Of a stretch of 64,000 bases of DNA, positions 1 to 64,000 are shown piece by piece. The stretch is from contig JAGWWT010000001.1 in assembly GCA_018970245.1 (NCBI GenBank), forward strand, positions 17,548 to 81,547, read 5' to 3'. This DNA is from Patescibacteria group bacterium (lineage in GTDB: Bacteria; Patescibacteriota; Minisyncoccia; Phycocordibacterales; PALSA-1337). The notes under the pieces are model-generated. The model was not told where the DNA came from. It did no database searches and was given only the letters and a program-made list of their open reading frames with translations. Each line of letters starts with the position of its first letter. Position 1 is the stretch's first letter. The translations under genes and the position numbers were made by a program.

Positions 1-938
1 GCGATGACGGTGATCTTTATCTCGTTCTTCTTGAGCTTGTCGTCGCGGACCGTGCCGAAGATGATCTTGGCTTCCGGATCGATCGACTCGGTGATGACCT
101 TGGCGGCATCCTGGATCTCGAACATGGTCAGGTCTTCGCCGCCGGCGATCGAGAAGAGGACGCCCTTGGCTCCGGCGATCGAGACGTCGAGGAGCGGCGA
201 GTTGATGGCGGCTTTGGCGGCTTCGATGGCGCGATTCTCGCCAGAGGCCATGCCGATGCCCATCAGCGCCGAGCCCGCGTTCTCCATGACCGTCCTTATG
301 TCGGCGAAGTCTATGTTGATGAGCCCGGGGGTCGTGATGAGGTCAGAGATGCCCTCGACGGCCTGGCGGAGTATCTCATCGCACATGGCGAAGGCGTTCT
401 TGACGGTCGTGTCTTTATTTATGGCGGAGAGAAGGCGGTCGTTCGGTACGACTATGATGGCGTCGACTTCTTTGCGAAGGTCCTCGAGAGCGGCATCAGC
501 GATCCTCGAGCGCTGGCGCCCTTCGAAATAGAAGGGCTTGGTGCAGACCGCGACCGTGAGGCAGCCGAGCTCCTTGGCGGTGCGGGCCACCGTGGCGCTC
601 GCGCCGCTGAAAGTCCCGCCTCCCAAACCGCCGGCGACAAAAACCATGTCGGCGCCTTTCACGGATTCCTGGATCTCTTCCTTTGTCTCCTCGGCAGCGC
701 GGCGTCCGAGGTCCGGATTCATGCCGGTCCCGAGCCCGCGGGTCAGATTCTTGCCGATATTGATCTTTTTCTTTGCCTGAGAGCGATGCAGGTCCTGCGC
801 ATCGGTATTGACGACGATGAAGTCGACTCCGCGCACCTTGCAGCTGATCATGTGGTTGACGGCATTGCCGCCGGAACCGCCTACTCCCAGGACTTTTATG
901 CGCGCGAATGCTTCTATATCTGGTGTGATGTTGGGCAT
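1..938 (-). CDS. ftsZ: Cell division GTPase FtsZ (3' end runs off the window)
   Basis: Manual translation from ATG at 938: MPNITPDIEAFARIKVLGVGGSGGNAVNHM...VNTDAQDL...TRGLGTGMNP...AGGLGGGTFSGAS. Absent from the ORF track because it has no stop in the window. Confidence 0.97.
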   Translation of the reverse strand, partial: MPNITPDIEAFARIKVLGVGGSGGNAVNHMISCKVRGVDFIVVNTDAQDLHRSQAKKKINIGKNLTRGLGTGMNPDLGRRAAEETKEEIQESVKGADMVFVAGGLGGGTFSGASATVARTAKELGCLTVAVCTKPFYFEGRQRSRIADAALEDLRKEVDAIIVVPNDRLLSAINKDTTVKNAFAMCDEILRQAVEGISDLITTPGLINIDFADIRTVMENAGSALMGIGMASGENRAIEAAKAAINSPLLDVSIAGAKGVLFSIAGGEDLTMFEIQDAAKVITESIDPEAKIIFGTVRDDKLKKNEIKITVI

Positions 939-1093
939 GAATGGGTACGTACGCCGATCGAAAGGCTTCGTAATGCGTATATTACCACAGGCCTTTTAGG
1001 ATACAAGCAGAATCGCCTTAGCCGAAAAATACAAATCAAAAAGATGGAATAGGCAAGTCAGTTCACGGAGACGCCCGTCGGTTGAGCGGTCTT

Positions 1094-1642
1094 TCACCGG
1101 CTGACCAAGAGCCAAATGGCCGCCAGCGTCACCAGGATCTCGGCGTATGAAGTGAGATTCTTGAAATAGGCCTTGGAGATGAATTCCCAATAATAGGCGA
1201 TGGAGCCGCGTCGGTGCGCGCTCTCGCTCTCTGGCGGATACCGGAGCGCGTAGCTCCTATCCGAGAATGGCCAGAGCCAGCGCACGCCGTACTCGATCGA
1301 GTCGAAAAGCAGATGCGACCATGAGCCGGCCAAGATGACAGCGCTCAGAGTCAGGATGAACGCTGAAGAAGCCGCCAAGCCGATGAGCGCGGCTGCCGCC
1401 GATACGGCCAGCCAGAATATAGGCGTGTGAGTGACATATGATCGGTGCTGCTTCTTGGCGGTCTTCGATCCTATGAGATGCGTGAAGGAGAATATGGCTA
1501 CGTCGATATCGGGCAGGTCGCCGGATATGGTCCCTAAGATGAGCATCCACGTCGATTGCGAAGCTGTGAGGGCTGGATGGAAGATGGCGAGCACGGCCCT
1601 CGTCGCCAAGTATCCTCCAGCTAGATGTCCGGGCAGAACCAT
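1094..1642 (-). CDS. Membrane-associated metal-dependent hydrolase (YdjM-like)
   Basis: Motifs GH..., LPDID, HRSYVTH, SHLLFD, GVRWLWPF. Confidence 0.75.
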   Translation of the reverse strand: MVLPGHLAGGYLATRAVLAIFHPALTASQSTWMLILGTISGDLPDIDVAIFSFTHLIGSKTAKKQHRSYVTHTPIFWLAVSAAAALIGLAASSAFILTLSAVILAGSWSHLLFDSIEYGVRWLWPFSDRSYALRYPPESESAHRRGSIAYYWEFISKAYFKNLTSYAEILVTLAAIWLLVSR

Positions 1643-1651
1643 AGCTCTATA

Positions 1652-2833
1652 TTATGGAAGGAATTGCTTGAACCAGCGGCCGGCTTTCTTCGTGAGCTGG
1701 CGCAAGACCTGGCTGGAAGTGTCGATCTCCGGGCCCTCTTCTGCATGGGCGCCCCAGATGCACAGGCCGTATCCTACGGCCCAGGTGCTGTCCTTGAATG
1801 TCGAGCTGCCGTTCGGGATCGCCAGAGAACCGATGCGCGAAGGCAGCTTGAGGGAGGCTTTGGCCATATCCTCTATAGAATTCAATCCAGCCCCGCCTCC
1901 GGTTATGACTATGCCCGCCGGCAGCAATCCGTTCCGGCCGATCTTCTTGAGGTGGGCTTCGATGAGCTCGAATATGTCTGAAAGCCTGGCCGAGACGATC
2001 TCCTCGAGCTTCTTGCGCGGATAGGAGCTCCCGGTGATCGCGCCGATCTTGATCTGCTCGGCCTCTTCCAGCGGGACCTTCAAACCCAGCGCGATGTCGT
2101 TGGTGATGTCGGTCGAGCCTATCGGGAACACCTCGAGCGAGCTCGGGATGCCGTTCTCGAAGACCGCGATAGACACGGTCTCGGCGCCGATATTGGCCAG
2201 CACGCAGCCGGCGACCTTCTGCGATTTGCTGAGGGTCACGAATCCGGCGGCTATCGGAGCGGCCATGACGTCTTCGACTTCGATGCCGGCCTCGTTCACC
2301 GCGGCTATGAGGTCGGCCACATGGTGTTCCAGGCAGGTTATGAAGAGCATCTTCTGCTCTATCTTGTTGCCTTTCATGCCCTCTGGCGAGCCCAGGGACG
2401 GCATCCCGTCTATCTTGTACTGGAGAGGTATCTCGTATATGACGCGGCGATTGGCGGAAAGGGAATGGGGGATGTCTGCCTCGCACTGCTCTTCGAGCTT
2501 CTTAAGGTCGAGCGCCGTGATCTCCGCGTCCGCCCTGGAAGTCATGACGAAAGAATTTACAGTGGTGGCCGAAAGCCCGATGCCAGAGATGCCCACGAAA
2601 GCCTTCTTTATCTTCATGCCAGCCTTCTCCTCGGCGATCGAGACCGCCTGCCTGATGCTGTCGGCGACATCGCGTATGTTCGTGACGTACCCGTGCCGGA
2701 GGCCTCGCGATTCGGCCATGCCTGCCGCTATGACCCGCGGAAGGCCATGCTCAGAGCGTTCGCGCATGCTGGCGACGACCACCTTCACATGATAGGTGCC
2801 GACGTCGATGCCTGTGATGATGTTTCGAGACAT
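1652..2833 (-). CDS. ftsA: Cell division protein FtsA
   Basis: GIDVGT, SRGLRHG, NIGAETV, ITNDIA, IVITGGGA; upstream of ftsZ. Confidence 0.96.
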   Translation of the reverse strand: MSRNIITGIDVGTYHVKVVVASMRERSEHGLPRVIAAGMAESRGLRHGYVTNIRDVADSIRQAVSIAEEKAGMKIKKAFVGISGIGLSATTVNSFVMTSRADAEITALDLKKLEEQCEADIPHSLSANRRVIYEIPLQYKIDGMPSLGSPEGMKGNKIEQKMLFITCLEHHVADLIAAVNEAGIEVEDVMAAPIAAGFVTLSKSQKVAGCVLANIGAETVSIAVFENGIPSSLEVFPIGSTDITNDIALGLKVPLEEAEQIKIGAITGSSYPRKKLEEIVSARLSDIFELIEAHLKKIGRNGLLPAGIVITGGGAGLNSIEDMAKASLKLPSRIGSLAIPNGSSTFKDSTWAVGYGLCIWGAHAEEGPEIDTSSQVLRQLTKKAGRWFKQFLP

Positions 2834-2835
2834 TG

Positions 2836-3222
2836 CTAGATCTTGAATCTCCTCCTATACCGCTCCTCAAGCTTTTCCATTCTACTGCCATGGTCGTATC
2901 CTTTCAAATGCACGCATCCGTGGATAAAGAGAAAGGCGATGAAATTCCCGTAAGGTCGGCCGAACTTCTTGGCTTCTTTGCGGGCTTCGGTCGGGCAGAG
3001 ATAGATCTCGCCCTCTCCATCGGACAAGGGGAAGCTCAATATGTCCGTCGGCTTGGTCTTGTCGCGGTATATGGTGTTCAAGGCCTTCATCCTGGCGGGT
3101 GCGGCGACAATGGTGTTCAGGCGGTAGGCCTTGCCGAGGATGGCCTCCTTGATGGCGCGAAAAGCCACGCGTGGGAGCGTGGCCTTGGTCTCGTTGATGA
3201 GCGCGAATCTGCTTGCAGCCAT
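2836..3222 (-). CDS. ybeY: rRNA maturation endoribonuclease YbeY
   Basis: LNTIYRDK.KPTDILSF and HGCVHLKGYDH (HxxxHxxGxDH). Confidence 0.95.
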   Translation of the reverse strand: MAASRFALINETKATLPRVAFRAIKEAILGKAYRLNTIVAAPARMKALNTIYRDKTKPTDILSFPLSDGEGEIYLCPTEARKEAKKFGRPYGNFIAFLFIHGCVHLKGYDHGSRMEKLEERYRRRFKI

Positions 3223-3229
3223 CTGTTAT

Positions 3230-3481
3230 TTATCTCCTAGGCCCGCGTTCCGGCTTGACCGGGGCTTTGCCGAGCTTGATGAGCTCAGCCATGTGCTCGC
3301 GGCGGCGGATGAGGGTCAGAGCGCGCTGCTTGACCTTGTAATGAGATTGGACGCGAGTCGAGGAGCGCAGGCTGCGGACGCGCGGGATGATGCCCGAGCC
3401 CTGGACCTTCCTGCTGAACCGGCGGACGATGCTCATAGCGTTCTCCCCGGGATTCCTGGTTATTTCTACGTTTATTGCCAT
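3230..3481 (-). CDS. rpsU: Probable 30S ribosomal protein bS21-like protein
   Basis: Small basic protein with V...GE...S.VRRF.RKVQ.SG pattern typical of S21. Confidence 0.6.
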   Translation of the reverse strand: MAINVEITRNPGENAMSIVRRFSRKVQGSGIIPRVRSLRSSTRVQSHYKVKQRALTLIRRREHMAELIKLGKAPVKPERGPRR

Positions 3482-3543
3482 AGAGCGCTCACTTTAACAT
3501 ATGAGGAGATAATGAGCAAATGCGGACCGCCGCATCCAGATGA

Positions 3544-4761
3544 TCATTTCTTGAAATACTGGTCCTCGATCTTCTTCATGTACTTGGGCAGATCGGAGAG
3601 AGGGACGATGTCCTGAGAATGCGTGTCTGTTCGGCGGACGATGACGGTGCGGTCGACGGCCTCTTTCTTGCCCATGACTATGATATACGGGGTGTGGTAT
3701 TTCTCTATGCTCGATACCTGTGCTCCGAGGCGATCCTTGGCCAGCGAGACATAGAGGGGTATCTTGACCTGCCGCAAAGCCTCTATGACCTGGAGGGAGA
3801 GCAGCTTCGACTCGAGGCCGAGCTGTATGAAGGAGGCGATCGGACGCTTGAGCTTGGTGAGCGGCTTGCGCAAGCCGGACTTGTTCTCCTTGATGAGGAG
3901 CGAGAGGCCGACGCCCTGGATGTCGCGCTTCATGTTCAGGCGCTTGGAAAGCCCGTTGTACCTGGCTCCTACGGCGAGGATGTGTTGGGAGCCCTTCTGG
4001 CTGTCATCGGCGTTGACTATGGAGAAGACTGTCTCGGTGCAGTACTTGCGGTTGCCGATCAGGCCGTTGTTGATCCGGTAGGGGATCTCGAGTGTCTCCA
4101 GGTACTCCAAGATCTCCTCGAGATGGCGGCGGCTGGTCTCGGACAGGAAGTCCATGGCCCGCGGCGCGCCGGCGTTGAGCTCACGGCATGAATCGTCGTG
4201 GCTTGACAGGAGCTCGAATGGATCCGTCTTGAAGAGCTGGCGGCATTCCGGCGTCATGTCGTTTATGTTCTTGCGGTAGTAGGCTGTCAGCTCCTTGACG
4301 AAGCGGACGATCGAATCGTGGTCGCCGATCGAGTTGATCTCGACCATAGTGTTCTCATAGCCCTCGGCGGCGAGCATGGCCCGGCCGGTCTGGATGAGCG
4401 CCGCTTCGGCGATCGGTCCCGAGGCGCCCAGGATCTCGAGGTCGGCATAGCGATGATAGTGGCTGCGCTTGGAGTTGCGGCAGGGATCTTTGTAGTAGAG
4501 CATCACCGGCTGCGGCAGAGCGTGCATGTTCTCGCTATGATAGGCGCGGATGATGGATATCTTCTCCTCGGCATGGAGCGGCAAGCGGCCGTGGCTCTCC
4601 GTCTCGTCATCTATGTAGTCTCCGTCGAGGAGGCCCTTGGCGGCATCGAGGTCTGCTTTGGAGATGGCCGGGCTCTTCATGGGCGCGAATCCGTAATACA
4701 CGGCGATCTCGCCTATCTTGTCCAGGTGCTCGAAGGGGATGAACTTCGGTTGATTGGCCAT
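3544..4761 (-). CDS. Divergent histidyl-tRNA synthetase-like protein (class II aaRS fold plus HGTP anticodon-binding domain)
   Basis: HisRS-like layout (YGF...SP; NSIGD; YRINNGLIG..KYCTETVF; GARYNGL; IIVMGKKE) with degenerate catalytic motifs. Confidence 0.75.
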   Translation of the reverse strand: MANQPKFIPFEHLDKIGEIAVYYGFAPMKSPAISKADLDAAKGLLDGDYIDDETESHGRLPLHAEEKISIIRAYHSENMHALPQPVMLYYKDPCRNSKRSHYHRYADLEILGASGPIAEAALIQTGRAMLAAEGYENTMVEINSIGDHDSIVRFVKELTAYYRKNINDMTPECRQLFKTDPFELLSSHDDSCRELNAGAPRAMDFLSETSRRHLEEILEYLETLEIPYRINNGLIGNRKYCTETVFSIVNADDSQKGSQHILAVGARYNGLSKRLNMKRDIQGVGLSLLIKENKSGLRKPLTKLKRPIASFIQLGLESKLLSLQVIEALRQVKIPLYVSLAKDRLGAQVSSIEKYHTPYIIVMGKKEAVDRTVIVRRTDTHSQDIVPLSDLPKYMKKIEDQYFKK

Positions 4762-4764
4762 GGT

Positions 4765-5382
4765 TTATTTATTTGGTTGTGTATAAGCGCCCGGCAGGAT
4801 CGATATCTTGTCGAGAGGGAAGAGACGGACCACAGGCCTGCCGACGATGAGGTCTGCCGGAAGCGGTCCCCAAGCCCGCGAATCGGAGCTCTGGGCTCGG
4901 TTGTCTCCCATGACGAAATATTGCGTGGGACTGAGGGTGATATGGTAGTCGTCGTGCGAAGCGTGCGTAGGCGATACGTAGGGCTCGGAAAGGATGATCT
5001 TCGTGGCTCCTTCCGGCGATGTGGAAGCGGTCGTTATCGTGACTATGCCATTGTGTATGTCGACGGTCTCGCCAGGCAGGCCGATGATCCTCTTTATGTA
5101 ATAGATGCTGGGATTGTCGGGGAATTCGAAGACGATGACGTCATCGCGCTTGGGCGGCTCGAAACGATATGTCAGCCGGTCGACTATCAGGAATTGCCCG
5201 GTAGAGAATGTCGGATCCATGGATGCGCCGTTCACGATGAACGGCTCGGCCACGAAGAATCGTATCGGCAGCGAGATGATGAGGGCGATGATGATGACCT
5301 GGACCCATTCTCGGACTGTTCGCCAGAAACCGGGCTTGTTATCCTTTTCGGATCCTTCTTGGATGGGTGCGCCGGCCTCCAT
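4765..5382 (-). CDS. lepB: Signal peptidase I
   Basis: GASMDPTF, YIKRIIGLPGE, YFVMGDNR..SSDSR. Confidence 0.96.
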   Translation of the reverse strand: MEAGAPIQEGSEKDNKPGFWRTVREWVQVIIIALIISLPIRFFVAEPFIVNGASMDPTFSTGQFLIVDRLTYRFEPPKRDDVIVFEFPDNPSIYYIKRIIGLPGETVDIHNGIVTITTASTSPEGATKIILSEPYVSPTHASHDDYHITLSPTQYFVMGDNRAQSSDSRAWGPLPADLIVGRPVVRLFPLDKISILPGAYTQPNK

Positions 5383-5442
5383 AATGCGGCTATTTTACTC
5401 TCTAATATCGAACAGCACAAGTTTTTGTGATAATATCGCGGC

Positions 5443-6039
5443 ATGAGATACATCATAGTAGGGCTGGGGAATCCCGGCGAAGGATACGAGAGCACGCGCC
5501 ACAATGCCGGACGCATCATCCTCGACGCGATCCGGAAGGAATTCTCGAAAGGCGAGTTCGAGTTCGACAAGAAGTTGAACGCGCTCGTCGCCGAGGCCAA
5601 GATCGGAAAGGAGAAAGTCGCTCTGATCGCACCCGAGACATTCATGAACAATTCAGGGAAAGCCGTCGCGCCTCTAGTGAAGAGCAAGAAGGCCGCAGAA
5701 GGGCTCGTCGTCATCTATGACGACTTCAATCTGCCTCTCGGCCGCATGAAGATCTCCTTCAACCGCAGCTCAGGCGGGCATAACGGCCTGGAATCCGTCA
5801 TCAAGGCAGTGAAGACCGAGGCCTTCGCGCGCATCCGCATCGGCACCGCTCCGGCGAACGCTAAGGGCGAAGCGAAGACGCCGCACGGCGACGACAAGAT
5901 AGAGAAGTTCATCCTCGGCCGATTCAAGGACGAAGAGCTGAAAGCCTTGAAAAAGGTCTCTAAGTCGGCCGCAGAAGCAGCAGAGATGCTGATCAAGGAG
6001 GGCAGAGAAAAAGCCATGAGCTTATACAACGCGGCCTGA
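5443..6039 (+). CDS. pth: Peptidyl-tRNA hydrolase
   Basis: GLGNPG..Y..TRHNAG, PETFMNNSG, GGHNGL. Confidence 0.97.
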   Translation: MRYIIVGLGNPGEGYESTRHNAGRIILDAIRKEFSKGEFEFDKKLNALVAEAKIGKEKVALIAPETFMNNSGKAVAPLVKSKKAAEGLVVIYDDFNLPLGRMKISFNRSSGGHNGLESVIKAVKTEAFARIRIGTAPANAKGEAKTPHGDDKIEKFILGRFKDEELKALKKVSKSAAEAAEMLIKEGREKAMSLYNAA

Positions 6040-6040
6040 C

Positions 6041-6084
6041 TTATCCACAAGAACGGCCCGGAGCAGTCTGCGGGCTGATATAAT
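6041..6084 (+). promoter_or_regulatory. DnaA box (TTATCCACA, 6041-6049) and -10 element (TATAAT, 6079-6084)
   Basis: Exact consensus matches upstream of ORF 6111. Confidence 0.55.
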
Positions 6085-6110
6085 TACAGGAAAGAGCGCA
6101 AGCTCTCACG

Positions 6111-6446
6111 ATGGCGCCAGCAGAAAACAATTTCTTGGCACTGCCGAAGCCGCACGAGCATGTTTCGCGGCTTTTGGTCCTGACCATCATCATGGGCACG
6201 ATCGTGCTCCTTTTGTGGCTGGGGGCGGTGATATGGAGCACCTCGAACGCGCCGCAAGCGTCAGCGCCGGCACCGGTCAAGAGCATGGCAGAACAGATCA
6301 CGGAACAGCTATCCAATGCGCCCGTAGCCGCTGTCCAGCCTCAGACTGTGAAAAACATCACGGCCCAGCTCGACAAGGCTAAAGCAAATCCTCTGACTTC
6401 CAGCCAAAAAGCAGCGATAACCAAACAATTATCAGCTCCTTATTAG
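6111..6446 (+). CDS. Hypothetical single-pass membrane protein
   Basis: One hydrophobic helix followed by an Ala/Gln-rich tail. Confidence 0.7.
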   Translation: MAPAENNFLALPKPHEHVSRLLVLTIIMGTIVLLLWLGAVIWSTSNAPQASAPAPVKSMAEQITEQLSNAPVAAVQPQTVKNITAQLDKAKANPLTSSQKAAITKQLSAPY

Positions 6447-6465
6447 ATAATCATATAAGCAAATC

Positions 6466-7125
6466 ATGAAGAACAGATCTCTAGTCAACAGGGTAGCGGC
6501 TCTCACCGGCATCCTCCTCGGAGCGTTCGCCCTCTCGGCTCTGGCAAATTGGACGGCGCCTTTGAATCCTCCCCCGACCTGCATCTCGGGCGATCCGGGC
6601 TGCGACGCGCCGATAAATGTCGGTCCTGTAGCGCAATACAAAGTCGGTCCTGGAGGCATAGGCATCGGCGCTTCCAGTGGAATGGACGCCGGCACCCTCC
6701 TCGACGTATTCGGTACGGCTGTCGCCCAGGACTTCTGGACGAATACATTGCATGTCAAAGGCTCGGCCCAGACGCTCGGCAAAGGCTACGTCCTCACGGA
6801 TGTTAATGGAGATGGCAACGCGACCTGGCAGCCTTCGACCGGCGGCTCTGGCAGCAGCACGAGCGGTGTCACGAGCATAAAGTCTGGAAGCACCGACAAC
6901 ATCACGGTCTCGCCGACGACAGGGAACGTCGTCATCTCAGCGCACGGAACGGTGGGAGGAGGATGCTATCAGGATGGCGGAACTAAGACGTGGGGAAATG
7001 CATCAACTAATTCGCTCGGGTCATGCATTTGCCCAAGCCAATATACGGCTCAAAAAATCAGCGGAGGACAAGTCATAGGAACGTCCGGAACTATAGCAGC
7101 TAGCTATCTTTGCCTCCGTAATTAA
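6466..7125 (+). CDS. Secreted surface protein / putative adhesin
   Basis: Signal peptide, WTAP..PP..DAPINVG N-terminal motif, VLTD..G.ATWQ spacer, Cys-containing C-terminal domain. Confidence 0.7.
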   Translation: MKNRSLVNRVAALTGILLGAFALSALANWTAPLNPPPTCISGDPGCDAPINVGPVAQYKVGPGGIGIGASSGMDAGTLLDVFGTAVAQDFWTNTLHVKGSAQTLGKGYVLTDVNGDGNATWQPSTGGSGSSTSGVTSIKSGSTDNITVSPTTGNVVISAHGTVGGGCYQDGGTKTWGNASTNSLGSCICPSQYTAQKISGGQVIGTSGTIAASYLCLRN

Positions 7126-7157
7126 AACAGCCCTGCCTTGATGGTGGGCCTGTTTTA
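7123..7157. terminator. Probable bidirectional terminator hairpin
   Basis: TAAAACAG-CCC...GGG-CCTGTTTTA inverted repeat between convergent genes. Confidence 0.5.
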
Positions 7158-7177
7158 ATTATATCGGATCGGCGATT

Positions 7178-8422
7178 TTATGCCTTCATCTCGCCGCCGA
7201 ATGAGAGCGCCATCTTCTGATCTTTTGGATCGAAGAGGGTGATTTTGAACGGATAGGTCTTGCCGAGCTCGAGGGCCTTGCGGAGCTTCTCTTCCGAGCC
7301 GAATTCTGAGACGTGGACCAAGCCAGCCACGCCTTCCTCGATGGAAGCGAGCGCGCCATGCTTGTTGAACTTGATGATGACGCCGGTGACGGACATGTCC
7401 TTCTTGTACTTCTTGGCCGCTTCGATCCACGGATTCGGACGCAGCTGCTTGAGCGATAGGGAGATCTTGCCATCCTTGATCTCTATGATCTTGGCTTTGA
7501 TGCGCTGGCCGGTCTTCACGAAGTTGCGTGGATTGTCGACGAGGCCCCAGTCGATCTCTGATATGTGGACGAGGCCTTCTAGGCCTTCCTCGAGCTTGAT
7601 GAAGACGCCGAAGTCGACTACGCCGGTGACGGTGCCTTCGACTTCGTCTCCGATCTCGTACTTGCTGACGATCTTCTCTTTCTCAGTCGATTCAGATCCC
7701 TTCTCGGAGAAGATGAGCTTGCCTTCCTTCGGGTCGGCGGTGATTATCGAGACTTGCAGGCGAGTGCCGACGAGCTTCTTGAGCTCATCAAGGATCTTGT
7801 CCTTGTCGCCGTCGGTGATGCGGGGGTAGTGCTCGGCCTTGAGCTGGGAAGCAGGCAAGAATCCGGTGATGCCTTGCCATTCGATGAGGAGGCCGCCCTT
7901 GTTGGCTTCCTTGACCGGAAGGTCGAGGACCTTCTTCTCTCTGATGGCAGATTCAGCCTCGTTCCAGATGAGGGCCTGGCGGGCTTCCTTGAGGGAGAGC
8001 TCGTAATAGCCTTCCTTGTGGGCGTTGTCGACGATCTTGGCGGCGATGACGTCGCCGACGTTGATCTTCTTTATGACGTCGCGGGCCACGATGAATTCGC
8101 GGCCGTATATGATGCCTGTCCCGAATGGAGCCAAGTCGACGAAGACTGCCGATTTCTCGACGGCGATGACCGGTCCTTCGACCAGATCGCCGATGATCGG
8201 CGGATTCTTCATGCCGGAGACGAGCTTGCCCATCTCCGTCTGCATCTGAGCATCGGTTATGTCGCTATTGTCGTTCTTGGCGGTCTTCTTGGCTTCGGTC
8301 TTCGCCTCTGCCTTCGTCTCTGTTTTGGCATCGGTCTCGACCGTTTCGGGCGCTGTCGCCGTTCCTGTCTCGGTATCGGCGTCCTTGTGCCCAGTTATCG
8401 TGTCTTTAAGCTTCTTGAACAT
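7178..8422 (-). CDS. rpsA: 30S ribosomal protein S1 (four S1 domains)
   Basis: Repeated S1 motifs: GFLPASQL, FGVFI..GLEGLVHISEI, GLVHVSEF. Confidence 0.93.
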   Translation of the reverse strand: MFKKLKDTITGHKDADTETGTATAPETVETDAKTETKAEAKTEAKKTAKNDNSDITDAQMQTEMGKLVSGMKNPPIIGDLVEGPVIAVEKSAVFVDLAPFGTGIIYGREFIVARDVIKKINVGDVIAAKIVDNAHKEGYYELSLKEARQALIWNEAESAIREKKVLDLPVKEANKGGLLIEWQGITGFLPASQLKAEHYPRITDGDKDKILDELKKLVGTRLQVSIITADPKEGKLIFSEKGSESTEKEKIVSKYEIGDEVEGTVTGVVDFGVFIKLEEGLEGLVHISEIDWGLVDNPRNFVKTGQRIKAKIIEIKDGKISLSLKQLRPNPWIEAAKKYKKDMSVTGVIIKFNKHGALASIEEGVAGLVHVSEFGSEEKLRKALELGKTYPFKITLFDPKDQKMALSFGGEMKA

Positions 8423-8641
8423 TTGTTAAGGCGCGATCCGCTTTTTATATTGATAATACAGAGGCCTCGCCTCTGCTGACGATTGCGGGATTACGCGCGG
8501 TTTCTAAGAGCGAACCACGGCATATTACTGCATTATTGCCATTTTGTCCATGAAAGGCTGATCTGCGGAGTGGGCATAAAAACAACCCACCGGCGCGGCG
8601 AACCGCGAAGGTGGGTGTGTGATCCTGTGGGCTTGTCTGGA

Positions 8642-9028
8642 TCATTCGTGCCGGACCTTTCCCAGCAGGCGCTCTGCCGCTCCAAGCAGATCCTTGAGCT
8701 TGAAGGGCTTGACCAGGAAGACGTCTGCTGGCGTCTCTGCCTGATCTTGATCTGTCATGTCTCCAGACATACAGATGACCGGAATCCCAGGATCTCGCCT
8801 TTTGGCCGTCTCAGCTACGAGCTTGCCTTCGCGGCCTCGCGGGATCCGGAAATCGGTCACGACGAGGTCGAAGCGCTCGCCAGACTCGATCCGGTCGATC
8901 GCGTCAAATGCATCCGCGCACTCGACTATCTCGGGATCTTCGGCGTGGTCCAGACCGGCTAACGTGATGACGACTAGTTGCCTCACGGCTCCAATGTCGT
9001 CGACCACCAGTATTTTCGATCTTCTCAT
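8642..9028 (-). CDS. Single-domain response regulator (CheY-like)
   Basis: ILVVDD, DLVVTD..P, ICMSG, FLVKPF; start taken at MRRSK. Confidence 0.85.
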   Translation of the reverse strand: MRRSKILVVDDIGAVRQLVVITLAGLDHAEDPEIVECADAFDAIDRIESGERFDLVVTDFRIPRGREGKLVAETAKRRDPGIPVICMSGDMTDQDQAETPADVFLVKPFKLKDLLGAAERLLGKVRHE

Positions 9029-9125
9029 AGTGCCTTTCTTTGCACCGCGTGTTTCTAATATCATAGCACGACAGCATAACAAAGTCAAGCTGAAGAATGT
9101 CGCCATATCTGATAGAATCACGGCC

Positions 9126-9758
9126 ATGATCATCAATTATCTCGGCGGCGAATTCGTGAAAGTCCAATTCGGCGACACCATCCTGGCGTTCAATCCGATC
9201 TCCAAGGACTCCAAGCTCAAGACCACGAAGTTCGGCGCCGACATCGTCCTCTCTTCGATCAATCATCCGGACATGAATGGCATCGACCAGATGTCATTCG
9301 GCGAAAAGAAGCCTTTCGTCATCAGCGGACCAGGAGAGTACGAGGTCAAGGGAGTCTTCATCAAAGGCCTGGCTTCCGGATCCGGCTATGACGGCGAGAA
9401 GCGGATCAATACTATATATACGGTCGGGCTCGAAGGGATGAATATCTGCTTCCTTGGCGCGATAGATACGCCCGAGCTGTCGAAGGAAGCCGATGAGGGC
9501 ATCGACGGCGTGGACATATTGTTCGTGCCCATAGGCGGCGAAGGCGTGCTTTCACCGGCCCAAGCCTACAAGCTGGCGGTCTCGATAGGCCCGAAGATCA
9601 TCATACCGGTCCATTACGGCGACATGGGCGGCAAGGACGCGCTCAAGCAGTTCCTGAAAGAGGCGGGGGATAATCCGAAGCCCGAAGCCAAGCTGACCCT
9701 CAAGAAGAAGGACCTGGAAGGCAAGGAAGCGGACGTTGTAGTCCTAGAAAAGGAGTAG
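9126..9758 (+). CDS. MBL-fold metallo-hydrolase-like protein
   Basis: ADIVLSS..HPD.N, GPGEYEV, VDILFVPIGG, PKIIIPVHY; start at ATG 9126. Confidence 0.85.
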   Translation: MIINYLGGEFVKVQFGDTILAFNPISKDSKLKTTKFGADIVLSSINHPDMNGIDQMSFGEKKPFVISGPGEYEVKGVFIKGLASGSGYDGEKRINTIYTVGLEGMNICFLGAIDTPELSKEADEGIDGVDILFVPIGGEGVLSPAQAYKLAVSIGPKIIIPVHYGDMGGKDALKQFLKEAGDNPKPEAKLTLKKKDLEGKEADVVVLEKE

Positions 9759-9788
9759 TACAATTCAGGCATGGATGGAAATTGATCA

Positions 9789-10097
9789 ATGAGCTTCCAA
9801 ACCTATCTTGAAAACCTCCGTGCGAAACCGGAACATATCCGCAAGCGCTATGCTTTCTGGACGTCTTTCGGCGTGACCGCGGTCATCTTCGCTTTTTGGC
9901 TGGGCTCGTTCACGCCCTTAGGAGCCGGAGCTGGCGCACAGAAGAACGCGATCCTGGCGGCGGTCGATCGCGCCGGCACCCCGAGCCAGTCGATGGTCGC
10001 CGCAGTCGGCTCATTCTTCGGCGACATACGCGACATCTTCTTCGGTCCGCGCAAGGTCACCTTCTCGACGATCGAGATCGCGCCGGGGAAGAAATGA
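9789..10097 (+). CDS. Hypothetical membrane protein
   Basis: L..KPEH.RKR motif followed by a TM helix. Confidence 0.7.
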   Translation: MSFQTYLENLRAKPEHIRKRYAFWTSFGVTAVIFAFWLGSFTPLGAGAGAQKNAILAAVDRAGTPSQSMVAAVGSFFGDIRDIFFGPRKVTFSTIEIAPGKK

Positions 10098-10113
10098 TAT
10101 TCGTATTACATTC

Positions 10114-10353
10114 ATGAGAAAGACGCTTTTAAAAGACAAATCATTTCCCGTTCTCCTTGAAAAAGATGAGGATGGCGTATATATCGCAGAGTGCCCAGTT
10201 TTCAGCGGTTGCTATTCTCAAGGAAGATCGATCGATCAGGCATTGAAGAAGATCAGGGATGTCATTAGTCTTTGCCTTGAGGAGAAAGATAATCTTGAAC
10301 GTGCGAAAAACTATTCGCCGGCAGATATCAGGCTTTATACCGTTAGGATCTGA
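10114..10353 (+). CDS. hicB: HicB family antitoxin
   Basis: EKDEDGVYIAECP.F.GCYSQG..I..AL. Confidence 0.88.
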   Translation: MRKTLLKDKSFPVLLEKDEDGVYIAECPVFSGCYSQGRSIDQALKKIRDVISLCLEEKDNLERAKNYSPADIRLYTVRI

Positions 10354-10355
10354 AT

Positions 10356-10604
10356 ATGCCGAAGCTTCCAGTCTGACCGCATGGCAAAGTCATTCGTGCG
10401 CTCGAGAAGCTCGGCTATGAAGTCGTCCGCCAAAAGGGAAGCCATATCAGGATGCGGCATCCATATAAGACGCCTGTCACGATTCCGACGCATAATCCGG
10501 TGGCGAAGGGCACATTGAGGAAGATCTTGCGCGATGCTGAGATCTCCGTTCAAGCATTGATAGACTTGGCCAGGAGCGCCGCCGGCGTTCCCGAATCTCA
10601 TTGA
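10356..10604 (+). pseudogene. hicA: HicA family toxin interrupted by an in-frame TGA at codon 7
   Basis: Manual translation MPKLPV*PHGKVIRALEKLGYEVVRQKGSHIRMRH..VTIP.H..VAKGTLRKILRDA; TGA at 10374-10376. Confidence 0.85.
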
Positions 10605-10706
10605 TCGAAACGTCGATCTGGTCCCTCGTGTGGTGTAATTTTTCCAGACAGCCGCTCAACTAAGCCGTTGATCATGTCATGCGAATGCGTTTTCGTAAAT
10701 AAAAAA
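10604..10706 (-). repeat. 103-bp dispersed element, copy 1
   Basis: Ungapped alignment to 16187-16289 and 38655-38757, about 83% identity by manual count. Confidence 0.9.
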
Positions 10707-10760
10707 TCCCGCAACAAAGGGCTGCGGGCTCGGCCAGGTCGAGGAAGGGTTGGGGCAGGT

Positions 10761-11090
10761 TCACAACCAATCATCCAACTTCTCATTGATCCTGTCGTAC
10801 CAGTACCAGCTAGCATGTCTTACGATGTGCACAGACCAGGTGATCACAATTGGTGCAAATAAGACCGTGATGCTGCAGGCGATCCACGCCAATAGGCTCG
10901 ATGCCTGAAGTATATTCAAGAAGACCAGGGCATTCGCCACGGACGCTATGATAACAATGCATGCTGTTAGCATTATCACAGAGAGAGCCGTTATATTGTT
11001 CGCAAACTTTGCGACTGATTCATCGGCACGCTGGCTGATAGACTGGTTGATCTCTTGCAGATAGGCGATCAGGTTCATTGCAATCCTCAT
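10761..11090 (-). CDS. Hypothetical membrane protein
   Basis: Two hydrophobic segments; followed by a terminator-like hairpin and T-run near 10707-10727. Confidence 0.6.
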   Translation of the reverse strand: MRIAMNLIAYLQEINQSISQRADESVAKFANNITALSVIMLTACIVIIASVANALVFLNILQASSLLAWIACSITVLFAPIVITWSVHIVRHASWYWYDRINEKLDDWL

Positions 11091-11191
11091 TTTTTATGGT
11101 TTTGTTGGTCGTCCGAAGATAATTGTTCTACTTTTACTGACATATGTCAAGTACAATCGAGCGCTGTTTTCTGCTATAATCAGACTAACAA

Positions 11192-13684
11192 ATGGCCAAG
11201 AAGAATGACAAAAACGCGGCCGAGAATGGCCGCGAAACCGATTCAGGATCCAAGCCGGCCGTGTCCGGCGTTATCGCGCGCTCCATCACGACCGAGATGC
11301 GCGAGTCATACCTCGACTACGCCATGTCGGTCATCACCGCCCGCGCGCTTCCGGATGTCCGCGACGGCTTGAAGCCTGTGCATCGCCGCATCCTTTACGC
11401 CATGCATGAGAAAGGCCTGACCGCCTCCTCCAAGTTCCGCAAGTCGGCAGTCGTCGTCGGCGACGTCCTCGGCAATTACCACCCTCACGGCGATGTCGCC
11501 GTCTATGACACGCTGGTCGGCATGGCCCAGCCTTTCAGGATGCGCTACCAGCTCGTCCAGGGCCAGGGCAACTTCGGGAATATCGATGGCGATCCGGCTG
11601 CCGCTATGCGTTACACAGAGGCTCGCATGTCGCGACTGGCGGCAGAGCTCCTGCGCGATATAGACAAGGACACGGTGGATTTTCGGCCCAACTACGACGG
11701 CACGCGCAAGGAGCCGGTCGTCCTTCCGACGGCAGTCCCGAACATGCTCCTCAACGGCACGCTCGGCATCGCCGTAGGCATGGCCACCAACATCGCGCCG
11801 CACAATCTCAACGAGGTAGTCGATGCGGCCGTGCATCTCATCGACGATCGCGAAGCCACTACCGAGGACCTCCTTCAGCACATAAAAGGCCCTGATTTCC
11901 CGACGGGCGCGGTCATATATGGAGAGAAGGATATCCGTCATGCCTATACGACAGGCCGCGGCCCCATCGTAGTCCGTGGCGAAGCGGAGATCATTGAAGA
12001 CAAGAAAGGCGCATACCAGATCGTCATCACTTCGATCCCGTATCGCGTGAACAAGTCCGAGCTGATCATGAAGATCGCCGACCTCGTGCGCGAGAAGACG
12101 GTCGAGGGCATCAAAGCCCTCCGCGACGAGTCCAAGGACGACATCCGCATCGTCATCGACCTCAAGCAGGGCTCATACCCGGAGAAGATCCTCAATCAGC
12201 TCTACAAGCATACCCAGCTCGAGGACGCTTTCCATGTGAACATGGTGGCGCTCGTGGACGGCGTCCCGCATACGCTGTCTTTGAAGTCCATCCTTGAAGA
12301 GTTCGTGAAGCACCGCATCATCGTCATCCGCCGCCGCACGCAGTTCGACCTGAATGCGGCCGAAGCCCGCGAGCATATCCTTCTCGGCCTCAAAAAGGCC
12401 CTCGACCATATAGATGAGATCATCACGCTCATCCGCGCCTCGAAGGACGTCGCCGAGGCCAAGGCCGGGCTCATGAAGAAGTTCAAATTCACTGACATCC
12501 AGGCCCAGGCCATCCTGGACATGAGGCTGCAGAAGCTGGCCGGCCTCGAGCGCAAGAAAGTCCTGGACGAGCTCAAGGAAGTCCAAGCGCTCATCGAAGA
12601 GCTCAAAGGGATCCTCGGATCGGAGAAGAAAGTCCGCGATATCATAAAGAAAGAGCTCGCAGACATAAAGGCCAAGTACGGCGACGACAGGCGCACCAAG
12701 ATCATCAAGCACGGTGTCAAGGATTTCAACCCGGAAGACCTCATCGCCGACGAGGAGTCCGTCCTGGTCCTCACCAAGGGCGGCTATATCAAGCGCACCG
12801 ACCCGTCCGAATACCGCAAGCAGAAGCGCGGCGGCGTAGGGGTCGTCGATCTCGACACCAAGGAAGAGGATTTCATAACGCATCTCGTATTCGCCACGAC
12901 CCACAACGACCTCTTGTTCTTCACGGACAAGGGCAAAGCCTATCAGATCAAGATGTACGACATACCCGAAGGCAAGCGGGCCACTCGCGGCAAGTCCATC
13001 ATGAACTTCCTCTCGCTGTCAGACGGCGAGCGCGTGACGTCCATCTTGCCCATGCCGAAGACCAAGAAGGAGGCCGAGGGATTGTCGCTCATGATGGTGA
13101 CCAAGGATGGCACCGGCAAGAAGACCTCGGCTGCGCATTTCAAGGACGTCCGCCGCTCAGGCCTCATAGCCATCAGCCTAGGAGAAGGCGACGAGCTCAT
13201 ATCGGCTTCGTTCGTGAGCAAGTTCGATGAGATCCTCATCGCCACGCGCGAGGGCCAGTCGATCCGCTTCAAAGGGTCAGACATCCGCGAGATGGGCCGC
13301 AACGCTGCCGGAGTGAGAGCCATCAAGCTCGGCAAAGGCGATGCCGTCATCTCAGCAGACATAGTCACCAAGGAAGCCAAGAATCCTCGCCTCTTCGTGA
13401 TGGGCGCCAACGGCTTCGGCAAGCAGACCGACCTTTCAGAATACAAGACGCAGAACCGCGGCGGCTCAGGGATCCTCACGATGAATGTGACCTCGAAGAC
13501 AGGCCCTGTCATGGCAGCCCGCGTCGTCACCGATGAAGTAGAGGAGATCGTGGCCATGTCCAAGAAGTCCCAGGTCATCCGCGTCGATCTCAAAGAGATA
13601 CCGACTCTCGGCCGCTCGACCCAGGGCGTCCGGGTCATGAAGCTCCGAGAAGGGGATTCTCTCGCTTCGCTCATCTGCATATAA
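11192..13684 (+). CDS. gyrA: DNA gyrase subunit A
   Basis: [22 protein letters not shown], GyrA-box QKRGGVG, C-terminal beta-pinwheel repeats. Confidence 0.98.
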
Positions 13685-13789
13685 TCTCTCGTAGCGTTCA
13701 GAGACGGATCAAAAAAGCCGCGCATCCGTGAGGGGCGCGGCTATGAAGTGCCGTGGCGCGATGCTACCGGCGCCTTGGCAGGCTCGGGA

Positions 13790-14905
13790 TCAGATCGGAG
13801 GCTTGGCAGACTCTCTCTCGAAATCCCTCGGAGGAAGGCGGCGAAGGCTAGCTTCCCGCAACAATGCCGGCACGTCCAGGTTCTTCTTGGCATATTCAGC
13901 GACGGCTTCCTGGCCGCCCTCGATCAGCAATCGGCCGAGGAGCTTCGGCGAACCGTCTTCATGGCTGTCGCCGAAATGGAACTGCAGGGGATCCTGCCAG
14001 CCTGTATGGATAGAGCGCAATGTAGGGCCGCGCCGGTCTCTGAGAGCGAACCAGTATATGCGCTCTGGAAAGCCGTTCAAGACATGCGCGAGAGCGTCTG
14101 CGTAGATGGCGACCTGGATCTCTTCCAATCTATGTTCAGCGATCGAGCCAGGCGCATGCAAGCCTGTGGTCGGGAAGCTCAGCTCGGTCAGCCAGACTCG
14201 GGTGTTCCTGACTGTGTGCGCGACGGATCTCGCCTGGTCGAATAGGCTGCCTGGAAAATCCTGGTCGCTCCATGTCCCGCGCAGGGAATGGAAGCCGATG
14301 GAATCGAAGTAGCCTGCCGCTCCCTTGCTGACTAGGTTGCTCATGAGGGCCAGGTTCGTCTTGTCTACGCCTGCCATGCCCCCGAGCAGGTTCTTGAGGC
14401 CGAGCCGCCTGGCCATGACGCACCCTCCGGTGAGCATCCTGGCCAATATCGAATGCTCGGGATCGCATGACTGGTCATAATCAGTTCCCATGGCCCATTC
14501 ATTCCAGTGCTCGATGAATTCGATCCTGATGCCAGACATCTTGCAGTACTGAGCGACGTCGTATACGAACATCGCGTACATCACCGTGTCTTTCGGCGGG
14601 CCTGTGCACTTTCCATTCATGGACAAGTCAGCGGGCGTGAAGCACAGGCACGGCAATATATCGAAGCCGTCTTGGGCATATCTCTTCAGATACCATTGGA
14701 TGCAGGCCTTTCCTCCGGGCGAAGACCATTCTGCCCACGACACTCCTAGCCTGATGCGTCTCACGCGCCTGGCTTTGAGGTCGTCTATAGTCTGCATCGT
14801 CGACTCTCGATATCCGGCCAGGTCGGCCGATCCGAGCTCGTTCATACAGCTTTCCGGGATCTTTTCCCAGATCACATAGCCGAGGTTCTCCATATTTTCG
14901 CTCAT
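13790..14905 (-). CDS. Clan GH-A glycoside hydrolase-like protein (beta-xylosidase-like)
   Basis: R.GVSWA.W, FTP, EHWNEW (acid/base), WLTEL (nucleophile), HFG...G.PK; start taken at MSENM. Confidence 0.75.
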   Translation of the reverse strand: MSENMENLGYVIWEKIPESCMNELGSADLAGYRESTMQTIDDLKARRVRRIRLGVSWAEWSSPGGKACIQWYLKRYAQDGFDILPCLCFTPADLSMNGKCTGPPKDTVMYAMFVYDVAQYCKMSGIRIEFIEHWNEWAMGTDYDQSCDPEHSILARMLTGGCVMARRLGLKNLLGGMAGVDKTNLALMSNLVSKGAAGYFDSIGFHSLRGTWSDQDFPGSLFDQARSVAHTVRNTRVWLTELSFPTTGLHAPGSIAEHRLEEIQVAIYADALAHVLNGFPERIYWFALRDRRGPTLRSIHTGWQDPLQFHFGDSHEDGSPKLLGRLLIEGGQEAVAEYAKKNLDVPALLREASLRRLPPRDFERESAKPPI

Positions 14906-14951
14906 CTTTCTCTTTTTGATCGTTTTGGTAAGGTGCGGCTTGTCTCGTGCG

Positions 14952-16031
14952 CTACAAGCGGTCCGAACTTGAAGACGGTTCCGCGGCCAGATCCTTCCAA
15001 TGATAGAAAAGTGGCTTGCGCCGGCCATCGAGCGTTTCCAGGCCGAAATGATAGGCCGCTTCCTGTCGGCCGCCATTCATGTTCAGCTCGTCGTCTGTCA
15101 TGTTCTCCGGGGGTTGGTCGATCGCCGAGTACCAGATGATCTTATCCGCGCCGGCCTGTCGGCGCGTGTAGTCGAAGAACTTGGTCTGCTCGCGCTCGCC
15201 TCTGCGGCGAGCATCGTCTAGGATCGCTCCGTCATCGACCGTGGCATATCCGGCCTCGGCTATCCAGATCTCGATCCCGCTCTTGGCCAAGCCGGCTTTT
15301 TCCAAGCCGTCGAGATGCGCTCTGGCGGTCATGATCTCGGAAGCCCAGCCGTACCATTTGCGCCGCTGGTTCGTCCAGCTCGGGGAATGGTGGAGGCCGA
15401 CGGCATCCGGCTTGTGCAGCAATCCGTTCGACAGCGATCCGTTCGGCAGCGATCCGTTCGGCAGCGATCCGTTCGGCAGCGATCCGTGCCCTTTCTCCTC
15501 AGATTTTCCGCGGACTGTCGAGCATCGCGCTGCCATCGTCAGCCAAGCAGGATCATATGGAGTGAGCCCACCGAGGACGGCTTTTTTGCCGGCGGCATGC
15601 ACGATGTCGATGGCCGGAATGGCCATCTGGCAGAAGATCGAACCGTCAGGATCGATATCCCAATCCCAGTAAGGCTGCCAATTCGGCTCGTTCCATATCT
15701 GGACCCAGTCGAAGCGGCTTCCGTATCTTTCGATCATCTGGCCAGCGAAGCGGGCATAGGAGAGGATGTCTTTTGGCGGATGAGAAGTCTTGCCGCCTAT
15801 GGCCTGCTCCGGAGGCGTATAGAATAGCGCAGGGATCAGTTTCGGACCGGCTTCTCCGATCCGGTCTACGAAGAAATCGAACCATTCCTGGCCCCCTGGC
15901 CGATCCCAGTCGGCCCAGGAAAATAGGATCCGGAATTCTTTGATCTGGAGCTCTTCGATTGTGGCTGCTGTGCGTTCTACAGCCTGGCGGTCTTCGAATA
16001 TGAACCATTGGCATAGGGCAGGTAGGCGCAT
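14952..16031 (-). CDS. Clan GH-A glycoside hydrolase-like protein
   Basis: FSWADW, YTPP, QIWNEPN, IWIAEAGY, HFGL...G.RKP; start taken at MRLPA. Confidence 0.8.
   Translation of the reverse strand: MRLPALCQWFIFEDRQAVERTAATIEELQIKEFRILFSWADWDRPGGQEWFDFFVDRIGEAGPKLIPALFYTPPEQAIGGKTSHPPKDILSYARFAGQMIERYGSRFDWVQIWNEPNWQPYWDWDIDPDGSIFCQMAIPAIDIVHAAGKKAVLGGLTPYDPAWLTMAARCSTVRGKSEEKGHGSLPNGSLPNGSLPNGSLSNGLLHKPDAVGLHHSPSWTNQRRKWYGWASEIMTARAHLDGLEKAGLAKSGIEIWIAEAGYATVDDGAILDDARRRGEREQTKFFDYTRRQAGADKIIWYSAIDQPPENMTDDELNMNGGRQEAAYHFGLETLDGRRKPLFYHWKDLAAEPSSSSDRL
15417..15487 (-). repeat. 15-bp coding tandem repeat (GSLPN x about 4)
   Basis: CAGCGATCCGTTCGG units inside the GH gene. Confidence 0.9.
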
Positions 16032-16186
16032 ATGATTCCTGACGAGGCACCTGAATTGGGAGTTACTAGAGTTATTAACAGAAATAATTTCCACTATTCT
16101 TCTTCCCCCTATTCTTGTCCCAGGTTCATTTCCCATACTTTTCCAACATTCTGGGGAAAACCGCTATATGTGTGTACATATTACCC

Positions 16187-16289
16187 TTTTTCATTCACGG
16201 AAATCCATTTGCATGACAAAATCAACGGCTTGGTTGAGCCGTCCCGCAGAAAAATTACAACACACGAGGGACCAGATCGACGTTTCGAT
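16187..16289 (+). repeat. 103-bp dispersed element, copy 2
   Basis: Ungapped match to copies 1 and 3. Confidence 0.9.
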
Positions 16290-16448
16290 GAATCGACGAA
16301 TAGAGACCAGTCATCGCGGGCCGCACGGCTTGAAAACTCGGCGTTATAAAACTCGGCGTTATATTCCGCTCCGCTCCATGTAACGCCTTCGCTCGGACTG
16401 TGTGTAAGCTAGCTTCCACAAGTCCTCGCTCGGCGTTATAATACCTGC

Positions 16449-16964
16449 ATGTTTTCCGATCCAGCGTCGAACCTAGCCAAGCTGGTCCTATCTGAAGGCA
16501 TGAAAGTTGGGGACCTCGGCGCCGGTTCAGGCTTCTATTCGATCGAAGCGGCCAAGCGCGTCGGTTCCAGCGGCCGCGTCTATGCCATCGATGTCCAGAA
16601 AGACCTGCTGGAACGCGTCCGCAAAGCCGGCTTGGAGCAAGGCCTGCACAACATCGAAGTCATCTGGGGCAATGCCGAAAAGATCGGCGGCACGAAGCTC
16701 AAAGAGGCGCTATTGGACCGCGTCGTCCTTTCGAACGTCCTTTTTCAGGTAGCCAAACCCGACGATCTCGCCCTCGAGATAAAGCGCATCCTCAAGCCGG
16801 GCGGCAAGGTTCTCGTGGTAGATTGGAGCGGAGTGACGCCGCTCTCGCCGAAGAAGATATTCCCGGAGGCGCAAACCAGGACGCTTTTCGAGAAGAACGG
16901 CTTCAAACTCGATCAGTCGTTCGGCGCCGGCGAGCACCATTACGGGCTCGTGTTCATCCGATGA
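16449..16964 (+). CDS. Class I SAM-dependent methyltransferase
   Basis: DLGAGSG, VYAIDVQ, RILKPGG..LVVDW. Confidence 0.92.
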   Translation: MFSDPASNLAKLVLSEGMKVGDLGAGSGFYSIEAAKRVGSSGRVYAIDVQKDLLERVRKAGLEQGLHNIEVIWGNAEKIGGTKLKEALLDRVVLSNVLFQVAKPDDLALEIKRILKPGGKVLVVDWSGVTPLSPKKIFPEAQTRTLFEKNGFKLDQSFGAGEHHYGLVFIR

Positions 16965-17007
16965 TGCGCTCCATTATCCCAAATACCCGAATATCCCGAA
17001 AGATCCC

Positions 17008-18318
17008 ATGACCAAATTCCAGATAATAACCTTAGCCATCTTCGTCGTCTGCATCATCGTAGGCGTGGCGGCATTCGCTCTGTACAAAGGCAGCGGGCCT
17101 TCCACATCTCTGCCGCCGATAACCATTTGGGGCACATTCCCGGCCAGCACCTTCGACCAATACGTGTCGGACATAAACAGCGCCAGCACAAACCAGCTCT
17201 CGATCTCCTACGTCGAGAAGGATCCATCGTCCTTCGCCAACGATTTCGTCAATGCATTGGCCACGGGACAGGGTCCGGACGCGATCCTCATACCAGCCGA
17301 CATGATCCTTCCGGAAGAGAACAAGATCACGCCGGTCCCGTACAGCGCCCTGCCTCAGCGGACATTCATGGACACCTATGTACAGGAAGCCCAGACATAT
17401 CTTACGGCCGATGGCATCCTGGCGGTCCCGTTCACGCTCGATCCTCTGGTCATGTATTGGAACCGCGATATGTTCAATGCCGCTGGTCTGGCCACATATC
17501 CGCGCTATTGGGATGAATTCACAGGCACCGATCTCAATCCCGGCCTTGTCCAGAAGCTCACGGTCAAGGACCAGAATGCGAACATCAGGCAGTCTGCTAT
17601 CGCCATGGGCTCATTCTCGAACATGACCAACGCCAGGGAGGTCCTAGGGTCCCTTCTCATGCAGCTCGGCAACCCGATAACCGCGCCGGGGCAGGGCGGC
17701 GCTCCTGTGAGCGCATTGGGTTCCGATCCCCAGCATCTTTCCATACCCGGATTGCAGTACTTCGCGCAATTCGCCGATCCGGCGAGCACGGCCTATTCCT
17801 GGAATGCCAGCCTGCCGAACGACAAGTCCCAATTCCTGGCCGGCGCTTTGGCCACATATTTCGGCTTCGCTTCGGAGATAGCCGACCTACGCGCCAAGAA
17901 TCCGAACCTGAACTTCGACGTAGCGGCTCTTCCACAGCTCCGTTCGGGCGGCCAGAAGGCCGCTTACGGCAGGATGTATGGGTTCTCGCTGGTGCACACC
18001 TCGGCTAAGCAGAACGAGGCTTTCCAGATCATCTCCATCCTGACTTCTCCGCAGCACATAGCCCAGCTTTCGAAGACCATGTACATCCCGCCGGTCCAGA
18101 CCAGCCTCATCGCCCAGGGCTCATCGGATCCTTACATGACGATATTCGATCAGGAGGCGCTCATAAGCCGGACATGGCTCGATGCCGGACCAGCCGCGTC
18201 TTCGCAGGTATTCAGCTCGATGATAGGCTCTATCGTGAGCGGCCAGAAGCAGCCGGATCAGGCTGTGAGGGACGCCAGCGACCAGTACAATGTCATCTTG
18301 CAACAAGCGCAGCAATGA
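17008..18318 (+). CDS. Extracellular solute-binding protein (sugar ABC SBP-like, membrane-anchored)
   Basis: N-terminal TM, GPD, VPF..D.LVMYWNRDMF..AG, P..WDEF. Confidence 0.85.
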   Translation: MTKFQIITLAIFVVCIIVGVAAFALYKGSGPSTSLPPITIWGTFPASTFDQYVSDINSASTNQLSISYVEKDPSSFANDFVNALATGQGPDAILIPADMILPEENKITPVPYSALPQRTFMDTYVQEAQTYLTADGILAVPFTLDPLVMYWNRDMFNAAGLATYPRYWDEFTGTDLNPGLVQKLTVKDQNANIRQSAIAMGSFSNMTNAREVLGSLLMQLGNPITAPGQGGAPVSALGSDPQHLSIPGLQYFAQFADPASTAYSWNASLPNDKSQFLAGALATYFGFASEIADLRAKNPNLNFDVAALPQLRSGGQKAAYGRMYGFSLVHTSAKQNEAFQIISILTSPQHIAQLSKTMYIPPVQTSLIAQGSSDPYMTIFDQEALISRTWLDAGPAASSQVFSSMIGSIVSGQKQPDQAVRDASDQYNVILQQAQQ

Positions 18319-18761
18319 ATAACACCCAGACATTATCAAGCCAGCTTCCTCCTGTCGATGTGAGCAGCTCCGGTTTCAGGCTGACCGTATGCGACGGGCC
18401 GACCCTGCCTCCGGGTCAGAGCTGGGTCACCGCTTACAAGGACAGCTTCCAGGCCACTTACCACCGGCAGTATGTGGCATGCGATTTCAATGGCGCGATG
18501 ATGCAGGTTCAGCACCTCATCGACGTCGCTCTGGTCGCAGGCGTGCTCCTGGCGATCGCCGGCTTCTGCTACGCCGGCTTCCTTTACATCACGCATGGGG
18601 ACAACCCTGGAAAGCGCGACGAGGCCAAGGACATATTCAAAAAGATCTTCGTGGGCTTTATAATAATGCTTGCCGCCTGGTTCGTCGTCTACCAGGTCCT
18701 GGCCTGGCTCACCGGCGCGAATTCCGGGTTCACGTCCCTCTTGGGCAAACCGACACCATGA
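18315..18761 (+). CDS. TrbC/VirB2-like pilin
   Basis: Two TM helices flanking GF.YIT.G.....AK......GF.I.L.AW. Confidence 0.75.
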   Translation: MNNTQTLSSQLPPVDVSSSGFRLTVCDGPTLPPGQSWVTAYKDSFQATYHRQYVACDFNGAMMQVQHLIDVALVAGVLLAIAGFCYAGFLYITHGDNPGKRDEAKDIFKKIFVGFIIMLAAWFVVYQVLAWLTGANSGFTSLLGKPTP

Positions 18762-19339
18762 ATAAATCCATGACATCGTCAAAATCAAATCTGCCGAAGC
18801 TATTGGCTATAGCTGTGGCTCTGCTCCTTATTTCTGCGCCTCTGAATTTCGTCCTGGCTCAGCAAGGTGCTGGCGGAACAGTCTCAGGAACTCCTGGTTC
18901 AGGGGCCGGAGGAACGGTCTCTGGAACTCCTGGTTCAGGTGTAGGCGGCACAGTGTCCGGAAATCCAGGATCTGCTGCCGGTGGCACTGTCAATCCCAAG
19001 GCAACCAGTCAACCCACCTTCACGCTCGTCAATCCGCTGCAAGTCAATTCCATCGGCGGTCTGATCGAGACTTTCGTCGAGATATTCAGCTACATAGCTA
19101 TCCTGATCGCCGTCCTCATGCTCATATGGGTCGGCTTCCAGTACATCACCGCTGCGGCGCAGGGCAATTCCGAGAAGATAAAAAGCCTGCACTCATACCT
19201 TCTGTGGATAGTGGTGGGCGTTGCCATCGTCATCGGCGCGCGCGTCATCGTCCAGATAACCATAAACACCCTATCGGCGACGCATACGGTGAACCAGAAC
19301 GTCATCCAGAGCGCCAATAACGCCCTGCAGGGCAATTGA
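18758..19339 (+). CDS. TrbC/VirB2-like pilin with a Gly/Ser/Thr repeat
   Basis: Signal peptide, GAGGTVSGTPGS repeats, L.NPL, GFQYIT..GN.EK. Confidence 0.75.
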   Translation: MNKSMTSSKSNLPKLLAIAVALLLISAPLNFVLAQQGAGGTVSGTPGSGAGGTVSGTPGSGVGGTVSGNPGSAAGGTVNPKATSQPTFTLVNPLQVNSIGGLIETFVEIFSYIAILIAVLMLIWVGFQYITAAAQGNSEKIKSLHSYLLWIVVGVAIVIGARVIVQITINTLSATHTVNQNVIQSANNALQGN

Positions 19340-19360
19340 TCGTCATGATATAATAGATCC

Positions 19361-19657
19361 ATGGGACAGCAGACCTTGCAAGACGTGATCGGGCTAGTAG
19401 CCGGGTATCTCAATATGATCCTCGAGCTGTTGATGGGCCTGGCCGTAGTCGTCTTCGTCTGGTACGTCATAAAATATTTCATCCTCAAGCCGGACACAAA
19501 GCGGTCCGAAGCCGCCCAATATGTCATGTGGAGCGTCATCGGCTTCTTCGTCATACTGTCCGTATGGGGGATAGTGAACATCATGACAGCGACATTCAAT
19601 CTTGGCAGCAACAGCCCTGCATCCTGGTCAGGCGTCCAGGGGCTTTTCCCAAGATGA
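19361..19657 (+). CDS. VirB2-like pilin
   Basis: W.VIKY......W.VIGFFV..SVWGIV. Confidence 0.75.
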   Translation: MGQQTLQDVIGLVAGYLNMILELLMGLAVVVFVWYVIKYFILKPDTKRSEAAQYVMWSVIGFFVILSVWGIVNIMTATFNLGSNSPASWSGVQGLFPR

Positions 19658-19668
19658 TATAAACGGAC

Positions 19669-20088
19669 ATGTCTTTCCCATTTTTTCCAAATTTCGGAGG
19701 AGGTTCGTCATTCGGTTCGTCATTCGGCGGCGGTGCTGGCTACGGGCCAGGCGGCTATGGCGGCAGCCAGCTCGCTCCCGTTTATGACGCCAATTCGCTG
19801 GCGGTGAGGCTGGCGAGCATCGGAGACGTGGTCATCTATCTCTTGGTCGCTCTCGCCGTCGTCTATATCGTCTGGACCGTCTTCCAGTATTTCGTCAAAG
19901 GCAAAGAAGGCGATGAGAACAGGAAGGAGGCGGGTATGAGGATATTCTGGGCCATTCTAGGCCTGTTCATAATCGTCTCGCTCTGGGGATTGGTCAATAT
20001 CCTCGTAAATACGTTCTGGACTGGGTATAACCAAGCGCCTGCCCAGCAATTCCCGAACGCCAATTTCGTCAGCGGCCCGCAATACTAA
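19669..20088 (+). CDS. VirB2-like pilin
   Basis: W.ILGLFIIVSLWGLVN; Gly-rich N-terminus. Confidence 0.75.
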   Translation: MSFPFFPNFGGGSSFGSSFGGGAGYGPGGYGGSQLAPVYDANSLAVRLASIGDVVIYLLVALAVVYIVWTVFQYFVKGKEGDENRKEAGMRIFWAILGLFIIVSLWGLVNILVNTFWTGYNQAPAQQFPNANFVSGPQY

Positions 20089-20173
20089 GCCGAGCAATCC
20101 ACAGCCCGGCTGTATAGACTGGCGTTTTCAGGCTATAATTGGCGCAAGCTTTATAAGATCGATCATAAATCAC

Positions 20174-20563
20174 ATGAAAAAAATCATCTCGCTTTTAGCG
20201 GTGCTCGCCCCGTCCGTAGCCTTGGCTCAGACTGCACCAGTGACTGACGTCAACTCTCTGAGCTCGAAGATCATCGGCATAGGCAACGTAGTCACCTACA
20301 TCCTGGTCGCTTTCGCGGTCATCTACATCGTCTGGATGGTCATCCAGGCCATCTTGAAGTCTGGCTCGGAAGACGCAAGCAAATACCGCATGAATGTCAT
20401 CTGGGGCATCGTCGGCCTATTCATCATCGTCTCCATCTGGGGCTTGGTGAACATCGTGGCCAATACCTTCAGGACGACGCCGACCACTCAGTCCATCCCT
20501 AACTTCGGACAGAATACTCAGAACGGAGGCATCCCGGCCAACCAGATCCCGCAGGTTCAGTAG
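20174..20563 (+). CDS. VirB2-like pilin
   Basis: Signal peptide; WGIVGLFIIVSIWGLVN. Confidence 0.75.
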   Translation: MKKIISLLAVLAPSVALAQTAPVTDVNSLSSKIIGIGNVVTYILVAFAVIYIVWMVIQAILKSGSEDASKYRMNVIWGIVGLFIIVSIWGLVNIVANTFRTTPTTQSIPNFGQNTQNGGIPANQIPQVQ

Positions 20564-20586
20564 GCCTGTCCGCGCGATCATCGCCG

Positions 20587-20880
20587 ATGAACTTCTCAGC
20601 TCTCATACCTGAGGCATACGCCAGCGTCGACATGACAGCTTTCGGCAACGTCGTCGATCCGATCATCACCAACGTCGTCTATCCGGTCCTCGAGCTACTG
20701 TTCGGACTGGCGATCTTGATCTTCGTCTGGGGAGTCCTCCAGCTGGTCTTAGGTGGGGATGACGAGGAAAAGAGGGAACGTGGCAAGAGCACCATCAAGT
20801 GGGGAACTGTCGGGCTCTTCATAATGGTCTCGGCCTGGGGCATCATCTATCTCGTATCGAATACGGTCAAAACGCTGTAA
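20587..20880 (+). CDS. VirB2-like pilin
   Basis: FVWG......GK..I.WG.VGLFIMVSAWGI. Confidence 0.75.
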   Translation: MNFSALIPEAYASVDMTAFGNVVDPIITNVVYPVLELLFGLAILIFVWGVLQLVLGGDDEEKRERGKSTIKWGTVGLFIMVSAWGIIYLVSNTVKTL

Positions 20881-20982
20881 GAACGCCAGTAAATCCGCCG
20901 CGATGCGCCGACGCGCGCGGCCCATATAAAAGAAAGCAAGCCGCATAGGATTTCTCCCTTGCGGCTTGTCTGATTTTCTCTG

Positions 20983-21501
20983 TCAAGAACTAGGTTGTTC
21001 GAAGTGGAACACGAATGGGCAGCTTTGGACTGCCTGTCCGGGGGTGACTCTGTAGTCGATCCCCGTGAGCTCCGTGTTCCCTGATCTGCTCTGGAAGTGG
21101 ATGAATACAGGCCTGAGCGCGTCTACAGGCTGCATATCCCTCACTTCGCAGATGCCGTTGCTGTAGCGTGCCCGGACTTGCCACCGGACACCTCTGCCTG
21201 CGTTGACGTTCGGGTTGCCCCATATATTCAGACGCAAGTTTAGCTCGTTCGGATCATACCAGACAGTCCCGACGGTTACCGTTTTGATCGAGGGAACCAT
21301 GGTCGACGCGACCGACGCCGCTGCAGCGGGGCTAGATGCTTTCGCATTAGCTATCGCCGCCGATGCGTGGAGGATCACCCCCACGATGACGATTATTCCA
21401 AAACCGACTCCCGCGACCCACAACAATCTTTTCTGCGTTGCTGTCATAATCTCTATCCCTTCTTTAAGATTTTTTTTGTTGATTTCCGCCTCCGCCGACA
21501 T
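20983..21501 (-). CDS. Hypothetical membrane-anchored protein
   Basis: N-terminal TM helix; overlaps the SPFH gene end; true start may be the downstream MTATQ. Confidence 0.6.
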   Translation of the reverse strand: MSAEAEINKKNLKEGIEIMTATQKRLLWVAGVGFGIIVIVGVILHASAAIANAKASSPAAAASVASTMVPSIKTVTVGTVWYDPNELNLRLNIWGNPNVNAGRGVRWQVRARYSNGICEVRDMQPVDALRPVFIHFQSRSGNTELTGIDYRVTPGQAVQSCPFVFHFEQPSS

Positions 21502-22438
21502 TCACGTTGGCATTGGGGAATACTACTGTTCCGACTCGTGACTGGCCTCCGGTCAGGATCTCAAAACGGTTGTCTTTGCCGTCGCGGATCCGTCGAAGGG
21601 TATTGACCCTGTCCAAGGATTCATCCATTGAGAGGATCTCGCCCCTAGCTTCAGCCGCTGCTTTCAGCTCTTTCGCAGCTTCCAGGTCGGATCGATACTC
21701 GATGATCCTAGCCTCTTTCTGCGTATAGCTGTCGAGGACATCGTCTGGCAAGGAGAACGTGAGCTGGACTCGGTCGATCTCTATACCGAATGTCCTCTCT
21801 TTGAAAAGGTCAGCCCGCAACTTGCGGGTGCCATCGTTCTTCTCGGAGATCGCGTCTTCGACGCAATCTGACAGCTCCTGGCTTCGCTGCATTATGGAGT
21901 TGGCCATCCGAGTCCGAGTGAAGCGGCGAGCGACATTGTCGACTACGCCCTCCATCTCTTCCTGGATGTATTTCCAGCGAGTCGTGTGATCTTTTCCGTT
22001 GCTGACATATATGTCAGTTTCGTTCCTGTCCACACGAGCTCTGATACGCACCCTCCCTTCTAGAGGGATCTTGTCTTTCGACAGGATGGTCACCGGGAAT
22101 TCCATCTCTACCCAGGTGTATTCGATGCTGATGCTCGAGATCCATATGAGAGGCCAATTGCACAGGAAGACGGTGCCGTTCACCGTCGGCGTTTTCCCGC
22201 GTGATTTGTAGATCCTGTCTCTCACCGTGATCGCGCCTATGGTAGGTGGATCAGCGGGGAAGGTTTTGTACCCTGTGACCAGAATCGTCAAGCCGAGCGC
22301 TATCATAGCCAGGCCGACGATGAGATGTATCCAGCTCGGGCCCAAGAATACGAACACCAGGCCCAAGGAGATCAGGAATAGGATGGCCAGCATTATCATA
22401 CCGGTCACCAAATTGCTGAATATTCCAGAATCTTTCAT
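21464..22438 (-). CDS. SPFH/Band-7-like membrane protein
   Basis: Two N-terminal TMs, ILSKD.I, FGIEI.RV, C-terminal helical region. Confidence 0.6.
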   Translation of the reverse strand: MKDSGIFSNLVTGMIMLAILFLISLGLVFVFLGPSWIHLIVGLAMIALGLTILVTGYKTFPADPPTIGAITVRDRIYKSRGKTPTVNGTVFLCNWPLIWISSISIEYTWVEMEFPVTILSKDKIPLEGRVRIRARVDRNETDIYVSNGKDHTTRWKYIQEEMEGVVDNVARRFTRTRMANSIMQRSQELSDCVEDAISEKNDGTRKLRADLFKERTFGIEIDRVQLTFSLPDDVLDSYTQKEARIIEYRSDLEAAKELKAAAEARGEILSMDESLDRVNTLRRIRDGKDNRFEILTGGQSRVGTVVFPNANVNVGGGGNQQKKS

Positions 22439-22639
22439 TTTATCCTTTTGTTGGGATGCCCCGTTCAGGGCGTCGGTTTATTGTTGAAATTGACAACGTG
22501 CAATCATTCGAATCCACGTCTACATTAATTATAGCACAATACACAGTAACGGTCAATAGTCATAATATGGCTATAAGCATGGAAAAGAAAGGGTCCCGAC
22601 CGACTCATTCGAGCCGATCGGGACCTTGAAGTTACAGAG

Positions 22640-23671
22640 CTAACGACGGTGGTAACGACCGCAGCCGTACCCGTACCTGTGTCCGATACAGGAACCATAC
22701 GGGTTAGCGCGACAGTAGCCACGGTTGCCATATCCGTAGCCATAGCCGTAACATGGACCACCTACACAGACGCTCACGCCAGCGTACCCTGGATAGAAGC
22801 TGCCACTATATCCAGGATAATACGTCGGTGCCTGGACGTAAGTCGGCGGCGGAACGAGGGGCGGCGTGACTACTTGTGGCGGTGCTGCTGGTGGCGGTGC
22901 GACCGTTACGGGCGGGGCAGTTGGAACTGTCGCCTGCGGCGGCGCGACCGTATTCGTCAGCACCGATTGAGACGGCGCATAGATCGGCGGCGGCGGGATC
23001 ATGACTGCCGGCGGCGCGACCGTCTTGTTCGTTGACCCGAAGTTGTTGATGATCAACGGACTGTTGATCACGTTCGAGCCTACGATCGTCACCGACTGGT
23101 TGACGCTCAGGCCACCGACGTTGACGCCGGAATCCTGAACCAACCCGCTCGGCACCTCGACCTCTTCGGTCGGAGTGGGCATCGTGGTCTTCACATGCTC
23201 CGGTCCGGAAGTCACCTTCACAGAGCGATTCAGCGAAGCCGTGCCGCTCGCTTTCCGCGCCGCTAGCGTGACAGAAGCATAAATGCCCCAACCGATCAAC
23301 CCGACGACGACTAGCGCCAGAAGAACCATCGCTGCCTTCTCGTAGTCCTTCAAACCAGTCTTCGTGGGCACGGAAGTGGCCGACGTCGTCGCTGCCGTAG
23401 ACGACCGACCGCCGGCTCGCGTCGTTACGCGAGTAGTACGGGTAGTCGTTTTCGTCACAGCGGGAGCCGGTTTCGCGGCCTTAGCCGCTGGAGCCGGTTT
23501 TGTGGCCTTAGCGGCGGCCGGAGCCGCCTTAGGCTTTGCCGCTTTCGGAGCGGCTGCCGGTGCCGGCTTCGAAGCCGGAGCTGTACCGCCAGCGGCTGGC
23601 GCCGGAGGCGGGGGGAGTGCTGCTGTCGGGGGAGGCGTGAAACCGCCTGCCGCTGCATTTTTCTTTGCCAT
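22640..23671 (-). CDS. Low-complexity membrane protein (Ala/Lys/Pro N-terminus, TM, Pro-rich linker, Gly/Tyr/Cys tail)
   Basis: SD-like GAGG before MAKKN; terminator hairpin at about 22590-22628. Confidence 0.7.
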   Translation of the reverse strand: MAKKNAAAGGFTPPPTAALPPPPAPAAGGTAPASKPAPAAAPKAAKPKAAPAAAKATKPAPAAKAAKPAPAVTKTTTRTTRVTTRAGGRSSTAATTSATSVPTKTGLKDYEKAAMVLLALVVVGLIGWGIYASVTLAARKASGTASLNRSVKVTSGPEHVKTTMPTPTEEVEVPSGLVQDSGVNVGGLSVNQSVTIVGSNVINSPLIINNFGSTNKTVAPPAVMIPPPPIYAPSQSVLTNTVAPPQATVPTAPPVTVAPPPAAPPQVVTPPLVPPPTYVQAPTYYPGYSGSFYPGYAGVSVCVGGPCYGYGYGYGNRGYCRANPYGSCIGHRYGYGCGRYHRR

Positions 23672-23951
23672 AGTTTTCCTCTTTCTTGTTGCGGTTTGTC
23701 TATTTGTTGCGGTTTCAGGCACAAGCCCTAACCATGTTTATTTTCAAATTCCTGACTGGCATATTACAACAGATTGTCAGTCCAGGGCCATTATAGCACA
23801 ATTACGTTAATTGTCAATAGATAACTTGACATGGAGCTTGAAAATGCTATAATTGGCGCCGGCTAGATGTTCTTCAAAATGTGAATAAGAACGGAAGGCT
23901 ATCGGCACTCTAACTAGGGTTTACAGACCCACAAAAACAGAAAGGCTATCA

Positions 23952-25544
23952 ATGAAAGCAAAGGAAAGCAGGTCCGCGGAAGGAACGGCAGCGGCGATCG
24001 GCACGGTGGTCATCAGCAAAGTCTTAAGGTTCCTGATCCATATGCGCCCGCATCTGGACGAGATCCTAGGTCGCCTGTTGGTCGTCCTTTACGGGAAGCG
24101 ACAGTTCGTGGACGCTGAGCACGCTCAGGTGCTGTTCGTGGAAGGCGATCCTGCCGGAAATGACGCGACATTTGATCGCGACGGCGACATCCCGATCGGC
24201 ATCTCCAACTCTCGTTTCAACGAGCATGTAGGTCCTGAAGGTCGTATGGAAGAAGAATGTGCCTCGACGCTAGTCGCCAAATTTCTTCATGTCGAAGAGA
24301 ATGAGGAGCTCACGGATCTTCTGGCGAGCACCCTTTTCTACGACACGCATGGCGAATGCCCGAACACTCACATCGCCGAGATGATCAAGGCTGCGACCCG
24401 AGTCGATCCTGACTCCAGCCTCAAGATCATGAATCGCGCTACCACGATGCTGGAAGCGATGATCGTCCGCAAGAAATACGGCATCGCAGCCATATCCGGC
24501 GAAATGACATTGGCCGAGATATTCAAGGCCTGGAAGGACAAGCAGTCCGACGAGATCGCGGCTAATCCGGATGCCTTTGCGCACCTGGAGCGGTCGATCG
24601 AAAAGAGCATGGCGCGGTCCGAAGAGGTCTGCGAGCTCTCCTACATCGTGACGAGCTTGTTCAGGCGCCAGTTCTACACAGACGACCAGATCCTCGATAT
24701 GATCTTCGAGACCCTGGATGATATGTGGTATGACCAGCGGCGATTCTGGGCGAAGCTAGAGGAGATCAGGGAGGAGGACCGGTTCATACCGATCCAAGCC
24801 CTTCTGAAGTCCGGATTCGGCGGCGATGAAAAGGAAGCGACGCTGAAGCTGTACGCATGCTATGACGATGACATGCTGACCCAAAAGGCAGCCCGCTTCG
24901 CTGGCGCTGATATCGTCGTGCAGGTATCATCGTCATATAACGTGCAGATCTTCACCAAGAGCAGGCCTGGCTTGAGCCTGGCCAATCCGGTGAAAATGAT
25001 CCGTTGGATGGAGCTGCCATTCGAGCTGAGGGATAAGGTGAGCTGGCAAGAGCTCTCTATGCCCGGGACTATCAGAGGCGTCGAGCACTGGTATTACTTC
25101 CGCAAGGGGCAGATGTTCTTCAATGGCAGCCTGACCAAGAGGGCTCGGCCAGCTCTGGGTCCGGGACGCATGTCGCTTCAGGCGATCGTCGAGGTCTGTC
25201 AGCATGCATTCCACCCAGACGGAGTCAGGCTCTGGTGCCGGAAGCGGGGTATCGCCATGAACGGCAAGCCTCGCTGGAACAGGCTGATCGCCAAGCCGCG
25301 CAACGGCCGCGATCAGAGGCCTGTAAAGCACGCAGAACAACCGGCTGCCGCATCGAAAGGCGCGGTCCAAGCAGGCGATGACATGCAGAGCGCGTTCGCC
25401 AAGGCCGAAAAAGCCATAGAAGAAGCCAAAAAGCCCATTGTCAGCTCAAAAAGCGTGACGAAGCGGGCCGCTTCTTCCAAAAAGCCGAAAAGCAAAACCG
25501 GGCGTAAGCCGAGCAAAAAAGCGGCAGAAGCCCAAAAAAGCTGA
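23952..25544 (+). CDS. Hypothetical protein, possibly MYG1/DHH-like hydrolase, with a Lys-rich tail
   Basis: H..PHLDE, FNEH, CAS.LV and WYY...MFFNGS motifs; own promoter and terminator. Confidence 0.6.
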   Translation: MKAKESRSAEGTAAAIGTVVISKVLRFLIHMRPHLDEILGRLLVVLYGKRQFVDAEHAQVLFVEGDPAGNDATFDRDGDIPIGISNSRFNEHVGPEGRMEEECASTLVAKFLHVEENEELTDLLASTLFYDTHGECPNTHIAEMIKAATRVDPDSSLKIMNRATTMLEAMIVRKKYGIAAISGEMTLAEIFKAWKDKQSDEIAANPDAFAHLERSIEKSMARSEEVCELSYIVTSLFRRQFYTDDQILDMIFETLDDMWYDQRRFWAKLEEIREEDRFIPIQALLKSGFGGDEKEATLKLYACYDDDMLTQKAARFAGADIVVQVSSSYNVQIFTKSRPGLSLANPVKMIRWMELPFELRDKVSWQELSMPGTIRGVEHWYYFRKGQMFFNGSLTKRARPALGPGRMSLQAIVEVCQHAFHPDGVRLWCRKRGIAMNGKPRWNRLIAKPRNGRDQRPVKHAEQPAAASKGAVQAGDDMQSAFAKAEKAIEEAKKPIVSSKSVTKRAASSKKPKSKTGRKPSKKAAEAQKS

Positions 25545-25562
25545 ATAAGCTCTTATTCACAA

Positions 25563-25596
25563 AAGGGTCTCCTGAAAAGGAGGCCTTTTTCTTTTG
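25563..25596 (+). terminator. Intrinsic terminator
   Basis: AAGGGTCTCCT-GAAA-AGGAGGCCTT followed by a T-run. Confidence 0.7.
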
Positions 25597-25684
25597 AAGG
25601 AAGATGACTATCTTATTCTCAGTTGTGGAGGATCAAATAAAATAGCCGTCCAATAGAGTGGACGGCGTCGCTGATTTCTCGGAT

Positions 25685-26668
25685 TCATTTTAGGGATTTG
25701 GTCCCGTTCCGGACCTTTCTTTTGGAGACGGGCAGAATTTTCCTTTTCGTCGTTATCGCGTCGGATTGACCGCTTCTATTCCGGACAGCGCCTCGACGAA
25801 AGGTTTTACGGCCATTGCTCCTTGCCGACGCTACGAGATGCTGGGCTTTGAGGAAGTCGAGATCTTTAAGCGGCCCAGACATGGCTTCGCGTAGCTCGAT
25901 CAGGCATGCCCTCGTGCTGTCATGGAATGACTGGCGGAGCTCGTCGAGCTCTCGCGATGCGCGCTCTTGGATTTCCGCGATCGTACGCTCGGCGTCATGC
26001 TCCTTGTCGGAAAGGCGGTCGGATGCCTCTCCAAGCTTCGCTCGATAGGCGGCGATCATAGCCTCGATGCTCTCGGAATGAGACCGTATCGAGGACATCA
26101 GGCTGCCGGCCTTCGAGACGGATTCTTGCAAGAATGCGAGCTGGCGGGCGATCCTGGCCTCGCAGTCTTCCGCCGAGCGCGCGGCGAGAGCGATCTTGTC
26201 CAATCTCTCCGACTGAGCCGTGATCGCCTTGTCGGTGTCCCGGACTCTGTCGCCGAGCTTCTCCACCAGCTCGAGCGCGGACTCGAATCTGCGGAGATTG
26301 GCGTTCCTAGCCTGCTCCTCAGAGAGGCAGAACGTCGCGGAGCGCCTCTTCGTGTCGTCCACGAACTCGCCGTGGACAGGGGAGCATGACAGCCGGTAAT
26401 TTCCAGCCGCGAAGATCGCGCCGGGCCGGTATCTGAGGATGAAAAGGGAGATCTCGATGAAATCCCCGACAGGCGCGCGTCTGACTTTCTGGAGCGGCGC
26501 GACCGTCTCAGATGTGTCCACCCTGACGATGGAGATGTTATGCCATTCGCTGCCGTTCTTTCCCATCTTCAAGGAAAGATGATCGGCGTCGACCTCCATA
26601 GGGATCAGCCGGCCGTTGTTGTGAGGCTTATCATAAGAGATCATAGGTCCTCCGTTTTGCGGTTCCAT
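25685..26668 (-). CDS. Hypothetical coiled-coil protein
   Basis: 327-aa ORF with a long heptad-like helical region. Confidence 0.6.
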   Translation of the reverse strand: MEPQNGGPMISYDKPHNNGRLIPMEVDADHLSLKMGKNGSEWHNISIVRVDTSETVAPLQKVRRAPVGDFIEISLFILRYRPGAIFAAGNYRLSCSPVHGEFVDDTKRRSATFCLSEEQARNANLRRFESALELVEKLGDRVRDTDKAITAQSERLDKIALAARSAEDCEARIARQLAFLQESVSKAGSLMSSIRSHSESIEAMIAAYRAKLGEASDRLSDKEHDAERTIAEIQERASRELDELRQSFHDSTRACLIELREAMSGPLKDLDFLKAQHLVASARSNGRKTFRRGAVRNRSGQSDAITTKRKILPVSKRKVRNGTKSLK

Positions 26669-26802
26669 TCGACTCTATTCGATTTTCATTGTGAGCGGAC
26701 CGAGAACGGTCCTATTCCAGGCCGATTCTGCCATAAAAAGCGCTATAAAGTCAACTGACGCCGGTGATGCTAGTCTGATGCTGGCTTGAGCCGATCTTTC
26801 TG

Positions 26803-26885
26803 TGCCGGGGAGAGGAATCGAACCTCCATGGATTGCTCCACATGCTCCTAAGGCATGCGCGTCTAGCCAATTTCGCCACCCCGGC
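26803..26885 (-). tRNA. tRNA-Leu(TAG)
   Basis: GCCGGGG acceptor stem, CATGC-CTTAGGA-GCATG anticodon arm, long variable arm, GGTTCGATTCC; CCA not encoded. Confidence 0.95.
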
Positions 26886-26892
26886 GAATCAA

Positions 26893-26962
26893 TCAAAAGT
26901 CCGTAAAGCCTTAAAGTCCGTAATGAAGACATTATGGGCTTTATGGGCTTTTTGACTTTTGA
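26893..26962. repeat. Nonamer-repeat hairpin between the two tRNAs
   Basis: TCAAAAGTCCGTAAAGCCTTAAAGTCCGTAATG / CATTATGGGCTTTATGGGCTTTTTGACTTTTGA. Confidence 0.75.
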
Positions 26963-26971
26963 CTATCATTG

Positions 26972-27044
26972 TCCGCCCAGTTGGATTCGAACCAACGACC
27001 AATCGCTTAAGAGGCGAGTGCTCTACCAGCTGAGCTATGGGCGG
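26972..27044 (-). tRNA. tRNA-Lys(CTT)
   Basis: CCGCCCA/TGGGCGG acceptor stem, TAGCTCAG.TGGTAGAGC D-arm, CT-CTT-AA loop, GGTTCGAATCC. Confidence 0.93.
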
Positions 27045-27131
27045 AAGCGACGAGCGCACAAAAATATAACAGAAAAAAGTTATCTAGACAAATAGGTTGC
27101 ACGATATAGAAAAATATGTAATATTATCGCC

Positions 27132-27356
27132 ATGGTAAACCGAATGCGTTCGACAAGGTCCCACACCGGCAACCGCCGGTCGCACCACGCCCTCGATGCG
27201 GCGCGCTTTTCGAAGTGCAGCAATTGCGGCGCGATGCACCAGGCCCACAGGGTCTGCATGAATTGCGGCTCATATAACGGCAAGAAGGTCATCGACCTTG
27301 CCACCAAGGCCGCGCGCAAGGCCGCGAAAGCCAAGAAGGCCGAGAACGTCAGATAG
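27132..27356 (+). CDS. rpmF: 50S ribosomal protein L32
   Basis: RRSHHAL, CxxC...HRVCxxCG.Y. Confidence 0.95.
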   Translation: MVNRMRSTRSHTGNRRSHHALDAARFSKCSNCGAMHQAHRVCMNCGSYNGKKVIDLATKAARKAAKAKKAENVR

Positions 27357-27368
27357 TTTGCCAGCAGA

Positions 27369-27447
27369 GGAGATTTAAGATTTAAGAATTAAGATTTAAG
27401 GAGCCGGGCAGCAGGCTTAAATCGTAGATCCTAAGTCGTAGATCTTC
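27369..27447 (+). repeat. Heptamer-repeat (AAGATTT) hairpin containing no gene
   Basis: 32-nt arms 27369-27400 and 27416-27447; pairing includes several G-U wobbles and periodic mismatches. Confidence 0.85.
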
Positions 27448-27491
27448 GCATTAGCACTAGAAAGCCAGCACTAGAAAGCTCTTTCATCGAA

Positions 27492-28394
27492 ATGGCCAAT
27501 AGGCACCTATCAAGATCCGTCGTATTGCAATCCCTCTTCGAGTGGGATTTCCGAGGCCGCAACGACAAGGAATCTCCCGAGATAATCTCCCGCAACGTCA
27601 AGGAGTTCGCGCCAGGCATGGCCGATACGTCTTTTATCGACCTTCTCATGAAGGGCATCATGGCCAAGAAGGCCGACCTCGACCAGATCATAGAGAAGGC
27701 CGCCCCGGATTGGCCTATAGACAAGATCTCTCCCGTCGACCGCAACATCCTCCGCCTAGGCCTCTACGAGCTCATATTCGCCGACCGCTCGGAAGTGCCG
27801 GCCAAGGTAGCGATCAACGAGGCCATCGAGCTCGCCAAGACCTTCGGCGGCGAGACATCCGGCCGATTCGTGAACGGCGTCCTCGGCGCCGTATACAAGG
27901 AGCTCGGCGAGCCAGGCAAGGAAGCGGCTCCGGCCAAGAAGAAGAAACCCGCCGAGGTGCCTTACGAGCAGATGCCCATACAGCATCTCGGAGGCGCTGT
28001 TGTGTACGCCAAGAACGAAAAGGACATCTATCTGGCCTTCGTCCATGACATCTTCGGGCACTGGACCCTTTCCAAGGGCAAGATCCCAGAGGGCATCGCG
28101 CCTGACCAGGGCACTATCAACAAAGTAAAAGAAGAGATAGGCCTGGATGTCTCGATCAAGTCCGATCTCGGCACGAATGAATACATCGCCAACGATCCGG
28201 AGATAGGGAAGATCAGGAAGCAAGTCCATTACTATTTGGCGGAGTCCTCATTCACGGACCTCCACCTGGCCAAGAAGCCCGGGCTCGACGACGCCAAGTG
28301 GTTCAAGCTGGCCGATATCTTAGAGCTCAATTTCTATAATGACATCCTGCCCATAGTCACGAAAGCCGTCACGATGCTCGCGCAAGAGAAATGA
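27492..28394 (+). CDS. nusB: Transcription antitermination factor NusB fused to a C-terminal Nudix-like domain
   Basis: W.IDKI..VDRNILRLG.YE, VAINEAIELAK.FG, FVNGVL; tail WTLSKGK...KEEIGL. Confidence 0.92.
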   Translation: MANRHLSRSVVLQSLFEWDFRGRNDKESPEIISRNVKEFAPGMADTSFIDLLMKGIMAKKADLDQIIEKAAPDWPIDKISPVDRNILRLGLYELIFADRSEVPAKVAINEAIELAKTFGGETSGRFVNGVLGAVYKELGEPGKEAAPAKKKKPAEVPYEQMPIQHLGGAVVYAKNEKDIYLAFVHDIFGHWTLSKGKIPEGIAPDQGTINKVKEEIGLDVSIKSDLGTNEYIANDPEIGKIRKQVHYYLAESSFTDLHLAKKPGLDDAKWFKLADILELNFYNDILPIVTKAVTMLAQEK

Positions 28395-29089
28395 AGCCTG
28401 ACCTCGAAAGCCTAGCCAAAAGCTTGGGCGTCCGGTTCAAGGACATCTCCATCCTACGGACAGCCTGCACCCACCGATCCTACCTGAACGAGAACAAGGG
28501 GGCCGGTTTCGAGCACAACGAGCGGCTGGAATTCCTAGGCGATGCCGTCCTAGAGCTGGTCGTCACCAGCTTCCTCTTCAAGAAGTATCCAAAGAAGGCC
28601 GAAGGCGAGCTGACCTCGCTGAGGTCGGCCATTGTGAACACGGTCAGCCTGACCAGAGTGGCCGAGCATATCGGCCTCAATGATTTCCTGCTCCTATCGA
28701 AGGGTGAGCTCCGGGACACCGGCCGCGCTCGCTCGATCATTCTGGCCAACGCCGTCGAAGCCGTGATAGGCGCCATCTACCTCGACCAGGGATATGAGAC
28801 CGCCGGCGGCTTCATATCAGACAAGATCCTCGGGTCTATAGACATCGACGAGATCGCCGCCAAGAAGCTGTGGCTCGACGCCAAGAGCCGATTCCAAGAG
28901 CAGGCGCAGGACAAAGCTGGCAAGACCCCGAGCTACCGCACTCTCCGTGAAGAGGGCCCAGACCATAACAAGCAGTTCACTCTAGGCGTGTTCCTCGGGG
29001 ACGTCCAGGTAGCCTCGGGCACCGGGGCATCGAAACAGGAGGCAGAGCAAAAGGCCGCAGAGAAGGCGCTGGAAGCCAAGGGGTGGTAG
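28391..29089 (+). CDS. rnc: Ribonuclease III
   Basis: HNERLEFLGDAVL signature and dsRBD. Confidence 0.98.
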   Translation: MKPDLESLAKSLGVRFKDISILRTACTHRSYLNENKGAGFEHNERLEFLGDAVLELVVTSFLFKKYPKKAEGELTSLRSAIVNTVSLTRVAEHIGLNDFLLLSKGELRDTGRARSIILANAVEAVIGAIYLDQGYETAGGFISDKILGSIDIDEIAAKKLWLDAKSRFQEQAQDKAGKTPSYRTLREEGPDHNKQFTLGVFLGDVQVASGTGASKQEAEQKAAEKALEAKGW

Positions 29090-29183
29090 GCAGGGAGCCG
29101 GCAGCTGTGGATAAGTCTCTTCCGAGCGCGTGATGGGCGGGGATCGTGGTGGTATAATCTGACCGAATCGTCCTTTCACTATT

Positions 29184-29444
29184 ATGGGTATCAGCCTTTC
29201 GCACGACCTCGCCGTCCTTCTGGCTGCGAGCAGTCATGGGAACAAAGATGCGGCTGCATCTTCTGGGAGCTCGCCAAAGATAGCCCGCGAGCTGGAACAG
29301 GAATACCATCCGCCCTGCCAATTCCGGAGCGGAAAGAAGTGCATGGCATTCGTGCCCCGCTGCGACCAGTGCTCGCACATGGATGAGTCTGCCAAGAAGC
29401 CTTCCCTCTGGGAGGTGCTCCTGGGACTCGATCCGATCAACTGA
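29184..29444 (+). CDS. Small hypothetical protein with four Cys
   Basis: TATAAT at 29153; C..C..CxxC pattern; terminator CCGCC-TATT-GGCGG-T7 follows. Confidence 0.55.
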   Translation: MGISLSHDLAVLLAASSHGNKDAAASSGSSPKIARELEQEYHPPCQFRSGKKCMAFVPRCDQCSHMDESAKKPSLWEVLLGLDPIN

Positions 29445-29474
29445 TAGCTCGCCGCCTATTGGCGGTTTTTTCAT

Positions 29475-29526
29475 ATCTCCAATCTCTAATATCTAATCTC
29501 TAATATCTAATCTCTAATCTCCAATC
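29475..29526. repeat. Heptamer tandem repeat (AATCTCT/AATATCT)
   Basis: About 7 units immediately upstream of smc. Confidence 0.9.
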
Positions 29527-29549
29527 CCCCCTCATGCTAGAATTACTCC

Positions 29550-31811
29550 ATGCATCTCAAGAGCCTGGAGGTATCTGGCTTCAAATCTTTCGCCAAGAAG
29601 GCTTCGCTCGCCTTCACCACGCCCATAACCGGCATCGTCGGCCCGAATGGCTCCGGCAAGTCGAACATCGCCGAGTCGTTCCGATTCGTGCTCGGCGAAC
29701 AATCTATCAAGTCCCTGCGAGGCCGCCGCGGCGAGGACATGATCTGGAACGGCGGCGGCGACGGCGCTTCGGCTGCAGGCCGCGCCAACAGGGCTTCGGT
29801 CAAGCTCGTATTCGACAACTCGAAGCGCCTATTCCCATCGATCGATTTCGACGAGGTTTCCATCGAGCGCGTAGTCCATCGCGACAATTCCAACGAGTAT
29901 CTCTTGAACGGGTCCCAGGTCAGGCTCAAGGACATCGTGGAGATCCTTGGATCCGCGCATATCGGAGCGACGGGCTATCATATCATCTCTCAAGGCGAGG
30001 CTGACCGCATCCTTTCGGCCTCGATAAGGGAGCGGCGCGAGATGATCGAAGATGCCCTGGGGCTCAAAGTCTACCAATGGAAGAAGCTCGAGAGCATGCG
30101 CAAGCTCGAGAGGACGGAAGAGAACATGAAGCAGGTCGAGTCGCTCCGCCGGGAGATCGCCCCTCACATCAGATTCCTCAAGAAGCAGGTCGAGAAGATC
30201 GAGCGTGCCGAAGAGCTCCGTAGGGAGCTGATCCAGCTATACAAGGCGTATCTCGCCGATGAAGAAGCATACATCAGAGCCGAGCGGGAAAGCATAGCCG
30301 CCGCCTCGGCCGCGCCGCGCAAGGAGGCGGCCGATCTGGATAGGGAGCTCGAGAGCGCGAAGAAGATCCTGACCGGCTCGAAGGGCAGCGATGCTAAGAG
30401 CGGTGAAGTCGTCGGTCTGGAGAGCCGCATCAAGGCGGTCCGGGCCGAGAAGGATTCGATAACGCGCGAGCTGGGCCGGATAGAGGGCGAGATGAATGCC
30501 TGCCGCCGCGCTATCGACAAGGAGAAGGAGAAGCAGAAGAGGGACGAATTCAAGACGATCTATCTCAAGGACTTGGAGGAAGCCGTCGCTTCCGCCGAGA
30601 TATTCCAGACGGTCAAGGAGGTCATATCCTCCCTTAGAGCTTTCATCTCCAGGCACAGGCAGTCAGTCGATTCCTCGGTCATCGCCGATTCGGAGAAGGA
30701 GATAGAGGCGCTTTCCAGGGAGAAGGCCGGCCTAGAGTCGCGCCTGAAGGACCTGATAGAAGAGGAGAGCCGCCTTTCTAAAGAATATGAGAGCCTCAAG
30801 GCTTCCATCGAGAAGGATAAGGACACCAACCGCGACGCGGAGAAGGAAGTCTTCAGAGTGATCGCCAGACAGAACGAGGTCCGGAGCGCGCTCGCCGCCC
30901 TTTCCGGCCGTTCCGCTGCCCTCGATCGGATCGAGGCAGACTTCAAGAGAGAGCTAGGCGAAGCGGCTTCCATTGCCGGCCGCGAAGCCGTTGAATATGA
31001 CCGGGCGCCGGAGGCTGGCCGCGCATCGAGCGCCGAGACCAGGCAAGAGCAGGAAGAGCGCCGGCGCAAGATCGAGAAGCACAAGGTCCGCTTGGAGGAT
31101 GCCGGCGGGGCAGGGGGCGCTGAGGTCATGAAGGAGTACAAGGAGACGGAGGAGCGCGATGCATTCTTGGCCAAGGAGATCGTCGATCTGGAGAAGGCCA
31201 GAGAAGAGCTCGTCAGGCTCATAGCCGAGCTCGACGCGCGCCTCGACATGGAATTCAAGAGCGGCATCCTGAAGATAAACGCCGAATTCCAGAAGCTCTT
31301 CACGCTCATGTTCGGAGGCGGCCGGGCCGAGCTATCAGTCGTCAAGGAAGCGAGGCGCCGCAAGAAGAGCGAGATGGAGGAGCTGGACGAGGCCCTCTCC
31401 GGAGACATGCCAGGCGCGCCGTCGGATGCCGAGATGGATGCACAAGAAGACGGGCCGGAAGGCCTGGAAGTGAGCGTCAGCTTGCCGCGGAAGAAGGTCA
31501 AAGGATTGATGATGCTCTCAGGCGGGGAACGCGCTTTGACGTCGATCGCGCTCCTCTTCGCCATCTCGCAGGTCAATCCGCCGCCATTCATCATCCTCGA
31601 TGAGACGGATGCCGCCCTCGATGAGGCCAATTCCAAGAAATACGGCGATATGATCGCCGATCTTTCGAGGCGCTCGCAGCTCATACTCATAACCCATAAT
31701 CGAGAGACCATGTCCAGGGCCGGAGTCATCTACGGCGTGACCATGGGCTCTGACGGCGCTTCTAGGCTGCTCTCGATCGCCTTCGAGGAGGCGGTCGCGG
31801 TGGCGAAATGA
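29550..31811 (+). CDS. smc: Short SMC-family ATPase
   Basis: GFKSF, Walker A GPNGSGKSN, IISQG, LSGGE, ILDETDAALD, ITH; only 753 aa. Confidence 0.92.
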   Translation: MHLKSLEVSGFKSFAKKASLAFTTPITGIVGPNGSGKSNIAESFRFVLGEQSIKSLRGRRGEDMIWNGGGDGASAAGRANRASVKLVFDNSKRLFPSIDFDEVSIERVVHRDNSNEYLLNGSQVRLKDIVEILGSAHIGATGYHIISQGEADRILSASIRERREMIEDALGLKVYQWKKLESMRKLERTEENMKQVESLRREIAPHIRFLKKQVEKIERAEELRRELIQLYKAYLADEEAYIRAERESIAAASAAPRKEAADLDRELESAKKILTGSKGSDAKSGEVVGLESRIKAVRAEKDSITRELGRIEGEMNACRRAIDKEKEKQKRDEFKTIYLKDLEEAVASAEIFQTVKEVISSLRAFISRHRQSVDSSVIADSEKEIEALSREKAGLESRLKDLIEEESRLSKEYESLKASIEKDKDTNRDAEKEVFRVIARQNEVRSALAALSGRSAALDRIEADFKRELGEAASIAGREAVEYDRAPEAGRASSAETRQEQEERRRKIEKHKVRLEDAGGAGGAEVMKEYKETEERDAFLAKEIVDLEKAREELVRLIAELDARLDMEFKSGILKINAEFQKLFTLMFGGGRAELSVVKEARRRKKSEMEELDEALSGDMPGAPSDAEMDAQEDGPEGLEVSVSLPRKKVKGLMMLSGGERALTSIALLFAISQVNPPPFIILDETDAALDEANSKKYGDMIADLSRRSQLILITHNRETMSRAGVIYGVTMGSDGASRLLSIAFEEAVAVAK

Positions 31812-31898
31812 TCGCCCTAGAGCAGATCGCCCGGCATGCTTTCCAGGGCTTCTCCCGCAGCATTGCCGCCGGGCCTCTCTATGCTGTAGACTTCTTGC

Positions 31899-32627
31899 AT
31901 GGAAGACCTGACAAAGCAGCAGCTCATACTCCTCGGGCTCCTAGTATCATTCGTGACGTCGCTCGCCACAGGCATAGTCACTGTCTCTCTCATGAACCAG
32001 TATCCGGAGAGCACCAGGACCGTATCCCAAGTCATAGAAAAGACGATCCAGCAGATAGCCGCGCCGCAAGATGCGGCTGTCGTCGAATCGCAGGACACGC
32101 CATCATCGGCGCTCGCGGCATTCTCGCCTAGCTTGGTCAGATTCGTGCAGGCCGACGCCACTACCACCGTGAACGGCATCGGCGTCGTGCTCACAGACAC
32201 GGGAGTGGTCCTCACCGACAAAGCCTCTATCGGCGGCGCGCCAGGCATCTTAGCGAAGATGGAAGACGGCGAGCTCATCCCATATAGCGTCATCCGATCG
32301 CAGGACAATGGAGACATAGTCTTTCTGGCGCCATCTGCAACGGCCCAGCATGCCTATTCTCCGGCGTCTTTGGCGCCTGGTCCGTCCCTAGGAGAGCCGG
32401 TCCTGTCGCTTTCGGGCACATCGACGATGAGCCTAAGCGAAGGATATATCGCCAGCTCGGACCTTTCTATGGTGAGGACTTCCATAGCCGTAGATGAGGT
32501 CATCCCCGGAAGCCCGCTCTTCGACATGAAGGGCCGGCTCATCGGAGTGCGGCTTTCTTCCGTCGAGAACGCGCACGGAGCCGCTTTCTATCCGATCTCG
32601 AACTTGCAGTCAGTCATACCTAAATGA
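31899..32627 (+). CDS. Membrane-anchored trypsin-like (S1C) protein, probably catalytically degenerate
   Basis: G.GVV...G.VLT and GSPLFD.KG.LIG motifs; catalytic His/Ser motifs not canonical. Confidence 0.6.
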   Translation: MEDLTKQQLILLGLLVSFVTSLATGIVTVSLMNQYPESTRTVSQVIEKTIQQIAAPQDAAVVESQDTPSSALAAFSPSLVRFVQADATTTVNGIGVVLTDTGVVLTDKASIGGAPGILAKMEDGELIPYSVIRSQDNGDIVFLAPSATAQHAYSPASLAPGPSLGEPVLSLSGTSTMSLSEGYIASSDLSMVRTSIAVDEVIPGSPLFDMKGRLIGVRLSSVENAHGAAFYPISNLQSVIPK

Positions 32628-32639
32628 TATGGTACGCCC

Positions 32640-33704
32640 ATGTGGAAGGACCAAAAGGAAAGGATCTTCAATCGATTCTCGAATGATATCGGCATCGACC
32701 TTGGGACGGCCAATACTCTCGTATATGTGCGCGGCAAGGGCATAGTGGTCACAGAGCCGTCCGTCGTGGCGGTGAATGAAAAGACAGGCCAGGTGGTCGC
32801 CGTAGGAGCAGCAGCCAAGGAGATGCTCGGTCGCACCCCGACTCACATAACAGCTGTCAGGCCTCTGGTCGACGGAGTCATCTCCGATTTCGAGGTCACG
32901 GAGGAGATGCTCTCATATCTCATGAAGCGCGCCGGAGAATTCATGCCCAAGCGCCTCATGGGCCCACGAGTGGTGGTCGGCGTTCCATCCGGCGTGACTA
33001 ACGTCGAGGTGAGGGCCGTCAGAGACGCGACCAGGAATGCCGGCGCTCGCGAAGTCTACATAGTCGAGCAGCCCATGGCCGGAGCAATCGGCATCAGGCT
33101 TCCGATCCATGATCCCGTAGGCAGTATGATCATAGACATCGGAGGGGGCACTTCGGACATCGCCATCATCTCTCTCGGCGGCATCGTCAGGTCCAAGAGC
33201 CTTAAGATCGCAGGCGACAGATTCAACCAAGACATCATCTCCTACATAAGGAACGAGTTCAAGATACTCATAGGCGAGACGACGGCGGAGCAGGTCAAGA
33301 TCGCCGTCGGCTCGGTCATACCCGACCAGCCTATGGAGACGACGATCCGAGGCCGAGACCTCATCACCGGCCTGCCTCGCGAGGTGGTCATTACCGATTC
33401 CGACATACGCGAAGCCATGGGCCAATCTGTCGAGGCGCTTGTCGCGTCGGCCAGGGAGGTCCTGGAAACGACGCCGCCCGAGATCCTGGCTGATGTGATG
33501 CGCCGTGGCGTGCACCTCGTCGGAGGAGGGGCTCTAATTAAGGGCCTGAATGACCTCCTGGCGGAGAGCTTGCAGCTCCCGGTCACGGTAGCCGAGGAGC
33601 CGCTGACTGCCATAGCCAGGGGAGCGGGGATAATCCTGGAAGACTTGGACAGGTTCAAGAACGTCCTTTTGCAAAGCGAAGATGACCTACCTAGAAGCTC
33701 GTAA
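32640..33704 (+). CDS. mreB: Rod shape-determining protein MreB
   Basis: DIGIDLGTANT, EPSVVA, RPL.DGVI, DIGGGT, GGGAL. Confidence 0.98.
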   Translation: MWKDQKERIFNRFSNDIGIDLGTANTLVYVRGKGIVVTEPSVVAVNEKTGQVVAVGAAAKEMLGRTPTHITAVRPLVDGVISDFEVTEEMLSYLMKRAGEFMPKRLMGPRVVVGVPSGVTNVEVRAVRDATRNAGAREVYIVEQPMAGAIGIRLPIHDPVGSMIIDIGGGTSDIAIISLGGIVRSKSLKIAGDRFNQDIISYIRNEFKILIGETTAEQVKIAVGSVIPDQPMETTIRGRDLITGLPREVVITDSDIREAMGQSVEALVASAREVLETTPPEILADVMRRGVHLVGGGALIKGLNDLLAESLQLPVTVAEEPLTAIARGAGIILEDLDRFKNVLLQSEDDLPRSS

Positions 33705-34467
33705 ACGCCGTTCGTCAGGCAAGCGCATCGCTTTCTATGCGTGCGCGGCCATCGTCGCGATCGTCGCTGCCGTGCAGCTCTTGCGCCCGATGCTCTTTCC
33801 GTCTCTCTTCACCACGATCGCCAGGCCGTTCTGGCGCGTCCAGCTGGCGATCCAGCTCGGGTCCATGCGATCCCCAGAAGCTCTCATGCAGGAGAACGCC
33901 TACCTGACTCAGCAGCTGGACGCCGCCAATGTCCGTCTCCAATCCGTGCAGTCGCTGGAGAGCCAGAATGAGGAGCTGAAGGCCCTCTTAGGACGCGCTT
34001 CGAGCACGCCGTACACGCTGGCCGCCGTCCTCGAACATCCAGCGGTCTCGGCCTATGACGAGCTCATCATAGACATCGGTTCCGACTATGGGCTGCAGGA
34101 CGGCGATCCAGTCTACGCGAGCGGCGACGCTCTTATCGGCAAGGTCTCCGAGGTGCTCGGCGACACCGCAAAGGTCCTCTTGTATTCATCTCCCGGGCAG
34201 TCATACGAAGTGATGATCGGCAAAGCCCATTCTTCGGCTGAGGCCATAGGGCGGGGAGGCGGCCAATATGAGGCCCAGCTGCCGCGCGACGTATCAGTTT
34301 CTGCGGGCGACCCAGTGAACGCGCCTGGCTTGAGCGCGGCGCCATTCGGCATCGTCTCGGCGGTCGTGTCCGATCCGGCCCAGCCGTTCGAGAAGGTCCT
34401 CTTCGCGCCGCCCGTGAACATCTATCAGCTCAGATGGGTCCTGGTGGACACGCACCAGCAGATCTGA
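33682..34467 (+). CDS. mreC: Rod shape-determining protein MreC
   Basis: TM, coiled coil, IIDIG..G, LIGKV; follows mreB. Confidence 0.88.
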   Translation: MTYLEARKRRSSGKRIAFYACAAIVAIVAAVQLLRPMLFPSLFTTIARPFWRVQLAIQLGSMRSPEALMQENAYLTQQLDAANVRLQSVQSLESQNEELKALLGRASSTPYTLAAVLEHPAVSAYDELIIDIGSDYGLQDGDPVYASGDALIGKVSEVLGDTAKVLLYSSPGQSYEVMIGKAHSSAEAIGRGGGQYEAQLPRDVSVSAGDPVNAPGLSAAPFGIVSAVVSDPAQPFEKVLFAPPVNIYQLRWVLVDTHQQI

Positions 34468-34487
34468 TCCATCCCGGATCCTCATCC

Positions 34488-34769
34488 ATGACCAAAGGCA
34501 AAGCACTACTGCGCATCGCTGTCGATATCGCCCTATTCGGGAGCATCATCGAAGGATGGTGGTTCTCCGCTCTCGCTATCGGATTGATAGGCGCCTGGCT
34601 GCTCCCGTATTTTGCCGAGGCTTTGATAGCGGGATTCTTCTATGACGGTCTTTTCGGGATGGCTGCAGGCATGGGTCTCAAGGGCTATGGCGGGACCATC
34701 GCGGCGACCGCCATTCTGGCCATCGCAAGCGGCATCAAGCGGGTGGTCGTGCATAGGCCTCGCCTCTGA
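34488..34769 (+). CDS. Small membrane protein in the mreD position
   Basis: Hydrophobic, G...D...G motif, lies between mreC and mrdA. Confidence 0.6.
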   Translation: MTKGKALLRIAVDIALFGSIIEGWWFSALAIGLIGAWLLPYFAEALIAGFFYDGLFGMAAGMGLKGYGGTIAATAILAIASGIKRVVVHRPRL

Positions 34770-34782
34770 TACAATGCGTCCA

Positions 34783-36546
34783 ATGCAGACCCTGTGGAAG
34801 AGCTTCATTAAAAGGACCAGGCTCGGCGGCCGGCGCAACCGCCGCAGCCGGGAGATAGATCCTGACGAGGTCCTTATAGACTCCAGCAACCTCCCGAGAT
34901 ATGACACCTCGCGATTCGAGGGCCGGCTCGAGAAATCCATCAAGCGCCGTTCGCTCTATTCCGTGGGCGCCGCCTTCGCTGTGATAGCCGTGGCCGTCTT
35001 CGTCCAGGCAGCCAGCATGGAGCTAGTCCATGGGAGCGACTACAGGACGATGAGCGAAGACAACCTCCTGCGCCCGGAGCCGATATTCGCCGGAAGAGGC
35101 GTGATATTCGACCGGAACGGCGTCCTTCTAGCCTGGAATGCGCCTCCTCCGGCTTCCTGCGCGAGCGACGCCACCTCCTCTCAATGCTCGGACGAATTCG
35201 TGCCCCAGCGCGAGTATGCGACGACCACCGGGTTGGCCCACATCCTCGGATACGTCCAATATCCTTCCAAGGACAGCAACGGCTTCTACTACCAGGAAGA
35301 CTTCCAGGGCATGGCCGGAGCCGAAAAATATTTCGATAGCGAGCTGAAGGGGCAAGCTGGATCGCGCCTCATCGAAGTCGATGCCCACGGCAAGATCGTC
35401 TCCGAGAACACGATCCAGCCTCCTGTCCAGGGAAAGAATATCACCCTGTCCATCGACAGCCGGGTCGAGTCCGATCTATACAATAGCCTGGAAGACGTCG
35501 CCAAAAAGGTCGGATACACTGGAGGCGCCGGCGTCATTATGGACGTCCATACGGGGGAGCTCATAGCGCTCACCAGCTATCCTGAGTACAGCTCGCAGAT
35601 CATGTCCGACAAGACGGACGTAGCGGCCGTCCAGGCCATGCTCAATGATCCAGGCCTGCCATTCCTGAACAGGGCGATCGACGGCCTTTATACCCCCGGC
35701 TCCATCGTCAAGCCGTACGAAGCAATAGGCGCCCTGGACGCGCACATCATCGACCCGGATAAGATAATCCACACCAAGGGCTATATCTCAATCCCGAGCC
35801 CTTATGACCCGACGAAGGTGTACCTTTTCAAGGACTGGAAGAACCTGGGCGACCTAGATATGCGGCATGCCATCGCCATGTCGTCTGACGCATATTTCTA
35901 CACAGTGGGAGGCGGCTATGGCGATCAAAAAGGCTTAGGCATCGATAACATCGACAAGTACGAGGGCATGTTCGGCCTTGGCACGACGACTATGGACGGC
36001 GTGCCGTCATTCTTGTATCCGAAGGCAGGCATCATCCCAACGCCCGCATGGAAGAAGGCCACTTTCAATCAGGATTGGTATCTGGGAGACACATACCACT
36101 CGGCCATCGGCCAATACGGCTGGCTGGTCACGCCGATGCAGATCGTGCGCGCCGTTGGAGCGATGGCGAACTATGGCACTGTCCTCACGCCGACCATCCT
36201 CAAGGGCCAGCAGCCGCATGTCGAATCAGTGGTTAACATACCGAGAGCGGATTTCGACGTCGTCCATCAGGGCATGCGCCTCGGCGTGCAGATAGGGACG
36301 AGCATCGCCTTGAATGTCCCGTTCGCTGAATTCGCCGGCAAGTCGGGCACCGCCGAGCTAGGCGTGACGAAGGACAATGTCAATTCGTGGATCACCGGTT
36401 TTTGGCCATACCAGGACCCCAAATATGCCTTTGCGGTCACGATGGAGCACGGTTCGGTCCACGAGCTCATAGGAGCGGCGGCCGCTATGCGCGAGACGAT
36501 ATACGCGATGGACGCGAATGCGCCGGAGTATTTCAGCCAGAATTGA
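34783..36546 (+). CDS. mrdA: Penicillin-binding protein 2
   Basis: RG.I.DRNG, PGSIVK (SxxK), SSD.YFY, GKSGTAE. Confidence 0.92.
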   Translation: MQTLWKSFIKRTRLGGRRNRRSREIDPDEVLIDSSNLPRYDTSRFEGRLEKSIKRRSLYSVGAAFAVIAVAVFVQAASMELVHGSDYRTMSEDNLLRPEPIFAGRGVIFDRNGVLLAWNAPPPASCASDATSSQCSDEFVPQREYATTTGLAHILGYVQYPSKDSNGFYYQEDFQGMAGAEKYFDSELKGQAGSRLIEVDAHGKIVSENTIQPPVQGKNITLSIDSRVESDLYNSLEDVAKKVGYTGGAGVIMDVHTGELIALTSYPEYSSQIMSDKTDVAAVQAMLNDPGLPFLNRAIDGLYTPGSIVKPYEAIGALDAHIIDPDKIIHTKGYISIPSPYDPTKVYLFKDWKNLGDLDMRHAIAMSSDAYFYTVGGGYGDQKGLGIDNIDKYEGMFGLGTTTMDGVPSFLYPKAGIIPTPAWKKATFNQDWYLGDTYHSAIGQYGWLVTPMQIVRAVGAMANYGTVLTPTILKGQQPHVESVVNIPRADFDVVHQGMRLGVQIGTSIALNVPFAEFAGKSGTAELGVTKDNVNSWITGFWPYQDPKYAFAVTMEHGSVHELIGAAAAMRETIYAMDANAPEYFSQN

Positions 36547-36650
36547 TCGATAAAGCCGCTGCGCGGGCAGGCCGCTATGGCTAAAAATCCCGCTATCTGG
36601 TATATTATCTTCGCAAATCGCCTTAGAAGCCTAAGCGTATTTTTATTTTC

Positions 36651-37118
36651 ATGACCACAGATGCCCAATATTTGACTAACGAGAAATTCGCCGAGCTGCA
36701 GAAAGAGCTGGATCATCTGCGGATAGAGCGCCGCAAAGAAGTGGCTGAGCACCTCGAGTATGCGAAGAAGCTCGGCGATCTTTCGGAGAATGCCGAATAC
36801 CATCAGGCCAGAGAAGAGCAGGCCGAAGTCGAAGACCGCATAAGCAGGCTGGAGCAGCTCCTCAAGAACGCCATCATAACGGGCGAGGGCAGCAAGGACG
36901 TCATCACGATCGGTTCGACCTTCAGGCTCCAGAAAGATGGAGACAACAAGTCCTACCTATATACGATCGTCGGCTCTGAAGAAGCGGATATGTCGCAGGG
37001 AAAGATCTCGAACCTCTCGCCGCTCGGTTCGGCGGTCCTCGGCCACAAGGAAGGCGACAAGGTCACCATACAGACCCCGAAAGGCAAGGTCACTTACTCG
37101 GTCGTCGTGATACAATAG
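36651..37118 (+). CDS. greA: Transcription elongation factor GreA
   Basis: GDLSENAEY, IS..SPLG. Confidence 0.97.
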   Translation: MTTDAQYLTNEKFAELQKELDHLRIERRKEVAEHLEYAKKLGDLSENAEYHQAREEQAEVEDRISRLEQLLKNAIITGEGSKDVITIGSTFRLQKDGDNKSYLYTIVGSEEADMSQGKISNLSPLGSAVLGHKEGDKVTIQTPKGKVTYSVVVIQ

Positions 37119-37133
37119 AGGCTATCAACCTCA

Positions 37134-38591
37134 ATGGCCTCGCTTGAAGAATTAAGGGCAACGCGCCAAAAGAAGCTGGATATCCTTAATAAAGCCGGCA
37201 TGGAGGCTTATCCCGTGTCCGTGCCAAAGGATCTGTCCCTGAAGGACGCGCGAGATAGGTTCAAAGAGCTGGAAGCCGGCAAAAAGGAGCTGTCTCTGGC
37301 AGGGAGGATCATGGCCATCCGCGGCCAAGGCGCCATCCAATTCTTCGTTCTTGACGATGGGACCGGCGCATTCCAGGCAGTCGTAAAGAAGGACGCGCTC
37401 AAGCCCGAGCTATTCGATCTGATCTCGGCCGCTGTCGACATCGGCGATATAATCAGCGTCACCGGCTCTCTTTTCGTCACCCAGCGCGGGGAACAGAGCC
37501 TCGAGGTCCATTCCTGGAAGATGGCATCCAAGTCGCTCGCGCCTCTTCCCGAGAAGTGGCACGGCCTTGCCGATCCAGACGAGAAGTTCCGGAAGCGCTA
37601 CCTGGATTTCATAATGGACCCTGAGACGCGAGAGGTGTTCTTCAAGAAAGCGAGATTCTGGCGTGCAGCCAGGGCGTTCATGGAAAAAGCGGGCTTTCTC
37701 GAAGTGGAGACGCCGACGCTCGAGACGACCACCGGGGGAGCGGAAGCCAATCCTTTCAGGACGCATCACGACGACTTCGACCTGGATGTATTCTTGCGCA
37801 TATCGGTCGGCGAGCTTTGGCAGAAGAGGCTTCTGGCTGCAGGATTCCCGAGGACATACGAGATCGGGCGGATCTACAGGAATGAAGGCACCAGCCCGGA
37901 GCATGCCCAGGAATTCACGAACATGGAATTCTACGCTTCGTATATGTCCTTCGACGAGGGGATCGCTTTCACTGAGAAGCTCATAAGGGAGATGTCCAAG
38001 GAAGCCTTCGGCACCTCGGCGTTCGAGATCAAAGGCAACAAGATCGATTTGGCCGGCGAATGGAAGCGGATCGACTATGTCGAGACGGTCGAGAAGATGA
38101 CCGGCATCGACGTCCTCAAGGCTTCAGAGAAGGAAATGGAGGCTAAGCTCAAAGAGCTGAAGGTCGAGTTCGAAGGCCAGAATCGCGAGAGGCTGGTGGA
38201 TACGCTCTGGAAATTTTGCCGCAAGCAGATCGTCGGGCCGGCGTGGCTCGTAGGCCATCCTAAGCTCGTGTCGCCCCTTTCCAAGGCCGACCCGAAGGAC
38301 CCCGATAAGACTCTGCGCGTTCAGCTCATACTCGGCGGCTCCGAGATGACCAACGGCTTCGCAGAGCTCAATGATCCGATCGATCAGCGCTCCAGATTCG
38401 AGGAGCAGAAGAAGCTCATCGCCTCGGGTGACAAGGAAGCGATGATGCCCGATCTAGAATTCGTGGAGATGCTCGAGCATGCCATGCCGCCAGCTTTCGG
38501 GTTCGGCGTTGGCGACAGGCTTTTTTCTACGTTGGCCGGCAAGCCGCTTCGCGAGACGCAGATGTTCCCGCTGATGAGGCCTAAGATGTAG
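37134..38591 (+). CDS. lysS: Lysine--tRNA ligase (class II)
   Basis: PLPEKWHGL, RYLD, GGAEA.PF.T, YRNEG..H..EF, FP.MRP. Confidence 0.97.
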   Translation: MASLEELRATRQKKLDILNKAGMEAYPVSVPKDLSLKDARDRFKELEAGKKELSLAGRIMAIRGQGAIQFFVLDDGTGAFQAVVKKDALKPELFDLISAAVDIGDIISVTGSLFVTQRGEQSLEVHSWKMASKSLAPLPEKWHGLADPDEKFRKRYLDFIMDPETREVFFKKARFWRAARAFMEKAGFLEVETPTLETTTGGAEANPFRTHHDDFDLDVFLRISVGELWQKRLLAAGFPRTYEIGRIYRNEGTSPEHAQEFTNMEFYASYMSFDEGIAFTEKLIREMSKEAFGTSAFEIKGNKIDLAGEWKRIDYVETVEKMTGIDVLKASEKEMEAKLKELKVEFEGQNRERLVDTLWKFCRKQIVGPAWLVGHPKLVSPLSKADPKDPDKTLRVQLILGGSEMTNGFAELNDPIDQRSRFEEQKKLIASGDKEAMMPDLEFVEMLEHAMPPAFGFGVGDRLFSTLAGKPLRETQMFPLMRPKM

Positions 38592-38654
38592 TCAGAGATG
38601 GCAGGTTGACAGGCGCCGCGAGGCTTAGCGGATCACACGGTCCCTCGGCTCGGA

Positions 38655-38757
38655 TTTTTTATTCACAGAAACCCATTTGCATGACATTATTAACGGCCTA
38701 GTTGAGCTGCGCTGCAGAAAAATTACAACACACGAGCGACCAGATCGACGTTTCAAT
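38655..38757 (+). repeat. 103-bp dispersed element, copy 3
   Basis: About 86% identical to copy 2 by manual count, ungapped. Confidence 0.9.
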
Positions 38758-38872
38758 AAGATCGATTCAAAGGACTCTCGATGTTTGATGGGACTCTCGA
38801 TTACTTAACATATTTTTGGTGGTGTGACCCATTATGTTGCGAGTCCATATCTTATGACCCGCCTTTTAAGAG

Positions 38873-38960
38873 CTATCCACAGCTTATCCACCGCTAAATA
38901 GCTTGTGTATTACCGGTGGAGTGGTTTAAAATACCCATCAAGTGGGAAGAAGTGGTAAAG
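38873..38960 (+). promoter_or_regulatory. dcw promoter region: two DnaA-like boxes, -10 TAAAAT, GTGG MraZ-type repeats
   Basis: CTATCCACA at 38873, TTATCCACC at 38884, GTGGGAAGAAGTGG (10-nt spacing) upstream of mraZ. Confidence 0.6.
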
Positions 38961-39032
38961 CGTCGGTCTCCGAAAATTTTTTACAAAATTTCGCGCGCTA
39001 CGCCTGACCATCCTTCCCGCCGGCATATTTCT

Positions 39033-39473
39033 ATGCTCATCGGAGAACACCGCCATACTATCGATGACAAGAATCGCCTGTCGCTTCCCGCCAAGTTCCG
39101 AAAGGAAATGGGACGCGCAGTTGTGATCACGCCGGGACTCGACTCCTGTCTCTTCGTCTTTTCGGCGAAGGAATGGGAGAAGATCTCCGGACGCTTGTCA
39201 GCGGGAGATTCTTCGATACTGCAGGCGGACAACCGCGGCTTCAACCGCTTCCTCCTCGGAGGGGCCGTTGAAGCTCCGGTTGATGCAGTCGGCCGCATGC
39301 TTCTACCGGAACATCTGCGCGAGCACGCCAGGCTCAAGACGAATGTCGTCTTCCTAGGCGTCGTGGACCGCGCCGAGATCTGGGACGAAGAGACTTGGAG
39401 CGCCTATCGGAAGGGTGTGACGGACAACGCCAACGCCCTCGCCGAGAAGCTAGGCCAGGCGGGCGTGAAGTGA
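39033..39473 (+). CDS. mraZ: Transcriptional regulator MraZ
   Basis: IDDKNRL.LP.KFR, D..GR.LLP, EIWD. Confidence 0.97.
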   Translation: MLIGEHRHTIDDKNRLSLPAKFRKEMGRAVVITPGLDSCLFVFSAKEWEKISGRLSAGDSSILQADNRGFNRFLLGGAVEAPVDAVGRMLLPEHLREHARLKTNVVFLGVVDRAEIWDEETWSAYRKGVTDNANALAEKLGQAGVK

Positions 39474-39536
39474 GGAGTATGGAGAAAGGAGAAAGGAGTA
39501 AGGAGAAAGGAGTAAGGAGCGACGAGAAAGGAGATT
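39474..39536 (+). repeat. Heptamer repeat (GGAGAAA/GGAGTAA) forming the RsmH N-terminus
   Basis: About 9 units, translated as MEKGERSKEKGVRSDEKGD. Confidence 0.85.
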
Positions 39537-40462
39537 CAGTCCACAAACCAGTACTTTTAAATGAAATCATCGGATATTTGACGGATCTGCCTGAACATCC
39601 GTCCGATATCTCGTATCTCGATGGGACTCTAGGCGGAGCAGGGCATGCTCTCGCCGTCGCTGAGGCCTTGAAGGAGAAAGGCGTGCGCCATCTGACGCTG
39701 GCCGGCTTGGACAGAGATCCGGCTGCCATCGCACGCGCCGCCGTCGCCCTGCAGGGGAAGGCTTCCAAGCTGATCCTTGAGAACGAAGATTTTCGGAACC
39801 TGGATAGGGTCCTCGATAAGCACGGCATGAAGGCCGTCGACCTTATCCTCCTAGATCTAGGCATCTCTTCGGATGAGCTAGAGTCTTCCGGCCGCGGCTT
39901 CACCTTCCAGAAGGACGAACCGCTCCTCATGACTCTTGGCGATCCGGCCCGGTACCAATTCACGGCCAAAGACATCGTGAACGGCTGGGAAGAGGAGGTG
40001 CTCGCGAACATCATTTTCGGATATGCAGAAGAAAAGTTCGCCAGGCGCATAGCCAGAGCCATCGTCATCTACCGGTCCAAGAAGAAGATAGAGACGTCGA
40101 TGGAGCTGGCCGAGATCGTCAAGAATGCCGTTCCTCCGTTCTACCGTCGCGGGAAGATCCACCCGGCCACCAAGACCTTCCAGGCCTTGCGCATCGCCGT
40201 CAACGACGAGCTTGAAGCGCTCCGTGAAGGCCTCGCCAAGGGATTCGACAGGCTGGCGCCTGGCGGCCGGATGGCAGTGATCTCCTTCCACAGCCTCGAA
40301 GACAGGATAGTGAAAGGATTCTTCAAAGACAAAGGGAAGCTGGGAGCGGACGTCCTCACCAAGAAGCCGGTCACCGCCGCTCAAGAAGAGATCTCGTCCA
40401 ACCCACGATCCCGCAGCGCGAAATTGCGAGTTATTTCTAAGAACAAAAACCAAAATAAATGA
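39479..40462 (+). CDS. rsmH: 16S rRNA m4C1402 methyltransferase RsmH
   Basis: HKPVLL.E, DGTLGGAGH, DLGISS, TFQALRIAVN, FHSLEDR, NPRSRSAKLR. Confidence 0.97.
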   Translation: MEKGERSKEKGVRSDEKGDSVHKPVLLNEIIGYLTDLPEHPSDISYLDGTLGGAGHALAVAEALKEKGVRHLTLAGLDRDPAAIARAAVALQGKASKLILENEDFRNLDRVLDKHGMKAVDLILLDLGISSDELESSGRGFTFQKDEPLLMTLGDPARYQFTAKDIVNGWEEEVLANIIFGYAEEKFARRIARAIVIYRSKKKIETSMELAEIVKNAVPPFYRRGKIHPATKTFQALRIAVNDELEALREGLAKGFDRLAPGGRMAVISFHSLEDRIVKGFFKDKGKLGADVLTKKPVTAAQEEISSNPRSRSAKLRVISKNKNQNK

Positions 40463-40803
40463 CAAGAACGATGACAGCAGCATACGATCTCGCCAACGAA
40501 CATCGCAGGCAGATAGTCTGCAGCCTTTTGATCGCGAGCTCATGCCTAGCGGCCATTTATGTGCTGAACATCTATTCGGTCGTCTCTAAGACCGTCGCCC
40601 TCCAGAGGACGGAGAAGCAGATCGCATCGCTCTCGCAGGGCGTCGAGGACCTAGATTCGCAGTATCTGGCCCTTTCGAGCAAGATCACGCCGGATTCCCT
40701 GAAGGAATACGGCTTGTCGCAGGTGCAGGTCTCGGAATACATCTCCCGCTCCTCCACGCTCGGCGTAAGCCAGCTGGCCGTCTCTGGCGGACATGAACTC
40801 TGA
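40459..40803 (+). CDS. Probable FtsL-like cell division protein
   Basis: TM plus coiled coil, between rsmH and ftsI. Confidence 0.6.
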   Translation: MTRTMTAAYDLANEHRRQIVCSLLIASSCLAAIYVLNIYSVVSKTVALQRTEKQIASLSQGVEDLDSQYLALSSKITPDSLKEYGLSQVQVSEYISRSSTLGVSQLAVSGGHEL

Positions 40804-42535
40804 TCAACGCCTGCGTTCGCGGCTGATCTTCGGCCTATTCATCATGGGCGCAGCCGTTTTGGCCGTCTCCCTGTATTGGACGCAGATCGTCCAAGGCTCG
40901 CAATATCAGGCCAAGGCCGACCAGCAATACGACAAGCCCAATGCCGCGCAATTCGACCGCGGCACCATATATTTCGAGTCGCGGGACGGCACGAGAGTAG
41001 CGGCGGCGACCGTAGGCAGCGGGTATCTCGTTTTCATCAATCCATCGCAGCTCGCCGACCCGGCCGAAGCGTATTCGGCCCTCTCGCAATTCATATCCGT
41101 CGACCGCGCCTCATTCATGGCCAAAGCCACGAAGCCGAACGATCATTATGAGGTAGTCGCCGACCGGATCGCTACCGACGCCGCCCAATCCATACGCGGG
41201 CTCCAGATCGCCGGCCTGAACGTCGCTCCAGAGACATGGCGCTCATACCCGGGCGGCACGCTGGCAGCTCATGTCCTCGGCCTCACAGGCGAGGATGGCA
41301 GCTCCACGAACGTCATCGGCCGCTACGGCCTCGAGCGGTCTTACGAGGATGTCCTGGGGCGAGCTTCCGCTGGTTCGAGCGCTAACGTCTTCGCCCAGCT
41401 CTTCGGCGGCATCGGCACGGCGCTAGGGGGAGCATCATCGCAGAGCGGCGATATCGTCACGACCATAGACCCTACCGCTCAAAAATACTTGGAGCAGACC
41501 CTCAGCCAGACCGAGTCAGTATGGCATTCTGACGAGATCGGCGGTATAGTGATGGACCCGACCACTGGCGAGATCGTAGCCATGTCGTCGCTGCCGAGCT
41601 TCGACCCGAACGACACCTCATCGATAAAGGACGTATCGGTCTTCTCCGATCCGCTCGTCGAGCACGTATATGAGATGGGATCGATCATGAAGCCGCTCAC
41701 CATGGCTATGGCGCTCGATTCCGGGGCAGAGAAGCCCGACTCCTTATATGACGATACGGGCACGATGGTATTGAACGGCATGAAGATAGCCAACTACGAC
41801 GGCCGCGCGCGCGGGATCATCCCGATGCAGCAGATCCTATCGCAGTCGCTGAACATAGGCGCCGCCACTATAGCCTTGAAGACCGAGAAGGATATCGGCA
41901 CCGGGACCATGTTCAAGTATTTCAGCGATTACGGCCTCGGCGAGAAGTCCGGCATCGATGAGCCGAGCGAGGCCTCCGGCCTCATCTCCAACATCAAGCC
42001 TGGGCCTAACCTGCGCGATATTAACATCGCCACCGCGTCCTTCGGGCAAGGCATCGCCGTCTCGCCCATAGAGATGGTCAGGGCTCTTTCGGTCATAGCT
42101 AATGGCGGTTATCTCGTGACGCCGCATGTCGTGGATGAGATCGACCATACCGACGGTACGGTGCAGAGGATCTTGCCCCAAAAAGAAGGCCCAGTCATCT
42201 CCAAGACCGCCGCTGAAGACGTCACCTTGATGCTCATAAAGGTGGTCGATGACACGATGGCCAAGGTCCATAAGGACATGCATTGGCAGCATTATTCGAT
42301 CGCCGCCAAGACCGGCACGGCCCAGATCCCGGACCATGTCCATGGAGGCTATTATCCGAACCGCTATCTGCACTCCTTCTTCGGTTTTTTCCCGGCATAT
42401 GATCCGCGGTTCATAGTTTTCTTGTACCAGGTCTATCCCAAAGGCGCCGAATACGCCTCGGAGACTCTGACGGATCCCTTTAGCCAGATGGCGAAGTTTC
42501 TGATAAATTACTACAACATAGCTCCGGACAGGTAA
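40793..42535 (+). CDS. ftsI: Peptidoglycan transpeptidase FtsI (PBP3)
   Basis: RG.I, YEMGSIMK, SLNIG, SFGQG, KTGTAQ; dcw context. Confidence 0.92.
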   Translation: MNSDQRLRSRLIFGLFIMGAAVLAVSLYWTQIVQGSQYQAKADQQYDKPNAAQFDRGTIYFESRDGTRVAAATVGSGYLVFINPSQLADPAEAYSALSQFISVDRASFMAKATKPNDHYEVVADRIATDAAQSIRGLQIAGLNVAPETWRSYPGGTLAAHVLGLTGEDGSSTNVIGRYGLERSYEDVLGRASAGSSANVFAQLFGGIGTALGGASSQSGDIVTTIDPTAQKYLEQTLSQTESVWHSDEIGGIVMDPTTGEIVAMSSLPSFDPNDTSSIKDVSVFSDPLVEHVYEMGSIMKPLTMAMALDSGAEKPDSLYDDTGTMVLNGMKIANYDGRARGIIPMQQILSQSLNIGAATIALKTEKDIGTGTMFKYFSDYGLGEKSGIDEPSEASGLISNIKPGPNLRDINIATASFGQGIAVSPIEMVRALSVIANGGYLVTPHVVDEIDHTDGTVQRILPQKEGPVISKTAAEDVTLMLIKVVDDTMAKVHKDMHWQHYSIAAKTGTAQIPDHVHGGYYPNRYLHSFFGFFPAYDPRFIVFLYQVYPKGAEYASETLTDPFSQMAKFLINYYNIAPDR

Positions 42536-42542
42536 TAAAATT

Positions 42543-42991
42543 GCAGAATTAGGAATTAAGAATTAAGATTTATGGATGGGTCTACTAGACGCTCCAAGAA
42601 GCAAGATCAGATCATTCACAGACCTCAAATCCTGGAAGGAAGGCCATGGATTAGTAGTCTTGACCTATAGGATAACGGCAAAATTCCCGCGTTCTGAGCT
42701 TTATTCTCTCACTGATCAGATGCGTAGAGCTGCTTCTTCAGTAACCGCAAATATAGCGGAAGGGTTCGGGAGGCGAAGCTATAAAGAAAAGATCCAATTC
42801 TACTATCATTCACAGGGTTCTTTGACTGAATTGAAGGATCATATTTTGACAGCTAAGGATATCGGATATTTGAATGAGGATGATTTAAGATCCTTGGCAG
42901 AATCGGCCAATATGACTCACAGATTGCTTCAAGGACTCATAACGAAATCCAAGTCCTTCTTAAATCTTAAATCCTGATTCTTAATTCCTGC
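42543..42991 (+). other. Inverted-repeat-bounded cassette carrying a four-helix-bundle gene
   Basis: Arms 42551-42572 and 42968-42989 form a 22-bp stem (one G-U, one mismatch). Confidence 0.75.
42576..42977 (+). CDS. Four-helix-bundle protein (23S rRNA IVP family)
   Basis: F.DL..W, FP..E.Y.L..QMRRAA.S...NIAEG.GR, GS..E. Confidence 0.92.
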   Translation: MGLLDAPRSKIRSFTDLKSWKEGHGLVVLTYRITAKFPRSELYSLTDQMRRAASSVTANIAEGFGRRSYKEKIQFYYHSQGSLTELKDHILTAKDIGYLNEDDLRSLAESANMTHRLLQGLITKSKSFLNLKS

Positions 42992-42998
42992 TCAGCCC

Positions 42999-44303
42999 AT
43001 GCAACCCATCAAGAAAGCCATAATAAGCATCCTCACACTGGAGTCCAGGCTCATACTGCGCAAATACAGGCCATTCATCGTGGCCGTGACCGGCAGCGTA
43101 GGCAAGACTTCGACCAAGGACGCGATCTTCAGCGTCTTCAAGGGCCAAGGCGGCTATGTGCGGAAGAGCGAGAAGAACATGAACAGCGACATCGGCTTGC
43201 CGCTCACGATCATAGGCGTGCCGAATGCTTGGCGCAGCCCTTCGGCTTGGCTGAAGAACATAAGGGCCGGCCTGAGGCTCATCCTGTCCAAGAATGAATA
43301 CCCGGATTGCCTGATCTTGGAGGTGGGTGCGGATCACCCGGGAGACATCAGCAGGACGGTGAGATGGCTCAAGCCGGACATCGCCGTGATCACCAAAGTC
43401 TCGCAGACGCCGGTCCACGTAGAGTTCTTCAAGTCGCCTGAGGACGTCTTCAAGGAGAAAGCATCGCTCGCCGAAGGCGTCAAAGCCGGAGGGACAGTGA
43501 TCCTCTTTGCCGACGACGCGAAGGTCATGTCGATCGCCGATATGGTCAAAGCCAAGCAGTCGAGGATAGCGACCTTCGGGACAGCCGAAGGGTCGACGGT
43601 CAAGGGTTCTGGCTTCGAGACGGCATACGACGAGCAAGGCAGGCCGAAGGGGATCGCCTTCGGCATGCAGATGGGGTCGACGAGCCTGCGCGCATCGGTG
43701 GACGGCATACTGGGGCGCACATTCATGTACCCTCTCCTCACAGCGGCCGCAGCGGCTCAAGCGAGGGGTATCGATGCGGAAAAGATCGCCGAAGGCATCA
43801 ATTCCTATGAGGCGCCCAGGGGCAGGATGAACATCATAGAGGGCGCGAATGGCTCGATGATTATAGACGACACCTACAATTCCTCGCCCGATGCAGCCGA
43901 AGCGGCCCTAGAGACGATCAAATCGCTACGATGCGCCGGCTCGAAGATCGCGGTTCTCGGAGACATGATGGAGCTTGGCAAATTCTCGGCAGAGGAGCAC
44001 AGGAAGATCGGCGCGGTCGCAGCCTCATCGGTCGATCGGCTAGTGACAGTGGGGCCTAGGTCGCGTGCGACGGCGGAAGAAGCGGGGAAGAAAGGCCTCT
44101 CTCAGGCGATGATCGCGTCGTTCGATTCCGCAGACGAGGCCGCAAGCTTTCTCAAGCCGCTCGTAGGCCCTGGCGATACGATCCTGGTCAAAGGATCGCA
44201 ATCAGTGCGCATGGAGCGGGTCGTGAAAGCCCTGATGCGCTCGCCTGAAGACGCTGAGAAGCTGCTTGTCCGGCAGGAGCCGGAATGGCTGAGCAGGGCC
44301 TGA
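42999..44303 (+). CDS. murF: UDP-MurNAc-tripeptide--D-Ala-D-Ala ligase
   Basis: VTGSVGKTSTK, N.N..IGLPLT, IDDTYNSSP, LGDMMELG, VKGS. Confidence 0.92.
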   Translation: MQPIKKAIISILTLESRLILRKYRPFIVAVTGSVGKTSTKDAIFSVFKGQGGYVRKSEKNMNSDIGLPLTIIGVPNAWRSPSAWLKNIRAGLRLILSKNEYPDCLILEVGADHPGDISRTVRWLKPDIAVITKVSQTPVHVEFFKSPEDVFKEKASLAEGVKAGGTVILFADDAKVMSIADMVKAKQSRIATFGTAEGSTVKGSGFETAYDEQGRPKGIAFGMQMGSTSLRASVDGILGRTFMYPLLTAAAAAQARGIDAEKIAEGINSYEAPRGRMNIIEGANGSMIIDDTYNSSPDAAEAALETIKSLRCAGSKIAVLGDMMELGKFSAEEHRKIGAVAASSVDRLVTVGPRSRATAEEAGKKGLSQAMIASFDSADEAASFLKPLVGPGDTILVKGSQSVRMERVVKALMRSPEDAEKLLVRQEPEWLSRA

Positions 44304-44362
44304 GGCGCTTCCTGGAATGATCTCTTCGAATAAAAAAGCGGAGACGGGCTCCGCGGGCCGCC

Positions 44363-44770
44363 TCATCGCCAGAGGTCGGATTCGAACCAGCATGCCAGAG
44401 GATAGTCCTCGATGACCTTTTTCTTGTCGAACCGCCTGGCATATAGGATGCAGCATATGGCGCCGCCGGGCGGGACGAGCGGGGTCGTGATGCAGACCTC
44501 CATCCGTTCGGCCTCGGCTGACCGCATCTCGAATATGGTCTGCAATTTGTCTATGACCGGCCTTACGCTCATAGGGACCTTGAGGCCCCGGAAGTCTTTG
44601 AGATAAAGGCGCCAGTGCACGGTCCCGAATGAACGCCTTATCGAGGCTACCAAGTTCATAGACAAGATGGCGATCTTGTTATTGTGGATGATCCAGAAGA
44701 GCGTGCTTTCGTCGGTGCAATCTGCTTCGATATGCTTGCCGACACGATTTCTGTCTCGGATAACATTCAT
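44363..44770 (-). CDS. Hypothetical protein
   Basis: 135-aa ORF followed by a terminator-like hairpin and T-run on the minus strand. Confidence 0.55.
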   Translation of the reverse strand: MNVIRDRNRVGKHIEADCTDESTLFWIIHNNKIAILSMNLVASIRRSFGTVHWRLYLKDFRGLKVPMSVRPVIDKLQTIFEMRSAEAERMEVCITTPLVPPGGAICCILYARRFDKKKVIEDYPLACWFESDLWR

Positions 44771-44873
44771 AAAAAGCGTTTCTCCGCATGGAAAAGTACC
44801 ACTATCTTAGCGTCAGGTCAACTATTTTTTGAGTTTTTTTGCGGAAAATGCTATGGTTCTTCCACCAGATCGC

Positions 44874-44948
44874 GGCCCTATCGTCTAGCCTGGTCTAGGA
44901 CACAGGATTCTCAATCCTGGAACCCGGGTTCAAATCCCGGTGGGGTCA
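44874..44948 (+). tRNA. tRNA-Glu(CTC)
   Basis: GGCCCTA/TGGGGTC acceptor stem, CAGGA-TTCTCAA-TCCTG anticodon arm, GGTTCAAATCC. Confidence 0.95.
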
Positions 44949-45154
44949 CCCGACCGAAAAAGCATCGAGCTTGTCTCGGTGCGTTTTCGTGTCGTGGGGC
45001 TAGCGGGATTTGAAAGACGGAGCGAGCGGAGGCGAGCGAGTCGGGGTCGCGGGCGAGCCGAGCACGGCGAGACCCGTGACCAAAATGTTGACAATATAGA
45101 AATTTAGTGTAATTTAAAATTAGACACCAGAACCAATAAATAGAAAGGGTAATT

Positions 45155-45772
45155 ATGAACGAACCAACACCGCTGTCGGAAGACAGGGTTAAAACGCTCT
45201 GCAAGATGGGTCGGGGCCCTGATACCTGCAGTTTCCTCATTGCGGGCACAGGCATGTGTTGTGCTAAGGGCTCAGTGTTCGAGCAGGCCATCTTGGAACG
45301 GCGGCCGACAATGAAAGCACAGGGTGACAACTGCTCTGGTCCTCCAGAGTTTAAACCCAATGCGAACCCCATGGACAAGACCGAGAACAATATGTCCAAC
45401 ATGGAGCTCTGGCAGTACATCGCCACACGAGCGGATCTCATCGGAGGCGATATGGAAGCGGTCGAGAGCGGGGACATATATCGTGGGCCTCTGAAGCGCA
45501 TCGTCATTGAAGGCGAAGAAGTCAGCCTGGAAACGGAGTGGTCGGCCAAAAGAGCGGAAGGGAGTGACGAGTGGACGAAATGGAACAACAACCGCATCTT
45601 CACGAATATCCCAATTACCCGCCCGGCAGGCGCTCTGGATGGTCGTGTGAGGTTCGACCTACTCCTTATCGGTTCGGTTACGATCTATCCGAATGGCGAC
45701 GACAATCTTGACCCGAACAAAGTCAAAGGACTCCGGCTCAAGCCGAGGAGGATTAAGACTTCTAAGGTATAA
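45155..45772 (+). CDS. Hypothetical protein (Cys-rich N-domain plus beta-rich C-domain)
   Basis: Strong promoter TTGACA at about 45088; 205-aa ORF. Confidence 0.65.
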   Translation: MNEPTPLSEDRVKTLCKMGRGPDTCSFLIAGTGMCCAKGSVFEQAILERRPTMKAQGDNCSGPPEFKPNANPMDKTENNMSNMELWQYIATRADLIGGDMEAVESGDIYRGPLKRIVIEGEEVSLETEWSAKRAEGSDEWTKWNNNRIFTNIPITRPAGALDGRVRFDLLLIGSVTIYPNGDDNLDPNKVKGLRLKPRRIKTSKV

Positions 45773-46080
45773 CCGAGGACTCAACTTCCAACGCTATCAT
45801 AACGTCCAGCGATCACATCAAAGGATGTTTTTTATTTTACCAAAAGTTGCATTTCAGAAAGGCTGGATTTAATACAATTATGATACTTTACAAGTTCCGA
45901 AAGTCACCAGAATCGATTACAGGTGAACATCGTGAACGTTTTGAATATCTTATCTAAAGCAAATCGGGTATGAATGAAACGTTCATTCAATGATGGGGCT
46001 GTTTTGTTGACAAATTCGGAAAACTCAGATAGCTTCACATACAGTCCAGTACCAATAAAAAATAGAAAACGGAGGCATGA

Positions 46081-47013
46081 ATGAATGATGTCGATATCAA
46101 GCTTCGTAGGCGGCAGGAGCAGGCTTCTGCTACTGCGGCACGCAAAGCTCTTGATGCAAATAATGCTGCCGAGGCCTTGCATCTTATAGATGGAGCCGTG
46201 GAGTTCTGGCCGCAAAATCTGATTATCATCATGAGCGTAATCGGATTTCACAGTCAAAAAAGACCCTTGGTCGAAAAGGCATACCGTCTTTTTGGTATCC
46301 AGCTCGATCTCTGCTCGAATGTATGTTCGCTCGTGCATCTCGCATTATGGGTCAGGAATCCATCGAGGGCGAAATCTATTCCATACCAGCTCAAGGAGGC
46401 GATCGATCGGCGACGCTTTAAGCTGGAACCGGATTGGGACGGCAAATGGGTCAATGCTGGGCTCGGTCCCAATAATCTCAGCTTGGCTTTGATAACGAAT
46501 CGTCCGGATGATGTGCATAATCCGGCAGATTGTCTCACTGCCGCCAGTCAGACAGGCAATTGGTTCCCATGGATAAACCGCTACCGCTTTCTCGGGGGCG
46601 ATTCAGATGACCCGGCCTATTTGAAGCTGATGGTCGCAAAGGCAGTGGCCAGCGGAAGGACACCCAAACGATATTTCAAGAGCATGCTCAAAAAGTTTGC
46701 GCATCTCGGGCGGATCCAAGAGGTCAGGAAATTCCTGATAAGGATAACACCCACCCGGTCGAGCTTAAAAGGCTTCGATCTGAATCCCGATATGGCTATA
46801 TGTGCTCTACGTATCTACAGCGAATGCGAGCGGCTTCAGCATACAGTCGACGACTGGGTGCACATAGCCAACAGCGCGCTGTACCTTGGTGAGCTATCGG
46901 TGGCCAAGACTGCCGCGCGTGTGCTTATCGAACATTCGGGAAACCCTGAAGTTGACAAGGCCTTGGCACGATTAAACCTAGTAATAGGCAGAGGAGAAAA
47001 CATGCTCCGATAG
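46081..47013 (+). CDS. Hypothetical helical protein
   Basis: 310-aa ORF with GGAGG SD upstream. Confidence 0.65.
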   Translation: MNDVDIKLRRRQEQASATAARKALDANNAAEALHLIDGAVEFWPQNLIIIMSVIGFHSQKRPLVEKAYRLFGIQLDLCSNVCSLVHLALWVRNPSRAKSIPYQLKEAIDRRRFKLEPDWDGKWVNAGLGPNNLSLALITNRPDDVHNPADCLTAASQTGNWFPWINRYRFLGGDSDDPAYLKLMVAKAVASGRTPKRYFKSMLKKFAHLGRIQEVRKFLIRITPTRSSLKGFDLNPDMAICALRIYSECERLQHTVDDWVHIANSALYLGELSVAKTAARVLIEHSGNPEVDKALARLNLVIGRGENMLR

Positions 47014-47108
47014 AGTCTGTCAAGTTGTAATCTGCGGGAGCCCGCCTTTATGGTCGGACTCCTGATTTTTAATACGGAACCTTTAAATTTTTTAGCCAAG
47101 ATAGTTCA

Positions 47109-47444
47109 GTGCAATTGTGCTATCATTCGAGCGTGAGGCGCTCAATGGTTCGGATCATAATGTATAATGTGCTCGTGAGTTTTCTCGCTAAAAAAGTATC
47201 AGAACGGCTGTTGAATTTTGTGAAAGGATTATCTATTGCGGTATTCGCTTTTCCGTCGGCCTTTTTCGTTTTCATTGTTGTGCTCTTTATATCTGGAGGC
47301 ACGATATTTCCGCCTGATGTTCCGAGCTCAGTTCCGATCTCAAATACTCCATATACAGTGGCTGGTGCAATTGCCTTTTTTACGTTCAGTCTACAATTTG
47401 TACACGGTATCTTCGTGATGTTCAGGAAAAGTGTGAAGGACTAG
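47109..47444 (+). CDS. Hypothetical membrane protein (start uncertain)
   Basis: AT-rich ORF with two TM segments. Confidence 0.45.
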   Translation: MQLCYHSSVRRSMVRIIMYNVLVSFLAKKVSERLLNFVKGLSIAVFAFPSAFFVFIVVLFISGGTIFPPDVPSSVPISNTPYTVAGAIAFFTFSLQFVHGIFVMFRKSVKD

Positions 47445-47461
47445 TATAACTACCCACGTCT

Positions 47462-48079
47462 ATGCCAAAGAAACAGCACAAAGCAGTAGCATTCGATTTC
47501 GGGGGAGTCATCCGCCTGAATGATCAAGGCGATGTATTAGCCAAGGTCGCTCATCTTCTAGGTGTGAGCGACGATGCCTTTAGAGAAGCCTATTATCAGC
47601 ACAATCATCTTTCCAATGTCCAAAACGCTCCATGGGAGGATATCGTCGCCGGAGTGGCACGGCTTTTCGACAGTCGGCCGCAAACCGAAAAAGAGGTCAG
47701 GAAGATCATCGAAGAGTTCAGAAATGGAGATTATTTGAACCGAGAGTTGCTCGATCTGCTTCCGCGGCTGCGTGCGAAAGGGCTTAAGACTGCGATTTTC
47801 AGCAATGCGCAATCTGAGCTGAGGAAGTATCTGGTGTCTGAAGGGATAGACAAGATGGTCGATGAGGTCGTCATCTCAGGAGAGATAGGGCATCAAAAGC
47901 CGCATAAGGAAGCATTCCAAGTGCTTTTCGAAAGGCTGAAGGTCTTGCCCGAAGAAGTGGCATTCATAGATGATTCCAAGAAGAGCCTGGAAAAAGCGTC
48001 TGAAATAGGTTACACGCCTATCCTATTCAAGGATAACCAGCAGCTTAAAAGCGAGCTCGCCAGTCTCGGATTGATGTGA
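47462..48079 (+). CDS. HAD-superfamily phosphatase (YihX-like)
   Basis: FDFGGV, FSN, S.E.G..KP, FIDD. Confidence 0.92.
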   Translation: MPKKQHKAVAFDFGGVIRLNDQGDVLAKVAHLLGVSDDAFREAYYQHNHLSNVQNAPWEDIVAGVARLFDSRPQTEKEVRKIIEEFRNGDYLNRELLDLLPRLRAKGLKTAIFSNAQSELRKYLVSEGIDKMVDEVVISGEIGHQKPHKEAFQVLFERLKVLPEEVAFIDDSKKSLEKASEIGYTPILFKDNQQLKSELASLGLM

Positions 48080-48128
48080 GCTAGCATCTGTCTATTGCCT
48101 TTTCCGTGATGGCTCCTATAATGCCGAT

Positions 48129-49127
48129 ATGAACAGAAATGAGGCAAAAAACCGCTGTAATGGCCCGCAAACAAAGACGTCTTACGGATTTATGAGAGCC
48201 CGCACCGCATCAGTCCTAGGGAGCGTGATCCTGGGGGCGGCTTTATTCGCTTTTCTGCCGGCTGGCAGAGCCGATGCCCAGATCTTCCCGTTCCCATTCG
48301 GAGGAGGTTCGCACTCCAGCCCTCTCGGCTTCTTGCCAAATCCAGGCCGCCTGCCGAATCCTCTCAGCATATTGCCGAATCCATTCGGATCGCCGATAGG
48401 CCACGATTACGGCTACGGCAACAACCACGGCTATAACAACAATTACAACTACAATTATAACTACAACTATAATTCCAACCGCGGACCTTATCCGCCTCCG
48501 GCATATCACCCGCCAGAGCCGCGCCCAAATCCGCAACCATATCCGTATCCGATCCCACACCCCCAGCCGAATCCTCGCCCATATCCATATCCGTCGCCGT
48601 ATCCTTCGCCGGTGCCATATCCGGTGCCATATCCTGTCCCGCAGCCGGTCTACTACCCACAACCTCAACCTGTGGTCCAGCCGATCTATTATCCTCAGCC
48701 TCAGCCTGTGGTCCAGCCCATAGTCTATCAACAGCCGGTCTATGTGCCCCCGCCGCAGCCAGTCTACGTACAACAGCCGCAGCCGATCGTCATAAGCCAG
48801 CCGCAACCCGTCTACGTCCAGCAGCAGCCGGTCATCGTGAGCCAGCCGTATCAGTCATACCCCCAGTCGCTCTCCATATCCTGCTATCCGGATTCGACGA
48901 CCGTTTACAACAACCGATTCGTGACATGGACAGCCGATGTCACCGGCGGCGTCACGCCCTACGCTTATTCTTGGAGCGGGACAGAGTACACCGGCAATAT
49001 GAGCTCGAGCCAGATATACCAGTACTACCAGTATCTCGGATACAAGACTATGAATGTGACCGTCCGCTCTGCCGACGGCCAGACGGCATTCGCCAGCTGC
49101 GGCTCGGTGAACGTGATAGATCCATAG
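48129..49127 (+). CDS. Secreted Pro/Tyr/Gln-rich protein with a C-terminal PKD/Ig-like domain
   Basis: Signal peptide; NY, PYP and PQP repeats; VTW.A...GG..PY.YSWSG. Confidence 0.75.
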   Translation: MNRNEAKNRCNGPQTKTSYGFMRARTASVLGSVILGAALFAFLPAGRADAQIFPFPFGGGSHSSPLGFLPNPGRLPNPLSILPNPFGSPIGHDYGYGNNHGYNNNYNYNYNYNYNSNRGPYPPPAYHPPEPRPNPQPYPYPIPHPQPNPRPYPYPSPYPSPVPYPVPYPVPQPVYYPQPQPVVQPIYYPQPQPVVQPIVYQQPVYVPPPQPVYVQQPQPIVISQPQPVYVQQQPVIVSQPYQSYPQSLSISCYPDSTTVYNNRFVTWTADVTGGVTPYAYSWSGTEYTGNMSSSQIYQYYQYLGYKTMNVTVRSADGQTAFASCGSVNVIDP

Positions 49128-49148
49128 TCCCGTGCTATCATCTTCCGC

Positions 49149-51374
49149 ATGGCTGTACCCGATAGCTTTTTGAAGCCCTACGATCCTGGGGCTACCGAAG
49201 ACCGCATATACTCGCTCTGGGAGAAGAGCGGCTTTTTCGATCCTGACGATCTGCCTGAAAGGAACAAGAATGGCGAGCCTTTTTCCATAGTCCTGCCCCC
49301 GCCTAACGTGACAGGCACCCTCCATATGGGCCATGCCGCCATGCTCGCTATCGAGGACATAATGATCAGATACAAGCGGATGCGCGGATACAGGACATTG
49401 TGGCTTCCTGGCACGGATCACGCAGCCATCGCCACGCAATCCAAGGTCGAGAAAGAGATAGTCAAGAAGGAGGGCAAGAATCGCCACGACCTAGGACGAG
49501 AGGAGTTCCTGAAGCGCGTTGGCGAGTTCGCCAAGAATAGCCACGACACGATAGTCAATCAGGTCCGCAAGATGGGCGCTTCAGTCGACTGGTCGCGGGA
49601 AGCATTCACTTTGGATGAGAAGCGCTCCTTCGCTGTCCGGACCGCCTTCAAGCGCATGTACGATATGGGCCTCATTTACCGCGGCAACCGCATCGTCAAT
49701 TGGGATCCGAAGGGGCAGACCACTATCTCCGACGATGAGATCGTCTATAAGGAAGAGAAGACGAAGTTCTATTATTTCAAATACGGCCCGTTCGTCATCG
49801 GCACAGCCAGGCCTGAGACGAAGTTCGGCGACAAGTACGTCGTCATGCATCCGGACGATGCGCGCTACGCCGCTTACAAGCATGGCCAGAAGATCGACCT
49901 TGAATGGATAAACGGCCCTATCACGGCGACGGTCATCAAGGATGCTTCTATCGACATGGAGTTCGGGACCGGCGTCATGACGATCACGCCTTGGCACAGC
50001 GCTGTGGATTTCGACATAGCCGAACGGCATAAGCTCGACAAAGAGCAGATCATCGATACATTCGGCAAGCTCCTGCCCGTAGCGGGCGAGTTCGCCGGCA
50101 TGAAGATCGCCGAAGCCAGGCCCAAGATCGTGGAGAAGCTCCGCGCTAAAGGCCTCGTAGAAAAGGAAGAAGACTACGTCCACAACATCGCTACCGCTGA
50201 GCGCACTGGCGGCCTAGTGGAGCCTCAGATCATGAAGCAATGGTTCGTCGGGGTGAATACGAGGTTCGAGATCCCGGGCGCCAAAAAAGGCTCGAGCAGC
50301 AAGACTCTCAAAGAGATTATGAAGGAAGCTGTCGAGTCCGGAAAGATAAAGATCATTCCTGACAGATTCGAGAAGATCTATTATCACTGGATAGACAATC
50401 TCCGCGATTGGTGCATCTCGCGCCAGATCTGGTATGGGCACAGAGTGCCGGTGTGGTACAGGAGGGCAGAGATTGGAGATGAGAGATTAGATATTAGAGA
50501 TGAGAGATCAGAGACTAGAGAGGAGGTGTATGTGGGCGTGGAGGCGCCGGAAGGGGAAGGTTGGAGACAAGATGAAGACACTCTCGATACCTGGTTCTCG
50601 TCGGGCCTCTGGACATTCTCGACCCTAGGCTGGCCGGAAGAGACCGAAGACCTCAAGCTCTACCACCCGACCGACGTCCTCGAGACGGGCTATGACATCC
50701 TCTTTTTCTGGGTGGCCAGGATGATCCTCATGACCGGATGCCTTCTCGGTGATGTACCGTTCAAGACAGTCTATCTCCATGGCCTCGTCCGCGATGGGAA
50801 GGGCCGCAAGATGTCCAAATCGCTGGACAACATCATCGATCCTCTGGACATGATCAAGAAGTACGGCGGCGACGCCACGCGCCTGTCGCTCATCATCGGC
50901 ACCGGACCAGGGAACGATCTCAAGCTCTCCGAGGACAAAGTCCGCGGCTACAAGAATTTCGCTAATAAGCTCTGGAACATCACTCGTTTCGTCCTGGAAT
51001 CAGCCGGCGGCGAGGCCATCGACAAAGCCTTCGAAGGCTACACGGACGCAGACGCCAAGCTCCGCAAGGCCAGGCGTGCGTTCCTGGAAGAGATCACCCG
51101 CGAAATGGAGGAGTTCAAATTCTACCTGGTAGGCGAAAAGCTATATCACTATGCCTGGCATGAATTCGCGGACAAGATCCTAGAGGATAGCAAGAAGATA
51201 TTCAGGGAGGGGGATGAAAAGGCCCAGAGGTCACGCCGCCAGCTTTTGCTCCATACGCTGGACGATATCTTGCGGGCTCTGCATCCATTCATGCCATTCG
51301 TGACTGAAGAGATCTGGAGGGCTATGGATCGGGATCAGGGCATGCTCATGGTCCAGGAATGGCCGATCGCCTAA
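49149..51374 (+). CDS. valS: Valine--tRNA ligase (short form)
   Basis: PPPNVTG.LHMGH, DHAAIATQ, DWCISRQ.W.GH, LDTWFSS, KMSKS. Confidence 0.97.
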   Translation: MAVPDSFLKPYDPGATEDRIYSLWEKSGFFDPDDLPERNKNGEPFSIVLPPPNVTGTLHMGHAAMLAIEDIMIRYKRMRGYRTLWLPGTDHAAIATQSKVEKEIVKKEGKNRHDLGREEFLKRVGEFAKNSHDTIVNQVRKMGASVDWSREAFTLDEKRSFAVRTAFKRMYDMGLIYRGNRIVNWDPKGQTTISDDEIVYKEEKTKFYYFKYGPFVIGTARPETKFGDKYVVMHPDDARYAAYKHGQKIDLEWINGPITATVIKDASIDMEFGTGVMTITPWHSAVDFDIAERHKLDKEQIIDTFGKLLPVAGEFAGMKIAEARPKIVEKLRAKGLVEKEEDYVHNIATAERTGGLVEPQIMKQWFVGVNTRFEIPGAKKGSSSKTLKEIMKEAVESGKIKIIPDRFEKIYYHWIDNLRDWCISRQIWYGHRVPVWYRRAEIGDERLDIRDERSETREEVYVGVEAPEGEGWRQDEDTLDTWFSSGLWTFSTLGWPEETEDLKLYHPTDVLETGYDILFFWVARMILMTGCLLGDVPFKTVYLHGLVRDGKGRKMSKSLDNIIDPLDMIKKYGGDATRLSLIIGTGPGNDLKLSEDKVRGYKNFANKLWNITRFVLESAGGEAIDKAFEGYTDADAKLRKARRAFLEEITREMEEFKFYLVGEKLYHYAWHEFADKILEDSKKIFREGDEKAQRSRRQLLLHTLDDILRALHPFMPFVTEEIWRAMDRDQGMLMVQEWPIA
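50466..50520 (+). repeat. Heptamer repeat (AGAGATT family) inserted in frame in valS
   Basis: GCAGAGATTGGAGATGAGAGATTAGATATTAGAGATGAGAGATCAGAGACTAGAG encodes AEIGDERLDIRDERSETR. Confidence 0.85.
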
Positions 51375-51471
51375 ACAGACCCCGTCTGCCTGGGTTCTTA
51401 TCCACATGCGCCATCGAATAGAACGGCGCTTTGCGGTACAATTCAGGAAACAGGCTTTTTAGCCATAAACT

Positions 51472-52755
51472 ATGAAAAAATATATCATCCCGTCGATAGT
51501 CGTCGTCGCGCTCCTAGTGTTCTACGGCAGCATATATGGTCCCAGGAATGCCAGCGCCATCACTAACCCTTCTCCGACAGCTGCCGATTTCTCCGGCTGG
51601 GCCTGGTCTTCCAATACTGGCTGGGTGAGCGTTAACGGGTCTGATGCAGGAACGGGCACGAATGGTTCCGGCAGCAGCCCATACCCATACAAAGTCACCG
51701 CCGATCTCGGTACCGGACAGCTTTCAGGATACGCCTGGTCACAGTATCTAGGATGGATCAGCTTCAATTCGTCTGACGTGAGCAGCTGCGGCTCGGCCCC
51801 GACGATCCTGTCGAACGGCCAAGTGACCGGCTGGGCCAAGGTCCTATCGCTCGCGAGCGGCGATGGCTGCATTGAGCTTTCCGGCTCCAATCACGCCGCG
51901 CCTAACTTCAGCGGCTATCAGGGCACTTCGACTCAGGGCTTGACCCTTAGCTCGACCACCGATGCTATAAGCGGGTTCGCTTGGGAACCGACGGATGCCG
52001 GCTGGATGCAATTCAACATCAAATGTCCGGGATGTTCGTCGCTTTTCCCGCCCACGGACTACGCTATCAACGCGACGTGCAGCCAGAAGATCACTACTGA
52101 CCCGACGACCGGATATGTGACGGCTTCATTCAGCTCGACCGCTTCGAGCAATGCACCGACTCCCACGTATACATACATCTGGAATCCTGGAACAGGAGGT
52201 ACGGTGACTCATGGCCCGACTAGCCTATCTACTGATACCTATGGGATAACCTACACCCCCGGCACATACCCTGTCACATATTCGCCTTCCGTAACGGTCA
52301 AGGACAATCAAGGCGATACGGCTTATGCCTCTTGCGGATCAGTGACGGTTTCGCCAGTGAATACCAATGGGACGTCGAACGCGATCAGCTTGGGCATAGG
52401 CAGCACCGTTAGCCAAGCTACTCAGAATGAGCAGACGCCTAACTCGACGATCACGATAAGGCAGCAGAGGCCGTTCGCTCTGGCATGGACGAACACGCTG
52501 GATAATACGAAGTACAGCTGTACGGCTACTATGACGGCGGATGGAAATAACTGGTCCAATTACTGGAATAACGGGGCTCTCACAGACAGTAACGGCAATT
52601 TCACCTCGAGCAATACTGGGCAATACATGAGCTCAGGCCTGGCGCCGTATGGCACCTACACCTTTACGATGACGTGTTCGCCAAACAATACGGGTACGAC
52701 GCAGACGGCCACAGCCAACCTGAAGATCATCAGCGCCAGCGAGGGTGAGAAATAG
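51472..52755 (+). CDS. Secreted Ser/Thr-rich surface protein with G.AWS...GW.SF repeats
   Basis: Signal peptide, repeated GWAWS/GYAWS/GFAW motifs, Ig-like tail. Confidence 0.8.
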   Translation: MKKYIIPSIVVVALLVFYGSIYGPRNASAITNPSPTAADFSGWAWSSNTGWVSVNGSDAGTGTNGSGSSPYPYKVTADLGTGQLSGYAWSQYLGWISFNSSDVSSCGSAPTILSNGQVTGWAKVLSLASGDGCIELSGSNHAAPNFSGYQGTSTQGLTLSSTTDAISGFAWEPTDAGWMQFNIKCPGCSSLFPPTDYAINATCSQKITTDPTTGYVTASFSSTASSNAPTPTYTYIWNPGTGGTVTHGPTSLSTDTYGITYTPGTYPVTYSPSVTVKDNQGDTAYASCGSVTVSPVNTNGTSNAISLGIGSTVSQATQNEQTPNSTITIRQQRPFALAWTNTLDNTKYSCTATMTADGNNWSNYWNNGALTDSNGNFTSSNTGQYMSSGLAPYGTYTFTMTCSPNNTGTTQTATANLKIISASEGEK

Positions 52756-52864
52756 GAAACAGAATAGAGGGAGGGGAATCGGAAAAGATCAGGCAAATTT
52801 AATGAGCGCACCGGTCTTGGACCAGTGCGCTCTTTCGCTAGCGGGCTGAAACTTAATCGCGATC

Positions 52865-53038
52865 TCAGTCGGCTTTCTGCCCCCGAACGATCCAGGGGAC
52901 GAACTGAAAGGACTTGAAACTGACGGGCAACCGCACGATCTCCCTGACCTTTCTCTCTGCGGTTTCCGGGGCTATCGTACCATCCGCGGCCTGTCGCATG
53001 ATATCGAAGGCCAATCTTGCTCTGCGGCGTCTCATCAT
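52865..53038 (-). CDS. 57-aa small protein missed by the ORF track
   Basis: MMRRRRARLAFDIMRQAADGTIAPETAERKVREIVRLPVSFKSFQFVPWIVRGQKAD; AAAGGAG SD; consensus promoter upstream. Confidence 0.6.
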   Translation of the reverse strand: MMRRRRARLAFDIMRQAADGTIAPETAERKVREIVRLPVSFKSFQFVPWIVRGQKAD

Positions 53039-53071
53039 AAGGTGCTCCTTTCTTGCCTAAAGGTTTTTACA

Positions 53072-53100
53072 ATTATAACACCTTTCCCTGTGGGCGTCAA
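53072..53100 (-). promoter_or_regulatory. Sigma70-type promoter TTGACG-N17-TATAAT
   Basis: Near-perfect consensus upstream of the small ORF. Confidence 0.7.
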
Positions 53101-53163
53101 GCTAAACTGCAAGAAGCTAATCCCGCGCATCACTCTACCACGAAACCGCTTATTTTCAACCCG

Positions 53164-53634
53164 CTATTTCAACAGCTCCTCGATGACAGCTTTGACATCT
53201 GCGCCATCGGCCTTTCCGCCGAGCTCTTTCATGACCATGCCTGTGAGCTTGCCGACAGCAGCGGGCATAGGGCTCGCGCCTATGGCGCCGGACTTCTTGA
53301 GTTCGTCTACTTTCGGCTTGGCGATCTTGGCTATCTCCTCGCGGCTCATGGATTTCGGCAAGAAAGCCTCGAGGATCGCGAGCTCCTTCTTCTCCTTGTC
53401 GGCCAGATCCGCGCGGCCGCCTTTTTCGAACTGTTCGATCGAATCCTTGCGCTGCTTGACGGCACGCTTCACGAGGGGCATGGACTTGTCGTCAGGAAGG
53501 AAATCGGTGACCAGTTTCGAAGCAATCATCTCATTTTGGAACATGGCATTGAGCCCGCGGAGGGTGTCCAGCTTGAGCTGATCCTTGGCGCGCATGGCTT
53601 CCTTGATCTGTTCCTTGATGTCTTTGTGTAGCAT
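53164..53634 (-). CDS. GatB/YqeY domain protein
   Basis: K.AMRAKD...L.TLR, KQRKDSIEQF..GGR.DL, GKADG. Confidence 0.92.
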   Translation of the reverse strand: MLHKDIKEQIKEAMRAKDQLKLDTLRGLNAMFQNEMIASKLVTDFLPDDKSMPLVKRAVKQRKDSIEQFEKGGRADLADKEKKELAILEAFLPKSMSREEIAKIAKPKVDELKKSGAIGASPMPAAVGKLTGMVMKELGGKADGADVKAVIEELLK

Positions 53635-53744
53635 GGGAGTATCGTTGGGGGTAATTATCGGATATGAATCTGGAATATGCAACAGGTGACAAGGCGATCA
53701 CGGCAGGATTTTGTACAGCGTCCCTACCGTGTTCTCGAAAGTCA

Positions 53745-53826
53745 ATTTTTTGCAATTGAGAAAATTCACAGGTTTTTCGACGGATCATAGCCCTCGTTTT
53801 GGAAAATATTCTCAATTGCAAAAAAT
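53745..53826. repeat. 18-bp perfect inverted repeat with a 46-nt spacer
   Basis: ATTTTTTGCAATTGAGAA (53745-53762) / TTCTCAATTGCAAAAAAT (53809-53826). Confidence 0.85.
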
Positions 53827-53934
53827 CAAGTTTTGGATGTGCCTTGGATATGCCTAAAATATGCCTGAATGGCTGCGCCCTGTCAGATTCTGGCCGTGCT
53901 TGCTGCCTTAAGACCAGTCAAATATACTTACTTC

Positions 53935-54999
53935 ATGGAAAAGATGCTTATCATCCTCGTCGCTCTGGCCATAGCCGCCAACATCGTCATGCTTTTCGCA
54001 TTCTTGCGCCGCCGGGAAGCGCCAAAGGCTGACGCGAGCGCTTCTGATGGCTACAAGCTGATAATGGAACAGGTGAATGACCTGCGCCGGACCATGGACG
54101 ACCGGATGATCAGGAATACCCGCGATATGCACGATGCTCTCCACAGGCAGTTCAGCGAGTCACAGAAGCTCATCAAAGATATAACGAGCGAGCTTGTCCA
54201 GGTCAAAGAAACAGGCAAACAGGTGGTCTCGTTCGCCGATCAGCTACAGAATCTACAGGATATCCTCAAGAATCCGAAGCATAGGGGGATCCTCGGTGAA
54301 TATTATCTGGAGACTCTGTTGAAGAACGTCCTGCCGCCGGGACAGTACCAGATGCAGTATCCATTCGCTAATGGCGAGATAGTGGACGCGGCGATATTCG
54401 TGAAGGATAAGATAATACCCGTGGATTCCAAGTTCTCTCTTGAGAACTACAACAAACTGGCCGAGGCTCGTGATCCGGGCGAGAAGGAGCGCCTCGAAAA
54501 AGCCTTCGTCAACGACTTGAAGATCCGTATCCAGGAGACCTCGAAGTATATCCGGCCTATGGAAGGGACGATGGAGTTCGCATTCATGTTCATCCCGCAC
54601 GAGGCGATATATTACGACCTTCTCGTGAATAAGATCGGAGCGGTCACAGATGACACGGATAATCTCATCCAGCGCGCTGCGAGCAAATACAAGGTGATCA
54701 TCGTCTCGCCGACCTCATTCCTGGCTTATCTACAGACTGTCCTCCAGGGATTGAAGGCTCTGCAGATCGAGGAGACGGCCAAGGACATAATCAAGCGCGT
54801 CTCTGAGCTGGGCACGCACCTGAAGAAGTACGAGGATTACCACTCGAAGCTCGGGTCATCATTGTCCACTGTCGTGAATCACTACAATAATGCTGGCAAG
54901 GAGCTCAAAAAAGTGGATAAGGATATCCTGAGGATAACCGAATCTTCGCCTGGCCTAGAATCGCCGATGATCGATAGGCCAGAATTGGTGGGGGAATAA
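53935..54999 (+). CDS. rmuC: DNA recombination protein RmuC
   Basis: N-terminal TM, RG.LGE..LE, PVDSKF, FAFMFIP.E, VSPT. Confidence 0.93.
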   Translation: MEKMLIILVALAIAANIVMLFAFLRRREAPKADASASDGYKLIMEQVNDLRRTMDDRMIRNTRDMHDALHRQFSESQKLIKDITSELVQVKETGKQVVSFADQLQNLQDILKNPKHRGILGEYYLETLLKNVLPPGQYQMQYPFANGEIVDAAIFVKDKIIPVDSKFSLENYNKLAEARDPGEKERLEKAFVNDLKIRIQETSKYIRPMEGTMEFAFMFIPHEAIYYDLLVNKIGAVTDDTDNLIQRAASKYKVIIVSPTSFLAYLQTVLQGLKALQIEETAKDIIKRVSELGTHLKKYEDYHSKLGSSLSTVVNHYNNAGKELKKVDKDILRITESSPGLESPMIDRPELVGE

Positions 55000-55019
55000 A
55001 GTTATCCACACCCTCTCGA

Positions 55020-55049
55020 TTGACAGGTGAACGCTCGTTCACCTATACT
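55020..55049 (+). promoter_or_regulatory. lexA operon promoter with a putative SOS box
   Basis: TTGACA at 55020, TATACT at 55044; palindrome AGGTGAACG-CT-CGTTCACCT (GAAC-N4-GTTC) fills the spacer; DnaA box at 55002. Confidence 0.75.
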
Positions 55050-55055
55050 GTGTGC

Positions 55056-55259
55056 ATGAGCAAGCATCAAGCCATCAGGGCCATTCGTGTCGAGATCGAG
55101 AGGCTCAATCAGGAGATCGACCTCAAGATCATAAGAGGCGCTTCGTACAGGCGCGAAGCTCTCCGGCACAAGACCCTGATGGCGCAGCTCGCTCGTTTGT
55201 CGCCGCGCAGGAAGTATTTCGCCGGGTTCGGCAATTTCGTAAGGATGTTCCTATTTTGA
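55056..55259 (+). CDS. Small basic hypothetical protein, first gene of the lexA operon
   Basis: ATG 6 nt after the -10 element; LN.EID.KII.G.SY..EA..HK. Confidence 0.7.
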   Translation: MSKHQAIRAIRVEIERLNQEIDLKIIRGASYRREALRHKTLMAQLARLSPRRKYFAGFGNFVRMFLF

Positions 55260-55261
55260 AT

Positions 55262-55825
55262 ATGGATTCATACAAGAACAAGATCATATATTTCTACAGG
55301 CGCACGAAGCGCATGCCCAGCTATGCGGAGATAATGTCTCTGCTCGGCTTCAAGTCCAAGAATGCCGTCTACAAATTGGTGAACAAGCTCGTGAGCGAGG
55401 GTGCTTTGGATAAAGATTCGCAGGGACGGCTAGTACCGAACCGCCTTTTCGGAGAGGTGCCTGTCCTCGGATTGGTCGAGGCGGGATTTCCCACCGCTGC
55501 CGAGGAGGAGCTCGTAGATACTATGAGCCTCGACGAATATATGATCGAGAACAAAGAGGCCACCTATATGCTCGAGGTAAAGGGCGATTCTATGATCGAG
55601 GCCGGCATCCAGGAAGGCGACCTTGTCATCGCTGAAAGAGGCAAGGAGCCCAAGCCTGGCGATATCGTCATTGCCGAGGTCGACGGCGGATGGACGATGA
55701 AATATTTCCGTAAGACCGGCAACCAAGTGTGGCTGGAGCCTGCGAACAAGGCGTACAAGCCTATCTATCCCGAAGCCGATCTCAAGATCGCCGCCGTCGT
55801 GAAGGGGGTGATCAGGAAATATTAA
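55262..55825 (+). CDS. lexA: LexA-family repressor (S24 peptidase)
   Basis: wHTH MPS..EI...LGFKS, cleavage site AG(F)P, V.GDSM, catalytic K in TMK. Confidence 0.88.
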   Translation: MDSYKNKIIYFYRRTKRMPSYAEIMSLLGFKSKNAVYKLVNKLVSEGALDKDSQGRLVPNRLFGEVPVLGLVEAGFPTAAEEELVDTMSLDEYMIENKEATYMLEVKGDSMIEAGIQEGDLVIAERGKEPKPGDIVIAEVDGGWTMKYFRKTGNQVWLEPANKAYKPIYPEADLKIAAVVKGVIRKY

Positions 55826-55857
55826 ATATCAAAGATTAAAAATTAAAAACAACAACC

Positions 55858-56226
55858 ATGAAAATCAGAGGCGTTGACTATTTCTTCTATAACGTGAGCG
55901 ATATCAAGAAGTCTCTGGCGTTCTATCGCGACGTCATGGGATTGGAAGTGACCGATGAGCAGGAGAAGTGGGCGGAATTCGATTGTGGGAACCTGACTCT
56001 CGGCATAGGCGTATTCGGAGCCGATCCCAAGGCTGCAAAGAACGGCGCGGCTGTGGCTTTATCTGTCGATAATGTGGAAGATGCGGTGGCTGAATTGAAG
56101 GGTAAAAAAGTGAAGATCGTCACGGAACCTATGGATTTCCCGGATATGTGCGAGATGGCTATCATAGCCGATCCCGATGGCAACCAGATCATCCTCCATC
56201 ATCGGAAGGATGGAAGCGTTGGATGA
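55858..56226 (+). CDS. VOC/glyoxalase family protein
   Basis: VSD..KS.AFY.DV.G, DPDGN. Confidence 0.9.
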   Translation: MKIRGVDYFFYNVSDIKKSLAFYRDVMGLEVTDEQEKWAEFDCGNLTLGIGVFGADPKAAKNGAAVALSVDNVEDAVAELKGKKVKIVTEPMDFPDMCEMAIIADPDGNQIILHHRKDGSVG

Positions 56227-57527
56227 TCCTAACCCACAGATCGTTCCCGCGTGCGATACTCCACGTAGATGGCGACAGCTTTTTCGCCTCGTGCGAGGTC
56301 GCCAAGGATCCGAGCCTGAAGGGCAAATGCGTGGTCACTGGCAAGGAGCGTGGCATAGCGAGCTCCATGAGCTACGAAGCCAAAGCCCGTGGCGTTACGC
56401 GGGCGATGCGGCTGTCCGAGATCAAAAAGCTCATCCCAGACGTGATAATTTTGCCGTCGGACTATGAGACGTACAGCCTGTATTCGCAGCGCATGTATGA
56501 GATCGTACGGCGCTATACGGACGCTGTCGAGGAGTATTCGATCGACGAATGCTTCGCGGATCTCACGGGGATGCGCCGGCCCAACAACATGTCGTACGAG
56601 GCTATGGCCGAGAAGATAAAACGCGAATTGGACGGCGAGCTCGGCATGACGTTCTCGGTTGGTTTGGCTTTGAATAAAGTCACGGCCAAGGTGGCCAGCA
56701 AATGGCGGAAGCCGTCCGGATTGACGATCATTCCTGGCTACCATCTTCATCTTTATTTGGCAAAGACCCCGATAGAGAAGATCTGGGGCATCGGTCCGCA
56801 GACTTCTTCATATTTGATAAAGAAAGGCGTGAAGACCGCCTTGGATTTCGCCATGAAGGAAAAAGAATGGGTCAAAGCGCTTTTTTCCAAGCCGTTCCAG
56901 GAGATCCATTCGGAACTGAATGGCGATTTTGTGTATCCTTTGACCGTCGGTGAGAAGCACGACTACGCTTCCATATCTAAAACGCGGACATTCACGCCAC
57001 CCTCGAAGGACAGGGGATTCGTCTATTCGCAGCTATCCAAGAATATCGAGAATGCCTGCATAAAGCTGCGCCGGCACAACCTCTTCGCCAAGGCCTTCGC
57101 TTTCTATCTGAAGACACAGGACTTCAGGTACAGCGGATTGGACTTCAAACTGAGCCAAGCTGTCTCCGTGCCCCAGGAGATATTGAAGATAGTCAGCGAG
57201 CGATTCGACGATGTGTACAGACCAGGCTTCGAATACAGGGCTACCGGCGTGGTCCTCATGGAATTGAGCCATTCTGATGCCCGTACGCTCGACCTATTCG
57301 GCCGATCTGGCGCGATAGACAGGATAAAGCGCGTCTATGAGGGCGTAGATGCCGCCTGCGCCAAGTTCGGCAAGCATGCCGTATTCCTGGGGTCTTCATT
57401 CAGGGCCATGAATGAGCCTGCGCATAGGGGCGATAGGGCTGATTCGTCAGAAAGGCGCAAGAATCTCGTCAAAGGAGAGAACGAAAGGCAGAGAATAGGG
57501 TTGCCATTCCTGGGAGTTGTCAAATAG
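56223..57527 (+). CDS. dinB: Y-family DNA polymerase (Pol IV/UmuC-like)
   Basis: HVDGDSFFAS.E, SYEAKA.GV, YSIDE, KP.G, IWGIG. Confidence 0.92.
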   Translation: MILTHRSFPRAILHVDGDSFFASCEVAKDPSLKGKCVVTGKERGIASSMSYEAKARGVTRAMRLSEIKKLIPDVIILPSDYETYSLYSQRMYEIVRRYTDAVEEYSIDECFADLTGMRRPNNMSYEAMAEKIKRELDGELGMTFSVGLALNKVTAKVASKWRKPSGLTIIPGYHLHLYLAKTPIEKIWGIGPQTSSYLIKKGVKTALDFAMKEKEWVKALFSKPFQEIHSELNGDFVYPLTVGEKHDYASISKTRTFTPPSKDRGFVYSQLSKNIENACIKLRRHNLFAKAFAFYLKTQDFRYSGLDFKLSQAVSVPQEILKIVSERFDDVYRPGFEYRATGVVLMELSHSDARTLDLFGRSGAIDRIKRVYEGVDAACAKFGKHAVFLGSSFRAMNEPAHRGDRADSSERRKNLVKGENERQRIGLPFLGVVK

Positions 57528-57554
57528 AATCAGTTCGTGTATGATGTTTCGACT

Positions 57555-57875
57555 ATGGAATTCGCCGTAATACAAACAGGTGGGAAGCAGTATACCGTCG
57601 CCAAAGGCGATGTTATAACCATTGAGAAGCTCCCTGGCGAGCATAAGGAGGGCGATAAGGTCGTCTTCGACAAGGTCCTCCTCATGGATAACGGCAAGGA
57701 CACCACTATCGGCACTCCCTATATAAATAAAGCCTCGGTCCAGGGCACGATCACCAAGATCGGCCGCGCTGCCAAGGTCCTCGTCGTCAAATATATGCAG
57801 AAGAGCCGCTCAGGATGGAAGCGCAATGGCCACAGGCAGCCCTTCTTCCAGGTCAAGATAGATGCGTTGAAGTAA
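57555..57875 (+). CDS. rplU: 50S ribosomal protein L21
   Basis: AVIQTGGKQY.V, GHRQ. Confidence 0.96.
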   Translation: MEFAVIQTGGKQYTVAKGDVITIEKLPGEHKEGDKVVFDKVLLMDNGKDTTIGTPYINKASVQGTITKIGRAAKVLVVKYMQKSRSGWKRNGHRQPFFQVKIDALK

Positions 57876-57882
57876 GGGAGGG

Positions 57883-57922
57883 TAGATATTAGAGATTAGA
57901 GACTAGAGATTAGAGACTAGAG
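57883..57922. repeat. Heptamer repeat (AGAGATT/AGAGACT) overlapping the recR stop
   Basis: TAGATATTAGAGATTAGAGACTAGAGATTAGAGACTAGAG. Confidence 0.85.
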
Positions 57923-58518
57923 CGCCGGTTTTGGAGGGCGCTCTTTATCGTTTCAGAGTCGGCATATTCGAGCTCTGCGCCTGTGGATAGGCCCCGTCCT
58001 AGGACAGTGATCCGAGCCGGCGAGACTTTTGCCAAACCTTCGTGCACGATCTTTTCGGTGTGCTCGCCATCAGGGGTCGTATTCAGGGACAGGATGATCT
58101 CCGTCAGCGTCGATTCGGATGCGCGTTCCAAGAGCTGCTGCAGCCTTATGCGCTTCTCGGGCTCCTTGTCTAGTATGGGCACAGTGCCGCCGAGGATGAA
58201 ATATAGGCCTTTGTATGCGCCTGATCTTTCGACAGTCTCGAAGTCCGAGTCTCTGGCGACGACCATCAGCGTGGATCGGTCTCGGCTCTGATCGGCACAT
58301 GTCGGACAGAGGTCTGTTTTTTGAGCCCTATGGAAGAAGAACCTATGGCACTTCTCGCATTCGCTGGTCGATCGGCGGACGTCGGCGACTAGGTCGGTGA
58401 ATTCCTTGATCGAAGCAGGAGACTTGTTGAGCAGATAATAGACGAACCGCTTGGCCTGGCGAGGGCCGATGCCTGGGAAGCGGGAGAATATCTCTTCTAG
58501 GCGGTGTAGGGAATCCAT
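57910..58518 (-). CDS. recR: Recombination protein RecR
   Basis: PGIG...A.R, C4 zinc finger, TOPRIM, G.ELEYAD. Confidence 0.94.
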   Translation of the reverse strand: MDSLHRLEEIFSRFPGIGPRQAKRFVYYLLNKSPASIKEFTDLVADVRRSTSECEKCHRFFFHRAQKTDLCPTCADQSRDRSTLMVVARDSDFETVERSGAYKGLYFILGGTVPILDKEPEKRIRLQQLLERASESTLTEIILSLNTTPDGEHTEKIVHEGLAKVSPARITVLGRGLSTGAELEYADSETIKSALQNRRSSL

Positions 58519-58541
58519 GGGAGTAGAGCGGAGAGTAGAGA

Positions 58542-58969
58542 GCAGAGATTAGAGATTAGAGATTAGATTAGAGAGGGAATTGGTTTTTGTGATCAGGCCC
58601 TGCAGCAGGCGATGGGCGCTGCTGATCCGATCACTGGCCTCATTGTAGTCTTTTTCTGAGATGTATGAAATATCCCTCGAAAGGATGAGCTGGTTCTCGA
58701 GCTCTGACATCGAGCCGCGAGCTTGGTAATAGAAATGCGCTTTGTCCTTGTATGTCCTGCGTCCGAAGCCCTCGGCGATATTGGACGTGATCGATACGGC
58801 TGACCTTCTCATCTGGCCTGCAAGGCCAAAGAGCTCTTCCTTCGGGAATTTCCTCGTCAAATCATACACGCCCATTACAAGGCGGTGTGAGACCTGCCAA
58901 GCCTGCAAATCTGTGAATTTGACGATGCCACCCATATATGCCCTCTAATATCTAATCTCTAATCTCTGC
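58542..58969 (-). other. Inverted-repeat-bounded cassette carrying a four-helix-bundle gene
   Basis: Perfect 19-bp IR GCAGAGATTAGAGATTAGA (58542-58560 / 58951-58969), extending to 26 bp with one mismatch. Confidence 0.8.
58549..58935 (-). CDS. Four-helix-bundle protein (23S rRNA IVP family)
   Basis: FTDL.AWQ, FP.EE.F.L..QMRRSAVSITSNIAEGFGR, ARGS..E. Confidence 0.93.
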   Translation of the reverse strand: MGGIVKFTDLQAWQVSHRLVMGVYDLTRKFPKEELFGLAGQMRRSAVSITSNIAEGFGRRTYKDKAHFYYQARGSMSELENQLILSRDISYISEKDYNEASDRISSAHRLLQGLITKTNSLSNLISNL

Positions 58970-58974
58970 CCCCC

Positions 58975-60348
58975 CTAAAATCCGCCAAAATCCGCCTTTT
59001 CCATCGAGAGGAACGTCGTCTTCTTTGAGTCGAAGAATAGCTTGGCCACGCCGGTCGGGCCGTTGCGGTGCTTCTCGATCATGATCTCAGCCTCTTCCTT
59101 GCGGCCGCCATTGTCCTGGTCGGCTTCGCGGTGTATGAACATGACCACATCGGCATCTTGCTCGATAGAGCCGGAATCGCGCAAGTCAGAGAGGCGGGGC
59201 TTGCCGCCGCGCTGCTCGACGGCGCGGGAAAGCTGGGAGAGGGCTAGGACCGGCACTTCCAATTCGCGGGCAAGGGTCTTGAGCGACCTGGATATCTCGG
59301 TTACCTGCTGCACTAGGTTGTCATTGCCGCGCGTCTGTGTAGGGATCATGAGCTGGAGATAGTCGACGATGATGAGTCCGAGGCCCTTCTCGTTCTTGAG
59401 GCGGCGGGCGACAGCGCGCATCTTGATTATGTTGTTCCCGGGCTGGTCATCTATGAAGATGGGCGCTTCAGAGAGCTTGGATATGGCGTCGCCGATCGCC
59501 CGGAAGTCCTCCTGCACGGAAAGATTGTGGCCGGTGCGGATCTTCCAGGCGTCGACCTGGGATTCGGCTGAGAGCATGCGATCGACGAGCTGCTGGGAGC
59601 TCATCTCTAGCGAGAATATGGCGACCGGGACCTTGAAATTGACAGCGGCCTTGCGGGCTATGTCCAGGGCGAGCGAGGTCTTTCCCATGGACGGCCTGGC
59701 GGCGAGGATGATCAGGTCGGATTTCTGGAAGCCGGCCAGCTTGTTGTCCAATTCCGGGAAGCCGGTGTGGACGCCTCGGATCTCGCCGCTGGTCTTGTGG
59801 AGATGGTCCAAGCGCTCCCAGGCCTCGTTTAGCGTGTCCTTGAGGGCCACGAATTTGTGCGAGCCGGTCTTGTTCGTCACGGCATAGAGCGAGCGCTCGG
59901 CTTTTTCGAGGATCTCGTGGAGCTCCGCGTCCTCCTCATAGCCCAGGGCGGTGATATTCTCGGCAGCGCGCAGAAGCTCGCGCATCACATGCTTCTTTTC
60001 GACTATCTCGGCGTAATTGGAAGCGTTGGTCGATGAGGGGACGAGGTTTATGAACTCTGTCAGCGCCGACATGCCGCCGACCTGCTCCAGCTCGCCCTTT
60101 TCCTTGAGCCTGGCTGAGACGGTCAGGACGTCGATCGGGGAGTTCTTGGTATGGAGCTCGAAGAGCGCCTCCCAGATCATCCTGTGCGCGGTGGAGTAGA
60201 ACGACTGCGACGAGACGATGTCGACGATGTCGTGCATCACCTCGCCGCGGATCATGACCGACCCGAGAAGGGCCTTCTCAGCTTCGATCGAATTCGGAGG
60301 GATCTTCAGGTCCTTGGTCTTGAAATAGGGAGAAGGGTTGTTGTTCAC
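58975..60348 (-). CDS. dnaB: Replicative DNA helicase DnaB (GTG start)
   Basis: PP.S.EAE, AARPSMGKT, FSLEM, VDYLQL, LSQLSR, DLRDSGSIEQDAD, KHRNGPTG. Confidence 0.98.
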   Translation of the reverse strand: MNNNPSPYFKTKDLKIPPNSIEAEKALLGSVMIRGEVMHDIVDIVSSQSFYSTAHRMIWEALFELHTKNSPIDVLTVSARLKEKGELEQVGGMSALTEFINLVPSSTNASNYAEIVEKKHVMRELLRAAENITALGYEEDAELHEILEKAERSLYAVTNKTGSHKFVALKDTLNEAWERLDHLHKTSGEIRGVHTGFPELDNKLAGFQKSDLIILAARPSMGKTSLALDIARKAAVNFKVPVAIFSLEMSSQQLVDRMLSAESQVDAWKIRTGHNLSVQEDFRAIGDAISKLSEAPIFIDDQPGNNIIKMRAVARRLKNEKGLGLIIVDYLQLMIPTQTRGNDNLVQQVTEISRSLKTLARELEVPVLALSQLSRAVEQRGGKPRLSDLRDSGSIEQDADVVMFIHREADQDNGGRKEEAEIMIEKHRNGPTGVAKLFFDSKKTTFLSMEKADFGGF

Positions 60349-60550
60349 GTTGCTGCCATTGTATCACGCTCGCTGCGGGACAGTTACAAGCCCGATCGGG
60401 TGGAAAAGTTGTGCATAGCGCCGGGTCGGATAGTCTTGACATCGGTGGTATAATGGACCAAGTCCGCCAATAGCTCGTAGATACCCCAGTGATCGTAGAT
60501 GCCAGTTTCCGTTCGTCTATTATAAAAATGTTCCATCAGCTTCATTAAAT

Positions 60551-60880
60551 ATGTCAAATGCAGCCAAAACAGGGATAGCCATAGTCATAATCATAATAAT
60601 CATCATCATCGGTTGGATCTGGTATAACAATTCGCAGTCGATCCCGCAGCCGACAGCCACGCCGACTACCCAGCCTGCGACTGCCTCGACCTCGACGCAG
60701 AGTCAGAGCCAGAGCCCGAATCTGAGCGGCACGGGCATGACCGCGCCATCGGATACCTCGACCGCATCGCTCCAGCAGGACATGAGCGCGGTAGACTCGC
60801 AGATGAGCGGCCTCAATACCGATTCGGCCAATGTCGATTCTGGCCTGTCATCAGGCACCGCGGTGCCCGTCCAGCAGTGA
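60551..60880 (+). CDS. Hypothetical membrane-anchored Ser/Thr/Gln-rich protein
   Basis: Poly-Ile TM helix and low-complexity tail. Confidence 0.7.
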   Translation: MSNAAKTGIAIVIIIIIIIIGWIWYNNSQSIPQPTATPTTQPATASTSTQSQSQSPNLSGTGMTAPSDTSTASLQQDMSAVDSQMSGLNTDSANVDSGLSSGTAVPVQQ

Positions 60881-60908
60881 TTATAAGAGCCAAATGCCAA
60901 TCAACATC

Positions 60909-61712
60909 ATGAGAACAAAGATCATATCCGCCGTCGCTATGGCCGCCATAGCATCTGCCTTTTCTATCGCGCCGGTATTCGCCCAGGCTCCAGCCGCCAG
61001 GAAGAACACCTCTGGAGTCACTGAGGCGCAGCGCATGGCTGTCCTCGGTGCCCACGGAGACAAGGAGATAGACGTCCGAGTCCAGAGCCTGAACAAGCTC
61101 ATCGCGCGCATACAGGGGCTGCGCAACATATCAGACGCCCAGAAGTCATCGATCGAGAATACGCTCCAGTCCATCGTCACCAATCTCCAGACGCTCAAGA
61201 CACAGGTCGACGCCGCCACGTCCACAGCCGATCTCAGGTCCGACGACAAGGCTGTCATTGATAACTATCGCGTCTACGCCTTGGTCATGCCGCAGCTCAA
61301 CATCATCGCCGCATCTGACAGGATAGTCACGATATCGCAGATGCTAGGATCGGTATCCCAGAAGCTCCAATCCAGGCTCTCAAGCGCCTCGGCGATCTCT
61401 AACCTTTCAGCTCTGCAGTCCGATTTGTCTGACATAGCCGCCAAAGCAGCAGATGCGGCTTCCCAGGCCCAGGCTGCCGTCTCTGAAGTCTCTGCTCTGG
61501 TGCCGGATCAGGGCGACAAGACCAAGATGGCCTCCAATACCGCTGCTCTCAAAGACGCCCGCTCCAAGATCAGGGCCGCCCAGCAGGACCTCGTCGCCGC
61601 CAGGAAGGATGCTGAAGCCATCATCCAGGCGCTGGTCAAATGGGACAAATCCGTCATGAGCTCGTCTGCGGCAGCAAGCTCGACCGAAGCCGCTAGCTCT
61701 TCGCAGCAATAG
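60909..61712 (+). CDS. Secreted helical hypothetical protein
   Basis: Signal peptide (A.VFA), EID.R...L and YRVYALV.P motifs. Confidence 0.75.
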   Translation: MRTKIISAVAMAAIASAFSIAPVFAQAPAARKNTSGVTEAQRMAVLGAHGDKEIDVRVQSLNKLIARIQGLRNISDAQKSSIENTLQSIVTNLQTLKTQVDAATSTADLRSDDKAVIDNYRVYALVMPQLNIIAASDRIVTISQMLGSVSQKLQSRLSSASAISNLSALQSDLSDIAAKAADAASQAQAAVSEVSALVPDQGDKTKMASNTAALKDARSKIRAAQQDLVAARKDAEAIIQALVKWDKSVMSSSAAASSTEAASSSQQ

Positions 61713-61770
61713 GCCGCTAAGGGATGAGGACGCAGACGATCGTCCAAACGCCTCAGTGAAAAAGACCGCC

Positions 61771-62538
61771 CTAGAGGGCGGTCTTTGCGTCTTTGGGGTC
61801 GACTGCTTTGCTCGCGGTCTCGACGGATGAGCCGTCGTATTCAGGACGGTTCGAAGCGTTAAAGACCGCTCCCCAAAAGCCTAGGAAATAAGGCTTGATG
61901 GTAGCCATGATGCCTTGGCGCATGAAGCGCCTCGCCGAAGTCGGCAGGATGAGCTTCCTATCGAAAACCAGGTGGCCGAGCCTCGACATCTTCTTGGCGA
62001 TATCCGTGTCGTCGCCGTAGAAGACGATGCTCGTATCGAATCCGCCGATCTTTTCCATAGCCGAAGCGCGCATGAAGCTGTTGCCGCCGATCATCACGCC
62101 GTTGCCGCCCAGCCACTGGAGGACATTGCTTGAGAGCCAATATACGTCCTGCTGGATCACATCTGTTATGAATTGGAAAAGAGGAGAGTAATCGAAATAT
62201 TCATAGGGCCCAGAGACGGCCGTCACGCGCGGGTCGGCGAAATGGCTGGCGCCTCGGGACAGCCAATCGGTCCGCGGGATGCAGTCGGCATCCATGCGGA
62301 CGATGATGTCTCCTTTGGCTTCGCGCCGGCCGCGTTCACAGGCCCACATAGTGCCCATATGGTCTTCGCGGAGGACCTTCACGCCTGGAAAGCTGGAAGC
62401 GATCTTCGATGTCTGGTCGGTGCTGCCGTTGTCGACGACGATAACCTCGTAATCAGGGTGATCCTGCTTGAGGATGGCCTCAAGCGCCGCAGCGATGCGC
62501 TTCTCCTCATTCCTGGCCGGTATTATCACTGATATCAT
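61771..62538 (-). CDS. Glycosyltransferase family 2
   Basis: SVIIPARNEE, VVDNGSTD, DAD, GDD, TSARR. Confidence 0.93.
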   Translation of the reverse strand: MISVIIPARNEEKRIAAALEAILKQDHPDYEVIVVDNGSTDQTSKIASSFPGVKVLREDHMGTMWACERGRREAKGDIIVRMDADCIPRTDWLSRGASHFADPRVTAVSGPYEYFDYSPLFQFITDVIQQDVYWLSSNVLQWLGGNGVMIGGNSFMRASAMEKIGGFDTSIVFYGDDTDIAKKMSRLGHLVFDRKLILPTSARRFMRQGIMATIKPYFLGFWGAVFNASNRPEYDGSSVETASKAVDPKDAKTAL

Positions 62539-63169
62539 TTTGGCTGTCGCCGTTGCCGTTCCCGGCGACGTTATGCGTCATGACATAGTCTCTCACGAAC
62601 TTCCCGAAGCCGACGACCAGGAACAAGACTATGATAGACAATGATACCAGAGAAACGCGGGCCAGTATATTGTTGAAGCTGACGAACAGGTGGCCGAAAA
62701 GGTAGCCTAGAGCTAGCAGCCCGGCGGTCCAGATGAATTGGCCCATGATGTTCAGTGTCAGGTATTTCCTGAATGGGATCTTGGAGAGGCCAGCGGTGAA
62801 GAGCGTGACTATGGCGAAGCCGAATCCCGTGGTCAGCTTGGATATGACGAGTATGGAGGTCGAGTGGCGCCTGAATATGCGCGAGACGACGTTGATGTCC
62901 TTCTCGTGGATGGAAAAATACCGGCCGAACCTCTGCACGAACCTATGGCCGAAGCGGTGGCCCATATAATACCAGAAGCAGTCGCCGAGGAGGTCGCCTG
63001 CCATGAGGGACAGATAAAGCGGCACTATGTGGAAGAAGCCGAGGCGATAGAGTATGCCGCATGCCATGGCGAGGATCGGGCCTTCGACATAGCCGATGAT
63101 CACAATGGCTCCGTAGACGAGGATGGGGTAATTGGTGACAAGGTATGTGAGGGTGTGCTGGAGGTCCAT
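62507..63169 (-). CDS. DedA/VTT family membrane protein
   Basis: G.LLGD..WY..G, AG...I.F.KY. Confidence 0.88.
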   Translation of the reverse strand: MDLQHTLTYLVTNYPILVYGAIVIIGYVEGPILAMACGILYRLGFFHIVPLYLSLMAGDLLGDCFWYYMGHRFGHRFVQRFGRYFSIHEKDINVVSRIFRRHSTSILVISKLTTGFGFAIVTLFTAGLSKIPFRKYLTLNIMGQFIWTAGLLALGYLFGHLFVSFNNILARVSLVSLSIIVLFLVVGFGKFVRDYVMTHNVAGNGNGDSQNDISDNTGQE

Positions 63170-63204
63170 GTGATTGGGATATTATAACGTGCTATATTGT
63201 CTTC

Positions 63205-64000
63205 GTGCTATACAAGAATATCCTCAAGCCGCTCATGTTCAGGCTCGATCCGGAATACGTCCACGACAGGATGACCAGGAATGGCGTCATGCTAGGCGAT
63301 CATTCGGTCACCAGAGCGGCCATCGAAGCGCTATACGGATATCATGGGCCGGACATATCTAGGACTGTCGACGGGATCAAGTACAGGACGCCATTCCTGC
63401 TCTCAGCCGGATTCGACTATAACGGCCAGCTTTCCCGCATCTTGCCCCATATCGGCCTCGGCGGCGAGGAGATCGGCTCGGTCACGGCCAGGCCGTGCCC
63501 CGGCAATCCTAAGCCTCGATTGACGCGATTGCCCAAGAATAGGAGCATCATAGTCAACAAGGGCTTGCGCAACGAAGGCGTGGACAAGATCATTGCGCGG
63601 CTGAAGTCTACGCCCAGGGAATCAGTGGCCGGGACCGGCTTCGTGACTGGCATCTCCATCGCGCGCACGAATGATGCGCTCTCGGTACCGATCGATAAAG
63701 GCATCGATGATTACTGCTATTCATTCGAGCGCCTCAACAGAGCGGATGTCGGCGACTACTATACGATCAATATCTCATGCCCTAACGCCTTCGGCGCAGA
63801 GGCTTTCAATGACCCGAAGCTTCTCCCGCAGCTCCTCGGCGCGCTGAAGGCGATCCCGACCAAGAAGCCTGTTTACGTGAAGATGCCGATCAATATCCCT
63901 TGGGTGCAGTTCGAATCTCTGCTCAAGACGATCGATCGATTCGGCCTGGATGGAGTCGTCATAGGCAATTTGAACAAGGACTACGATTCTCTGGAGATCA
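63205..64000 (+). CDS. pyrD: Dihydroorotate dehydrogenase (class 2-like; runs off the window)
   Basis: Manual translation from GTG: LYKNILKPLMFRLDPEYVHD...SAGFDYNG...EIGSVT..P..GNPKPRL.RL...VNKGLRNEG...NISCPN...VK. Confidence 0.9.
   Translation, partial: MLYKNILKPLMFRLDPEYVHDRMTRNGVMLGDHSVTRAAIEALYGYHGPDISRTVDGIKYRTPFLLSAGFDYNGQLSRILPHIGLGGEEIGSVTARPCPGNPKPRLTRLPKNRSIIVNKGLRNEGVDKIIARLKSTPRESVAGTGFVTGISIARTNDALSVPIDKGIDDYCYSFERLNRADVGDYYTINISCPNAFGAEAFNDPKLLPQLLGALKAIPTKKPVYVKMPINIPWVQFESLLKTIDRFGLDGVVIGNLNKDYDSLEI

Follow-up and report, generated by a model that had tools for sequence, protein, structure and literature searches.

Members of the IVP family were first found inside rRNA intervening sequences. 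We know of two solved structures for this large family (PF05635) and of no established function. The intervening sequence in helix 45 of the Coxiella burnetii 23S rRNA has a 28-bp stem in which a variable number of heptamer repeats immediately precedes the S23p start codon. RNase III cleaves this element, and the ORF itself is reported to be decaying and probably untranslated (available text of PMC4990558). A homologue from Bacteroides thetaiotaomicron, BT_0352, appears in expression tables, and 11 of the 20 supplementary files of that transcript atlas contain no processing data for it (PMC10994844). PF05635 has also been linked to Avd (available part of PMC10053308), whose pentamer binds an RNA stem-loop and takes flipped-out RNA bases into crevices between its protomers (available part of bioRxiv 10.1101/2023.10.23.563531).

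Heptamer arrays are a reported yet unexplained feature of many bacterial genomes. In Xanthomonas and Nostoc they mostly comprise four units and directly follow stop codons, a single Xanthomonas genome having 70 convergent pairs (PMC4692102), and further examples have been described from Beggiatoaceae (PMC4679880) and in PMC2700814. No associated protein is named for them in the accessible portions of PMC4692102 and PMC4679880: that of PMC4692102 mentions neither S23 nor XCC0516, and that of PMC4679880 contains none of the terms four helix, S23 and intervening.

The window, by which we mean the whole 64,000-nucleotide stretch of DNA analysed, contains an IVP gene enclosed by heptamer arrays between ftsI and murF (Table 1). 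The original prediction described an IVP ORF between these two genes, arms of 7-nt units pairing as a 22-bp stem with one G-U and one mismatch, a stop codon within the right arm, GCAG and CTGC at the ends of the unit, and an RNase III gene in the same window. Profile matches confirm the genes, and the arms and ends are as described. The left arm begins 8 nt past the ftsI stop codon and ends just ahead of the IVP start codon, while the right arm overlaps the last codons of the IVP gene together with its stop (42975-42977) and ends 7 nt ahead of the murF start. The unit is bounded by GCAG (42543) and CTGC (42988-42991). G+C content is 41.5% in the IVP gene and 40% in the cassette, against 58-59% in ftsI and murF; the top NCBIfam match of the murF-type gene, TIGR01143, is under its cut-off.

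Table 1. Features of the ftsI-murF cassette and related features of the window.
Feature	Position	Strand	Basis or remark
ftsI-type penicillin-binding protein gene, upstream host gene	40793..42535	+	PF00905 + PF03717
Left arm, purine-rich heptamer array	42543..42572	+	Period 7, 4.0 copies (42545-42572)
IVP / four-helix-bundle gene, 133 aa	42576..42977	+	PF05635, TIGR02436, structure model
Right arm, reverse-complement heptamer array	42957..42991	+	Period 7, 4.4 copies (42957-42987)
murF-type Mur ligase gene, downstream host gene	42999..44303	+	PF08245 + PF02875
RNase III domain of rnc, host enzyme outside the cassette	28442..28834	+	PF14622, 137.5 bits
Second cassette, IVP gene (~58549-58935) between inverted AGAGATT-type arrays (different heptamer)	58531..58967	-	
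Gene-less hairpin, same repeat family as the arms of the ftsI-murF cassette	27371..27444	.	

The 22-nt arms (42551-42572 and 42968-42989) are 91% complementary, the non-Watson-Crick positions in this register being one U-G and one A-C. As these two exchange roles on the opposite strand, the register favours neither strand. The period of 7 in both arrays also allows pairing in registers offset by 7 nt. Folding of 42530-43010 closes a long stem (z = -2.36, with 1 of 100 shuffles equally good), and the stem score of the cassette is 19 compared with a maximum of 11 over 20 shuffles. In the folding model the stem spans 22-27 bp, with -28.7 kcal/mol on the sense strand and -23.8 kcal/mol on the antisense strand. 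In 42000-43600 nothing matched Rfam at gathering level, and in 42300-43200 the plus strand matched neither a promoter nor a terminator.

The 133-aa protein scores 117 bits against PF05635 (cut-off 33.8) and 109 bits against TIGR02436 (cut-off 24), and is a member of the 23S_rRNA_IVP family. Its structure model consists of four helices (pLDDT 94), for which the best Foldseek match is 2GSC (E 4e-8), followed by 2RLD and then Avd. By analogy with 2GSC as described in the available text of PMC4990558, it is probably a pentamer. The protein has a pI of 9.7, and values above 8.5 were found for 134 of 165 IVP proteins. IVP proteins are under purifying selection, with a median dN/dS of 0.055 in 15 usable independent pairs, 14 more being saturated at synonymous sites.

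Against the Avd profile NF033474 the 133-aa protein scores 19.4 bits, the cut-off being 80. The cassette contains no Pfam domain besides PF05635, and no mobility enzyme or catalytic domain was found in it. Y1 transposase (PF01797) was not found in the 98% complete genome, in a search that left out the DDE families, and neither was PF13366. No reverse transcriptase (RT) lies beside the cassette; the sole RT found is on another contig and has its own bAvd gene. At that locus, a perfect 6.6-copy TGGCGGC array (L260 1231-1276; G000:C96:22235-22280) lies between the RT gene and the oppositely oriented bAvd gene, where it lies at the 5' end of the Avd gene. The RT-bAvd locus is likely a DGR.

The genome encodes seven PF05635 genes, six of them in cassettes other than the one between ftsI and murF. 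Inverted arrays bracket all seven, and no two share a repeat word; one right arm is cut by a contig end. Genome-wide there are 73 period-7 arrays, against 1-13 for periods 4, 5, 8, 10, 11 and 13. Of the 73, ten serve as IVP arms, 13 belong to gene-less hairpins, and the other 50 are without a partner arm within 200 nt. Next to stop codons the arrays keep a fixed polarity. Single arrays of other families occur in the window at the gene junctions 39473-39534, 29475-29526, 55817-55847 and 57883-57922, with no partner within 200 nt.

Arrays are also found inside genes. At 50468-50521, an AGAGATT-type array lies within a class I tRNA-synthetase ORF, which we take to be valS, and the reading frame is kept open; in-gene arrays on contigs C87, C88 and C96 nearly all have the purine-rich form on the sense strand. 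Several gene-less hairpins on contigs C36, C72, C96, C53 and C34 are built from GGTATTT-type arrays, and no IVP gene carrying the GGTATTT word was found in this assembly. Two further arrays (C54:588-664 and C85:260-326) join the GGTATTT type to the AGAGATT family. The window also contains a 332-aa ORF (48129-49127) with a hydrophobic N-terminus and long Pro/Gln/Tyr and Asn-Tyr repeats.

Beyond this genome, 198 loci were gathered, with one partial match left out. After removal of 9 duplicates, 8 loci at contig edges and 2 of odd length, 172 non-redundant IVP loci and 7 below-cut-off hits remained. Inverted heptamer arms, with a stem score of at least 12, flank 152 of the 172 IVP genes across many phyla, and 142 of the 172 beat all 20 shuffles. 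As a control, direct repeats reached the same score at 27 of the 172. None of the 7 below-cut-off Avd-like hits beat its shuffles, the three that were scanned being bAvd. In four genomes of cultured strains, all 19 over-cut-off IVP genes have stems scoring at least 15, two of them with equal or stronger direct repeats, and the IVP genes within such a genome each have their own repeat word. Flavobacterium frigidimaris and Maribacter spongiicola carry 7 and 5 IVP genes, respectively. Only four viral loci were obtained.

Cassette and upstream gene are co-directional at 121 of 142 callable loci; this suggests that transcription plays a role and counts against the mobile-cassette reading. The left arm begins -15 to +30 nt from the upstream stop codon in 89 of 109 cases, in part because operon spacers are short. 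Loci L003 and L059 have related cassettes between one and the same pair of genes but in opposing directions, both flanks being reversed relative to the IVP gene, which shows that one cassette is inverted at an orthologous site. Two Flavobacterium cassettes (L261, L266) apparently have reverse polarity, with the pyrimidine-rich arm upstream. At three loci (L047, L062, L172) the IVP gene is situated between adjacent tRNA genes, Lys-Leu twice and Val-Met once. Gene-less heptamer hairpins in two other genomes (L241-L249 and L258, in G030 and G023) have loops that contain other, nested REP-like palindromes, and no over-cut-off IVP was found in either genome.

One possibility raised in the original prediction is an arm pair that functions as an RNA stem. 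Selection for an RNA helix should make G-U pairs exceed A-C mismatches on the transcribed strand, and this bias, whose absence the original prediction named among its refuting observations, is absent: the arms of the 152 loci contain 105 G-U and 134 A-C, and the 83 loci that are co-directional on both sides contain 48 and 83. The more stable duplex is formed by the sense strand in 70 loci and by the antisense strand in 79. The controls behave differently, with 103 G-U and 50 A-C in 210 short hairpins that follow stop codons of this genome (Fisher p = 7e-6 for the arms against these hairpins) and 13 G-U and 2 A-C in 64 tRNA acceptor stems. The comparison is tempered by the tandem units, which permit shifted registers and so relax selection on single pairs, and by the ftsI-murF locus itself, which folds better on the sense strand. 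Covariation between the arms, the other expected mark of such a stem, was observed as compensatory change: own arms pair better than swapped arms in 52 of 67 AAGT-type loci, as well as at one orthologous site in four genomes. In the repeat family of the ftsI-murF cassette the difference is not significant (26 against 20 of 47). Covariation without G-U may reflect copying from arm to arm in DNA, as this would yield the same pattern.

Junctions were compared in the best 29 of the 58 non-self genomes with a murF match. None of these 29 murF loci has an IVP match. In 28 of them ftsI adjoins murF, with a gap of at most 60 nt in 21 of the 28 and of 235 nt at the largest, compared with 463 nt here. 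The cassette, missing from all 28 relatives that show both genes, is an insert. Other palindromic elements occupy the ftsI-murF junction of two relatives (L010, 1265-1500; L011, 1370-1500), and across L010, L011, L028 and L016 the junctions carry either other palindromic inserts or heptamer remnants, which makes this junction a repeatedly used landing site.

Metagenome assemblies provide a closer comparison. In one contig of run X6 (depth 2.7), 42539 is followed by 6 letters and then by 42999, which leaves a 10-nt gap. It stands beside a filled contig covering 42506-43028 (depth 7.7), and both lead into the contig that starts from 42999 (depth 10.8), a geometry that two close variants, with an empty and a filled allele, would give. 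The empty allele is represented by a single low-depth contig in one run, matched at 85% likeness, and as it retains a few left-arm letters it may be the product of loss and not a never-occupied site. No target-site duplication was seen with this lone allele, the other relatives being too distant for such a comparison (MurF 50-63% identical). Misassembly of the cassette is unlikely because single contigs bridge it in all four metagenome runs, some of which may be the source sample. A joint in run X4 from 42572 to 42957 (depth 2, side 28), with 26 other letters between, resembles a gene-less hairpin; its loop is absent from the genome and the main contig is unbroken, and it was set aside as probably belonging to another locus or organism.

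The word of the left arm, which lies outside the ORF, tracks the tree of the protein core, with 28 label changes against 71 in shuffled data (0 of 200 shuffles), where the labels are our own patterns set after seeing the sequences the tree is a quick one, and the sample consists of two query-centred clades. Word similarity rises from 0.05 at 30-40% protein identity to 0.57 at 80-90%, and one clade keeps an AAGT-type word over Bacteroidota, Patescibacteria and other phyla. This tracking may indicate recognition of the word by the protein, or plain co-inheritance through linkage.

Over-cut-off IVP genes are present in 12 of 60 relatives, and the repeat family of the ftsI-murF cassette in 11 of the 60. 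Four of those 11 have an over-cut-off IVP, compared with 8 among the remaining 49, and the IVP genes in the four have other arm words or no clear arms. That each repeat family requires a cognate IVP in the same genome is not upheld by these counts. One relative, whose assembly is incomplete, has 30 matches to the repeat pattern and no IVP that we could find, which means that, in incomplete assemblies at least, arrays persist where the cognate protein is missing. A link between Xanthomonas-type repeats and IVP arms was not established, the pattern matching in 1 of 251 gammaproteobacterial genomes.

With some reserve, we consider the ftsI-murF cassette a likely selfish mobile element that combines DNA-level arms with a predicted repeat-binding protein and is moved by an outside enzyme. 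Against this reading count the failure to find a mobility enzyme in the cassette or a Y1 transposase in the genome, the low number of viral loci, the arrays that persist without a cognate IVP and the prevailing co-directionality with the upstream gene. In such a mechanism, an IVP gene between inverted heptamer arrays would have been inserted just past the ftsI stop codon, and the arms would act as DNA ends in excision, inversion and copying. Slippage and arm-to-arm copying may keep the arms complementary. The protomer ring may bind the repeat units, by analogy with the Avd crevices that take flipped-out bases, and the gene-less hairpins and single arrays may be decayed cassettes or may have been seeded by cassettes. 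Movement would require a host or trans-acting enzyme, since the cassette itself has no catalytic domain that could be found. In the transcript, a hairpin of about 25 bp would hide the IVP start and might be cut by RNase III. We treat this hairpin as a by-product here, and it would explain why the same cassette can be tolerated within rRNA.

The original prediction interpreted the locus as the stem-plus-IVP architecture of an rRNA intervening sequence moved into an mRNA. The architecture itself holds, as do the insertion and the complementary arms; an arm pair selected as an RNA helix is not supported by the data. A better fit is the alternative offered in the same prediction, in which the cassette is mobile and its protein recognises the repeats. 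In an mRNA intervening sequence the arms would be selected as an RNA helix, and RNase III cleavage would release or silence the IVP message and split the operon transcript, as in 23S rRNA. Such processing would suit the 22-27 bp stem with its stronger sense fold, the rnc gene, the prevailing co-directionality with the upstream gene and the three cassettes between tRNA genes, which lie in processed precursors, and it has a precedent in the Coxiella element, cut by RNase III within a heptamer-built stem (available text of PMC4990558). We nevertheless regard it as unlikely: over 152 loci the arms have neither the G-U excess of the controls nor an energy advantage on the sense strand, 50 of the 73 arrays of this genome are partnerless, one cassette is inverted, and several have a -10-like box before the IVP start, as read by eye. 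Further, a cut mRNA is not rejoined, so excision would presumably break the message of an essential operon.

Host regulation by IVP rings, which would bind single-stranded arrays set behind stop codons or ahead of start codons and so adjust translation, termination or decay, and would autoregulate their own gene through its flanking arms, is in our estimation quite improbable. The strong purifying selection on IVP would be expected of such a network, as would the fixed polarity in which arrays abut stop codons, shared with Xanthomonas and Nostoc (available text of PMC4692102), and it is consistent with the binding of RNA bases between Avd protomers (available part of bioRxiv 10.1101/2023.10.23.563531) and with the entry of BT_0352 in expression tables (available files of PMC10994844). 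Against it stand the patchy occurrence of IVP among relatives, the unrelated insertion sites and the arrays that exist without a cognate IVP, and no regulatory role of heptamer arrays was found in the accessible portion of PMC4692102. Passive accumulation, with arrays arising by slippage at junctions and flanking IVP genes merely as small acquired genes, could account for the many single arrays and for those that grow inside genes and beside the Avd gene of the RT locus. It is largely refuted, and we rate it as very improbable, given that the arms are inverted and not direct, that they occur at 152 of 172 IVP genes and not at the Avd-like controls, that paralogues sharing a genome differ in their words, and that the word follows the protein across phyla.

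Extending the mobile-cassette reading, we raise as a tentative and rather doubtful possibility that IVP genes, together with their arms, make up the autonomous part of a class of mobile elements not yet described. Each clade would read its own word and spread gene-less copies, giving rise to the heptamer excess of bacterial genomes; rRNA intervening sequences would be those copies that ended up in rRNA, Avd would be a domesticated relative, and the copying would possibly be done by a borrowed RT.

Among known elements, REP/REPIN-RAYT systems and MITEs such as Correia and ERIC resemble the cassettes in having a gene between inverted repeats, dispersed gene-less copies and several gene-repeat families per genome. 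The cassette differs in having no HUH or DDE transposase and in its arms, which are tandem heptamers of variable length and not fixed palindromes. Presence and absence at orthologous sites is common to the cassettes and to IS, MITE and REP-RAYT elements. No encoded or cognate transposase was found here among the Pfam matches of the cassette or, for PF01797, in the genome. With the Avd of diversity-generating retroelements (4DWL, 8UB7) the IVP protein shares a four-helix fold and a basic character, whereas the cassette lacks an RT and template or variable repeats, and Avd-like genes lack inverted arms.

In the Coxiella 23S element, as in the cassettes, a long terminal stem with heptamer repeats encloses a PF05635 ORF in its loop. 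The cassettes differ in lying between protein genes or tRNAs and in having an IVP under purifying selection, while RNase III excision has been demonstrated for the Coxiella element (available text of PMC4990558). The ftsI-murF cassette has the build of an ORF-bearing intervening sequence and is not a member of that class, because it lies outside rRNA and is without an RNA-helix signature. The arrays of Xanthomonas, Nostoc and Beggiatoaceae have in common with the cassette arms 7-nt units, about four copies, a purine-rich form after stop codons and many convergent pairs (available portions of PMC4692102 and PMC4679880). Mobile cassettes of this kind would link the IVP family to the heptamer arrays of many bacterial genomes. 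The tie between clade and word gives a candidate ligand with matched controls, own against foreign word, in cultured, non-pathogenic hosts that have several cassettes each, and the negative G-U result shifts the focus from RNA processing to DNA binding and recombination. A full-text literature search, covering few subscription journals, returned nothing that ties IVP genes outside rRNA to inverted heptamer arms. The heptamer-built stem is already known from the Coxiella 23S element, and heptamer arrays from Xanthomonas and Nostoc.

Follow-up and report, generated by a model that had tools for sequence, protein, structure and literature searches.

The junction between dnaB and recR in the window, the whole 64,000-nucleotide stretch of Patescibacteria group DNA analysed here, carries on its minus strand a cassette of approximately 430 bp in which the ORF of an intervening-sequence protein (IVP) is enclosed by inverted arms of AGAGATT heptamers. 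In our best reading, to which we assign a probability of roughly 45%, this cassette would be an old gene-in-hairpin element, built to the design of 23S rRNA intervening sequences and resident in operon junctions, whose protein may bind its cognate arms and promote copying of the heptamer by host repair. Given that the heptamer is matched to the protein lineage and recurs in dispersed copies in the host, the protein likely recognises this heptamer and helps it to spread. Neither a transposase nor a reverse transcriptase forms part of the element.

The IVP gene (58549-58935, minus strand) encodes a four-helix bundle protein of 128 aa from the PF05635/TIGR02436 family, and its last codons and stop are supplied by the distal arm (58542-58567, minus strand), which is pyrimidine-rich on the mRNA and continues as degenerate units to approximately 58521, just ahead of the recR start. 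The purine-rich upstream arm (58944-58969, minus strand; AGAGATT/AGATATT units) begins 5 nt past the stop codon of the upstream host gene dnaB (58975-60348, minus strand; TIGR00665 above cut-off), and the downstream host gene recR follows at 57910-58518 on the same strand (TIGR00615, E 3e-43; 147.5 bits, slightly below the cut-off of 162.55). An initial annotation of this DNA had described a perfect 19-bp inverted repeat extending to 26 bp with one mismatch, a stop codon within the distal arm and ends reading GCAG...CTGCTC. We confirmed each of these features at this locus (58542-58560 with 58951-58969; 58542-58567 with 58944-58969; TAA at 58549-58551); as signatures of the family, however, the last two did not hold, since 4 of 88 armed cassettes had GCAG close to the start of the arm and 28 of the 88 had their stop within the aligned distal arm. 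The folded cassette RNA had a z-score of -5.1 and 0 of 100 shuffles folded as well, and the source genome (G000) contained 92 period-7 tracts compared with 5 in its codon-shuffled copy; a chance origin of the arms and repeats is thus excluded. No Rfam match at E <= 1 was obtained in 57400-59200, and a promoter and terminator scan was uninformative (5 promoter-like sites versus 1.9 expected; 2 terminators versus 2.6 expected).

The first cassette of the window (42545-42987, plus strand) holds a paralogous IVP gene at 42576-42977 between AGAATTA/AGATTTA arms and belongs to a different clade. The three peptide motifs quoted in the initial annotation as common to both cassettes were recovered in the protein alignment, at 51% identity. 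In run X4, a contig of depth 7.66 joined 42539 to 42999 via six letters, with the first cassette absent, and read depth in the first-cassette bin was 5.2 against approximately 11.5 on either side; the contig may represent a first-cassette-less allele in a co-occurring close relative, which at 88% likeness may be another strain or species. In run X1, a contig of depth 2 joined both arms of the first cassette with 26 other letters between them. Among the 15 of 31 contig joints listed from four DNA runs, which consisted of contigs only, none switched strands, skipped or flipped the dnaB-recR cassette, or deleted recR between direct tracts, a result that carries little information. An invertible, phase-variable segment was rejected, because the ORF was never found in both orientations and all 10 cassettes known at this junction (10/10) are co-directional with dnaB and recR.

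Scored against family models, the dnaB-recR ORF reached 127.3 bits with PF05635 (23S_rRNA_IVP; cut-off 33.8) and 117.9 bits with TIGR02436 (cut-off 24), and failed the Avd model (29.8 bits; cut-off 80). Its predicted structure consists of four helices (pLDDT 95.7), and the best fold match was Xcc0516 (PDB 2GSC; TM-score 0.86 by query length, 38% identity, rmsd 0.5-0.7 Å), followed by BT_0352 (PDB 2RLD) and then by Avd (PDB 4DWL, 8UB7). Xcc0516 and BT_0352 are the closest solved structures, with five chains in each entry, and on this basis IVP would assemble into a pentameric ring of the kind formed by Xcc0516 and Avd. No nuclease or recombinase chemistry is known for this fold. Moreover, the ORF is under purifying selection, with pN lower than pS in 42 of 42 close pairs (at least 72% identity).

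By location, the cassette is not a 23S rRNA intervening sequence, as its flanks are dnaB and recR and not an rRNA gene, yet a long terminal stem of complementary ends surrounds its ORF as in such sequences. The 23S rRNA intervening sequence of Coxiella burnetii, which contains an S23p ORF, is armed with heptamers and is cut by RNase III according to the accessible text (PMC4990558), resembles it in the PF05635 protein, in length (428 nt versus approximately 430), in terminal stem (28 versus 26 bp), in tandem heptamers at the 5' end and in sporadic distribution (PMC4990558). The two differ in that the Coxiella sequence sits in rRNA helix 45 (PMC4990558), whereas the cassettes here occupy protein-gene and tRNA junctions, and in that the present genome has seven paralogs with different heptamers, an ORF under purifying selection and dispersed gene-less copies. 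In the view of its authors, the Coxiella ORF is degenerating and yields no protein in vivo (PMC4990558). A second likeness is to Avd, which shares the four-helix fold (TM-score 0.74-0.76 by query length) and belongs to a family of pentameric rings described, in the part of the source available, as binding approximately 30 nt of nucleic acid (PMC6182149); homology between PF05635 and Avd has been noted (PMC10053308, in its accessible portion). IVP nevertheless has 12-13% identity to Avd, scores below the cut-off and lacks an adjacent reverse transcriptase, template repeat or variable repeat. Identity as the Avd of a diversity-generating retroelement (DGR) was therefore rejected on the 29.8 versus 80 bits and on the position of the only reverse transcriptase match of G000, which lies on another contig with its own avd-like gene. 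The dnaB-recR cassette is thus neither a 23S intervening sequence by location nor a DGR Avd, but shares the construction of the former and the fold of the latter.

A third, gene-less tract of the AGAGATT heptamer (57883-57922, plus strand) starts 8 nt past the stop codon of the convergent gene rplU (L21; 57555-57875, plus strand; TIGR00061 above cut-off), which anchors it, and encodes the recR stop codon on the opposite strand. Directly after it, an 8-bp hairpin was read from the sequence (57919-57944, plus strand) at the position where relatives have a hairpin and a T run after rplU; here the T run is weak and the terminator scan made no call. Upstream of rplU, in the interval 55052-57527, lie genes for a LexA-like peptidase and for a DNA polymerase IV/UmuC-like protein, together with a small ORF that resembles glyoxalases, and an AAATATT tract is located in this LexA-like/UmuC-like region at 55817-55847.

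The initial annotation had proposed that this third tract is an alternative partner for the upstream arm and could loop out recR. The tract indeed repeats the distal arm in direct orientation and is complementary to the upstream one, with which it forms a duplex as strong as that of the near arm (-50.3 versus -48.6 kcal/mol), and the far-tract stem wins in the minimum-energy fold of the 1111-nt minus strand at 57870-58980, whereas the centroid structure shows neither stem. An explanation at the mRNA level, in which the dnaB-recR transcript is regulated through excision of the IVP message by RNase III or through looping-out of recR by the alternative stem, could further draw on the RNase III gene (rnc) present in G000, on the cleavage of the 28-bp heptamer stem in Coxiella (PMC4990558, accessible text) and on the occurrence of a tract after the rplU stop in 8/8 cassette genomes with rplU in the locus compared with 9/57 others, some of these calls being doubtful. 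The unit of that tract equals the local arm unit, by eye, in 6 of the 8. However, the near arm is transcribed approximately 620 nt before the far tract, which makes loop-out unlikely to be its purpose; in G005, G010 and G108 the tract remains at the rplU stop, in many cases immediately ahead of a terminator-like hairpin, even where other DNA parts it from recR; G003 and G090 contain a separate partner arm for it beyond the recR stop; and 50 of 91 relatives have dnaB and recR without the stem. Looping out of recR is possible in silico and, with the third tract anchored at the rplU stop, probably incidental. RNase III cleavage of the cassette mRNA stem is itself plausible, because the enzyme is encoded and cuts the similar Coxiella stem (PMC4990558, same portion). 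The RNase III gene lies at approximately 28415-29074 in the window (region approximately 27371-29526), with an AGATTTA hairpin on one side and, on the other, an AGAGATT-type tract located ahead of smc.

Arm mismatches comprised 48 G-U and 57 A-C pairs (p = 0.44), and the sense stem was more stable than the antisense stem in 46 of 88 cassettes, so that a wobble bias towards sense RNA was rejected. This lack of transcript-strand preference fits a DNA-level palindrome or symmetric copying, and, together with the points above, leaves the mRNA-level explanation improbable in our judgement.

Among relatives, the junction was compared in a sample of 93 genomes of the genus (0.4-1.1 Mb), 91 of which yielded recR. 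The empty dnaB-recR sites that the initial annotation suggested looking for were found in 50 of the 91 (10-160 bp), with 18 holding other DNA, 10 an IVP cassette and 6 arms or a tract only or a gene-less hairpin; in the remaining 7, dnaB fell outside the fetched locus. Presence at the junction corresponds to 10 changes on a quick RecR+DnaB host tree (90 rows, G068 dropped). G069 is filled, whereas in its close sister G074 the site is empty (15 bp); a G069-type distal arm persists in G080 without the IVP gene, behind an unrelated insert. No target-site duplication was visible when G069 and G005 were set against the empty site of G074, the sites having diverged. The junction also accepts unrelated small genes and is thus a generally tolerant site; in one case (L061, G021:C4), an early stop in recR lies directly behind a cassette of a distant IVP subfamily. 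The 10 cassettes at this junction are built from several different units, with complementary arms in each, which bears out the earlier proposal that structure and 7-nt periodicity are kept as the unit changes.

To place these occupants, 99 of the 104 IVPs above cut-off in the genus were analysed. A quick tree (97 rows, 2 short rows dropped) distributed the 10 occupants over three groups. In a careful tree of 36 rows, G000, G003, G004, G005, G069 and G108 formed clade i (support 97/99) and G002, G084 and G089 formed clade ii (support 100/100), and the union of the two, that is one origin for 9 of 10 occupants, was not rejected (p-AU 0.48; 41% of bootstrap trees). The careful tree and the AU test therefore reduce the three separate origins of the quick tree to at least two, with the occupant in G021, from a distant IVP subfamily, as the sole secure independent one. 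Clades i and ii were seen at the dnaB-recR junction only, and comparison of G000 with G005, which has the closest relative of the dnaB-recR IVP, shows saturation at synonymous sites; with a single origin of 9/10 occupants not rejected, these observations indicate that the cassette is old rather than recent, faithful to its site and without sign of recent movement. Its GC3 is 0.64, near that of recR (0.67); that of the first cassette is 0.43. The phylogeny accordingly upholds one half of the earlier description of a second, independent cassette: the two window IVPs are paralogs in separate well-supported clades, whereas independent insertion calls for caution with a clade that is old and site-faithful. 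Other single IVP clades occupy several junctions with one heptamer type each, and at several junctions the resident IVPs of different genomes are unrelated.

Arms are a nearly constant companion of the protein. With armed defined as an inverted-arm score of at least 12, 88/99 IVPs of the genus were armed compared with 23/476 swapped pairs, and outside the genus the figures were 66/80 loci and 35/397 swapped pairs. Among 135 armed genes, arm 5-mer similarity exceeded 0.3 in 0.5% of cross-genome pairs below 40% identity and in 81% of those at 70% identity or more. Furthermore, arm 5-mer profiles matched in 27 of 33 cross-genome pairs of at least 70% identity outside shared locus clusters (a clustering of our own that may split some shared loci), whereas arm types matched in only 2 of 75 same-genome paralog pairs, in agreement with the earlier suggestion that each paralog may have its own repeat. 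The more identical two proteins are, the more alike their arms (Mantel rho 0.24; 0/500 permutations as high), and the arm type shifts as proteins diverge: in clade i, none of the arm 5-mers of G000 recur in G069 or G004, and the arms of G003 resemble those of clade ii. Individual cassettes show further variation. In L047 (G014:C29), the frame of an armed IVP continues through the distal arm into a 618-aa ORF; L113, L117, L120 and L085 are armed cassettes between two tRNA genes, as read from their flanks; and in L258 (Bacteroidota) the arm period is apparently 8, not 7.

A shared history of arms and ORF would equally be predicted by linkage alone. In such a passenger model, heptamer hairpins are propagated by the host through slippage, template switching or gene conversion, a captured IVP hitchhikes and is kept for an unrelated job, and heptamer type follows the clade through linkage only. 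The near-universal arming of the family is unlike a random passenger, and G000 keeps seven paralogs with seven arm types and not one homogenised type; we regard this model as rather unlikely, and further evidence on it comes from the dispersed copies.

All seven G000 IVP genes above cut-off have their own arm unit (AGAGATT, AGAATTA, AGGAGTA, AGGTTAC, AAAGTCG, AAATATT and AATAACC), and six of the seven scored as armed, the copy on C96 running into the contig end. When the 92 tracts of the genome were typed by hand, 55 corresponded to the seven IVP arm types, 19 to two types without an armed IVP in the assembly, and 18 stayed untyped. These two types are GGTATTT, with 14 tracts (on C36, C72, C96 and others) including four complete hairpins with loops of 13-15 nt, and AAGTATT, with 5 tracts; IVPs with such arms occur in other genomes. 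In same-type inverted pairs within 600 nt, the purine-rich arm came first in 11 of 11. On our own rough gene calls, 29 of the 74 typed tracts lie in purine form just after a stop, 18 in pyrimidine form just before a start and 19 within coding frames (12 purine-sense, 7 pyrimidine-sense), and 8 are without a close gene end. In-frame tracts were observed at 50468-50521 of the window and at C96:34829-36412 and C87:1948-2676 of G000, and the genes containing such tracts, as read from translations, include valS, ileS (two), recO and polA (two different types). Mixed junctions, where the purine arm and the pyrimidine arm that follows it differ in heptamer type, were noted at C54:588-664, C85:260-326 and C58:67750-67858, the first two apparently being copies of a single locus. 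At C81:721-795, a perfect AATCTGA x10.7 array had no partner arm that we could find.

This gene-end polarity would suit a regulatory interpretation, in which the IVP ring would be a repeat-binding RNA regulator under autocontrol via its arms and the gene-end tracts its selected regulon sites. The same polarity has been published for the dispersed heptamers of Xanthomonas and Nostoc, whose purine-rich form follows stops and whose complement precedes starts (PMC4692102, accessible text); for the dispersed TAACTGA heptamers of Beggiatoaceae, MacGregor proposed a mobile repeat-binding protein (PMC4679880, accessible text), and Avd binds RNA specifically (PMC6182149, available part). Against it stand the lack of strand preference in the arms, the in-frame tracts in both orientations and the turnover of sites and types between sister genomes, so that we consider regulation as the primary role unlikely. 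The published repeats of these organisms resemble those of G000 in their period of 7, their position near gene ends and their partial in-frame occurrence, and differ in that the accessible texts name no partner protein family (PMC4692102, PMC4679880). Our literature search, which covered few subscription journals, found no published link of PF05635 genes to heptamer arms outside rRNA, and the ProPhylo paper draws none between the PF05635/TIGR02436 family and 7-mer repeats.

REP elements with their RAYT transposases, and MITEs, are dispersed gene-less palindromes that match the ends of a gene-bearing copy. The present repeats are alike in being gene-less, dispersed, intergenic and matched to the ends of the gene-bearing cassette, and unlike in that the enclosed IVP is not an HUH or DDE transposase. 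Dependence on a RAYT was rejected for G000 and several repeat-rich relatives: in these incomplete assemblies, G000 has no PF01797 (Y1_Tnp) above cut-off, and none was found in G089, G071, G022 or G003. A Y1 transposase occurs in 49 of the 93 genus genomes. The GxxExxY family (PF13366), considered as another partner, had no match in G000.

Subsequently, genome-wide pattern matches were related to the resident IVP clade. For four other clades, 201/279, 65/89, 80/111 and 120/142 matches fell in the 3-5 genomes holding the clade, and for three of the four, placed on the host tree, the hosts do not form one group (4-5 changes). For the dnaB-recR clade the correspondence is looser: G000's own unit had 69/115 matches in clade genomes, 60 of them in G000 itself, and the broader clade-i pattern had 52/310, with none in G004 and G069, a low share that arises partly because the broader pattern catches G087's own arm type. 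In G005, the commonest dispersed type (29 matches) is closer to the arms of G069 than to its own. Over seven patterns, at least 5 matches were found in 26/49 IVP-bearing and 5/44 IVP-less genomes, and at least 20 matches to a pattern in 12/49 and 0/44, respectively. The statistical support is overstated, because matches overlap and include arms, patterns were drawn from arms and related genomes are not independent. In five genomes outside the genus, off-cassette cognate tracts were present in 4/5 and non-cognate ones in 2/20 cells; 68 pattern matches in viral contigs included no relative. Collectively, dispersed copies concentrate in genomes with the matching IVP clade, imperfectly so for clade i.

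These distributions also bear on the passenger model. Heavy repeat loads only in IVP-bearing genomes speak against it, whereas the persistence of tracts (5-17 matches) in five IVP-less genomes (G028, G074, G076, G078 and G080; 86-99% complete) and the two G000 types without an armed IVP speak for it. Close to the cassettes, a cognate tract was found within approximately 1.2 kb of 15/84, six of them at the dnaB-recR locus, compared with 5/804 non-cognate trials, a few of the 15 possibly being arm extensions. We read these nearby tracts as probable seeding in the vicinity of the cassette; template switching over short distances, starting in the arms and without the protein, would fit them as well.

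Copies also enter coding sequence. The RecR loop between two CxxC motifs contains in-frame heptamers of the local type in G002, G003, G005 and G084, and in G005 cognate heptamers replace loop sequence that is kept in four sister genomes. This change resembles patch replacement, as would be expected if IVP acted like Avd with a reverse transcriptase in trans, for example a DGR enzyme, and arm cDNA replaced short chromosomal patches. The common fold of Avd and IVP, the DGR-type reverse transcriptase locus in G000 and a reverse transcriptase match in 62/93 genus genomes would suit such a route. Nevertheless, in these incomplete assemblies a reverse transcriptase was found neither in the repeat-rich G002 (91% complete, with 100 matches) and G071 (99% complete, with 23 matches) nor in G003 and G004; the DGR of G000 has its own avd-like gene, and none of these enzymes is encoded beside the cassette. 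We hold the route to be highly improbable. The DGR-like locus itself (C96:20685-23292) lies between nusG and rplK and comprises a target gene, a template-like repeat, an avd-like ORF on the opposite strand (21878-22219) and the reverse transcriptase (22234-23292), at whose 5' end a TGGCGGC x6.6 tract is found.

Returning to our preferred reading, copying by host repair with the help of the protein, its steps can be outlined as follows. The IVP protein likely binds the heptamer arms of its own lineage, as a hairpin or single strand, at about one arm length (25-35 nt) per ring; the idea of ring binding comes from the homologous Avd pentamer, which protects a specific RNA of approximately 30 nt, again about one arm length (PMC6182149, available part). 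Host repair or template switching, helped by IVP, would then copy the heptamer to other gene boundaries. The element itself would move only rarely to new junctions, and its spread or loss at an occupied junction would proceed via recombination through the conserved flanks. Any cleavage of the mRNA stem by RNase III would be a side effect.

Several observations count against this reading. All links are correlations among related genomes, with patterns taken from the arms. The clade match is weakest for the clade of the dnaB-recR cassette itself (52/310), five IVP-less genomes have 5-17 matches, and 19 of the 92 G000 tracts are without an armed IVP and 18 untyped. Clade i is confined to dnaB-recR, with no trace of recent movement and no visible target-site duplication, the fold offers no known nuclease or recombinase chemistry, and the Coxiella ORF is described as decaying (PMC4990558, accessible text).

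A bolder version, possible and in our view still doubtful, is that the IVP paralogs are sequence-specific readers and spreaders of heptamers that, without a transposase, place their own 7-mer at the borders of genes and within protein loops that tolerate it. If it were true, the IVP family would be the trans-acting cause of the heptamer excess long noted in prokaryotes, and insertion into 23S rRNA would be one instance among many for a far more widespread element. Two open questions meet here, namely the role of the widespread PF05635 family and the excess of 7-base repeats in bacteria, whose over-representation is stated to be unexplained in the accessible texts (PMC4692102, PMC4679880). The single locus is an ordinary, old family member; what is added is evidence, drawn from across the genus, that the type of repeat goes along with the protein lineage. 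The seven G000 paralogs with their seven arm words offer a ready matrix of cognate and non-cognate pairs for binding, and if the protein does spread the repeat, it would belong to an element that needs no transposase, alters the ends of genes and introduces peptides into essential proteins.
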